A stretch of 64,000 nt of DNA, taken from Paramecium tetraurelia (lineage: Eukaryota). The DNA is taken from positions 124,001-188,000 of the forward strand of contig CT868021.1 in NCBI GenBank assembly GCA_000165425.1, in the 5' to 3' direction. Below, in pieces: positions 1 to 64,000 of the stretch. Below the pieces are notes generated by a model, which searched no databases, was not told the origin of the DNA, and was given only the letters and a program-made list of their open reading frames with translations. How positions within the stretch are numbered: position 1 is the stretch's first letter; every line of letters begins with the position of its first letter. The position numbers and the translations under genes are program-made.

Positions 1-151
1 TAAATTGCTGTTTGAATTATTAAAATTAAACCAATACTAAAAAGATAAAAATAGCTCCCTATCTACTGCTATGTATTATTATATTGAAATGCAAAAATTC
101 ATAAATTTTAGATAATATAATATATATTAATTACTTAAATATAACTTATTA

Positions 152-1671
152 ATGGATGCTATTAAAAACTTTGCCAATAACCTTACAAATAGAGATCAGA
201 GCAATAATACCAATGGTAAAATTGTGCCATTGGAGGATAAAGATAAAGAACCACTATCCATAAAAAATCCTTTGGGTAGGTAGTTATAATTTGTTAATGA
301 AGTATGGCTAATGAATTGCAGATGGCAGCTAGCAAAGGGATGCAAAAGCTCATACAATCAGTGGACAATGCAAAGGCCGATGTCAAATAGGGTTTCACTT
401 AATTGGATGATAAGTAATTGAAATTTGTAGAAGAATAGATTGAAGCTGATGTTGAAGCAGTACACTCGTTAAATCAACATATGGGCAAGATCAAAGGTGT
501 TATCATCGGTAATCATAGTGATCGAGAAATTTCGACCCACGGTTAAAGAAGGGCTCAAAGATCCTGATATGTGTTAGTGTGTGAAGAATTTAGTATTTTG
601 GAGAAACAATATATTAGGTTGATGATACTGTAGATGCAACTTGGCCAGAGATAGTGGATGAAGTTAAATATCAATTGATGTTGTAAATAGCTGATCCTTA
701 CACAGAAATAGAGGAGAAGAAGCAAACTCTTGCTTGTTTATACCCAATTGTTTGGATAAGGAACTGGTATCTCTATTCAAATTATCCTTATGACAGAAGT
801 GTTTGGAGACAATATAAAACCATGTATATATATGAGGCTAGAACAACATAGATCTTATTGGTTTTGGTATTTCGTATCATTGATTCCATTTTATGGTGTC
901 TCATAGTATTTCTATGTCTTGGATTTCATTATGATGGATAAAGGGGATGAATATCAGTTGGTCAAATTTATTTTGAGTTTTAAAACGTAAAACAATACTT
1001 TAATATAGAATGTTCTTCATAACCTAAGGAGTAATGAAGGCTTTGATAGGATATTTTATGCTATATGCCTGCACGACAATGAACTACATTGATAGTGCTT
1101 ACTAATCTGATTGCACAAGGAAGGGTCCAGGAGCCAGCATTGAAGTCTTTTCTGAGGTTATTGGACAAGGCATACAAGTAGTTCTTATTTGGGTGGCCTT
1201 CTTCCTTTTGTCATGCTCAAAATAAAAGGGGAAGCCAGTTTTTCAATATGATGATACTCCTTAATTGAAGGAGGGATGTTTTGAAAGGGGAGGTCGACTG
1301 AAGTACTTTATGTTTTGGGATATCTTTGCTTTGGGAGGCAGCATTGGACTGTTTTGGTTGGTGTATTTGACTTAGGATACTCGTCCTAATTTTGATAATT
1401 CAGGAGATTTTGTATATTACAAATATGATAACAATAGATTTACTTTACTGAAATTTGCTATGGAATGTTGAGTTTCCCATTTTTAATTTTTAATGTTCCT
1501 TTTGTGAACGGGAGATTGACAAAGGCCAAGGCAACTGCTTACGATAGAAAAGGCAATTGTATACCCGCAATTGATGGACTGAGAAAATAAATAAAGAACA
1601 ATCAAGATGAGGAAACGAGTTTTTTGCTGAATACTCTGTCAATAGATGTTGGGGAAGTATTTGATGGTTGA
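152..1671 (+). CDS. hypothetical multi-pass membrane protein (several tiny introns)
   Basis: ATG152 (MDAIKNFANN). Code-6 exons include IEKFRPTVKEGLKDPDMCQCVKNL|VDDTVDATWPEIVDEVK and several hydrophobic segments. TGA at 1669-1671. Exon structure near 460-520 is ambiguous. Confidence 0.6.
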
Positions 1672-1716
1672 TATATATAAAATTTTATATAATTTTGTTA
1701 TAAGAAATTTTAATTC

Positions 1717-3620
<1,904 letters not shown>

Positions 3621-3882
3621 TATTGCTATTTTCATTTGTATGTTGTATATAACAGTATATTAGATTAATTGTATTAAAAAGATTAAGATTTTTTATAGTA
3701 AATAATAAATAAAGAAAATTCTATTTATAAATATAATATATCTCTTATTTTAATCAATAAGTTATACTAAAACATTATATAAAATTTCTATGAATTTCAA
3801 TTAATATAGATATGCTATTTATCTTATTAATCATTTCAAGTGATTTATTAAGTAATAAATATTACAGTAATTTATATTTTAC

Positions 3883-6800
3883 TCATAAATTCATTTTTCT
3901 ATAAGACTGATTTGGGGATATGATAGCACTCTCGAAAACTTGATCAAACTATTGATCTCCCTACCACCTGTAGGTTGGAATATTATCAGATTCTAAATCT
4001 TCCGAACAATCGGTTATTTGATGCTTTTTAATTTCTTATTTAGGATTGTCATTGGAAACAATTTATTGATCAATTTCCTCATCCAGAAATTCGTTGCAAT
4101 CTTAATCTAAACTAAATGATTAGAGGAAGAATATACTAATTGTTGTTGTTAGCTTTTTAATCTTCCGATGAATCTTTTTCATCGAGATCTGCATCTGTGA
4201 AATGCTACTGCTTGACACAGACTTTCTTAATAAGCTTTTTAGAGTAGGCTTCCCAAGCCTTATAAAGAATGAGAACAGTTAAATAGTCATGTAAAATGTT
4301 GAAGTTTGCCTTGAGGTGTAAAATAGGAGAAATATTGCTTCTTTACAAGAACCGATTCCTTCTGTAATACATCAATCTCAACTACATTTCTTTATTGAAC
4401 TGCTTGATTTTTTTAATCGAAGAGTGAGGCCCATTCTTAAATACCTCCTCATGATAGCAAACTCGAAATAGTTCATACATTAGTTAATTGTATTGAATGT
4501 ATCCATAATGATCACTACAATATACCTAATAAGAAATACCATTAGATTTTGAAGGACGATGCCAATTTGCCAACATCCCAAAGATTTTCATCAATTCCGC
4601 CTCCCAATGGTTTGCCTATATCTAAAAGGAAGCGACAAAGAAATTTGTAATGCATGGCTTACCCTTGAGTCTCCGATGAATATTTGCACCAAATAGTCTT
4701 GATCTTGTCAACATTTTCCACGTAAGTCTGGATCATAGAGTTTTGTAACATAAAGAACTGTTCGAATTGTTCCACCAAGCCGAGGACAAATAAATTCAAG
4801 AGAACGTAATTAGACAGTAACATAAACAAGAAGAAGTAGATTTGGTTATAGATGCTTCCACAATATTGGTCATCTTCTACGCAAAAAGGATTATAAAACA
4901 TAGTGTCTGTCATAATGGTTCTCCAATCATCACCTGATGCGCATTTGAATAGAGCCAACATAGCTTATGCAACATTCTGGAAATTGATTTGATCATCCAT
5001 CACTTGGCCCTTTTCAAGATGCCCATACATTTGACAACCAAAAAGAGCGAAAATGAACATGGTAATGATGAGTATAGCAAATATTTTACCTAAGAATGGC
5101 ATAGCAAAGACCATCACTCTCATTAGTCTCTACAGATTGATTAAGCCCTGGAATATCAAGATAATTCTTAAACATCGAAGAGCAAAGAACAATCGCAAAA
5201 ACTGATATCCATCATCAGCTGGAGTGGATTTGAAGTATACTAATGCCCAATCTGCTTGGTAATCTGCAATAATATCAATAATTGCAATAGTGATTAAGAA
5301 GAAGTAGAATCTTCTCCAATGATTATCAAAATAACGATTGACTCCTAGAGCCAAAAAGAGGAGTATGTTCCACATTATGTACAAGTACATCAACGTATTA
5401 TGAGTATTATTAAGAGCATTGAAAAAGTCTTCGTCCATTTCTGAATAAAATAATAATAGGACAAATAAATCTATCAGCAGAAGACAAAACATTATCTTTT
5501 GACATGTAGAATTATTGGTTAGATCAGATGCAAATCTTCTTATCGTTGAAGTAGGAGGGGAGGAATAAATGGGGAAATCCTTAATAATGATTTATGAAAT
5601 CTCCATGAATTCAACCTGAGCTTTAGTGATGTCCGATCTTTCAATTTTACTCTGATTGTCTTTCAAATTCGAATACAACACACCTGTGAATAAACTCAGG
5701 AAGAACATTGATCCTATGAAACAAAACACCAAGAAAAAGAAGTATGTGGGGATATAACTATTAAATGCAACTGGCCCAATGTCAGAACTCTAACTGTTCT
5801 CTGCAATTTATAAGATTTCACCCCATCCATCAAAGGTTGAAACCACAAAAAGTGTTGGAATAGCAATTGTAATATTATCGAAATTATGCTTGTAATTAAT
5901 CCAAGTTCTATTCTATTCTAAACAATCATTCTTGTTCACATTGAATTGCACTTTATCATCACAATATCCAAATTACTGTTCATACAATATAATTCCATAC
6001 ACTCCAAATATTATCCAAACTGAAAGCATTGTTATCAAAACATTCCAAATATCAGCTAATGATCTTCCTAATGCCAATCTCAATTTATCTAACCATGACA
6101 ATCTATACATTAGTTTCATCACTCTAAAGTAACCAAAATACAATAAGAATTTGACAATAGGCTTCTTTTCATCATTAGATAAAAAGTGAAAGCAGAATGA
6201 TATAATGTAGATTACATCAATTATCTACCATGTGTATGTAATATACGATCCTTTATTCATCCACATCCCTTTTGCTATGCTACCAATGACTACTTCAAAG
6301 AGGAAAACGATGTTAGCCACAAATTGCAAAACCTCGGGGTAGTATTCTGAATTCTCTTCGTAATCATTGTAGGTCTTCAAGGCAAATACAATTGTGGAGA
6401 AGTACAATACTATGTCCATAAAGTAATTAAAAAATTAAGATGTGACTATTTGACAACAGAATATTCTCATATAATTCTCTTTGGAGAATATATATAATGA
6501 TTACTAACATTAAATACCTTCATACAATTAGGGATATTAATTTAAAATATCCTTATGCACTTATTCTAATTATATATTAAGCAATAAATACTTATTGACT
6601 TCATCAAATTTGTAATTGGTGTCTACTTTGTTTTCTTTGGTTGACTATCAATCAAATTCGCTTAGGAAATCAAGGGTTACAAATTTAACTGAAATTCCTA
6701 CATTTCCTATTCTTCAGTAATTTGTGAATTTTGATCTTCTGGCTATTCATTATTCTTATCCTCATTGTCCTTTTCTACAGATTCTTCCTATTCATTCATT

Positions 6801-9800
6801 TCTTTATTAATGGCTCCAAATCCATCCAATAATATAGCCAATACTAATCCATATGTAATGTAATTCAATACTATAACCATGGAATACGAGTAGATTACAG
6901 CAAACACATAATTGATATTTCCTCCCATCACATATACGCCATACCAGTCATCATTGGTCATAATATTGAATATAGTCATAAATGCTTTTAAAATATTATC
7001 GTATGAATGCAATTGACCTAGAGCATCCGTTTAATCAAACACACCTGCATACATCTCCATTCCAATCATTGCATAAATAAATATAACTAGAAACATCAGA
7101 AATGTTAAGTAGATGTATTATTTGAATGTTTTTTAAGCTATATGACCAATAGCTACTGCCATCTTATTATATTTTAACACTCTGTAGAATAGTAAGCATT
7201 TTGTTCCTCTAATCAAACGCAAGTTTTATTCACTTAAACTAGTCATTAATGAACTCATTGTTAATTCTATGAAATTTAAGATGACTATGCAAGATTAAAG
7301 TACTTAATCTGGACTATTTGCAATATCTTTCCAGGAAAACGCAATAAATCTCAGAATCAACTCAATACATAAAAATATAGTTGACACGTCCTCCTCATTT
7401 GATATTGTAACTGAATCTGCTATTCCTTACAAAGAGAGAAATGTAAAATTGATCAATATTACGAAATCAAAAAACAATTGGCAAACTTGAGATGTAATGA
7501 GTAGATATGAATACTTCTTTATTGTATCAATCTTTCCATACAAACCCAACATCCAAATCTAGATATCAATTACATTTAATCTCTTAAGCACATCTCTAAA
7601 ATTAAATAATCTCTTTTCATTCAACTTCAATACATCATTCCCAGACCATGTTTTCTTACTAATTAGAGTCTACTGAAAATCCTTTTTTCTCAACAATCTA
7701 TATTAAAATTCATTTGATGATTGATCAATTCTATTTTTCTATATTTTTGCTTTTATCTTCTAACAAACTCCATCATAATTTAGATAATATCCCTATATAT
7801 AAACAAAGTATTGATCCTGCCTTTTTATGAAAAATGGAACTTGTTAATCATTTTAGGTGGCTTTTTGCTTGGAAGAATACTTCATAGTCATCTTTTGAGT
7901 TATATGACGTTGCTCTATTGAATTGTTAGTTTCATTTTCATTATTCTCTGTAACATTGAGTATGATTCGTTTCACTTTATTAACAGGGAACTAAGAAGTT
8001 TGCTTATGGTCTTTGAAAATTTGTTGAATTTTAGTTTGCTTGATATCTGGATACATTATTGGAATTTTAACATATCTCATGTTGAGGATTTCTTTTTCTA
8101 TTTCTTTCTTCTCACAATCAGGTAAACTATTAATTACATAATCAAATACTTCAAAGTAGGTAAAACATCTCCTTCGCTTGAAAATGTTTATTATATTTAT
8201 TTATTAAGACAAGATTGCATTTGGGAAAATGAAAAGGATTTTAGCCTTTCTAAAATTTACAACTCAATTTCATCTTCCGTATACTTTTTTATACGAATTC
8301 TTTTCTATTTCTCCTATAAAATCAAAAACTTTGGTAACAATAAATTCTTGATTGTCAAATTCTATAAATAAATCCAAATTCTTTTTATCCAATTGATCTA
8401 ACATAATTGTAATATTCATTACATCCTCAATCTACTCTTCGTTTTTCTTTTATTTTGCAGACAAAATTCTTGTTTATTTGTTCTCCCCCTAATCAATGGT
8501 CATTTCTTCCAATGGGAAATTACGATATGTATTTCGCAAAGCCTATCTGTACTTCTTTATCACTTGAAAGAAATTCCTATAACGTAAGAATGCAACATCA
8601 AAGACATTTACAATATCTCTTTCAGGTATTTCTCTGTTTTCCTTGATCTTTTATTCAATTTTCCTCCTCTCCTCCTCTTAAGCATTCTCCTCAGTCGCCT
8701 CAGCATAATGAATCTTAATAACTGCTATCACCAAATTAAACCCAAAAAAACCACAGACAAAAATAATTAATAAATAATAAAGCCAAGTCCAAGGGTGATA
8801 TATTCTCATAGTAAAAAACATAACCCAACTCCAATCATCCATTGTAATAGTCCTTAAGACTTAGCCATAAGAATAAATTACAGTATTAAACGAAGTGGGT
8901 AGTTTAGGAGTGAATGAAGAATATTAACATGACATTCCATCCTCAAAACATGAGTTCTGATTACATTAAATCCACCCGTCTGTTTCATCACCATTATCAT
9001 ATTGGCATCTATAGTTAAATAAGCCTTAGAACAAAAAGACTCCACAAATTGCAAAGAACACTGAAAAAAGACCGACAATCATTAAAGCTTCCAGTAAAAA
9101 TCTGAAGGATTACTTTAAAGCCTTTAACATTACACCTAATCCAGCAAAAATGTCTCCCAAATAGAGTAACAATGTGATCACTCTAAGCGGTGACACATCA
9201 ACTTTAAATGTATCTGGATATGTTAAATTTAACACATATATGATGACCAAAATACAATCCATAATGTCCTAAAAATTTCTAAAGAAGGCTCTTTTTGGTA
9301 TTATAATTCCTGATGCAATTACCCTAAGACACAATTCTATTAAAAAACAAATCATGATTCCCTTCTCCATATCTTTTGTGGCTAATGAGTCTTACTTTGT
9401 CTACGAGTAAATGTATAAAGTAACATTAAATAGAATCAAAAAGGACATACAAATTTTAAAAAAGACACTTTACACTATTTTCTTACATAAAATGGGGATA
9501 AATAATGAGTAAAATACGAGTCGTTTTCTTAATTTTAAAAATTATTAATCGTCATGATAAGCCTCGTTATTAATGAAATTATTACATCAAGTTCATAATG
9601 CAGCCTTTCAAATCCGTGTAAATCTATTAGTTTCACATAGTAAGGATCTTCGAAGGGATTTCTTTCATATAGTTTCTTATATTTTCTTTTGATTTTGCTG
9701 TCTTCCTATTAATGGTCAATGTAATCTTCATCTTCGCTATCGGAAAGATTTTATTAATTTTTTTTAGTTTAATTGATTAATAACTTTGATTGAAACATAT

Positions 9801-10377
9801 TTCTTTAACTTGCGCGTGATCTTTTTAATGATTTATGGGATGATAAAACTTCACTGTTTTGTGAAATAAGCTATTTATCTCCGATACATTGTTTTTGTAA
9901 ACTAATGTCCTATTTTAGTCCCCATTAATGTTCAAAATCTAGAAATTAAATTTTTAAAACTGATCTTTCCATCCCATCCGACATATCTAAGGGATTAATC
10001 AAATCTTATTCAAAGGACATATTGGGTATGATAAGTTTATCTTATACTTAAAAAAAAGATGAGCGTCCCTATTGAAAACTTCCCAAATTATCCTTCAAAA
10101 TTATAGATTAATTAAATGATCTTTTGTCATTTTCTGAATCACTTGAGAAGGAAGAAGAGCTTCGAGATAAACCCTTATTCATGGAGACATTCACTTTTTA
10201 TTTGCTTTTATTAGATGAAACTGAATGTTTGCTTCCCAACATTCGATTTTTGCTATCATCTGAAATTTAGTTTTGAATGTTCGCTTTTCTATTAGCGATT
10301 TCTTTTGAGATTGAGAAATGCTTCTTAGTCGTTCTAACTTTTTTTTCAGAAACTATCCTGTCTTTAATTTTTTGCAT
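3883..10377 (-). CDS. four-domain (Cav/Nav-type) cation channel alpha subunit
   Basis: ATG10377 (MQKIKDRIV). Four 6TM repeats with pore loops TMDDW (8831-8845), TNDDW (6944-6958), TFDGW (5823-5837) and SGDDW (4923-4937). S6 of repeat IV reads LLSNYVLLNLFVLGLVEQF. Ends YRKMNL* at 3883. Confidence 0.9.
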
Positions 10378-10895
10378 TTCCTTTTATATATATTAATGAT
10401 AATATTCAATAATTTAAAGGCTGGATATAAAATTGAAATATAATTGCATCAAAATATAATCAAATCTGTTGTTTAATGATTCATTTTTTTGAGAAAATGT
10501 AACATTTGATGTATTATTATTTGTTAGTTTTGTTGAAGCATTCTAACATATCAATTTTAACGAACCCTCCTGATCTTAAACCACTTCCTAAGTGATTTCT
10601 TTGTTTCTTAATTATTTTTAGGTTCACCAAAATGTTTGTTTGGTATTAAGTTATGAATATAAATTTTAATTATTAAAATATTTCCAAGAATTTTTATTTT
10701 ATTCGATAATTTTCCACTTACTTGTTGTTTAATCATGTAGAATGAAAATAAATTTAATATCCTTGTTCTAAAACTGAAAATTTTTATCAAGCAATATATT
10801 TTCAAAATTTGATGGCTCCAAAAGTCATGAGGACTAAAGTAATATTGAAACAATGATGAATAATTGATTATAATTAATTAAATTTATTTATTTTC

Positions 10896-11834
10896 ATGTT
10901 GAACAAACCAAGATCAAGATTGCCCCCTCAACTATTGATTACTCCTAAATATGATGAAAACCTTGTAAATTGCAAAACCCAAGAGGATACTGTTAAAGAA
11001 TATAAAAGAAATACAAGTTACCAATAAAGAACTAGTTAGTAGAAGTATAATTTTCAGTTGTGCCATTAAATCGGGAAGGGATAATTCAGCAAAGTAATGC
11101 TTGTCAAGTAATAATTAACAATATGAGCAACTAGAAATGCTGGCGCTTTTTATGCTTTAAAGATGATTGACAAAAAGCTGATCCAAAAGTACAATATTGC
11201 TTAATAAGTCTAAAGAGAAATTGACATTTAATCATCAATATAGCACCCAAACATAGTTAAAATTTTCGGCAATTTCCAAGACAATGACTATGTCTATTTA
11301 ATAACTGAGTATTGTGAAAAAGGAAATTTGTTCTAAAAATAATTCTCCGAGGAAGATATAAAAAAAATAACTAAGCAAATTTTACTTGGAATCCAATACC
11401 TCCATTCAATGGGGATCATGCATAGAGATTTGAAGCCAGAGAATATCTACTTGACATCAGATAACAAAATTAAGATAGGAGACTTTGGCTTTTCTAATTA
11501 TAAAGGCAGAAGAAAGACTTTCTGTGGCACTCCTGAGTATATGCCGCCAGAGATTGTGATTTCTCAGGCGAATAAAACTTACTATCATGGGTATGATGAA
11601 AGAGTAGATATATGGGCCGTAGGAATATTATTATTTGAGTTGTGCAATGATACAGTTCCTTTTAGAGATATTGATCGAAATAGGCAGTAAGATAGGATTT
11701 GCAGGGAGCCCATCTAATTCAAAGAGGGTTAAGATTTAAATCTCATAGACTTTATTTAAAAATGTTTGTAAAAAGATCCTAATTAAAGGGCTGCAATACA
11801 AGAATTACTGCTACACCCATACTTATAAATTTGA
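10896..11834 (+). CDS. Ser/Thr protein kinase, Aurora-like
   Basis: IGKGQFSKV (Q from TAA), YALK, REIDIQ, HPNIV, HRDLKPEN, DFGFS, RRKTFCGTPEYMPPE, VDIWAVG. Intron 11108-11134. Confidence 0.9.
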
Positions 11835-12975
11835 TAATTAATTAATTTCATTCAATTTAAATAATTAAAGTTTTTTGAATCGCTTAAAAGTGATAATTTA
11901 AAAAAATCAAAAGAGTTCAAGTAACTAATCTTTAATAATTTAAGAGTTTCATGTAAAATACTATCGTAGGAATATTAAAAAAAAGAAGAATCCTTTTCTT
12001 TTTGCAATATATTAGAGTTATGATTATAAGATGGATAACTTATTAGGATATTTAAAAATTGAAATTTTTATTAAAATTCAGAAACATTTAAGTTAGTAAC
12101 TTTGAAAATTTGATTAAATTGTAACTTTGATATTAAATTGGAAATGGGAATTTTAGTTGATAAATGTAGCTAGAGGCTGAACTTAATTGAGAGAAAATTG
12201 CAATTAATTATTTCCGATGGATGGAGGTTAATTAATCTAAATAACATTATAAAGAGGAAGGCTGATATTGTTCTTAAAATTAAGGAAAGAAATCAATTAA
12301 AAATTTAATAAATTTAGACTAAATCTTTATTAGATGTTCAATTCTTAAGGTTGATTTAACAATATAAACAAATAATATTGAGTTGGAAATATATTTCTAA
12401 AAAAAATTACTTTTCTCTATGAAATCCCCCTAGTACCTTATCCTCGATGTTAAATTAATTACTAAGTGTCTCGTTATCGACCAATTTAATCGAATAATTA
12501 TCGGTATTATCGTGGTAAACATAATTTTTATTAAATGTGGAAACACAATAATGAATGGTGTAATTAATAAAATATTATGGAAACTTGCTGTGTAGAAAAT
12601 TAAATAATATGCTTTAAAATACATGATGTTATTATTTATTAAATCTAAAATAAAATTTATATTGAGTAATGAGAAAGGTGTTTTAAAAAATAAATTACAA
12701 AAAACTAACATACATATGTAAGAAGGGTTAATAGAGAGGTTTAACCATCTGAAAAACCAAAATTACTAAGGTTCAGCATACTACTGTTCCTTTGTTGTAA
12801 CTGAACTTATCTCTTTAACTCTCAACTTTAATACATTATAAAATTTATTTAAAAGTTGTTGATAAGTTCAACGAAGTGGAAAATTAATTTTGTTTATTCG
12901 AATGATCAAACAGTTGTAAATAATTCACCATATATAGGTAATTGGAAAGAATTAAAAATATAATATTAAAAATAG

Positions 12976-13344
12976 ATGGATAATGTTAACTCTTGCTTAA
13001 TGATGTTGAATTGCCAAAGCACAGAGGAGAGTGAATGTCCAAAGGATGAATTGAATGATTCAATAGATTTGTACATGGATTCGAAGAGTAATGTAATTGA
13101 AATTCGGATTGTGAAATACTTGCATGGGATGGGTATTCAGACTAAAACAGATCCAGGTTAGAAGGAGTAACACTATTGGAGTTCAAAGAGGCTTGAGAGT
13201 AACAAGAAATTAGAACCTTTTTGGAGTGATAGCAATCTGCCAATGAATTCTCCATTAATTCGTTTATTGAAGAGTCGACAATCTCAAACTTTCTAACATT
13301 TTGGGTAGAGTGCAAAATCTATTCAAGATTTTGGAACTTACTGA
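12976..13344 (+). CDS. small hypothetical protein (~122 aa)
   Basis: Code-6 ORF MDNVNSCLMM...SIQDFGTY*, with higher GC than its flanks. Confidence 0.55.
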
Positions 13345-13468
13345 CAATTAAGTTAGTGAAAATAAATGATAACTTAATGCTTAAATATAAATATCTTTTT
13401 ATAGTATTAATTGATTAATGTATATGAAAATATATTGTTTTAATAATATTATTGGGAATATTTTACAT

Positions 13469-16400
13469 TCATTCATATTCACTGATAGCTTCTAAGATGC
13501 ATGCGATTGACCAAGCCTAAGCTCTACATGAAAACACATTGTATTCTCCATTTCCATTGGTCATTTCTGGCAAGGAGTACCTAATAATAATTTCACTAGC
13601 ATTACCATTCATTTTGATGCAGAGTCATTTTGTGGTTTGATAAATAAGAATAAAATAGAGTTCTATTGATATGCTCTTTGCCATGAATAACTACTAAGGC
13701 TTTTAAAAAATATCCATAAACCCAAACCCACTCTGGTCCATTGTGATAAGAGAATCCATGAGATACATTGAAGATTTGAGATGAATCACTGTTATCGTAG
13801 AAATGAATATATTCTGAGGCAGCAGGATCAAGAGTCTTGACACCAATTGAATTCTCTCTTAATAAACATGCTTCAACAGCAGCGAGATGGAACTTGGCCT
13901 TTTCTTTGTGGAATAGTTCAGGAGCTAATCCAATAGCTATGCTGGCATTGCACCTTAATTAGTATTCATTTCTAGGCTTGGAAGACTTGACAAGATCCTT
14001 ATAGATTTGTCGATGTCTAACATGTTTTTCAACAATATGATAATCTTGGTAATTTGGATCATGTTACTTTGGAATGTAGTAATAACTTTCAAAATTGGCG
14101 ACTAAGAAATGGGACCATTCTTTGAAGAGTAGTTTCTTGCCATTAGGACAAATAACACCATCAAAAGGATAATGAGGATGAGCATGACTAACGAAATCTA
14201 AGCAAACTTTGAGAAGAGCAGTCAATTCAATAGGTGCTCCATCTCTACTAGTAGCAGGAATTCCTCTATTAATTTCTGATGAACCCATTTTATCCATCCA
14301 TGTCAAACAATTTAACCAATTTCCACCAACAATAAAACCAGTCTATTCATCTAGACTCAATTAAATGTTGAATCCTTCTGATTACATACAATTATCTATT
14401 TAGCCTCCTGCTCTCCATTCTCTGAATTTGATTCCAGAGGCATGACTCTAAAAGATCTTCTGAATAATTTCTGCTATTGTTTTCTTTATGACAATGCCTT
14501 ATGATTTCAATTAGTAATGTTTATCTATCTCATCATCTAGAAATACCATTTAGACTTCCTCATTAAGGATGTCAGTCTTTCCAGCATATTACACATAATC
14601 TTTGACTGCCTTAATGTACCACCAACAAGCATCTCTGCAATTATACCTTGGATTATTGCAAGAATCTAATAAGTTGGGAATGAGTCCGTGTCTTAAACAA
14701 GAACCAAAAGTTAACAGAGCATCTTTTGCTTCAGCCAGTAATCCATTTTCTAGATATATTCCCTTAAAGGATATGAAAGTGTCTCTGCCCCATGATCTGG
14801 CCCAACCAGTAGTAAAATGGGGTAATCCAGCTGCCATCTATTTAGATGAAGGCAACTCTGCAATAAATTGATACGAAGCTAGTTTTAACTCTCTTCTGAA
14901 TTATGATGTTTAGAGATTAGCTATGGAGAGCATACAATAGTTGTAGATGTAATCAACAAATTTACAGAAATAGGAAGGGATATGATGGCGAGGGATACCT
15001 TTGATTTATTGAGTGATGACATTTACTAATTTAGATACTTCCAATTATCCAAGTTATCGTTGTACTCTATCATTTAAATAGTCCAATAACCAATTTCCAT
15101 TTCTCAGATTTTCACAGATGGGATGTGCCAAATTGTTGTTTGTTTATGCTTCTCTTGTGGCAGAACGAGGACCAGCAAAGCCAGCATAAATAAGTTGTCT
15201 GTAATTAGGAATAAAATACAATCCTGTATTATTTTTGTCTCTCTCTTCAGGTTCAGACATAAAGAGTAAGTAATTTAGTTAATAAGAACTCAATGCATTG
15301 AAATGTACTTATTAGGATGCATCATTCAAGTGAGTGTCTAGGGATTACAAATGTTTCTCTTATTCAGAGTCAATTTGGCATTCAATGATGGCTGTAAATG
15401 AAGAAGGCAATTTAATGAACATTAATTCATTGCCTTGGATTTCAGCAAACTCTCGCAGATTTCGATGTTAAATAATTTTGACTGTCGATCCCTCTATGAA
15501 TTGATTGTTTTATTCAGGATGTTGTATAAAGTCTTCATGATAGAAGATAGCATCTACTTTGACGAGTTTTCCAGGTAATTTGATTGTACTAAATGGATTT
15601 GGAACTCCAAAAGAAGGAACAGTAATCAAAACCTTGGATCTACATTTGTCTTGAGTTTCTCTGGTGATGGTTTGAATGGTGTTGCCTTGATGTTAACAGA
15701 AGATAAAAGGGAACTAGTGGTTCAGTTCCTTTTTTATCTAATGTAATTTGAGTCTAATCAATTCCATTGTTGAATGAGATTTGGTTGGATTAGGTTCTAC
15801 TATTAGTTTCCTATTAGTGTGGTCAATCCAATTGGAGTTGACTTTATATTTGTATTCATATTATCCTTCATTCAACATTAGAGTATGAATGTAAGTGTTC
15901 TTATGGGCAATCAAAAGTAAGCCTTCTTTCCAGTCATCCCATGATCCAAACACTTCAACCTATTAATCTGGTAATCCATCATATCGAAATGCTATCTCTG
16001 ACTGTCTTTCAACACTTACTTGTTCTGTTGGAGCAACAACATTGTAGATTCTTCTCTCGCCTACAACTGATAACTTATGTGGCAAGAAACAATCATATCC
16101 CCTAACAGATCCACCCATACAACTACTAAAAGTAATTAAGGCAGCTATTGGCAATTGATGTTTGTAATCGTGAGTTTAGAGCAATGACTAATTATCATGA
16201 GATTACTCATAAATCAGAGCAGGACTATACTAAGGTTAGAGGATAGTGAAGCTTTCATTAATTGATTCGAATTGCTCTTGCAATTTGGGTAAAGATCCAA
16301 TTGATACTCGTCCATCTCCACTATAGTAATGCAATTCTCTATTCAGATGACCAGCATCATGACATCTGTTAGTTTCCCTAACCAAACAGTTGATTCCCAT

Positions 16401-18149
16401 AGTTTTAGTAAAGATTGAATCTTTCTCTGATGATCCAGTAAACAACTCAGCAAACACTAAGATATTGGGATTAGCCTTCCTTGCCTTCCTCATCATATAC
16501 TCTCTAATTTAAGATCAATTAAATCAATTACCCTACATTCATGGGTGTTGAATGGGCATTATCCAATCTCAACCCTGAGAATATCTTGGCCATCTATTGA
16601 ACATATTTCTTCATGTATTTCCACAATGCTGGGCTATCCTATTTCTTGTGTCCATATCTGAGTTTCACCAAATCACCCCAAATCACAATTGTCCTTCTCA
16701 AATAATGGTGTTCCTGATTCTCTGCAAAATTATTCAAAGGATCAAAGCCTTAAATCCATCCATTATTTGCCACATAACTCCCATTGCTTAATTTAGTGAA
16801 GTATCTGGGAACCAAGGAGTCTCCCTTGTCATTTACTTCCACAAAGGGCTTCTTCTGTGTCAACTTCCACCATGTGACCTACCCTTTTGTTGAATTCACA
16901 GCCTCCTTGATGTAGGACTCAGCTTCATTCCAGTATTGATGATTGTAATATTGCAACAATTCTTGAATGTATTCCAACGACACCTTCTTGTAATTCTCAT
17001 CCTTACTACCATTAATATTTAATACTTTACTTTAGAAATTCAACTATCACATCGTAATTTAAAGACACTCCATACTCTTTATACCCTTTCAGGATTGTCT
17101 CCTATCCTACCAACTGCAACATAATTTCACTTGCACTCTTGATGAAGATGTTCTGGTTCTCCTCCAATTATTCACTCTTGCTTTAAACTATCTTATTGCA
17201 TCTACTCTGTATTTCATTGATCACTGCATTCGTATTGAACTAAAAATATCCATGAATATTCAATTTCCTTATGTACTCATGTTCCAATATGTCCATTATT
17301 TGATTAAGATCCTCCTCATTATAAATAGTATTCCTTGGATACTGAGTCAACAATCCAGATCCTAACTTATTACTAAATTCAGCTATGGCACAATCTAATT
17401 TTATGGCTGCCTCTAAATGAGGGGAATTCTTCACATTATAAGTCGCATTCTCAAATTCTGATTGCACTAACCAACTCGAATCAAATGCTGTATGATTTAA
17501 CAAGATATCTATAAAAAAGTATGAATTTGGAAATTTATCAAAGAGTTATTTTAAATCATCATAAGTGTGAATCCCAAAAATATCAGTATTCAATTTCTGT
17601 TAATCGGCTATTGCATATAAACTGGGTGATTGACCCAATTGCTAAATAGGCGGAAAATGAAATGCTTCATAACCCAAATCGACTTGAGAACGAATTTACT
17701 TTTCATAATCTTTTCAAATTTACCCAAACAGTATGGTAGCAATGTTTATATAGTTACATCTTAGAGCTTCTCCACATCATTTGGTTAAACAATTATATGA
17801 TTCTCCACTCCCAATACTCTACAGAATTGTCTTAGGCGAAAAACCAACACAATCTCAAATAAGCTGCCCCAGCCAATGCAAACTCAACATCCACCTTCCA
17901 ATCCCCAGACGAATCGAGAGTAAACGCCTTAACCTCATGATGCAGTTGTATTTGTTTCAGAGTTAAATTCTCCATCTCATGTACATGCTTGTACCCTTTT
18001 TACATGATCAAGTACGGATGATAACCTTATTTGCGATTGCGAACAAAGATTCTTACTATCTAATTTTGACGTGCATAGATGGCCTTATCATGACTACCTT
18101 CAATCTCTCCCTATTAATTTAGTTCTAAAAAGTATCTCTCTTATTGCAT
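13469..18149 (-). CDS. AGL: glycogen debranching enzyme (4-alpha-glucanotransferase / amylo-1,6-glucosidase)
   Basis: [100 protein letters not shown]. Apparent frameshift near 17712. Confidence 0.93.
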
Positions 18150-18201
18150 TATTAATATTATTTGATTAATCGAATCTAGACGAATTTAAAATATATAATT
18201 T

Positions 18202-19501
18202 TCAACGATTTATACAACCAAGAGAAATCAAGACTCTTCTGAAGAAAGTTTGTTCTGGTTGTTCGTTTACTGGTTAAGGTTGATGGAAAACAAAATGGTG
18301 AGATCTTTGTTTCGACTCTTCCCATTCCTTGTTGTTGGTTTTCCTTTCAGAAACCACAGTTTGACAAGATTTCAAAGGAGAATGACTATATTCTTCCATC
18401 ATCAACATAGAGATGCTTCTGGAATTCAATTGGTCATTGTAAGATTTAGATTGTTACTTAGATAACATCCATTTATGATTGAGAATACCTTAAATCGAAG
18501 GTCTGTTAAATGGATTCGGCTGTAGAATCATCGCAATCAACGACTTGCAATCTTCACTCACGGATTCCTCGTATTTCAACTGCTACCCTGATAGAATTGC
18601 AACACACTTTTCCTGATCATTTTTCCCTGTAAATGGAGGCTTCCCTTGCACCATCTCATACAGCAGAACCCCCAAACACCAGATGTCCAATTTATAGTTC
18701 GTACTTTGAGACTTGATCATTTCCGGTGCCATGTATTCAATGGTCCCACAAAATGCCTTTTTCAGATTGTCCATCTCCGTAGACCATCCGAAATCGCATA
18801 TCTTTATGTTCCCCTTCGCATCCAACAGAAGGTTTTCAGGCTATTTACAATATATCAACATCACGCAACCTTTATATCACGATGGATAATCTTCATCTTG
18901 TGCAAGTACTCGATTCCCAAACAAGTCTAATAGAGATAATGATAGGCCTCATCCTCAGAAAGTCGACGCTGCTTCTTTATCCTTTTAAATAGAGAACCGC
19001 CTTCCGCATACTCCAGAATGAGATATACATTGGTCTTAAATTATAGATCGACCTTACCTTGTCCTCGAAATAACTATCCAGATCAATAATATGAGGGTGA
19101 TTCAATTTACGTTAAATTTTTATCTCCCTCTTCAAATTATCAATTGTGCAATACTTGAAGAGCTCCGCCTTCTTCATCTACGACATTAAACATTCAACAA
19201 TACAGCTTTCATTGCAAATAATTTCCCAGTCTAAATCTCCCTTACTAAAGTGACCCAACCAAAAGACCCTTATCCCAACGTTTATTGCATAGGCTAGAAA
19301 TCACTAATTTATCAGTCTCTAAATACCTATGGCTTCTCTTTTAAATAGTAGTTGATGATGTTTTGCTGCTTGATCCAGGCATATTCGTGCTAATATTATT
19401 TAATCAATGTACCAATTCGACCCATGTTTAGAAATCGAGGTGTTCAATTTTAAACTCCGACAATCACTAGTGGTCTCCGAAACTGCTTTATTAGAGTTCA
19501 T
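18202..19501 (-). CDS. Ser/Thr protein kinase, Aurora-like
   Basis: LGQGSFGWV, REIKIQRKLNHPHII, LEYAEGG, IHRDIK|PENLL, DFGWS, FCGTIEYMAPE, DIWCLG. At least three tiny introns; ends LGCINR*. Confidence 0.9.
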
Positions 19502-19927
19502 TAATATAAAAAATTATTTTTAAAACTCATAAGATCATCAAAAATCCCCCACTGAATCAAAATTATCAAACTTTCCCCTATAAATTCATCTACTAAAACC
19601 CTTTTATATAGGATAAATTACACTTCAACAATCATTCTAAGCTTACAACCAATAACGTTTATCTCATCTCTCTGTTTTTCCAAACTTGATCTTAATTCAA
19701 TTGATTTGTTGGCTACAACTTATCCAATTAAGTATAATATCGTCTCATACCACATTGCATAAGAATTATCGTATTATTTTAATATAAACAAAATTATCAA
19801 TTCAAGCTTACTGACTTAAGAAAAAAACTAAATTTCTTTTAGTAAAATCTCATTAAAATGTAATGAATTAATCTAATTTTTGCACATTATTTCGATGAAG
19901 AAGTGAAAAATTCAATTGCTTTATAAT

Positions 19928-19964
19928 TTATTTTAGATTATTCTGATTATTTTAGATTATTCTG
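19928..19964 (+). repeat. short tandem duplication (TTATTTTAGATTATTCTG x2, period 19)
   Basis: Exact 18-mer at 19928-19945 and 19947-19964 in intergenic DNA. Confidence 0.7.
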
Positions 19965-20095
19965 GTTGTTTTGAGAGTCAATAGATTACTTTTTGAATTT
20001 GTAAAAATTATAAATATACTATAAAATCACTTAATTATTGAGGTAGTCGAATTCGAGGTAATAAATAATTATTATATTTAAATATAGCAAAATTA

Positions 20096-21218
20096 TCAAA
20101 TAACTTAGTTATTGTCTGATTTTGATGAAAATAATCGACTTATTATCTTAGTTTGAGGAGTTCTTTGCAGAAAATTCTTTGGTTTCTATGAACCTCCAGT
20201 TGATTGAAATGCAAATTATTGTTTAGTGCTTGCTTGAGGGGATTGTATTTGTGGTAATTGATTAAATTGATCTGGCTTATCCATACTCATGAGTTTGTAT
20301 GCTTGTTTAATTTAATTTTGAGATTCTTGAGAGTCTCTTAAATGTTCCTATGCAGTTCTTGATTTTCTAGACACATCATCATTCGGTAGATTGAAATTAA
20401 TAAATTCATTGACAGGAGTGATGGTTTATTTCGAGGAATTTGTTCTTAAAGCTGTCTCCTATTGGGATTATTGTCCGATAGAACCATACCCAATAAGTTG
20501 ATTATTGTAAATTTTTTTTGTTTAATTAATTCGGGGTAAAAATGCAGTTGAATTGGATTTTTGCATTTATTCACTATTATATTGAGATTGTCTGCTATCT
20601 AATAAGGATTTTTGATAAGATGGATATTCGGGTTTAACAAAGTCTTCAGTTTGTTTGGTTGGGATGTGTTTTCGAACAGGCTACAGATCAGCCATGCTGA
20701 TGTTAAATTCATTGTCTGAAATTTTGAGAGGTTGGCCAAACTTGATATTTGCATTTCTTTGGAAGCCTGGTGCAACAGAATTATTCTAGACTATATTAAT
20801 TTATTCATTGTTTGTTTTGGGTTGAGGTGGTGAAAATGGTTTAACAGAAGGAACTTTAATTAATTTAGGAGGAGAGCTAATTAGAGATCATTCCATACCC
20901 AAATTTATGCATGACAGGAGTAATGTGATTATTTTATGCAAACTATTTAGTAGATTTAGTCAGAGTGACTTTTTTCAAAGTTTGAGATGGTCTCTTTTCA
21001 CTGTTTATCTGAGGTTACAAATTCTTTTTGCCTTCTGAACTAAGCTTGAATGCTTATTCTTTTGGTGATTTGAAGGGCACTCTTTATATTTGTTTTTATT
21101 AAAATTTAATGGATTATCCCAATGAGCTTAATTGGGGATTAAAAAATTAGGCAGTTTACTTCATCTCCTATTACAAACGACTATCATCAAATGATGCTTA
21201 ATCTTGGTGATTCATCAT
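20096..21218 (-). CDS. hypothetical low-complexity (S/P/Q/N-rich) protein
   Basis: ATG21218 (MMNHQDQA). C-terminus TGGSQKPKNFLQRTPQTKIISRLFSSKSDNNQVI*. Confidence 0.65.
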
Positions 21219-21440
21219 TTGTTTTAAATAATTATTTATTTATTTATCAATAACAATTATTCACGCAAGTCGGAATAAGATATATCATATTTTTACTATA
21301 ACTTCATCCCTATCAAATAATCTCCTTGCAGAATCTCAGTATACCTCAACAGACTCCTGTTACTCCAGCAAATAACAATGAATCTGAAGGGTGATTGGAA
21401 ACGGAGAGACAAATATTTTGATGAAATAATTAAATTTGTT

Positions 21441-23022
21441 TCATTCATAATTGGTCACGGTCAAAGAGATTGTTGTTCTTTCTTTGATATTATCAGGCAA
21501 TACAACCACATAGTATGACTTGCTTATAGCTTCCAAGGTGCATCCAGCACAATTTCTATTAATTGAAATAATCATTACTCGAAGTGGACGTAAACCTCAT
21601 CGAAATAAAACTCTCTGGACAAGAACAACTCTGTTTGTTTTCCATTGCATTTCTTGCTGACAGACCAATCTAAGTCCAAGAAATGAGAGTTCTCATCAAC
21701 TACATTGAAGGTGGAACTGTTGGGACTACCACATATCTTAGTCACGTATGGTCTACTAAGAGTCTTGACTTTGTTTGTGTATAGTTATCCAAACTCATCA
21801 TAGAAGGACTCTATCTATCCAGGATGAGCTTGAGTTGTGACGTCAGCATAATACTTAAATTCCCAATAAGCCCAAGAAGTGAATTTGGATTCCATTAAGT
21901 CTAATAGGTAATCTAGTTCCTTGTTTCCTTTTGGAGTATCAAGAATAGCTCCGAATTCAGTCAAAAATTTGCCAACTCCTAAATGCTTGGCAACACCCTC
22001 TTTGGTTGCAAAGAAGAATGAATCCATGTAATTGCATACTTTCTCATTCTTTGGAATACTGTAATCATCAACATTAAAGCAATAAATGTGATAACTGTAC
22101 ACTTCTCTATCATTGTATTCTTCACCTCCTGGAGTATCTTTAAATCCAGCACCTATAAGATCAGTGGTTCCTGGTTCAAAGAAGATTATCTTCTTATCAT
22201 CAAACTTTCTGATTTCCTTATGCACTTTTCTGTAAAGAGGCAAAAGATTGTGATTATTACCATAATTGGGGAACAAGAATTCTCTAATGCTATGGTATAT
22301 AGATCCTTGAATTGGCTCATTGATAATTTCATATCCTATGACATTCTTGTGATCTTTAAAGTAATTAGCAACAACACCCCAGTATTCAGCAAATGAATCT
22401 GCTATTCCATCCTTATTGTCAAAAAGATTTTAGAATGTTTTAGAAGCTTCGGCTGTTACATAATAAAGAGCGAATTTCTTCTTTAAACAATCCTCAATGA
22501 TAGGAACTCCTTCCTCATCGGTGTGTATCTTAGAGAATACATAAGGATATGGGAACTTAAATGCCTTTGCCTTAGTTCTGGCAATTGTCCAATCAGGGAA
22601 TCCATTTCCACAAAAGAATCTATTCAATACATCTTAATGGGAGTCCAACAACACTGTTATTCCTTTGGCTTCACACCTCTTTACTATTTTGTCGATTTCC
22701 TCTAAATAGGTGTAATTGTATTATCCCCTAACTGGTTCGACTCCCTCCCATGCCACGTGCAATCTAATGAATGTCATTCCCCAAGAGATCAAATTATCCA
22801 AATCGAAATCGGATAGTGAATCATTGGGATCAAATCCTTCTGATACTGGTGGATAAAATGGGGGCAATTTGTAAACAACATTTACACTAATTATGATTAT
22901 AAGGTTTACCCATGAAATACTCGTCTTAAACCATCGGAATCCACGATGAATTGATCATTTGTGTTCACACTGAATGATGATGACACAAAAACAAGATAGA
23001 ACAATAATATGCAATATTTCAT
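21441..23022 (-). CDS. secreted GH5 glycoside hydrolase, endoglycoceramidase-like
   Basis: Signal peptide MKYCILLFYLVFVSS, then RRVFHG|VNVVYK, IRLHVAWEGVEP, DSHQD, catalytic GYEIINEP, YSYHIYC, nucleophile FLTEFG and LSRPY. Intron 22887-22909. Confidence 0.88.
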
Positions 23023-23114
23023 TTTATTATTTAATTAAAGAAGCACTCATTACAGCATATGCCAATAAAAAACAGTCTTAATTTACAAACACAATTGTTT
23101 ATAAAATCATTAAA

Positions 23115-24889
23115 TCACTTAGATCCCATCTCATTCAACATGTTCTATAATCATAATAAAAACTCCTCTAGTACTTGACATTAAGCCAAAAGCATTTGCA
23201 TCAATTCAAACTAATTTTTTTGCCCATTAAGGAACTCAGAAGTCCTGCTTAATTATTGATTTCCACTTTTGGGAGATGAGGCCTTACTTACCAACTTATT
23301 AGATAATTGACTCTACTATAAAAATTCTTGGCCTGAATCATATATCATATTCTCTGAATAACTCGATATCGCATTTAACTTAGCATTCACAGTGTTTTCC
23401 AAAAATAAAATCTCCTTCTACATTTGTTGCACCTCCTTTCCATTGTCATCTTAAGATATAGTAACTATTCTCTCAACAATTTACTTGTATTACTTACCAA
23501 AAAATAAGGCATCTTCTAATAATTGGTTCTACATTGATATACAAATATTTTTACAATTATAGAGGATTTTTCATTTAATTCTATTTTTAATTGTTTAATC
23601 TCATTATCTTTAATTTATTGTAGTTGATTACATTATTACTAATAGGAAGAATAAGTTTCATTCTAATATTAATCAAACTGCGACTTTATTTAATCGTGAA
23701 CCACCTAGTTGATATAAGATAACTACTTGGTATTTCTCAAGATTTTATTTGAGTGTCGTATTTTCCAATTCAAAATCATGGTAAAGATTAAAATAATGAT
23801 CTTTTTCTTCTAAACAAAGCTGGTTACTTGACTTTAAAAGTTCATATTGCTTTTTTAATTGCTCTAACTATAAAATAAATATTAATTATAGTATACTTCA
23901 TCAGTTTTAGATTGCAATTAAGAAATGATAGATTCAATTTAAGCATTTAACTCCGAAATTGAAAGAATTTATTATTTATTATTATTTTATAATTTCAAAA
24001 TTTAGTCATTTAAGGAGGTAATAATTTTAGATTTCTATTCCAACTCATCAATTTGGTATTTGATTATCTTTTATTATCCATTATTTAAATGATGATTAGA
24101 ATTAGTACTAATTTCAGTAGCAAGTATATTTTAATGGTATGCTGCTTTGTTATTCTCTAAATTACAGCTACCGAATTCACGATGATGTGATGGTTTCTTG
24201 ATAGTTTTAACAGGACTATTGGGTTGAGGCTTAAAGGAATTTTAAATTTTGATCAATTAATTATTAAGGATATCCATTTAAGGATTAATGTGCTATTTAG
24301 ATTTGATTTTTTCTATGATTTCATAAATGATTATGACAATGTCCTTGACCATGCTTTGGAATTGTTATTTGTACTCTGGAACTGGTTCTTGCTAATTATT
24401 GGGGGTTTCTTGGTTCAATTCTAATATCAAAAGATAGATCATATATTTGAGTAGAATAAGATCGGTGCATCTATAAAAATCAAAGCAAATTGTTGAATTG
24501 TCAAGACAAAAGAGTTTCATTTTTGTTAAAACTGCTGCAAATATGTTGTGATCATGGTCTTTGGCATATTTAAGTTGTTTGAGCTTTTTATCAATGTGGG
24601 TTAAGGATGATATTTAGATAGGCGGGTTGGCATGTTGAAAGTGTTGAATTTCTAGGGGGTTTTCAATTTGGGCGAATGAGGTGTGCTTATCCATTTCTCT
24701 GACAATGCGGTCAGTCAACTATCCGACATCACATTGTTTGATTTGAAGGTAGGGGATTGTCGATGGAGCATGGAGGAATTAGTTGATTTCTGAATGTTTT
24801 GGTGAATGTGAGTGCTGGATGGTTTTCTTTTGAGTTAAATGCAAATTTTGAAGTTTTTGAAGCAACTAATTGCTAGAGGGTGAGTTCAT
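23115..24889 (-). CDS. hypothetical coiled-coil protein
   Basis: ATG24889 (MNSPSSNQLLQK). Q/E/K-rich heptad-like code-6 frame, intron near 23870-23896, ends MLNEMGSK*. Confidence 0.65.
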
Positions 24890-24950
24890 TATAATTAACA
24901 GATATTTATACTTGGCTTAATGTAAAATCTTAAATTATTAATAAATTAAA

Positions 24951-27214
24951 ATGAGAGTTCTCTTCTGCATAGCATTGCTTTTAGTTGTAAGTGGGGCAGT
25001 GGTAGTCACATGCCCATCAAATGGATATGGTTGTGTCACATATGGAGCCAATATAGCTAGATAGACAACAAGGACAAATTCATTGTGCAGAAATGGTATT
25101 CTATATTATGATCATTATAGGGTATTATTGGAACAACCAAGCATGCATGCCATGCAAAAACGCTGATGCAGTATTGGGTGGTTATTACACCTGTAGTGCT
25201 TATTATGAGGCAACCTCTTTGACATGTACATCTGGTTATACATTAATAAATGGGTAATGCAGCAATATTTATTTTAAGTGTTTGTATTCCTATACCTTAT
25301 GGTTGTACTACTTATGGTTTAAACTAAAACTAAGATGCTTATGTGTGCACAGCTTGCAACTCCGATTACACACTTAAAGGAGGTGTATGTATCAATAATA
25401 GATATTGTTCATCATGGGATGAAAATGCAGTTTGCACAACATGCTAGACTGGATACTTTTTAAATTGGGACTTGAAATTCACTTTAACAACCTCAGGCTC
25501 TAACAATTAAACTGATTGGATCTCAGCCTGGTAAACATACTATAGATTCCCTGGAGAATCATTTTGCAGTGTCTGTTCATAGACAATGGCCAATTGCAAG
25601 TCATGTAATTCAGCGTAATTATATATATCGATATTTTATAGTTATACTTGTTCATAATGTAATGATGGTTATTATTGGTAATAATCAACAAGCAGTACCT
25701 AATTGACATCCTCCAATGCATAGTTTGCAGGTGCCTGTGTCAGTTGTCTCACAAGTGGATATTGTGCTACTTGTCAAGGCTCAAATTGTACTCAATGCAG
25801 AACTGGTTATTTCCCAACTAAAGATACAACCAACACTATCATTTTATCTTGTAATGCATGCCCAACTGGATGTACATCATGTACTTCATCAACATAATGC
25901 ACTGATTGCGTTACCTCATACTACAAATATACAGATAACTTATGTTATCCTCTCAATAAGTGTGCTTCAATCAACACCTAATTAACAACATCTGGAGCAA
26001 ATCCAAAGTGTTCTTCTTGTATTGCTGGATATGCCTTAGACCCAAGTGGTTCAGGTATTTGCTATTAATGTGGAAATTGTGATAGTTGCACAGTTCCATC
26101 TGGATAATAAACAGCTGGTTTATAAACATCATGTACTACTTGCTGGGACACGTATAATATTATCAATATACTCTAGATATTATGGTGTAAAGGATTCAAA
26201 TGGTATAGTTACTTGTAAACCATGCACACAAGCATCAGATTCATTCTTGAGATGTCAAGGACCTGTTGAAAATTCATCACTTACTAGTGTTGTACCAACT
26301 CAATGCTAAGATGGATATTATTTATATACTCTACCTGCCGTAGGTACTACAGCAGCTTAAACTATTTGTGTTCCATCTACTCAAAACTTACAATGTGTAA
26401 CCATCGTAGCAACTAGTGCCACTCAATACACTTGTGCAACATGTACCTCATAAAGTAAATTATATAACAACGCAAATTGTTTGGTTTGTAATCCAACCCT
26501 GACTTCCTCATTACCTCAAGGATGTACAGCATGTTCTGGATCTCCAAGCAATTCAATAACTTGCAGTGCTTGTGCAGTTAACTATTTTTACTCGACTGGT
26601 ACTACCACAACATGTACTGCTTGTGATTAAAATTGTATTTAATGTGGATCAGGTCCAACTTGTACCAAGTGTGCAATAACCTACTATGTATCTGGTGCTG
26701 GATGCACACAATGTGGAGTTGCTAATTTGTGCCACTTGTACTGCTCAAAGTCCTAACACATGCTAAGTGTGTTTAGATGGATATTTCTTATCCAGCATCA
26801 ACACAGGCACAGGATCCACTTCTTATTGTTTGAAGTGTCCTGCTGAATGTGCAACTTGTTCTGCTCCAGGTTAAGTTTGTAATTCTTGTATCTCTGGTTA
26901 CGTACTCTCAAATGGAGGCTGTATTTCTTTAAGTTAGGCAAATTGTGCTGAAGGATATATTACTTCAACATTGAACAATGAATAGTACCCATCCACCCAA
27001 AACGGATGTGCTATATGTAAATATGGATTTTACAACTTTGAAAAAAGATGTCTCCAATCTGTCCAACCATATGCAGGAGTACTATATATTAATTACTATT
27101 TCTTAGTCTGTTTATACCACAACGAATATCGGAATTGGTTCAAACCCAGGTACATCTTCTTACCAGACCATCATGTATTCAATATTCTTGGTCATCATGT
27201 TGCTTGGATATTGA
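24951..27214 (+). CDS. Cys-rich (CxxC / furin-like repeat) surface protein, probably GPI-anchored
   Basis: Signal peptide MRVLFCIALLLVVSGA. Many CxxC..C..GY[YF] repeats, T/S-rich, hydrophobic C-terminus IMYSIFLVIMLLGY*. Several introns; apparent +1 frameshift near 26727. Confidence 0.85.
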
Positions 27215-27229
27215 TTTATTAATATAATT

Positions 27230-30200
27230 ATGGAAGATCAATTAGAACTAACTTCTTAATGGGGTTTCTACGAGATGTGCACCAAAAAGAACAACAAGTT
27301 GCCATGTCTTATACCATAGACCATCATCTTCGATAAGCTTATGCCTAAGGTTTGGCTCTTCAATCCCAAAAACACTCAAGTGGTCATGAAAAAGAATTCT
27401 GACAAACTCTCTAACCTCGAAATTGCCAAGGCTTTGCTTGGTATGAAATTCCCTAAGGACATTAAGATAGACACGCTGACTCAATTGGTTGAGCAAGCAA
27501 GACAGTGTGCTCAATTCAAAGAAGTACTATTTTCTTTTATAATGTCAAAGGAAACTCCAATAGCATTTTTGCAAATGAAAAGGAATGAGGGTGTACCTAT
27601 GAATCGATAAGAGTTATTGCAATTCTTTGTTGAAGGCAAAGATCTCTCATCTTTGGCATACATGCAATAGTACATTGAAAATCAAAGTAGCTAGATTAAT
27701 AGTTTGCAGATGAAGTCTACTATGTCGAGTACCATTATGATGTTGATTTCATTCCAATCACTTTCAAGTTTTTCAAGAAGACTCTCACAATCAAAAGAGT
27801 GAACAAAAGTACAACTGCTAAATCCAGCAATCCTTTCCAAACACTCTTGATGCCAGTCCAAAGTAGTGGTTAAATTCCAGTCAGACAATAGGAGGTTTAG
27901 AAAGTGCAGACCATGTTCAAATATTGCAATTCTACTCTGAATCAACGCTTCCAAGAAGTATCTATATCATTTACTGATTCCAAAAGGAGACAAAAAAGAT
28001 AGCATTTTACATCGAAAAGGTGTTCAAAGTCAAAATACGCAAATTCACTCCCAAGTTCATTGTTGATCAAAGAGAACAGATCTATTTCGCTGGGATCAAA
28101 TAGATCTCTATTTAAATCCAAAGTGGAGGTATCTTTTAGTTTCATATGCAGCACCGTATCAGAGGGGTTTGAGAGACGAAATAGCTAGCAATGGTTAATT
28201 TGATAATTTCATGATGGCCTGCAAATAATTCAGGTTGGATAAGAATGCAAACAATGAATTCAAAAAGTACCCCAAATAGATTGTAGAGGAGGACAAGAAA
28301 TTGAGCAAAACTCTCTACAAGCACTTAATACTTGAGAGATGCCAAGGGGATTTTTGCAATTATAAATTAATAGAAAAAAACAAGTATTTCGATAAATTTA
28401 TATCAAAGAGGACCTTTGCAATTAAGGAAAGGTCTATTGGAAACATATAAGAACGTGTTTAAGGAGTCCAAATAGACAGTCAGTAATATGAGTACCAATT
28501 TACCTTATGAAATCTCGTTGTAATTGATAGTGCGTACAAGAGATGATCATAAGGAAGTCATAGAACTTTTTAAAAAATACAAAATTCATTTAGAAAATTA
28601 CAATCCAGAAGAGCATCCAGAAATTAAAGACGAATAACAGCATCCATTCAGCAAAGAGAATTCAGACGTTCAAGCATTAATTAATCTATACAAATCAGTC
28701 AAAATTTGTAAGAACTGCTTCATAATCTATTCGATGATTTAAAGACACTTTGAATCTTAACTCAAAAAAGACATTAAAAACGGAGTCTAATTTATCAATG
28801 AAAAGAAGACTCCCTCTTTATAAATAGACGAAGAAGCTGAAAGACGTAGAAAGAGAGATGAAAACATTCTCAAAAGGCAGGAGAAACTATAAATGAAGCC
28901 ATCAACATCAACGAAATCTTTTAGAATATTCAGAGCTCCAACACAAAAGAAGAATTTTCTAATTACTTCCATACCTGAGAGTAGAAGCTCTTAAACAGCA
29001 TCGCCTTAAAAGTTTAGAGATGTTTGCAAGTAAATAGAAATTAATAGATTAACATTGGGTTATTTGAATTATTAAAAATTGGAGTAATTTTAAAAGCCAA
29101 GTCAGATGGAACAATCTCAAGAATTTAGAAATGAGTCTTATAATTTAATAGACCTGCTTGCAGAACAGAAAGCACCGAATGTTAGAAGAATAGACACAAG
29201 CCAATAGGAGAATAAGGAGTTGCAAGGGAGAGCAGAGGAGATTAAGAAGATGCTGGTTAAGACTTCTAAAAAGGAGCAGGAATGTAGAGCTATACAGAAG
29301 GAATACTATAATGAAAAGATATAGGAAGGTGTTTAATAGATCTTACTTTCAACTTCGTCTCATTATTATTATCATGTTAATTTTGATATAGTAAGGAAAT
29401 TGTATCAATTCTAATTAAGTACTCCGATGTAAGCTTTATCATATGATTTGAAATATGATCAATTAAGAGCATTATAAATTGAAGAAGTCTGTGAGATGAT
29501 GAAATACCCACCTCCTTGTTTTGATATTACACAATTGGAGTATTTGGTAGTTGATTCTCAGACTGCTGTTCCTTATGCTTTATTTGAGAGTAACATAACC
29601 AAGAAGAAGGAGAAGAGTTCTCAATCAGGAATAGATTTGATAATCATACTCCACGACATGTTCGAATCCTTTTTTGAGTATTCACATCAATTATATCTTA
29701 GATACTATCCAATCATAGTGGATTTGATCAATGAAGCCTAAAATAAGAAGGTACTGCTCTTAAACACTCCTGGATAAGCCTACACCTTATTCAATAAGAA
29801 GCAAGCATACACAAACATCTATATAGCAGGCATCTTAGATTAAATACTCTATGAATTATCTACCAAGGGCAAAATCGACTTACAAACTGATACATTAAAG
29901 ATCTTGGGAGTGGGATCAGGAGGATTTCATGCTTAAGCATTCAGTAAGACATTATTCAAATCTAATTAGTTGTACAATCCCAAAATACAATTCAATTCAG
30001 TCAGATTGCTTTTGTAAATTCATACACATCCATATACCCTTAATTAAGAAGCTTCTTTGGTCAATCGATCAAAATATTCGAATCTCAACCTGCCGATATG
30101 CCAGAACTTGCCTGACATTGAATACACTAATACGATTATGAATACTCAACCAATTTCTGAAGATCTGCTTTCTTGTGTGTTGCAGCAGAATCCAATCAAT

Positions 30201-30524
30201 CAATTAGGAAGGTAAATCATTTTGGAGGGTATAATTTACAATTTAATTTTAGGTTTGTTACAAAGTCCTTCATTTATGGAGAGATTCCAAAAACTGATTC
30301 TTAGTGTTTAGGTATACCATTCCTTAAAGAATTGTTTGGTCAATATATCTGAGGCTGATTTGTTGCAAACATTCCTGTAGGATGAGACTCTGGATGTGAA
30401 TAATGTGGCCTTGTCAAAGAAGATACAAATGAATAAACGCACAGTCTAATACATTGAGGGTGGGCACTCTATATTATATGAAAATAAGGATTAATTGGTG
30501 TAAATTTTAAACAGATTGGCTTGA
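27230..30524 (+). CDS. large hypothetical protein with C-terminal alpha/beta-hydrolase-like domain
   Basis: ATG27230 (MEDQLELTSQWGFY). C-terminal motifs IILHDMFES, LLLNTPGQAYT, ILGVGSGG and IEGGHSILYE; TGA 30522-30524. Confidence 0.65.
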
Positions 30525-30546
30525 CTAATATAAAAAATTTATTCAA

Positions 30547-31899
30547 ATGTATAAATTTCTAATACTATTGTAAGTATTCGTGTGGATAAGTGAAGCCAAG
30601 AGGATTCAAAAGAGTTTTCGTATCAGACAGCTTTCTGATTGGGAATATTTGACGAAATTCGGAGCTGAAGTTGGAGATGTCACTTATCATCTCAAATTCA
30701 GAATTGTTGGATTGGAATCGGAGGAAATGAGAGAACGTAATTTCCCGATTCTTTTTGAATTGTATTTGGATGAAGAATGGCCTGAAGTGTTGGAAAGACA
30801 AGAATGTGAGGTAAGTAAAATTAATTCTAAATAATCTAGAGAGCATCCTTAGCTAGGAGAAAAGAGACTATTTAAGTCCCGGGAAATGGAGAGTATTCAT
30901 AAATATACACAGGGACTATTAAGGCCAAATTAAGAGCTCATATGTGGTATTATGCCATATCTGATTGTCATCGAAGATTAAGAGATGAATTCAAGGAAGA
31001 TCAATATAAAAAGGTTAAATTTGAGGTGGATGTTCACATAAAGAATGTTGGTAAGACTGAATTCTCAGTTGAACAATTTGGAATTTAATATTTCATGTTT
31101 GCGGTTGTTTTGGTTGACATTGTAATGCTAGTTTATAATGGGTATTACATTGTAAAAAGACATGAAAAGTATGAGGAATTCAGCTTAGCATTGTTTCTGT
31201 TGGTCATTACTCTTTTCCTTGAAGCCATCTCTTACAGTGAGAATTTGTTGCACTTATGGGTATACAGCTATAACGGACAAGGAGTATTTGTCCTTCATGT
31301 GTTTTCAGTTATTGTATAGGTAACTCTTAATAATAAATGCAGATTGCTTCTCAATTCTCTTTAACAATGATATTGGTGATGTTGTCTTGGGGTTGGCAAA
31401 TAAATTTCACTAAATTCGACAATTTCGAGATATTTCTACCCTTATCACTATTAATAGCTTTCTTTCAATTAACTATAGTAGGATTAGGTTTCATCGATTA
31501 TGATGCTTATTATAAGGATCACTCTTATGAAGGGTGGGTTGGCTGGCTAGCATCCTTTATATTTATTGGAGAATTCATCTACTTTATCAAAGGATTGTCT
31601 AATACATATAAAAAGAGTACTGGAGCTGTCTAATAATTTATAATGATGCTTGGATTCTATGGAGGAATTTATTTCATCAGTTTCCCAGTTCTCCAGACAG
31701 TCAATTTGGTATCATTATTAGAATAACCATGTAGTTTGTTGCCAGGTATCTTAGACATAAAGTAATGGAAATAGGAACAATATCTTTTAGAACTGCAGCT
31801 ATTGTACTACTGACTCATTTGTTTACATCTAAGAAATCCCTATTTGCTAAAATATCATATGATAGCAGAAGTTTCTTGGATAGAAACAAGGATGATTGA
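30547..31899 (+). CDS. GPR180/TMEM145 (GOST) family 7TM protein
   Basis: Signal peptide, then WEYLTKFG, WYYAISDC, TEFSVEQFG, LHLWVYSYNGQG and MLSWGW, with about seven hydrophobic helices. Confidence 0.8.
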
Positions 31900-31931
31900 A
31901 TTTTTGTGTTAATTAATATTCATATAGAAAA

Positions 31932-33835
31932 TCAAAAATACTTTTTGTATAGCCATCCTGCTATTCCACAAGTAGCTAGTAAAACACCTGCTATCTTTAA
32001 ATTTTTGTAGGAGTCAGCTTTTACAGGTTCTTCTGTTGTTTCAATTTGCACTTTTGATTTACTTAATTATTGAGATTTTCTGTTTATGATAATGGTTGAA
32101 TCTTCAAGTATTGATTCTTATTAAATTAATTAAGGAATTTCATCACTGTCATTCAACTCAGTATCCTTCTCTTTGATGTCTTCATCTAATTGATCTCTCT
32201 AATAGATGCTTTGGAATTCTTCTTTCAATGTCATCACACCCATTTTATTGAAACTTGATTCTGATGAGATAGATGCAAAGGAAGGTTTATTTTGAAGATG
32301 CTTCTTCTTCTCACTAAAGGCTTCCCATTTCTTTTCTGAGTTCTTACTACTCGTATTTGGAGCTGCTGATCTCAGATACCATGGTTATTTATGAGAGTTC
32401 TATTCAGGAAGCTTGATATCTTCATCCGAAGAAAATTGGTTAACATCATTATCATTCAATTCAGAAAAAGCCCTCAGATCCTCTTAATTTTATGAGATCT
32501 ATCTCTATCTAATCAATTTCGCTCCTAAATTGTGATGAGTCTTAAATCTAAATGATCCTGATGTCAATACAGGGTCAATTGTTTATGTGTCCTATTATCG
32601 AGGTGAATTCAAACTAGAATCTTTCATATTAATCGATGCCAGTTCCCTTTTGATAGAGATTAATTGTGAAATGCTGTCTGCCACTTCAAGTTCTATATCT
32701 TGCCCTTATATTTAAAAATTCTTATACAAATCTTCAAGGTGCTCAAAAAGAATTTAATTATGTTATACATGTATCCTCCAATTATGAATAATTACTAACG
32801 AAGTTCTCAAATTTTGATTTCCTGGTCTAACTTGCTCCTATCTGATTTAGTTGACCTAAGTCTTTGGTTATTTTAATTTATTTCATCATTCGATAATTTA
32901 GATTCAAACCTTGTTATTGTAACTCATTCAAAGTGGATAAATTTTTATCATACATCTCTCGAGCCTATACATGTATTAACACAGTGTTTACATTTGAATA
33001 ACGACTTTTTAATTAATCGTTTTGCTATTTTAAAGAATGAGCCAACTTAGTAAACTCTATGTTTTCTTATTACAAAAGTTGGAGTTTCTCCTTGCACATC
33101 TCTATTCCATCTTAAAGATCTTCAAATTAATTTTAACTCAATTTTCTTGTATTGCCATTCTCTAAAACCTTCTCTATTCTTTACAACTCCGATTCTCTTT
33201 AATCTAGTCTCTAAAGCAATTACTGCCTTTACTCCTTGATCTAGTCCACTCTAAAACCCTGAGTTTGCAATAACTACTCTTATTACATTCTCTCTTGACT
33301 GATTATCAATATTCTTGAGGTAATCAAATTATGCTAAAATTCCCTTTATTAAGTTCTTTTAATGTAATTCTTGATAAACTCTTAAAAGATCTCCTCTAAT
33401 GGTTTGTTTGAATTGCTGATCTAATCATTCTTGCAGTTATACTATGTAAGTATTTAAACCAAATTTTGTTACCAACTCAAAGTTATGTGATTCATCTATT
33501 TAATTACTTTTATTATTCACATATCCAAATAAATCACTATAATTAATACTCATCCATCAATTCTACTAACTAAACCTTTAGTAATGTTATGTACAACTTA
33601 TTCTACTACCCTTCAAACAAGAACTAAACAAATGCTTCTTCATGTTAATTTGATAACTAGCCCTTTTAGTGATCTTCCAGTTTCTCCTCTTGATATATTA
33701 TATATCAATATTTCGGTTTTTTTGTCCAGATTGAACTTATCAATTGCATAAATATTGATTGATTTTCTCTATGCAATAATTTGAATAAGAACAGAGTAGC
33801 TTTTTAGTATCTCTAATTAAGATTAATATCTTCAT
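31932..33835 (-). CDS. hypothetical coiled-coil protein with C-terminal tail anchor (5' end uncertain)
   Basis: Frame IKEQRQQLLQRLDQRESELQRIEKVL... and C-terminus KIAGVLLATCGIAGWLYKKYF*. Exons upstream of ~33450 were not resolved. Confidence 0.5.
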
Positions 33836-34083
33836 TATATCCTTAATTTCTAAATATATAGAATCAGTAAGTTTAAAATAATTTTTTTAAGTATATCTTA
33901 ATAGTTAGCAACTTTTAAAGTTTATAATATATAATAAGAATCACAATCTCGTATGAATTATAATGAATTAAAAGTGAGATCTAATATTCACTTTCTTGTA
34001 AAGTCCCAATAGTGGATAAATGTTATTATATTATTATAACTTATTGATAGCTAAGCAATCAACCTTAAATATATTATAATAGA

Positions 34084-35512
34084 TCATATCTTGCGAATCT
34101 CAAATAGCTAAACTTTACTGTTTTGTTTGTATTGTAAGAGAGGATCAACATTTTAAGGATCTTTAATATGGAATGGTAACTCAGAGTAATATGTAATGGC
34201 CATTTTATATTCTCTACACAGTTCTTGAACCTTTTCTTTCTCTTACAATTCCAATAATTAAGAAAGATCACTGTAAATCAAAATCAATCTTCCTTTTGTG
34301 GAATCCAATGATTCAATTTACAAGTACCTGTTTGCAAATTCAAAGACTGACTTTAACATTATGCCATCTGGATCCGTGACTGTATTTTCAATTGAATCAT
34401 CTATGCGTAATTTGGATGCTTAAATCCGAGGTGGATTAGCAATGATCAAATTAAATTTAGCAGGATATCTAGGAAATGATGATGAGAACTTACTTAAAAA
34501 CAGTTAATTGATACTATAATGTCTCAATGTCTGTGATGTCTCCTAGTTCTGCTGTATAATTCTTATATTCCAAACACTAAGAATTGATCTTCGCCGATTT
34601 AACTGCATTTTCAATGTTGTCCAATGAATAAATATTGATTTCCTTATCCCTAAAGCTTCTCAATAGGACATCATTTGCTATGAATCCTAGTACTCCAGTT
34701 GCACAGCCCAAGTCAATTACGTTGTAAAGAGAAGAATGAGTGCTATGGAATAATGGATATCAATATTACACATCATGCATTTTAACTAATTTCTGCATAT
34801 ACGAATGGAATAAGACCTAATACTATCTTTATGAGGGAGGGAAGACACCATATAAAGCATAGATTTTTTTGTAGTTCAGAAATTCTATTGCCACCCCTTC
34901 TTTTTCGTAATTGTAGGCTGTCGCAATCCCCTAGTAAGCACTAAAAGGCAATAGGTAGTTGTATTTGCGATATCCTATTTGACTGACGTTTTCGGGTTAC
35001 TCTTCCAAATGATATTTCAAATCTCCGCATTCAGGCAATGTGCCTTGTATTCTGACTTCTCCATTGTAGCTCACAACCAAACACAACCTTGAAAGCATCA
35101 GCTTTTATTGATTCTGAATATGTCTATAGAGATTAAATATGTCCTTCGGGCCTTTGCATTTTGAGAATGGATTGCGAGGTCTCTTGGGCGTGCCGAAAAA
35201 TTGCAAATCTATCTACTTTTTGGTTGCCTAATAAATCTCGATCGCATTCCGTAAATGCATCTTTTCACAATCGAATATAATCAATGAATTCATGTCCTTC
35301 TTAAAAAGACTCTTAATGAAGCTCGATCCAACTCCATCCTCCAAGAAATATGCATTGGTAATGCTCTCTAATTGTTTCTAATGTAGGTATGGATTCCTTG
35401 TCATTTTTAGTAAACCATAGGTTGTGTCAAATAGCCCATCTTGATAGTGTATATTAACTGGTTCTATTTTAATTGAGGAACAAAAACAGAGCCTAAGTAA
35501 TCTATTTATCAT
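34084..35512 (-). CDS. class I SAM-dependent methyltransferase (MTS/HemK-like), possibly mitochondrial
   Basis: Motif I VIDLGCATGVLG, motif IV LIIANPPR, and upstream YALYGVFPPS. N-terminus MINRLLRLCFCSS is Arg-containing and lacks acidic residues. Confidence 0.8.
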
Positions 35513-35906
35513 AAATAAATTATTTAATATGCCACTACATACAACAAATGAATCTAAAATTATGATATTAAACTATATTGAAAAGAAATCTACTCTTTTA
35601 ACTGAAACAATTAAACTTCTTTCATTTAGAATGCAAAATTAAATTATCATAAATAATTTTGTACAAAAAAATAATTGTTACGCATTATTGAGTTCATTCT
35701 TTACATTTTTATTTAAAAACTCACTAATCCATTCTTTTAAGGGAGAATACCCTCTAAAATCTCCACTCCTTTATCCATAAGATCTCCTAAAAATCTTAAA
35801 GCCAATCCCAATATAATTTTTACATAATTTAAGCACTGATATTTCTGATAAATATTTGGATTATATTTTTTATTATATCAATATTACTTAAGATAATTTT
35901 CTTTGA

Positions 35907-36218
35907 ATGAGTATATCAGCACAACCAATCACAATTACAAGTGAAAAAGTTTTGAAAACCTAAGGGGATAGTTCAGAGAATGTGTTACCTGATTCTGATT
36001 AGGAGGATAATATGTAGAGCCCTTTTTAAAAAGAAACTCCATCCTCTTCCTCACAGCCTCTCAAACATATAAGCTTTAGTGGAACCGATCAAATATGTTA
36101 TTTTCCCAAAAGTGGTAAAAAAGATTTCTCACCCTCACCAACCAGAAAGAGCTCCTCATCAATTTAATCAATATTGAAAAATAAAGACAAAGTAATTTGT
36201 TTGACTGACGATAAATGA
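35907..36218 (+). CDS. small disordered protein (103 aa) with PP1-docking-like motifs
   Basis: Intronless code-6 ORF MSISAQPI...KHISF...SILK...TDDK*. Confidence 0.7.
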
Positions 36219-36465
36219 CTTATTATTTTTATGTTTATCTAATTTACATTAATTAATCAATCAGTAGATATTGAAAGGAATGATACATATAATTATATTT
36301 CCCTTATATGTAAACTAAATATAGTATTTAATTGATTATAAATTTAGTATTATTATAGCAACTGCTTGAATAATTAGTCTATATAATTTAAATTGAAAAC
36401 AAAGCAAAGACATACAGTTTAAGATCGAGAAATTATGCAATAAAGACTTAGTTGAATATATATTC

Positions 36466-38246
36466 TCATTCTTACATAGATTTTTTGACAAGTTTCCTGT
36501 TGTTGGGAATGGATGACTAATCTGTTCTAAACAAGTTGTCGTCATCTTCTGACTAGTTTCATAAATGATGAATATACCATCTAAGAATTCTTTAACTATA
36601 CAAATAGCGACGATGTCTGTAGTTCTTAACGAAAAGCATTCTAATAATTGTGATAATAGTGATTACTTATTTCATAGCCAAAAGACATGTGGCTAATTAA
36701 ACAGGAGTTAAGCATTCTTTCAGTTATTCCCACATTTAATCCACCTTGTTGGCTTCACTCTATATTATTTTTAGTTGAACTTTGATGTTTTAGATAGAAC
36801 TAGAATGTATAGAAATGTAATTTTACTCAGATATTGTATTTCTGACACTTTACAATTTAGATTTCATCTTCTTAACTTTAACAATCTATTCTGGTTTAAT
36901 CTCAGTCTTTTTAAATACATCCTTCATCCAGTCAGTATAATCACTAATATAAGATCTTTAGTACTCAGGTTGTTGAGCAAAGAAGTCTTTATCCTTTTCT
37001 AATGCATAAATAAGATATTTGGTTTATATTGGTAAGCATACTTCAACCATGGAATCAAAGTATTGTCTTGCCGCATCATTTCTTTCTTGACTATTTGAGT
37101 TCGTTCTATATCTCAAGGCATCTAGTACCATTGCTATTTCAAAGTTATCTTTATTTTTGAGTATGCAAGTCTCCAATTTATCAAATAATTATTGTTATTG
37201 ATCCAAAAAAGTTTAAAACTAGATGGATCTAAATTCAATACTTTCTCTTAAAATTTGTTACATATTTCAGTATATTTTGTTTGGGTTCTATTGGATTCTT
37301 TGACTTTGTCCAACTCTTCCTAAAGCTCCTTGACCTTGGTTTCCAATAATTCATAATAAATTTTCTTTCTTGCCCTTGAATTTTTTGCAGATTCCCTATT
37401 CTTGGCCAACTTTTATTGAACAGGATCCATATTACCATCAGGAGTCATTTGACTAGATTATAATTCATTTGAAGAGGCATCGAAATGATCTCTTGAAATT
37501 ATTGGGGACTTTCTTTATAGCTTTTGTTGACTCTTCCTATATGAATAGATTTTGTATTTACGATAATCTGGGCGATGACTTAGAGGCTAAATCAAGTCTC
37601 TATTAGGTCTATTCAACTAACTAAGTAATCTTGTTTGTATATATGCTTTTGGCTTGATTCACATTAAACAAATTCTTATTCTCTTAAATGATGTTGGAGT
37701 TTATTAGTTGTTTGACTTCAGGTTTAAATTTTGAACTTATCTATTCACCCGACTCTAATCTCAATAGCAATTTCTATATACCTATTTTCATTTCGAATTC
37801 ATGAGAGGATTATTAGCTGCTTTTCATTCCACTATCTAGAGAGGGTGCCTTATGTTCTTTTGAGTCTTCCTAAATTATTGGCTGGATGTTCAATCTCTCA
37901 ATTCCAATCTCTTCGAATTGCATCTCGAAATCACCACTCCCCCTAAAAAATACCCCTTTTTGTGTTTAAGGTTCTTAATATTCGTAGATTTGAATTGGAG
38001 CAACCACATCCTCCAATCCAACAGAAGAACGATATTATTCAGCTTACACTATAAATCCTGAATTCTATGCAAAACTCCCTCCTCCATTGGGACCAAAACT
38101 TTGATTGTCTTATTGCAATCTGCCAAAACTAGAGCCCAAACTAATAGGTGTAATTATCAATTACATTACTTGTCATTGAAACTACCCAAACCACTTTAGT
38201 TTTGCTAAGAAATTTCACTTCTATTTTATACAAAGAAATCGCTCAT
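36466..38246 (-). CDS. bZIP transcription factor
   Basis: Basic region and zipper QQKLAKNRESAKNSRARKKIYYELLETKVKELQEELDKVK (~37300-37425). ATG38246 (MSDFFVQN); ends KKSMQE*; several tiny introns. Confidence 0.85.
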
Positions 38247-38455
38247 CTTCCAATTATGTTTGTAAATTAATTTAATGAATTCTCACAGAAATCAAGAATT
38301 TATACTTTTTCTATCATTATTCAAACGGTTATGGACAGCTTAGAACTAATATAGAACCATAGAATTAACAAATTTTTTGTTTAAGATTCTAGAAATTACA
38401 AAGTTATGAGTTCTTCTTAATTATGCTTATAAAATGAAATATATATCATCATTAG

Positions 38456-38834
38456 TCATGAAAAAAAAGTAGTTGTTACTTCGACCTCTTTGTTGTTTGA
38501 TGTTTTAATGCTTTCTGTTTTTTAAGTTTTGCTTAATGAATTATTAAAGTCAATAAGATTTTGCAATCTCTCAATTTATTTCTTTTTTTCCTAAAAATGT
38601 ATTTTTCAATATAACTTCTCTTATTTATGCTTTCTATTCTTTATTGAATTTCTTGTGTTTCTCATTTCGTAATTTGATGTATTCCTCTTTTCGTTTTTAT
38701 TTAGCTCCAAACATACCACTCAGATACTCCTTCCTTTCTTTTTCATCAAATACAGCTGCTGTCTTGGTTCTGCTGATCTATTTGAATTAGTTTTTCTTTG
38801 TTGAGAAATTTCTACTCTTGTTTTTCTTCCCCAT
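38456..38834 (-). CDS. RRP17/NOL12 (Nop25)-like nucleolar protein
   Basis: MGKKNKSR...AVFDEKERKEYLSGMFGAKQKRKEE resembles the family motif FD...R.EYL.GF.KRK. Intron 38591-38615. Confidence 0.6.
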
Positions 38835-39698
38835 ATTAAAAAATAAATTATAAAATAATACTCATTAATATTCAATAAGTCTTGATAAAATAAGCATTAA
38901 ATTTTTATTTTATTAAATGTGCTACTTTGTGGCAGCAATAAGTATTCAACTGATTATTCGTTAAAGAATTAAAAATTCTCAAATCCGAAATCCATTTTAG
39001 ACATTTTACAAAAATCTTCTTTTAAGTTACATAATTACATCTCAGAATCGAGGATCTGCGTTTTGCAAATGTTAATTAAAAGTTTCATTAATAATATCCT
39101 GCATTAGTTCATCTAAGAATTTTGATTTTTTATCCCTACTATATCGAGCTAACTAAAAGCATGATCTATAAGATAGCAATTCTCAATTATTTTAGATTAG
39201 AATAAAGATTATCTTCTAAAGATTCGGAATCACAAACACTTTTTTCTTTAGATAAATTCTAGAAATTATTTTAATTGATGAACTCATTTTTAATCATTTT
39301 TTGGGCTTTTGTTTATAATCTATGCTCATCTATTTTCGTATTTTAATGATTTTGGTTTTCGTTTTGCAAAATCTACTTTAGTTATTTTACTTTTAAATAA
39401 TCACATATTATTTGAACCCTATGACGCAATTAATAAATTAAGCATCTAATGATTACAATTCTTTAGTTTATTTAATTAGAATTTAATATAAATTTTATCA
39501 TCGATTTTTCAATTATTATGATGTATATTCTCATATACTCAAATTTAAGATTATCTTTTGATAATATTTAAACTTATTTGGTTTCAGAAATAAGAAACCA
39601 TTTAATCTATTTTTTTTTGCTGTTCATGATAAAATGACTCAATAGAATAAAATTACATAGAAGATTAAAAAAAGTAAATAATTATATTGAATTCTATT

Positions 39699-41347
39699 AT
39701 GGAAACAAAAAAACCTATTGCTCTTTTATTAAGTAAGGTTGGCAGGGGAAAAACTTGTTTTTTCAATAAAATATGCACTCAATCCAAAAAAACGCAATTT
39801 GGTGGCTCTTCATGCACGAGGGAGATCTTTTTAAAATGCTCATCCTTTGGAAAAGGATTCTACTTAATGGATACACCAGGATTTGGATGTGATGAAGACA
39901 TAATAACCCATTTATCTGCTTTATTTGTAGCCGCCGAAAGACCCTTGAACGCAATTTTGATTTTAACAAAATTTGATCGATCTTGCGTTATGAAAGAGGA
40001 AATAAATTAAGCCTTATCCATGCTCTCTTAATGTAGAGAAATTATTATTGTTATTGTTACATTTTGGGATGATGTAGAAAAAGAACCATAAGAAAGTTAA
40101 GATAAATTGAAAAGTGACATTGAAGATTAAGTAATGAAACCGCTTAAGCTTAAATCATTTATATGTACAAGTAAGAGCACTACAGGAGATCTCATTTGTT
40201 CTTAATTAGATTAGTTAATTTAAAATAATGTAAAAAGATCAGTATAATTAACTCCATAAGAGTTTTCGTTTTAATTTTCCAAACATACATTGTTTTCTAT
40301 ATAGGATGAATTGGAAACACATAAATTAAAATAAGCCTTTTAGAATAAATGCGAAGTAGTGTTAAAATTTATACAATAATAACCAGATAATTCAGAAAAA
40401 ACATCTGATTTGATGCATGAGATAATACTACTAATTAAAAAAGAAGCCCACAAGACTGTTATGGAATTTACCAATTAAAATAGAGATAAGTTTGAAGAAT
40501 TAGTTGAAAAATTTGGAATTTGCGAATATACATATTTAGCCCACACTAAATTAAAAGCAGAAATAATGGGGACTCTAGAATAAGTCAAATAAATAGCAAT
40601 GTTAAAGATGTAAACTTACTAATTCCATTGTTATAATTTTATCAAAAAATGCCCTAATTGCGGTTTAATTTGGTATAAAGTTTCAGGTTGCGATGGTGTA
40701 ACATCATGTGGAAAAATATTACCAGAAAAAGACGAGCCAAAACACACACCTAAGCCAAAAAGATATCAAGTAATTTTTAATGGTTATGATTTGGAAATCA
40801 TTGAAAATATTTAAATTAACAATCAATCTAAAATTAATGATCTAACTATTATTAATGAACAATCTAATAATAATGATTAAAACTAAGGTCTTTTAGATGG
40901 CTAATCTAATGGTTTATTAGGATGTGGTATTGAATTTAATTGGAAAGAGACAGATAGTCTTACTGAATAAGAAATAATAGACTTAAGAGATACAGGATAT
41001 TTAGATATGTTGTGCATGGTTTAAGACAAAGATAGCAAGGACATAGAAAATGAGAAAAGGTATTTACAAAAAATTGAAGAATAATAAATGAGAGTTAGAG
41101 AATCTTTAAACAGACAAATTGAAGCAGAGAATAATAATTTTGAGTAAATATTTCAGTAAATATTAATTATATAAATAGGCAAAAGGAAAAAGCAAGTTAA
41201 AATGAATAATTCAATGAAGAAAGAAAAAATTCAGATTAATAAATTGCGATATCCTATATTTAATAGGAAAATAATTAAACTTCATTTAAAGACGATGCTA
41301 AAATTTAAAACGATTCATGCTCTATTTCAACTTGCAACATAAGCTGA
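39699..41347 (+). CDS. AIG1/TRAFAC-like GTPase with Cys cluster and C-terminal CaaX-like motif
   Basis: G1 SKVGRGKT, G2 SCTR, G3 DTPGFG, G4-like VTFWD. Cys module KKCPNCGLIWYKVSGCDGVTSCG...GCGIEFNW. Intron 41156-41178; ends CNIS*. Confidence 0.8.
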
Positions 41348-41435
41348 TGAGGATTTTTATTTGCATAAAAAAGTAGAATATAATTTTATAAATATCTTAA
41401 GAATATATTTATTATTATTTTTGTTATTTTAATTA

Positions 41436-43310
41436 ATGGGCCAACTTTAAGATATTCAAAAAGTGTTTGGAAGATAAGAACAAGAATAACAGTGTTTAAT
41501 GGTTTTATGTTTTCTAAAACAAAGTTAATATGATGAGTTGGAACTCTAATATTACAAATTCAAATAAAATTTAAATTTATTTCCCTCAATCGTAATGAGT
41601 CCCTTTAAAATTTTTATCAATAATGGAGAAATTTTCTAAAACTCTAAAGAATTTTTAGACTATATTTAATGTGTAAATTTGGAAGGAGATTTGAAAAGAA
41701 TTGTAATTTTTATGGATGGATGTTTGTAACAATCATTTATTAATGACTATTAAAAAATATATTTAAACGAAACTTACAATGAGATCTTTGAAATAGTTGT
41801 ATTTGATGATAAGATTACTGCTAGTTAGAATGATTACCCTTTACTCTAAAAATATTGGAAAAACATCACCATTTTTACTGATAAATAACAATGCTTTTTA
41901 AACTTTTTATAAGACTCCAAGGGTTAACAACCATATTTTAATAAATCCCTTTAACTGAAAAGTACTAAAGTTGATGAATAAATAATTGAAAAAGTTGGTA
42001 AACTAATTGAAATCGAGCTTGAAAGGTCAAAAATAAATTAATGTATAAGCGTAAATGAATTAGAAATAGCTTTCACTAGTTTTGTTGATTTTAGGAATTA
42101 ACTTGTTTAAAAATTGTTTATATAGATTCCTAAAACAAAATAAATAAATAATATTATATAGGGAAAATTCAATTATTAAATTATGGAACAAATTAGTAGA
42201 TATACAAATTTGTTTTTTGATTAATTATTTGAATGGATACAAAAATTTTAACAAACTTTTTATTTTTGTTAATATTGTAAGCTGTATAAATATTAATATT
42301 TAGATGGTTTTGTTAGTGCTGCATTTTTTAATGGATATTTCAAAAATAAATCTTGTTAAAATTGTTACCTTTAATAAGCCTCTTTTGATAGCTTAAAAAC
42401 TCTTTATCAATAATAGAGAAGAGGGTTTTCAATTGATCATTGTGTAAAATATCTGAGCTAGAATTAACCCTCCTTTGCTTAAGATAACAGACCAACAATA
42501 TCAAAAGTAGCCAATAATTTTAATCACATTATCCTAATAGGTAAAACTGGAGTTGGAAAAACAACTTTGTTCAATTTATTATGCGATGGAAAAGTTAACA
42601 GACTCAATGATCCAACCAAAAAATCAACCATAAAAAGGTGTCTAAATAGTAGTCTCACAATTCAGGACACTCCTCCATTTGAATTAGAAAATAGAGATTC
42701 AATAGAAAATAGTGAAAACGCTAAATAAACGTTTTCAACTATTCTAGCATAAACATAAATATCCTAAATATTCATAGTTGTTAAATATGACAGGATTCCA
42801 GTAATGAAGCAAAGTGCGTTTGGTTGCATTAAATTTTTATATCCTTTTAGAGATAAAATATCAATAATAATTTTTAATGATGATTAAAATGAAGTAGTAG
42901 ACAGATAGAATGATTTTGAGAAAATATTTGAAACTAATAAGATTTTGATATGTAACCTTAGATTTCAGCCAGGTACACTAAGCGAAGAAATATAAAATCA
43001 TTTATATAGTATAAGAGCATAGCCAGAATACTTAAACCTAGTAAATACAGATTTTGATATTAAAAAAAAGAAGAAAGAATAGAAGGTTTTTTTAAAAAAT
43101 TTGGAAAAAATTAACAATAAAATGAACGAAGATGATATTCAAAAATTAAATTAAGAAAATAAAGACATATCTAAAAAACTTGAATAACTAAATAAAGAAT
43201 AATTAGAATTGATAAAGAAATTAAATTCGAATTAATAAAAAATTTAGGATATCTACAGCGGTATGGTATAGAAATAAAATAACGCAATTTCATTAATAAA
43301 GCTTGATTGA
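41436..43310 (+). CDS. divergent P-loop GTPase-domain protein (~624 aa, apparently intronless)
   Basis: ATG41436 (MGQLQD); length is a multiple of 3. Has CQYC...CQNC, IILIGKTGVGKTTLFNLLC, IQDTPP, FIVVKYDR and a C-terminal coiled coil; TGA 43308-43310. Confidence 0.75.
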
Positions 43311-44107
43311 ATGTTATTATATATAATAATTTATGCTTTATAAAAGTATAGTTCTTGCTATTTGAGTTTATCAATTCTAAGTTCTTTGACTAATAAGATA
43401 AAGAAGTTTATCAATAATATGATTCAGCATTACCCATTTTTTCACAATACGCATCTAATTTACAAAAATGTAAGGAAATTTGTTGTATTAATCTTTTCTA
43501 AACTTAAGATGATAACTAAAACAATCATGATATCTAAAATACAATTATAATCATAAAATGCCATGGAACTGTAAAATTTATATATTTAATAAAAATTATA
43601 AAGTTCTGTTAAACTGAGTAAATTGAAGTTTTATGTTCAAATTTAAATTATAAATTAAATGAAATTTATTAACAAATAATAAAAGTACGTCCTATTAGTG
43701 GTCTATTTCATGTGAAACTCAGTATTTTTTGCTTATCTCAAATTTTTAATATAACTAATTTTCAATTATATCTATTTAAGCTTTATATACAATATTAGAT
43801 GGGGTCTAGTTCCAACTCAAGGTACAATTAAATTGATATGTAGTCAATAAATGTATCAATTAGATTTAATATTTAACCAAGAAAATTATAGATTGAATAT
43901 TTAGAAAAATAAGAATTGAATGAAATTGCAACAAGAAATAGTATTTGTGTAATATTTTGAAAAATGATTTTGATTGTAATTAGTAATTATAAAGTAAATT
44001 AAGGACTTCTCATTAAAAAATGATTAAAAGTAGTTGTAAATGATTTATAAGTATATAATAGCATTTATTCCGTATATAATGGAAAATTTGTTGTTTGTAT
44101 TATCATT

Positions 44108-44179
44108 TCCGGTATAGTCTAGTGGTTAGGATATCAGGTTCTCACCCTGGGGACCCGGGTTCAATCCCCGGTATCGGAA
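44108..44179 (+). tRNA. tRNA-Glu, anticodon CTC
   Basis: 72-nt GC-rich cloverleaf: acceptor TCCGGTA/TATCGGA, A-box TAGTCTAGTGG, anticodon arm TCAGG-TTCTCAC-CCTGG, T-arm CCGGG-TTCAATC-CCCGG. Confidence 0.95.
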
Positions 44180-44182
44180 TAA

Positions 44183-44197
44183 TTTTTTATTTTTTTT
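44183..44197 (+). terminator. RNA polymerase III oligo-T terminator of the tRNA
   Basis: Runs of 6 and 8 T immediately downstream of the tRNA 3' end. Confidence 0.75.
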
Positions 44198-44258
44198 ATT
44201 TTAGTTTGTTCTTAAAATGCATTATTTTCTTCTGAAAGGTTTTTGAAAATTTATTTTT

Positions 44259-45470
44259 ATGAATTAAAGTTGGAGATAAAAGTTTGAGAAAGATAAATAG
44301 TATCCTAGACATCCTATGGCTCATAAAAATGGTATAGCATTTTTGAATATTTAAAGGTGGTGTTCATATGAATTAAGAAGACGATACTAAGCTTTTTTAG
44401 ATCGCAGGAGCAATGCTAAAATAAATTGGTTCAAAAATAGCCAAAGGAGATTTCAATTTGGCTACTATTCCAAAACCCATATGTTTAACAGCACCTAAAA
44501 CAGCAAATGAATGCTTAACATTGTATATTGTTTATTATAAACAAAAAGCGATCATGACTATACCCACCTTTATCTTACGGAGGCAGCAAAATGTAAGGAT
44601 CCTCTTTAAAGAATGATAATGGTGGTAACAAATGAAATAGCTTATCTTCATGGAACACATACTTATTTGAGGTCATTGGCACCAATTGATCCTATGATTG
44701 GAGAAACATGCCAAAAAGTAAAGGAAGATGGGACTGCCTTTTATTGCGAGTTTATCAAGGCTGATCCTCCAACAACGTTATATCAAATTTATGGGGATGG
44801 GTGGCAAATCTATGGTTCCGAGGAGGTTTTGGCAGAAATACATCCAACTATAACATAGATTATTGGTAAGAATCTGAAACCAAAATACATAAAATTTGCA
44901 GATGGAAAGCTGTATGAAATAAAAGTGCCTTGGATGATCATCAATGGTTTAATGAAAGGAGATCGAATTTTAAATAAGTTGGATAGTTTCACAGTGAAGT
45001 GTGTGCAAGATAAATTGGTTGCTTAAATAAATTTCAGTTATGTGTATGAAGGGAGTGCTTAGAAGATCAAAAATAAGTTGATGTTCTGGTCGCAACAATA
45101 GAAACCACTTTCAGATTTGGTGGATGTGAAAATAAATAAATTAATTAATGTAATAATATTATTAAAAAGACTGATGACGATGATGAAGATCAAGTGTTCA
45201 CCTTAGCGAAAGGATCAGGATCGTGGTTGTCTCATTTTGAAATGGATGGCGAAGTATTGTGGAGAATAGATGATCCCATCCAGCCATGGAAGGAACCACC
45301 ATACATACTGCCAAGCGACTCATTGTTTAGAGAGGACAAAGCCTTGATGTTGAAGGGAGACGATGAAGCAGCTTAAATGTAATTGTGATGCATTAATAAT
45401 TTACAGTACTCGTAACAAGATTGAAGAGCTTGGATTAAAGGATTAAAATTTAAGAAAAAAGAGGAAGTGA
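44259..45470 (+). CDS. oxysterol-binding protein-related (short ORD-only) protein
   Basis: PKPICLTAP, CKDPLQRM, APIDPMIGET, CEFIKADPP, GSWLSHFEMDG, LPSDSLFRED. Several tiny introns. Confidence 0.85.
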
Positions 45471-45596
45471 GATATGTGATAAAATGTAAAGTAAGATTAG
45501 TTCTAATCAATAATAAATTTTAATCCTTCTTCTCATATTGTTTTCCAGTTGCTCTTCACATTTGTAATTTTAAATATAAAATAAATTGTAAATAAA

Positions 45597-47462
45597 ATGG
45601 GTAATTGTGTGACCAACAGAACAAAAATATAAACCAATCTTGAGAAACCCCAAAAGTTGTATATTCACTAAGCTTTTGTGAGACAAACACTAACAAACCC
45701 AGAGTATACTATATTATGAAAATTGTTAGATCTCGTAAACAGCTGTTGTTATTTGAAGACAATTTCATCGACATGTTTGATGAAAGTCCTATCTTGGGTT
45801 AGAGCATGTATTGGTTTTTGTTGGGTCTACAAAATAATGAATAGAAGGGCATTGAATATGAAACCATGCTCTAAATATCCGAAGTCTTTATTTTGGGCAA
45901 ATCAGAAAATGAAGTTCTGAGATTACCAAATAGGGTTTCTCTAATTGTATTAATAGTCTCACAATTTGGTAATTTGAATATCTAGGATGCGATCAAATAA
46001 TTTGCCTCCTTGGAAATCACTTATTTATAGACTGCGAAATGTATGCAAGTGTTTGTTAATATGATGTTAAGAAAACAGAATCCCAATGAATAACCTATCA
46101 AAGCATTTGTAGATGCAATTTTCTAGAAAGTTAATGGCAACGTTCCAATCTTGCAGCTAATCAAATTTTTTGATAATTACATGACACAGTTAGAGGAGAT
46201 TGTCGAAGATTATTATTACAACAAATTTCTGGGAGAATAGAAATTATTTCGTAATCCTTAATTGCAACATCCCTCTCACATATTAAATCAAGAATGGATA
46301 GCATTTATGTACTTGAGTTTCATGCACAAAGACAGTAACAAATTGGAACTTCTATACTCCACCAATGTCCACGAGAGGAACTTTGAGTTATTGTCTCATC
46401 TTCTTACTGAATGTTAAACAAGTGTGCTATTCTTAATCTAGTGTGAAGAAGGTAACCGAAAGTATGTTTTTGGAGCATACACTAATTTTGAATGGAAGGA
46501 TGATGCTTAGCCCAATGGCAGCAAAGAAGATTGTGTTTTTCAAATGATCCCTTAATTTAAAGTGTACAAAACAAAAAACGACAAATTCACTAGATCATAG
46601 TATACCTATCTAAATTCAAAGAATTAAGAATTAAAATTAGGAATCGGATTTGGAGGAGAATTAGCAAAGGAATTCAGACTCTTTCTTAATTAAGATATAC
46701 TAAATGTGTAATGTAAAACTCATGATAAAACCTATGAGCCTGGAGAATTAATGCTCTTGAAATAAGCTAAGGTTTCTATTCTAGAGGTTTGGACAATTTA
46801 GTAGATCTAAGGTACTACATAATTTAAGGATCTGATTTATTAAAAGATAGATGAATAGATTGAATTAGAAGAGTTCGAAAATCCACTAGTTCATCTTGAT
46901 GAGGATATCAGTTCTTATAGATCTGGTGATCATCCATCACTTAATGAATCTATCGATTAATTCAAACAGAAGGATTCATGCGATTGGGAAGGAGAGAGTT
47001 AAAATGGATTTGAAGAAGAGATCATTATAAGAGGGGATGGATTTGAAGAAGTGAAGAAAAATGAATAAGGATTTGAAGTCATTCCTTTGAATGAAGCTAG
47101 TGTATATTAATTTTATTATATTTAATGTAGATCAATAAAAAAAGTACCAATGTACAAAACCCAGAAAAGATACCATAACCACCACAACAAGAGGACAATC
47201 AATTTGAAGAGGTTCTGATCAAAACAACCTAATCTATGGATTCATCTGCACTTTAGATGGTGTACAATGTCGTTTCAGGAACCTTTGGACAGGCTGAATC
47301 AGATGATAAGTATTTGTATTATAAATCAAAAGTTGGAATGGGGATAACTCAGATTGGAAAGGCAACGGATCCACCACCGCCAAACAAAGTCGAGTTCAAT
47401 TAAGTAAGGATTTGGCTACAATCACTGAGGATCTCAAGGAATCTACCAATACATAATATTGA
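45597..47462 (+). CDS. TLDc-domain protein with N-acylation motif (MEAK7/TLDC1-like) and acidic tail
   Basis: Starts MGNCVT; LLYSTNVHERNF, YVFGAYT, YTYLNS, GIGFGG, FRLFL, TYEPG and ILEVW follow the TLDc pattern. Confidence 0.8.
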
Positions 47463-47508
47463 TTATCTTAAATAATATATATTTAATACTAAAGATTGTT
47501 AAATAAAC

Positions 47509-49014
47509 TCATTTTACAGCTATTTGTTCTTAATAGGATGTTTTATAGTCTTAGTATTCTTGGATAAGTATCCCCAATTTTGGAGCTAACTGTTAAAATG
47601 ATTTCTTACTTGATTATCAGTGAAACCTCTCATATTTTCTAAATAGTATTGGATTTCATTGAGTGGCATATCAGTTTCTATTAAGAATTGTTATTCTTAT
47701 TATTCATTAAATTAATTAACATATAAAAATATTAGTCTCTTCTTTCACCTACATAAAATGTGTCCTTTGGCAACATAATCTCCTTAGCATATTTCAAATC
47801 AGTAAAAAATTTATTTAAATCAACCTTAAGTTCTTATTCTTAATTCAAACCCCACATCTATAGATCCTCTAGATACACTATAAATCAAGCATAATTATTA
47901 TAAACAAATCTTCCTTTCTTTTTTCGAGAAGGTTGAATTCATTTGAATGGTTTTAGAATGTCTCAAAGAGATTTGCCTTCAATTCAGTTAATTGTTGTAT
48001 TGAGTTCTTGTATTTAACTTAGGTTATTAATAGGACATCCATGATTTATTTTGTTGATCTTAAGACAGCTTCATTATATGATGGAAGAGAATTGCACAAT
48101 ATTTAGATCATTTCTATCGAATAAGCCTAGATTCTACTAATCCTTAAAAGTAAATTTAGCAAATTATTCTAGGTATTTTTGTATGATAAAGAGTAAACTT
48201 GATAAAATAGTTCTCACAATGGGTTTTTTATTGTAAATTAGAGGAATAGCTAAATAAGGTAAGAGGAGCATTACATCCAGGATTTTGAAAACATTGCTAT
48301 TTAACTTCATAAGAATATCATAGTCATAGATATCATTGTAAGGAAAGGAAGAAATCCAAATAAGAGAATAATTTTTACAATTTACTCTGGAAATGCAGCT
48401 GAAAGTACGTTTCTGAGTTGGATAAAGTCCTGGAGAGTTCTTTTTACCTTCCACTCCATTTGGAGAATTTGAATTGGGAAAACAATGGTTTTTGAAAAGA
48501 AATGTAGAATGCCACCTCCTTCTTGAATGGGACTTGTAGTTATGAGAATAAAATACTGACTGATGTCAAATCAGAGTTTGATGTCTTCAACTATGAAAAA
48601 ATACATTTATTTGCAAGTGAAAGTCTTTTCAAATGGAATCAAGGATTTTATCAGTCTAGATATTCGAAAGATATACAATTTTGATGAATTCCAAGTTTTA
48701 TTTCTTGACAAAAGTATCTCTATCTATGATTTGAATTATATCAATAAAAATATCTGGAGACTCAAGTTCAAAAGTTTGATATGAAGTGAGAGTTACACTT
48801 TTATTGAGAATAATTAATTGTCAGTCCTCTCTTATTGATACAGTTGGATGATCCCCAAATATTTCTTCATATGTCCATTAAGTTAGATCCTAACCAAGAG
48901 AATAATATCCACATTGAAACTTTGTTGGGTTCTTTGCGTAGACCAAAGCCTTCAAAATCCTCTTGATTAAAACCCTTGCCAATGCTATTACTCTTTTGTG
49001 ATTGTTTAATTCAT
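47509..49014 (-). CDS. hypothetical multi-exon protein
   Basis: Code-6 open stretches such as IEMIQILCNSLPSYNEAVLRS and ELKVDLNKFFTDLKYAKEIML, separated by probable tiny introns. Both ends are tentative. Confidence 0.45.
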
Positions 49015-49024
49015 AATTAATAAA

Positions 49025-49858
49025 TCAAAATCCGTATTAAATTTTCTTGTCGTAGAATCTCTTATACACTTGACTATTGAATGTTATTGCTACAACTGCT
49101 GCCACGAAAGGAGTGCAAGTGAATACCCACAAAAACCCGAATCTTCCCCAAGAACCATCCTGAATGCATTCAAACAATTCCAAACTTGACCATATTCCAA
49201 TTTGAATACCTAAAAGCGAATGCTGGATTGAAGAGTGACTATCCCTCAGATGACAAGACACGAGCAGCACCAAATCCTAGAGTGACCACAAGAGCATGTT
49301 CCAATTTATCATCTGAGAATTTCAAGTAATCATCCTCTTGCAAAGCCAAGACTACCATAAATAAAACAGAGCCAATCGATTCGCCTTACACTGACTATTT
49401 GCTTAATCAATATATTCTAATACTCCAAGTAGATTGTCACCGATTTTGGCATTCAAATAGGGTGCATTCGTGAAGTCTTCTAAGACAAAGAAACATACCA
49501 TTGCACCCAAGAGACTGCCTCCGACTTAGCCAATAACATTAAACATAAATTCCTGGAATCCTATTCTAGCCATGAGTAAGTCAATGAAACTAACAGCAGG
49601 ATTGAATACGGTTAGTCGATCAGTGATGAGAATGCTTAAGAAGAATATGACTAAGATTGCCATATTGTTCCCTGCTGATGCTAAAATGCCATAAGTAAAG
49701 AGGAAGGACCCAATTGAAGCAATTAGAGTTGATTTGATAATAGTTTATTTTTCCACATGTGTGTCAGACAATCGACCAACTGATGGAGATGATTCGAATC
49801 TCGTGTAAGCAGCTTAAGATTCCCCTTCTGCATTCACATCGCTTTCGAACCTCTACAT
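49025..49858 (-). CDS. aquaporin / major intrinsic protein
   Basis: Two NPA boxes, VFNPAVS (49595-49603) and LFNPAFAF (49218-49229), plus QVGGSLLG and LWVFTCTPFVAA. Two tiny introns. Confidence 0.88.
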
Positions 49859-49904
49859 ATTTATATATTATTTATAATAATTCCATAAAAACATAAATCA
49901 TAAA

Positions 49905-52900
49905 TCAAAACCATCTTTTAACCCATTATTTGAGTTTCTCTTGTCCTCCAAACAAACTCTTCGAAATTGCAATCAATCTATCACATTTTGAATCGATCAT
50001 TCCATTCTCATAAACAATATCCTTCAATTTCTTAATGAAAGGCTCTACCGAATCCTTGCACCCCAGTTGCCAGAACAAAACGTTTAAATATTCAGCGAGA
50101 CTACATCAATATACAATCAAATAGTTACTCTGGGTTCACTATGCCAATGATTGTGGCCGTGAATGCAGGTATCAAATATCCATACAAATTGACTTCCCCA
50201 ATTAAGTGCTCAAAACTTCTGGAATATCTAATAGCGAATGGATCATAAAGCACTAATTTCTGGTTATTCACTTTGAATAGGTATTTTTTCTAAAAGAAAT
50301 TGCCGTTACTCAAATTTATATGCAGGTTCTCCAACTGTTTTGGTGATTAACTACTGGCAATAGTAAAACTAAGTGCATATTAAACTCCGATGTTCGTAAC
50401 AAGAGTCTTCCTCAACACTATAAACGTATCGAAAGTCTTTGCAAATTTCAAAATGTAATTGCTTAAGTCTTATTTTTATATGTATTTCTCACTCCTCTCC
50501 CTTAAATGATATATAATATTATATGTACATGTAAAATGGGATTCTAACAGTGCTATCTTTGATATCGCTTTTGTGATAGTTAAGAGACACAATTAAATCA
50601 GAAATATTGCTTAAGTTATATGTTTCCTCTTAATATGGTTCTATTTAATATAGCTGTTTCTCGCTCTCTAAGAGGTACTTATCAATATAACCATGTTTAA
50701 TATTTCTGATTTTGGTTTCTTTGTAATTCTGATTCAATAAGTTTGTTATCTTCAAAAATTAAGCAGTTGCCTACTCATCTAATATGTTTTGAATAAACAT
50801 CTTGTTTTCTACCTTCTTGGATTTCAAAAGGAAAAAGTATTTCTTCTCATCATTTCCCAAAAATGCAATCTATCTGATTAGTCTCTTTCTTCTTAAGAAC
50901 ATTATGTTGACTGTTGGGAACATACTTGAAATATGGACATTGTCAAGGGTTTAATTTCTCCTTATTTGTCTTTCAACCCCTGGCATGAGTGTTTAGTTCA
51001 TGGAAAATTCATCATTCAAAGCATACAACCAACTTATTTGAATTTATGATGGAACTAGAGTATTCAATGCACTACTCAACTGTTGAGAAAAGTCTTCAGA
51101 TTAATTAATTTGGAATCCAAAGAGTTTGCCATAGATTAATTTTAATGAAGCAACATAGATGGATGATATTGCTTTTAATTAATCATTTTTTATCCATTTT
51201 TGAAGATCATTAACTGGGAAGAATTATTTCAAGTGCTCCTTTATTTAATGATATTTTTGTATTAAATTTACAATTTACAAACATTTCTCATTAACATTGA
51301 CAGAATTCAATTCATAATATTTCTAATCTAACACTTTGCCACATAAATAAATCAATTCTTCTAATATATCCCAAATAGATGAATCATACCTATTATTAAA
51401 TAGATACTGTATCGAATAAATGTTTGCAAATTAGTTACTCAATTTGGAAGAGTATTAAAAGTGATCTACAAATTATTATGATCTGTCATCAGTCAATAAG
51501 CAGAGACTTTTGAAATATTGAATGACTTGAAAATTGGTTAATGGATTGTATTTGCATAATTTATCTATATACTCCAAGCAATCTTTTCTGACTTATTCTG
51601 AAGGACTCTTAAAAAACGTTGTTATCAATTGAATTAGGAATCTCTATAATAGATGTAAGGGGATCAGCCCAATTTTTTATGAAAATGCATCAATAACAAT
51701 AGCATCAGTTGGATTGGTTATATTAAGTATATGAAACATATACATACCATTTATGGGGAACTTTTGGGGTTTATATTAAATACCGATGGAAGTGACTTGA
51801 ATGTAATTTGATGCGAATTTAATGTTGTTGCTGTACTTCTTATGGGCTAATTGATAGATTTTTTAGACTTCTCTCCAGAATTTGAGATAACTAATTTGAT
51901 TTTGTATGAAGTATTCATTTGATTGGCTGACCATCTATTCTAATTTTGGTTCTTCTGTTGCCATATTGGATGCATTATCAGATTGTTGTTAATATAATCT
52001 CAGCAATTTATAGGATTGATTAATCATTTTGTATCTTCTTATTTTACTAATCATGTATCCTTTGAATTCTTCTGAATTATAGGTTGTCACTTGTAAACAA
52101 TCGAAATAAGTTAATAGTTCTGTCAATTATTGACAATTCTGATCAACATCCTGAATTTTCATTGTTTTGAATTTGATTTTTTCTAATTGATAAACCTTCT
52201 CTGCGTACTTTTGTAAGTGCTTTGGAACTTCTTTCAATATAGTTTATTCATCAAACAATTCAAAAATTCCATTCTTTTAGTAATATCTAAGGGGATATAA
52301 TATTGTTTTGTAATCGAAAATAGATAATTGGAAGCTCTTCAAATCCAACTATGCGACTTAGGCTGTCTATGGCTATCCATTTATATAGTGGTTTAATTGG
52401 CCATTGAAACGATGTAGACACATCTACAATTGAATGAGTCTTTAGCTGATCAAATCGAATGTGAATTCTTGTTAATCAACATTGGTTGGCTGTCGTTCAA
52501 ATAAATACTTTTTGCAGAACAAACTAGATTGATAACCATTCAATATCTGATCTAAAATCATATCCTGAGGGGCTGCCTATTATTAATTTGGATATCCTGG
52601 AATATTTATTGCAAACTGTCTTAGACTTTCTTCTAGTTCAGTATAGAGTTGGAATTGAGACACAAAGTTAAGGAATTTATAACCCCACAATTAAGGAGAT
52701 GACATCATTTAATCATATGATTGTGTCAATTTAGGCAGTGTTTTGATGAAGTTATAGCAATTAATGATTTGCGCATATTTGAGATTTTGTTCAATTGATT
52801 ACAATACAGGACTTCCACCTCTGCCATGCTAATTCTATTGAGAATCATCTCTCACAAAATCAAGTAACTTAAAGTATGCCTGATTATAACAGAAGAGATC

Positions 52901-55900
52901 ATTTTACAGTATATTCTATTTCACTTCTGATAAACCATTTAACTCCTTCCAACCTGAATCTGTTAATTCTTTCTGTCTCTCCCTGAATCCCATAATGATC
53001 TTATTTTAAACTGTCTACACTGTACTCAATTCAACATCCTTCAAGGTATTCCATTAATTGAGTTATTGCAAGGATTCAGAAAACAATTGATGGATTATTT
53101 ATTGATCATATTCCTTCTAAATCCCTTGAGCTTCGTGAGTTTCCTATTCCAATTGCAACCAAAATTGATCGACTTGCTCTTAATTATTGAGTATCAATTA
53201 GTATTATTAGATTGGTTCTCTTAATTGATTCATAAGAACCAATTGTCTGACCCAAGGTTGAGTGGCAGATAGACATTTGCACCCTAACAAACTCTACTTA
53301 TTCCATTGGTCTTAATAGACACCTTGCAATTACACCAGAATATCTTCATTTAAGAGAGAATAATATTCACAATCTTCACTTAAATATTAAAATATTTATT
53401 CCAATAAGTGCTGGCATAATGGCAATAGATTCTTTTAACGAAGACATGTAATTAGGTTATTGAAATTGTGATGAATTTATTGATGATCCAAAATTTAGTG
53501 GATATTCTTCAATTGATTCAGAATATCCTGAACCAAGTAATTAGATATTGTAGTCATTGTTCCATATGATAAAGATTACTATTGGAGGTATTCTGTGAGT
53601 TAGGTGATTGTCTTGAGATCATTTCTGATTACCTGATTGAAGATAGGTCTGAGTAATCGACTGCTGACATTGGCTGCTGTACCCATCAACTCAATTGCAG
53701 CACTAGGTATAATGCACTCTCTTAGAGGTTATTGGGGTTGATCTTAAAGAGGAATGTAGGACAAATTATAAATGACAATCGAGGGTAAATACTCACTGGT
53801 CACTAATTTCAAACTAGAATTATATAATTTTGGCCATTGTTTCTTTCTATAATAGATGGCCAGGTATTTATTGAGCACTTACTCCCTCATATTAGAATCC
53901 TCACTCTCAGCAACTAGTCTAACTGTGATCTTGTGTGGTTGCTAGAGTTGAAATTGTGTTGGCTACTGCAATTGACCTCTTCCCAGAATTAAAAACTTAG
54001 TTGCCATCAACATGATCTCTTCTCCCTCAGTTTGCAAGGGCTGATCCTATTGTTTTGTGGTTTGATCTCCTAGCAAAAATTATAAGAAACGATCATAGGT
54101 GTATCCGTAGATGTCCAGGATCATCCTATAAAAAAATTATTAATAGTCCAAACAAGTGCTTAGCTTACTTATCACTTACAGAATGCGTCTGAATTCCCTT
54201 AATGAACTGCCATTTTTATCGAAGATGCTCTTGAGAAAATAGAACCCACTATTGATGGAGCCCTATTGCTTTTTGAAGGGATAGACCAAAAGCAATTCAC
54301 ATAGGAACATAAAGTATACCTTTAAGACCTTTAAATCCTATACCTTCCCATGATTGTTATCATAACTATCGGAACTTCGCTAATCAATCTTTTTATCAAA
54401 CCAATTTTATAACTTACTGATATCGAAGAAGAAATTCAATTGAACCTCATATGGCATTTTTGATGGTTTGAATTATTAATTCTCTTCCATCCTCTCTAAT
54501 TCCGATCTCACCTACTAACTTCTGATTGGAGACAGATGAGTTGAAATTGCCTGCAAATAGCCTTCCCTATTTGATATACCGTTTATGAAGAGAAGACGCA
54601 TAATCGCTATGCATTCCAATTTAAGTTCATAATCAGGAACTGATTCAATTATCAATATCAACAATTACAAGAATTCTAATTGTTCTTTCTGATCCTTGAT
54701 TTCATCAAAATTATAAGCCATCATTTTTATTGTCTTTTGCAAAGCGGATCTATGTAGATGAAACTTTATTTTTTAATTTTCTGGAAAATCCTCTGGGAAA
54801 TACAGTGTCTCGTCACTCTTAGTTATCCCAAATGGAAAATCATCAGCCATCTCTGTGAAATCAGCTATGTATTGAGACAAATTTGCATTTGTGTATTGTT
54901 TCTAAGCATCAAATTCCAAGTTATCCTTCTCTCTTATGTTAAATTGTCTTTTAGGAGTCACGTATTTGCGTAGATTGTCTAAATATTGGTCTCCTTTATC
55001 CTTAGATTTCAAATACTCAATCAACAACTCAACTATCTTTTTCAATGCTGGCATCAAAATTCGCACACTCGTAATATCGTGATTAAACAACAATTTCAAT
55101 AAGAAGATAGACAGAATGTTCAACTTTATCACTTGAGGACCCATTCTTTGTCCTGCAGGTATCCCTTGCTAATTATTTCGTTTCTATTGAAGATGTCCTT
55201 GAATGGCATCGTTTACCCAATTAGATAAATTAGTTTGCAACCATTCGCTTTATTCATTCTGTTATTCCTTAGCAACCTTCAGGAATTTGCGGAAAATACA
55301 ATAGATACTAAAGATCAAGGGAGTATAATCTAATGTCAGCGCAAGGTAATGTAATTGGAATTTATCGATTGGTTGGGACTGAAAGGGCAATCTCTACTGT
55401 GGATTCATTGGTCTCGGTTGAGTGGGAGGCATCCTTGGGTTTGGTCGAGGAGCCATTTGCTAAGGGAGTTGATCAGGCAATTTATATAGATTGAAGATGA
55501 TGTCGAAATAAGGTTAATATAGTTGAGGGATTCTTTGTGGCAATTGGAATTCTGCGATAATCATCAAAATGTGCAGAATTATCATAAAGTATCGAAAATA
55601 GGGTTAGGCAATAGGTTGTTGTTAAACGGTTCTTTGATTTTAGTTGATTTGTTAGGACTCTATTGCTTAGTTCAATAGATTAGACACGTTCTTTTTTAAA
55701 GCCTCCATATTCATCTTCTGATTGGTCAAAGGAGCAATTATCAATATCTTCTTCAATAAGTATAGGGCCCTTTTAGACAACTCTGAATCCTCTATGTTGT
55801 GTGCCTTTAAAGACTGTTTGATAAAGAATGATTAATAGATTTCACTGGAGAGAGCTTCATCATGATGTTATGGTTCGCATTGATAAAACGATTCCTTGAA

Positions 55901-58900
55901 TTTTTAGGACTTCTTTTGGATTTCTCCTTTAATCAATTTAGTCTTCCATTCCACTTAGAGGAAAGCCATGTCAAGAGCAATGCGTCTATAATTTTGGTAG
56001 CTGTTGGGGATTTGAAATCCAGCATTTTGATTGGGACCATAAAATCCAATTTGTTGCATATAGTTTATGATTTGAATAGTAAATGCCTGATGATGTTTGT
56101 AGAATATTTTATGATTTTTCACAAACATGGACCAAAATCTGCTAACCTTCAATGCTGTTTCTGAATCCAAATTAGGTTATTCTTACTTCAATAATTATTA
56201 GGTGGCTTAGATCCAATCCTTTTAATCATGTACATCCACTTCATCTAACCAAGGTAGAACAACACTTATTATCTTCTTACAGAGACTGTATAGTTCCTAC
56301 TCTGACTATCCACTTTCATCTAATTGTTTGATGGCTCTGGTGTAGATTCTGACAATACGTTTATTGACAGAAATTGGGTCATTTTGAATCAATTAATTCT
56401 TTTTCAAGTATTTACTAAAGTAGAGATTGGCATAGAAGGCTACTAGCTTATCTGATTTGTTGATCATATCATACCCGAAGGATAGGTAGGACATTTTCAA
56501 ATCTTAAGGCAATTGTTGTTCTTGGAAGCAGATGAGATATGAACTGATTTGCAGCATATCAATAACAGATGATTTATAATAATGATTGACATCAGATAGT
56601 TTGGTACTCAAACCACTCAAGAGTTTGTAGGTGAAATTCATTGGTGCATGATGTTCAATGTCACTTAAGATCTTGCTGTACTATTTAACTAGTTCTTCAT
56701 TGATCTCTTTGATTCTCTGGAACAATTTGAATTGGCTGATCTATGCCAGATCATTTCTTTGATTAGAATAAAACAGTATCGGATATATTACATGAAAGCC
56801 TATTGTCATCTGAATTTGATTGGCTGACTCATCATCAACGTACTTGAAATTGTCCATCCAAATCTCTATAATACTCTGTCTTAGTTGAATGGATTTATTC
56901 ATTGCAACATCCAAAACCCACTTTTTGACTTTGTCACAAGTAGCATAGAGTATCAATCTCAACATCCCTTAAATTGCTGGTTTGCTGTCCTCATTTTAAT
57001 TGATGTATTTTTTTAACATGCTGCAATGTCTATTTAATAGACTATTGATCTGTTGATTAGAGAGTATTAATTAATTGTATGCAGACTATAATTGATTCAC
57101 TGGTACAATTCTGTTTTAGTTGTTGCTTTACAGACGTTCTTGAAGAACTTTGATGTTGCTTAGTATGAAATTATCAAGTATTTGAGTATTTCTAATCAGA
57201 CAAGAAGGATTGCGTTTGCATAATTGAAATTCAAATTGAACTATTTCTATTTTGATCTCACTTATCACATTAATCATTTTCTACAAAACCGATTGATGGA
57301 TACCTTAGATTTACTCCTATGTCAATTGGACTTGATTTGCTAAAAGACCCTTCTCCAAGGAGTTGCTAAGTTCTTCGATTGTCTTATTGAATCGTTCCAT
57401 TTTTTGAGAAAATTATTGCTTCTCTCGACATATCTTCTCTCTTAAAGGATATGCTGCAGGTTCTGAGATGACTTACCTGATTGTTTTAATGTATTGCAAT
57501 CTCTCTCGGAGTTGTTCCTGAAGACTCTTGATTGGTGTTGGATTAGATAACAATTAGCTCACGTTTTCTAACTGCTTTTGGAATTGTTGAATTTGGGAAA
57601 TCGAGAAGGATGATTGAAATACATCAAAACTGTTGGCTGCCAATGTATTCAAGAATTTATTCAAGGGTTTATCAATTGATTAATTCAATTGTTGTTAGGA
57701 AGCTCTGAAAACGTAATTTCTTCTTATTGCATTTATGTCTTGGATGATCTTCTATACAATATTTTAATTCAAAGGTCCATTCGCTTGATTAGTCAATTAT
57801 GGTGTAAGATGCTAAAATAACTTTAATAATCCGGAGATGATACCCAGTTAGAAATTCAAAGATTCTTGAGATTGCTATTGTTAGCTTGACCATTCCATAA
57901 CCGTACACATCTGAATATTGCTCTGATACTACAGAGTGTTATCTTGCATTATTTTTTGAAGATGTCCCAATAGTTTGTCAGAGAGTGTTCTGTGAAACAC
58001 TTTGCTAAATAGTTTCAGTATCATTTTCAACGACTTTAAGAAGGATGGCACATAATGAAAGATGTCCGATTGCACACAAGTCAACAATGGCTTCATCAAC
58101 CTTTTTAATCTATCATCATTCTCAAACAAACTCTTGTCATTCTACAGTCCTTCCTATTAGGAGAGTTCCTACAAATATTTATAACTCGACTGTCTAATGC
58201 TGTGTTCCACTCTCAGCAATCCTTCATAAAAGATTTCCACGGTCTTATACTTCATAGCCAAAATTTAAGGTTTCACTAAGGAATTTTTATCAACCTACTT
58301 CATTAAGTACCTTTAGATTACAAATATGTAATTAATAGAAGTCATTTGTTTGAGAAATCCGAAGATAGCAACTACCATTTGACTTTGCCATTTGATTTCA
58401 AAATCAATGTCTTCAATATTAATCTTGAATTCTAAATCGTCTAAGGCATGAGACATATTAATGTATGCTGATTAAGAGTCTTCCCCATTCTATATTAGTT
58501 TGGATTGTCTATAATACTGTTCCTCGTTTTGCTGTAGGATTTTATATGATTTTTCCATGTAGTTTTCAATACTCAATTCAAAATGAGGTTCTGGGTTGAG
58601 AATTACAGTTTTGAAAAGATGGTATTAACCTTGTTTATTGAGTCCATATTTTCTTAGCAAATAAGTCAAAATCCTAAACCCATTTGCATACCTCTATGCG
58701 ATGACATCTGACATCTTCTATTCTTCACATAATTGTTTGATGATGATCACTAATTCTTTCAATACAGTATTCTGAGTGTAAGGAGACATAAGAATTTCAG
58801 AAAATTAAATATTAACCCATTGGCATGGTCCATTTCCTAATTATTGTAGATTGTCTAATGGAATAGCTTCGATCTTCTCTTCGTGATTGTATTTCATCTC

Positions 58901-61900
58901 TGAACCAATGTTCATATAGAATAATGATCCTGCATTCTCATTAAAATGGTGCGTGATCACAGTGTCAAAGAGATCTGTACAAATCTACAAGATGGATCTC
59001 TTGTAAGTATGGCAATTCTAAGCGACAATCTTAATAAAACAACGCAATCTCTCTTACAAGAGGAGCATACTTTGATGCGAGTGCTCATATATTGAATGAT
59101 CATAGTTGAGATTCTTTATCAGCAGGTTTATAGTTTAATTCAATAGAGTCTTGGTAATTTGCTGAGAAGCCATTCTGATCGTTTCTGGTAGTTATCTGAG
59201 TAACATGAATGAGCATTCAACGATTCTCTAATCTGGGATGTAAGGTAATCCAACTATCTCAATAGAAGAGTAGTAATCTTCAAATTTAGGCAGTAGATTC
59301 TGGATTTCGGTCAATAATTCAATAGAGATGGATCTGCAATTCAACCCTTCTGATGGAATTATAGTTCCTCCATAGGCTTAATTAATAAATATTAAATCAT
59401 ACATTAGACTATCTAGATTTTACGACGACGATCATCCTCTTTTTACAATTACGTTTGTTTACCGAACTTTTCATAAACAAACTCTTCAAACAATCTAATA
59501 ACAACCGAATAGTAAACATCATATGCCCATTTTAAATGCTGATAATTTTCCATATGTTTCTCCAATATCTTTTTGTATTTCCTTAAACAATTAGCCTTTA
59601 ATAACTTATTCCAAATGAACTCTTCTTGTTAAATGTGTAAATCCTTGAGATTCATGTTTTCTTCAGCCGTCAACATATATCTTTTGTTCAATCCCTTAAA
59701 TAGATAGGATATCCATCTAATAGATTGAGGTTTTTCAGTGAGATAATTGTGCACTATGGATTCAGTCATTGTAAAAAGGGAATTGAAGTCTGGTTTTGGA
59801 GACTTGATCTTTTCAATCATTTCACAATGATCGTCAGCCAGTTGAATGAAGAACATTTCTGTAAAGGTTGTTACCACATTTTCTACATCTTCCTTGATCT
59901 TGTGGAATGTGGCAGTAGTCAATGTTTGTATGATGTTATGGAAATTGCTGAGTCCAATGAAAACCTTGGTTACTGCAGATATCAATTCTTCATCCTAGTA
60001 CATCAATTGATCTTGTTCGCATTGACGAGATTGCAGTTTCATCTCTAATGCCATCCCTTGAGGTATTTAATAATTATACAAGTCATGATCAAATTAAATG
60101 GGCATCTGATAGTATCCCAGAATAACCTATTTCACAATAGAGTAACTATGCTGGATAGAGGACTGTTTGAACAAATAGGTAGCCAATTGTTGTTCCAACA
60201 CATTCTATAAGATCTCAACAGCACATAGTACAGTTTCGGTGAGATTGATCTTAAGTGTTGATTAGAGTCCTTCTATTTGCACTTCCAAATACTGATTCCT
60301 TTTGTAAGGGTTATCGGTGTGATTCCGCTTAACTTCGATTGGCCATTCTGATTTGCGAACCAAGGATCCCAACTTAGAGAGTATCTTCAGAGATTTGAAG
60401 GAGGGATCCAAGAATAAATTCACCTGTTTCGAATAGATATCCGCCATCTTGTATTCGGATGGGAAAGTAAGCAACTTTTCAATAAATGGCTACAAGAGAT
60501 CTCCAAAGAATTCCCTCATTTCCTCCATGCTCAAATTGCTCACGATGTTCTCCAACATCATCAAAGTCTTTTAAATCACTTGATTCTCTATGGTTGATAT
60601 GTTATGCAATGCTCGAAAGAGACATTGAGCAAACACCGGATACTACCTTGCTAAATTAATTTATATTGTTTTTTATAAGGGGAAATTGGCAATTACTTCA
60701 GCAACTATATCCTAGATTTCCACTATCCCCGTTTGAAATAACTCAAACATGTTCAACACTATGTTCACACCGCTCAAACTCAACTTATGATAAAATTCAC
60801 TTTGCTGTCTCTACATCATCTATTGCTTGTCGTTTCTGTCGTACTTATCACACAACTATTGGAAATATTTCGATAACCCTTCTCCCTGGTCATTATTCTA
60901 GATTCTTTTCACCAGCGACAACAACAAACCTAAAAAATCAATTGGATAGTGTGTCTCATGCGACTTTTTCACAAAAAAGAGGATTAACTACTTCACTATA
61001 GGTTTCACTATGGGTTCTTCGTTCTGTTGGCATTTTACTCTTGGGAATAATCGAATTGGAATTCTGAGCAACTTTTATATTAAAGTGATGTATTCATCTT
61101 AATCCTTCTACTTGATATTCCTGTCATTGCCCATCAATTGTCCTCCTCTGCAATACCCGAACTTTGAGGGCAATTCAGGCGTCGTTTGTAGTTCTTTTAA
61201 ATATAGACTTAATAAAAACTCTATGTAGTATTTTACTGATTGCTTTTAACCATTTTAAGGATCTTACTGTGTACTTTGGAGACCCAAATGATCCTGTAGT
61301 AGACTGGGGAGACAATTGGTTTCAGGACAAGTCTTGAGTAAATGAACAGAGATCTTCAATAGTAGTTTTGAGTTGGGTTCGAAAACATTTTTGAAGTTGA
61401 TTGGATCCTAAAATTAAATAAAGAATTGCATAAATTAAGGGATAGTCTTTTTCTTATAATCAAGAATTTCGAAGTGATTTCTCTAGTGATCATGCAATTC
61501 ATCAAATATCATCAATCCATTCTTCATTATTTTAGACATGTAATGACATTATAAATTACTTAGATACGGTTTGCCATCTCCAGTACCCTAGAAAAATGGA
61601 GGTAGTTTTGAAGGCATATTGTAAGTGATTTTAGTCTTTAGTCTATTCACAATCTCTTTATTTGTACTTGTAACAAATGCCAATAACTTCGATAAGATGT
61701 CATTCAATTGATCAAACACTTTCGATTTCAATTCCTTAGCAAATTCAACATATTGTGAATAAGTGGTGATACTCAAAGAATTGACTTAATATTCTTCCTC
61801 GTCATCATAAGTATACACTTGAGTAGCAGCCTAGTCTTGTTGAGTAATTAGATTTTGATCGATGTCAACTTCCGATTCCAGTATATATTACTCCAATTGA

Positions 61901-63709
61901 GAGATGTACTTCTCGCTAAGAGCATCTGGATTACTGGGGATAGCAGCCACATTGGTTTGAGGAGTGGGCTTCTTTGTTAGACCCCATCTCTAGGTTTTTC
62001 GCAACAGTTCTTTAATTTGCTGAATCTACTTCCTAATTTGATTCAATTTCATTGCTATCATTGAGAATAGACGATCAAGCAATTAATATTTTGGACTGTG
62101 AGTGGTGACCTTTTTGAAGATTGCGTCGTTTTGTTATTGTGGAGTTTAATCAACATAAAATTGGAGTAGGTTTTTATCAACAAAGTAGGTGGTTGATGAT
62201 TTGTTAAACAATTCCAGAAATATTTTGATTAAGTCTAAGGCTTTTTCATGTATTTACAATTGCAATGAGGAATCAAACAACACTTTGAATATGGTATTAA
62301 AGATTTTTTCCATGTAGATTTGATTATTGATGAAGTCGGATTGCATCTTGTCTAGATTGTTCATGGGTGGGTCACTTTTAGGCAGATAACTCTGTACAAC
62401 ATGTTTAACTATTTCTAGCCAATTAAGATAGATGTTCGATTTTTGGAAGGGTGGTAGTTTGAGATTCTTACCAACAATGGTTTCTTCATCAATCAATTCG
62501 ACTACGTTGGCATTAATCTCAAGTATTTTATCTTAAATTTCATTTTGTTATACTGGATCTCTTTTCTAGATCATAGCTTATTTGAGTCTATTGCTGATAT
62601 CAATTCTGATGTGCATGATGTCGACTGGACAATATTTGAGTGTTTTTATGATTGTGGCCACTACTTAATCTAGTTTAACTGTATCAGCTAAGTCTCTGAT
62701 GATTCTAGATTAAGATTGAATTTGGCCATCATCTCTTTTGATGGTGAGTACAAAGAGTTAGAGGAACTTGGAGTAGGCGTTGAAGAGTTCTTATACTATG
62801 TTTCTTGGTACTTTTTGTAATAAGTCTTGAAAGTTGGTTTCATTGATAACTTGATTCATGGTTTTGAGTGCTTTCTTCAAGATTTCTCTCATTTGTGTTT
62901 TGGTCTAACTTTTATTGTCTATTTTACCTCATCCTTGACAATTGGATCAAGGGCAAATATGGTGTGGATAAAGAAAGGGGGAATGTTAGTCACAAAGGAC
63001 AAACTAAAAATATTCAATCGAATGTCCTTCTCACGTTTATCATCATTCTCGTGTTGTAACACATATGACTGATCATGAAAAGGATTGATTTGGCTGTCTC
63101 CCATCACCTTCTTGTATTATGATTTCTTGAGCTCATTATTAAACTTCACCAGAAATTCAATTCTCTGCTCAAAGAAATTGAACAGTCTCATTAAATGTGC
63201 ATCTGTGAATACGCTGTTTAATCTCTGATACTAATGTGATTGCTATTGATTGGTCTTCAGCAAATCATTCATTATTCTAATCGCTGTGGCTGCATTATTC
63301 TCATTGTCCTTCTCCAACACCACCGTCAGTTGATCAACCACTGACTGAGTCATGTGTTGCAATAAAATCTTTTTCTGCAGCAATTCAATTGTCGCTGCTC
63401 TCACATTGAACTTCACATTGCGACTAGTCTATGGCTCCACATTTTACAATACAAAAACCATCAAGTTTAAGCTATTCTCAATAAACCACTTATGGTAATT
63501 CTGCAAAGTTTACTACTTTCCCTTTTAACCAATACTCATACATGATTTGGATCACGACTGCGCTCAGAATGCTATTCCTCCGAAATCCTGCTTAACCGAT
63601 CCCGAATATCATAGATGTTGCGTTCTGAAAAGCTTTCGCTTTTGTTTTGTAAAAAGTTATTCAAGGCATCTTTTTGTTTCTCAAAATAAGCAGGGTCACT
63701 TTATGACAT
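49905..63709 (-). CDS. giant PIKK-family protein, TRRAP/Tra1-like pseudokinase (~4500 aa)
   Basis: ATG63709 opens a very long helical-repeat-like frame. The C-terminal PI3K-like region has RQIAFLGNDEKKYFF and PFAIRYSRSFEHLIGEVNLYG, with no DRHxxN or DFG. FATC-like end QWVKRWF*. The interior was not checked codon by codon. Confidence 0.7.
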
Positions 63710-64000
63710 TTTATTTTAATAATAATATTAAACATCATTCATATTTAAATCTCCATAATACCCTCAACTAAATCTATTAACTATTTAATTCCACCCTCCT
63801 CCACCAAAGCAACACCGATATTACCATTCCAATCAACAATCACAAAAAAATCAAAATAACCTCGATCTCTCAATCCCCATCCATTTCTCCTATTAACCCT
63901 ATTTTCTTCCTCTCCACACCCTAACACATAGACCACCAAATATCAATATTGCTTCCATCTTAGATTCTGGTCCAAACTCTTGTAAAAAAAATTATTATTC

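Follow-up and report, generated by a model that had tools for sequence, protein, structure and literature searches.

The window, a 64-kb stretch of Paramecium tetraurelia DNA, contains on its minus strand (3883..10377) a four-repeat (24-TM) cation channel gene with an aspartate at the selectivity filter of each pore loop, raising the question of what kind of channel such a D/D/D/D ring denotes and which current it might carry. The gene runs from 10377 to 3883 in seven exons, which after splicing give one open frame of 2115 aa in the ciliate code (code 6), and it corresponds to P. tetraurelia XP_001430212.1 (GSPATT00032666001, Paramt29). The six introns are all GT..AG and 23–26 nt long. Intron 1 (23 nt, 9563..9585, minus strand, as are all features below) is placed by splicing and orthologue colinearity, without a junction read; introns 2 (25 nt, 8398..8422), 3 (23 nt, 8127..8149), 5 (25 nt, 4515..4539) and 6 (25 nt, 4112..4136) by splicing and orthologue alignment; and intron 4 (26 nt, 6566..6591) by splicing and alignment with P. 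octaurelia. At intron 4 the public model lacks 2 aa of the present one, and the P. octaurelia orthologue aligns to the present model without a gap. Over the full length this orthologue shows 96.6% identity with zero gaps, and that of P. primaurelia 90.7% identity across 2115 columns with 2 gap positions. RNA reads indicate low, sense-strand transcription (depth 0–2.4 per bin); their shallow coverage includes zero junctions for any of the six introns, so the intron support comes from the orthologues and the annotation. The single 2115-aa frame and the colinear orthologues bear out the initial annotation of a single-chain, four-repeat channel. The neighbouring genes encode an AAA ATPase and a protein kinase and give no clue to channel function.

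The four filter aspartates, each encoded by GAT, lie in TMDDW of repeat I (residue 504, 8837..8839), TNDDW of repeat II (residue 1117, 6950..6952), TFDGW of repeat III (residue 1482, 5829..5831) and SGDDW of repeat IV (residue 1782, 4929..4931), with Asp at the following position (+1) in repeats I, II and IV and Gly in repeat III. The pattern [ST]xD[DG]W occurs five times in the six frames of the window, and four of these occurrences are the pore loops of this gene. In alignments TMDDW pairs with TMEGW of Cav2.3 repeat I, TNDDW with TQEDW of Cav3.3 repeat II, TFDGW with both TFEGW of Cav1.2 repeat III and SKDGW of Cav3.2 repeat III, and SGDDW, among the matches listed, with the Cav1.2 repeat II pore loop TGEDW. 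A profile alignment places all four aspartates in a single column. The predicted Asp ring was thus confirmed in register with the Cav glutamates, the pore-loop alignment placing no other residue at the filter locus. Taking positions 0 and +1 together, seven of the eight residues are acidic, and the filter has no Lys.

The remaining architecture is that of the 24-TM family. The chain carries four Pfam Ion_trans repeats (S1–S6), homologous number by number to those of other four-repeat channels: repeat I at 8699..9487 with four Cys in its L5 turret, repeat II at 6812..7504 with a short turret lacking Cys, repeat III at 5661..6449 with two Cys in the L5 turret and repeat IV at 4755..5519 with two Cys in the L6 turret. 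This 4-0-2-2 cysteine pattern and a short III–IV linker, ~59 aa by rough bounds, mark the family, for which PMC6259924 gives 4-0-2-2 turret cysteines and linkers of 53–57 aa. The voltage sensors are degenerate. S4 of repeat I (9143..9193) has a single Arg and fills one of five gating-charge columns; S4 of repeat II (7172..7219) has five Arg/Lys in an interrupted series (3/5 columns); S4 of repeat III (6102..6152) has substituted outer charges (3/6); and S4 of repeat IV (5145..5201) has three Arg (3/5). The C-tail can be aligned with the EF-like, pre-IQ and IQ region of Cav1, and the helix VLILYKAWEAY (4244..4276) at the Cav1 IQ position, which is conserved across full-length Paramecium homologues, retains the hydrophobic anchors and lacks the canonical IQxxxR.

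The filter, the subclade and this exact gene have been in print since 2018 and are not new. Pozdnyakov et al. 2018 (PMC5824947) described a subclade Ic of ciliate channels, dominated by the D/D/D/D filter and poor in S4 charges, in which the gene is entry Paramt29; the four S4 strings, the inactivation-gate string SDIT and the IQ-position string of Paramt29, the last given in table S3, are identical to those found here. The gene shares with subclade Ic its filter, at least one Arg/Lys-poor S4 (S4-I, with one Arg) and polar residues at the inactivation-gate position. At the IQ position it carries the string tabulated for Paramt29, which lacks canonical IQxxxR. The two accounts differ in that pre-IQ, undetectable in subclade Ic according to PMC5824947, can be aligned here, and that PMC5824947 lists 20 entries of its S4 type whereas the clade here has 27 members. 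That study is a sequence catalogue without functional tests of subclade Ic, and our literature search found no functional or localisation data for any member of the D/D/D/D clade.

Within P. tetraurelia the filter is common. D/D/D/D was found in 23 of the 41 four-repeat channel genes examined, and the clade, with at least 27 members, is the largest group of four-repeat channels found in the genome. The gene is one of at least 23 D/D/D/D paralogues, and its own voltage sensors are degenerate; like the 2018 catalogue entry, these points are missing from the initial annotation. The median S4 total of Arg and Lys is 14 in the 23 D/D/D/D genes versus 26 in 8 E/E/E/E genes of the same genome and 116 others, and the filter positions 0 and +1 together hold seven acidic residues in 18 of the 23 and six in the other 5, compared with four or five in all 75 E/E/E/E channels. 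Outside Paramecium, no clade members were named among 47 and 50 matches, in searches that scored 2123 candidates and missed some divergent paralogues of P. tetraurelia itself, so that this absence carries little weight; none of the 122 representatives with a complete set of four repeats (150 listed, minus 28 that have fewer) was D/D/D/D, and a metagenome scan gave 57 pattern matches, none of them confirmed as a D/D/D/D channel.

Phylogenetic trees support the D/D/D/D clade (SH-aLRT 100) and join it, together with one metagenomic sister sequence (P0071), to the CaV1a-like E/E/E/E clade (SH-aLRT 99.9; FastTree support for the wider group, 0.88). This topology, with a D clade beside ciliate E/E/E/E channels, is compatible with the placement of Ic within ciliate clade I by Pozdnyakov et al. 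2018. Long branches lead to the clade, and attraction may account in part for where it nests among the E/E/E/E channels. These comparisons suggest that the clade likely derived from a ciliate E/E/E/E calcium channel. Animal Cav1, Cav2 and Cav3 are the best PDB matches (Cav3.2, 2e-68; Cav1.2, 1e-67) and share with the gene repeat-by-repeat colinearity, the turret cysteines, the linker length and the proximal C-tail; however, they have EEEE or EEDD filters, intact S4 segments and, in Cav1, a canonical IQ, and are ~25% identical and fall in separate clades. NALCN and fungal Cch1 likewise combine four repeats with charge-poor S4s, but their filters are EEKE or EEEE and the NALCN match is much weaker (1e-24); their loss of S4 charge was an independent event (PMC5824947).

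Taken together, we see about even chances that the gene encodes a single-chain channel of the D/D/D/D clade with reduced S4 charges that likely arose from a ciliate E/E/E/E channel, likely conducts Ca2+ under weak or altered voltage control, and does not carry the ciliary action potential. By analogy, Ca2+ permeability is the likeliest reading of the pore, because seven of eight filter positions are acidic and because the NaChBac LDDWAD mutant has a PCa/PNa of 133 (PMC2229573). Asp side chains, being shorter, would make the main ring wider, and the three Asp at +1 would form a second ring that restores a Ca2+-binding site, as in engineered bacterial channels with LDDW(A/S)D filters. CavAb and CaChBac (TLDDW(S/A)D) share this double Asp ring at 0 and +1; they differ as bacterial homotetramers that have a third ring and 12 Asp in all, whereas the gene has seven and a Gly at +1 in repeat III. 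Because sensor I appears dead and the sensors of repeats III and IV are reduced, something other than ordinary depolarisation would have to open the channel, although voltage gating may persist, as S4-II retains five basic residues and S4-IV three. Most plausibly, Ca2+/calmodulin would open it through the proximal C-tail, which is Cav-like, or negative potential would do so. The weakest step is to place the channel, alongside its many paralogues, in the membrane of the cell body, where they might underlie the somatic Ca2+ entry persisting when the ciliary current is suppressed. Counted against this calcium channel reading are the current loss in a DDDD animal Cav, the precedent of NavPp, the non-canonical IQ helix and the long branches.

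The first two of these points, with others, serve a different reading, to which we attach a low probability: that the clade comprises Ca2+/calmodulin-activated Na+ or non-selective cation channels, in which a wide Asp ring passes monovalent ions and a calmodulin gate replaces voltage. A calmodulin-reactivated, Ca2+-dependent Na+ channel is described from plasma-membrane patches in PMC9608856, and S4 charge loss in the D/D/D/D genes and the conserved helix at the IQ position would suit such a gate. Exchange of EEEE for DDDD in an animal Cav eliminates Ca2+/Ba2+ current, as cited in PMC2229573, and NavPp, whose filter is richer in Asp than that of CavMr, conducts Na+, with Ca2+ acting as a blocker (PMC7041947). 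However, the filter has no Lys, the most Ca2+-selective engineered filters in PMC2229573 are double Asp rings, the helix is not a canonical IQ motif, and our literature search gave no gene linked to the Ca2+-dependent Na+ current.

The initial annotation had proposed a CatSper-like filter and ciliary or organellar Ca2+ entry, and the ciliary form of this would make the gene a ciliary channel beside CaV1a–c that, for example, tunes beat frequency, which we regard as unlikely. CatSper does carry Asp at the filter of all four pore loops in the pattern TxD(D/G)W, with CatSper3 TVDGW and CatSper4 TQDGW (PMC7041947) resembling the strings found here, and CatSper4 is the top single-repeat PDB match of repeat IV (45.6 bits). 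But CatSper consists of four separate single-repeat subunits plus auxiliaries, in contrast to one four-repeat chain, and per repeat it scored 20–46 bits or fell outside the best 60 matches, far below Cav. In trees built without CatSper sequences, the repeats cluster by number with those of other four-repeat channels (pure clades of 26, 26, 25 and 26 among 26 channels; SH-aLRT 82–99), as expected of descent from a four-repeat ancestor with its turret cysteines. On these scores and trees a special kinship to CatSper is rejected, and the shared Asp ring is, judged from the sequences, convergence. In the P. tetraurelia genome neither CatSper beta nor CatSper gamma gave a match, and the positive controls gave none either.

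The ciliary location is weakened on other grounds. The reviews consulted give three ciliary CaV subunits only (CaV1a–c), and the two we could map, CaV1a and CaV1b, are both E/E/E/E and fall in a different clade; the identifier given for CaV1c in the source duplicates that of CaV1a. In our alignments and trees these channels (Lodh et al. 2016, as cited in reviews) resemble the gene in their four repeats, neighbouring clade and similar non-canonical helix at the IQ position, but each of their S4s keeps its complete set of gating charges, and five of eight filter positions are acidic in CaV1a. The gene thus has neither the E/E/E/E filter nor the four charge-rich S4s of Cav1/Cav2 and CaV1a–c, and these differences, including its single charge in S4-I against the intact sensors of CaV1a and CaV1b, weaken the suggestion. 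Proteomics can miss low-abundance ciliary channels, and for a gene so weakly expressed, failure to appear in a ciliary proteome would count for little.

We consider it equally unlikely that the channel sits in an organelle (alveolar sacs, the contractile vacuole or food vacuoles), where it would pass cations or release Ca2+ and where its position in an internal membrane would explain the loss of voltage control. S4 degeneration and the many paralogues would fit compartment-specific copies, but matches to TPC are negligible (~15 bits) and the Cys-bearing turrets of plasma-membrane type are kept, though a lumen would suit these too.

The gene is under purifying selection. Against four paralogues the pore modules show dN of 0.03–0.10, dS of 1.8–2.7 and dN/dS of 0.013–0.038, ratios that are computable for some regions only because dS is saturated outside the pore modules. 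Orthologues are present in four sister species, and D/D/D/D is kept in 38 of 43 Paramecium homologues. A pseudogene is rejected on the intact frame, these orthologues and the low pore dN/dS, and the same evidence makes a non-conducting or decaying copy from genome duplications very improbable, despite the low read depth and the eroded filters (D/D/R/D, D/N/D/D and D/D/N/D) of three sister-species homologues.

As a sequence feature the ring carries low weight because it is already in print; its interest lies in a family of at least 27 genes, strongly constrained and without an assigned current. The reviews consulted link no gene to several classical Paramecium currents, including somatic Ca2+ and Ca2+/calmodulin-gated ones, for which the family is a candidate. 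PMC2229130 describes a Ca2+ current that differs from the one activated by depolarisation, and PMC8208649 assigns it to the soma. At low probability, we propose that the clade is the basis of such an orphan somatic current, either the hyperpolarisation-activated, highly Ca2+-selective current of 1992 or the calmodulin-gated Na+ current. On this view the clade would be a natural Cav descendant whose filter was rebuilt as a double Asp ring and whose voltage gating was abandoned or inverted. A natural four-repeat D/D/D/D pore also offers a test case for the loss of divalent current in an animal Cav versus the high Ca2+ selectivity of engineered bacterial channels.

Read with genetic code 6 and with six GT..AG introns of 23-26 nt spliced out, window positions 3883-10377 on the minus strand comprise one gene of 2115 codons without an internal stop, and Pfam identifies four Ion_trans repeats in its protein. 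The P. primaurelia and P. octaurelia orthologues (90.7% identity with 2 gap positions and 96.6% identity without a gap, respectively) are colinear with it, which supports the single chain with four repeats proposed in the initial annotation. The protein is 99.86% identical to XP_001430212.1 (GSPATT00032666001, Paramecium tetraurelia), the sole difference lying at the intron 4 acceptor. RNA coverage, from three oligo-dT read sets of a single study, has a depth of 0-2.4 per bin; the reads, whose orientation was inferred from neighbouring genes, are nearly all sense, and at this depth none of the junctions listed corresponds to the gene's introns. The neighbouring genes, both on the plus strand, encode an AAA ATPase (1721-3617), for which an RNA contig shows an intron at about 3454, and a Ser/Thr protein kinase (11127-11834). 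An open frame of 973 aa at 13593-16514 on the minus strand presumably resembles, as judged by eye, the C-terminal part of glycogen debranching enzyme.

The pore loops TMDDW, TNDDW, TFDGW and SGDDW were found where they had initially been annotated. Their Asp residues line up with the Glu/Asp filter positions of solved Cav channels and occupy one profile column, confirming Asp at the filter of all four repeats (D/D/D/D). Across all six reading frames of the window, the motif [ST]xD[DG]W has five matches, four of them in this channel. The D/D/D/D observation is real, is commonplace in the genus Paramecium and was catalogued before. XP_001430212.1 is listed as entry Paramt29 of Pozdnyakov et al. 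2018 (PMC5824947), whose four S4 strings are identical to those of the channel gene and find no match at the other 40 loci compared. Judging from filter- and S4-type features together with our trees, Paramt29 would fall in Ic, a ciliate subclade for which that study reports predominantly D/D/D/D filters and at least one S4 poor in Arg/Lys. DDDD also appears among the non-animal four-repeat filters presented by Fux et al. 2018 (PMC6259924).

A search of the P. tetraurelia genome scored 79 candidates, of which 40 loci were retrieved, giving 41 genes with this one; because a few weak loci were left out of retrieval, family counts are lower bounds. Of the 41, 23 carry D/D/D/D and 8 carry Glu at all four positions (E/E/E/E), the others being N/D/D/N (three), E/S/L/L and I/E/E/E (two each), and N/E/D/N, E/Q/D/E and T/E/E/E (one each). 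Together with four Asn variants, the 23 D/D/D/D genes make up a single 27-member clade (support 1.00), the D clade, which was recovered again on a 64-sequence subset (SH-aLRT 100). Its members L050, L051, L055 and L057 have N/D/D/N or N/E/D/N filters and have therefore lost charge in repeats I and IV. Five Paramecium species together yielded 43 homologues: 38 with D/D/D/D, two lacking repeat IV and three bearing one substitution. The substituted proteins, from sister Paramecium species, are P0030 (D/D/R/D, its repeat III Arg lying at the position of the Nav and NALCN Lys), P0032 (D/N/D/D) and P0034 (D/D/N/D); these changes may reflect erosion or annotation error. Comparison of the pore modules with four paralogues gave dN of 0.03-0.10 and dS of 1.8-2.7. 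D-clade genes often lie two to three per contig within 10-70 kb (G000:C458, C102, C17, C4 and C39), which suggests local duplication preceding the whole-genome duplications. L043, one of the two closest paralogues, has an assembly frame break in repeat IV, and its public gene model ends ahead of the repeat IV pore. The E/S/L/L paralogues L063 and L066 (G000:C469 and G000:C558), with mostly intact S4s, are nested in a clade resembling the ciliary subunit CaV1a and may be non-conducting or non-selective; one protein search had four E/S/L/L proteins among its matches as well.

The CatSper reading of the initial annotation stands as an analogy of the filter, but membership is rejected, as CatSper PDB sequences score low and the repeats group by number. 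CatSper matched repeats II, III and IV with 20.6, 21.3 and 45.6 bits and was absent from the best 60 matches to repeat I; whole-chain Cav scores add up several repeats, the single-repeat scores shown being 62.6 and 56.5. Among PDB sequences, repeats I, III and IV score highest against the like-numbered repeat of most Cav channels, while repeat II is best matched by repeat II of Cav3.3, Cav1 and Cav2 but by repeat IV of Cav3.1 and Cav3.2. When 104 repeats from 26 channels, with no CatSper sequence among them, were placed in one tree, they grouped by repeat number (26, 26, 25 and 26 of 26), and the turret cysteines, 4-0-2-2, are as in other four-repeat channels (comparison in PMC6259924). In a concatenated tree with long branches and weak deep nodes, the D clade plus P0071, a metagenomic four-repeat channel, joins the Paramecium/Tetrahymena/Ichthyophthirius E/E/E/E channels (SH-aLRT 99.9). 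Because the repeats are Cav-like and the clade joins E/E/E/E channels, the favoured interpretation of the Asp ring is that it evolved from a Glu ring and resembles CatSper by convergence. P0071 (S/D/D/E filter; S4 charges 4/6/7/6, S4s largely intact) is sister to the D clade in this tree and three per-repeat trees; it may represent an intermediate, or its placement may be a long-branch artefact. Protein and metagenome searches of limited sensitivity found no D-clade member named from outside Paramecium and D/D/D/D in 0 of 122 complete four-repeat representatives. In two partial proteins, P0064 and P0204, each of the three repeats present carries Asp, and the S4s are intact and fully charged; other all-Asp lineages may therefore exist, and these two are possibly an independent one.

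At the filter residue and the next (positions 0 and +1), 7 of 8 residues are acidic in the channel versus 4-5 in E/E/E/E channels. Ca2+ permeability is favoured by the PCa/PNa of 133 reported for NaChBac LDDWAD (PMC2229573) and by the Asp filters of CatSper3 and CatSper4 (TVDGWTD and TQDGWVD; PMC7041947), and disfavoured by a Cav whose Ca2+/Ba2+ current was abolished by EEEE to DDDD (cited in PMC2229573) and by NavPp, which conducts Na+ although its filter has an extra Asp (PMC7041947). The Paramecium protein is probably Ca2+ permeable.

In gating columns, defined as Arg/Lys in ≥70% of 75 E/E/E/E channels, the channel retains 1/5, 3/5, 3/6 and 3/5 charges in repeats I-IV (the repeat IV register being uncertain), unlike CaV1a, which retains all. 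Total S4 charge has a median of 14 in D/D/D/D genes versus 26 elsewhere. Within 5250-5320 on the minus strand, the start of S3 in repeat IV is WRRFYF, which lacks the Asp found in the usual WNxFDF, and this Trp-Arg is invariant in 8/8 D-clade sequences aligned; the counter-charges of sensor IV look remodelled as well. The proximal C-tail aligns with the Cav1 EF-like, pre-IQ and IQ region; its IQ position reads VLILYKAWEAY, without Gln and Arg, and a canonical IQ is absent from CaV1a too. Control by calmodulin is plausible.

No functional study of the D clade was found in the literature searched, a body separate from the ciliary proteome papers. Paramecium is reported to have a hyperpolarisation-activated, highly Ca2+-selective current, which is unchanged by mutations suppressing the depolarisation-activated one (PMC2229130) and sits in the soma (PMC8208649), and a Ca2+-dependent Na+ channel reactivated by calmodulin (PMC9608856); the portion of the literature surveyed names no gene behind either. 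Hypothetically, the D clade could carry one of these currents, and its interest is that of a family that might correspond to orphan currents. As to the ciliary or organellar Ca2+ entry initially proposed, proteomics and RNAi have identified three ciliary CaV subunits (PMC8535419, PMC8964087, PMC8208649), and a preprint gives gene ids for CaV1a and CaV1b (10.1101/2020.01.14.906610). Since these map to L053 (99.1%) and L060 (99.9%), both E/E/E/E, the channel gene is distinct from these two of the three subunits. At L060, the assembly breaks frame near 6190-6265, in agreement with the split of CaV1b into two gene models.
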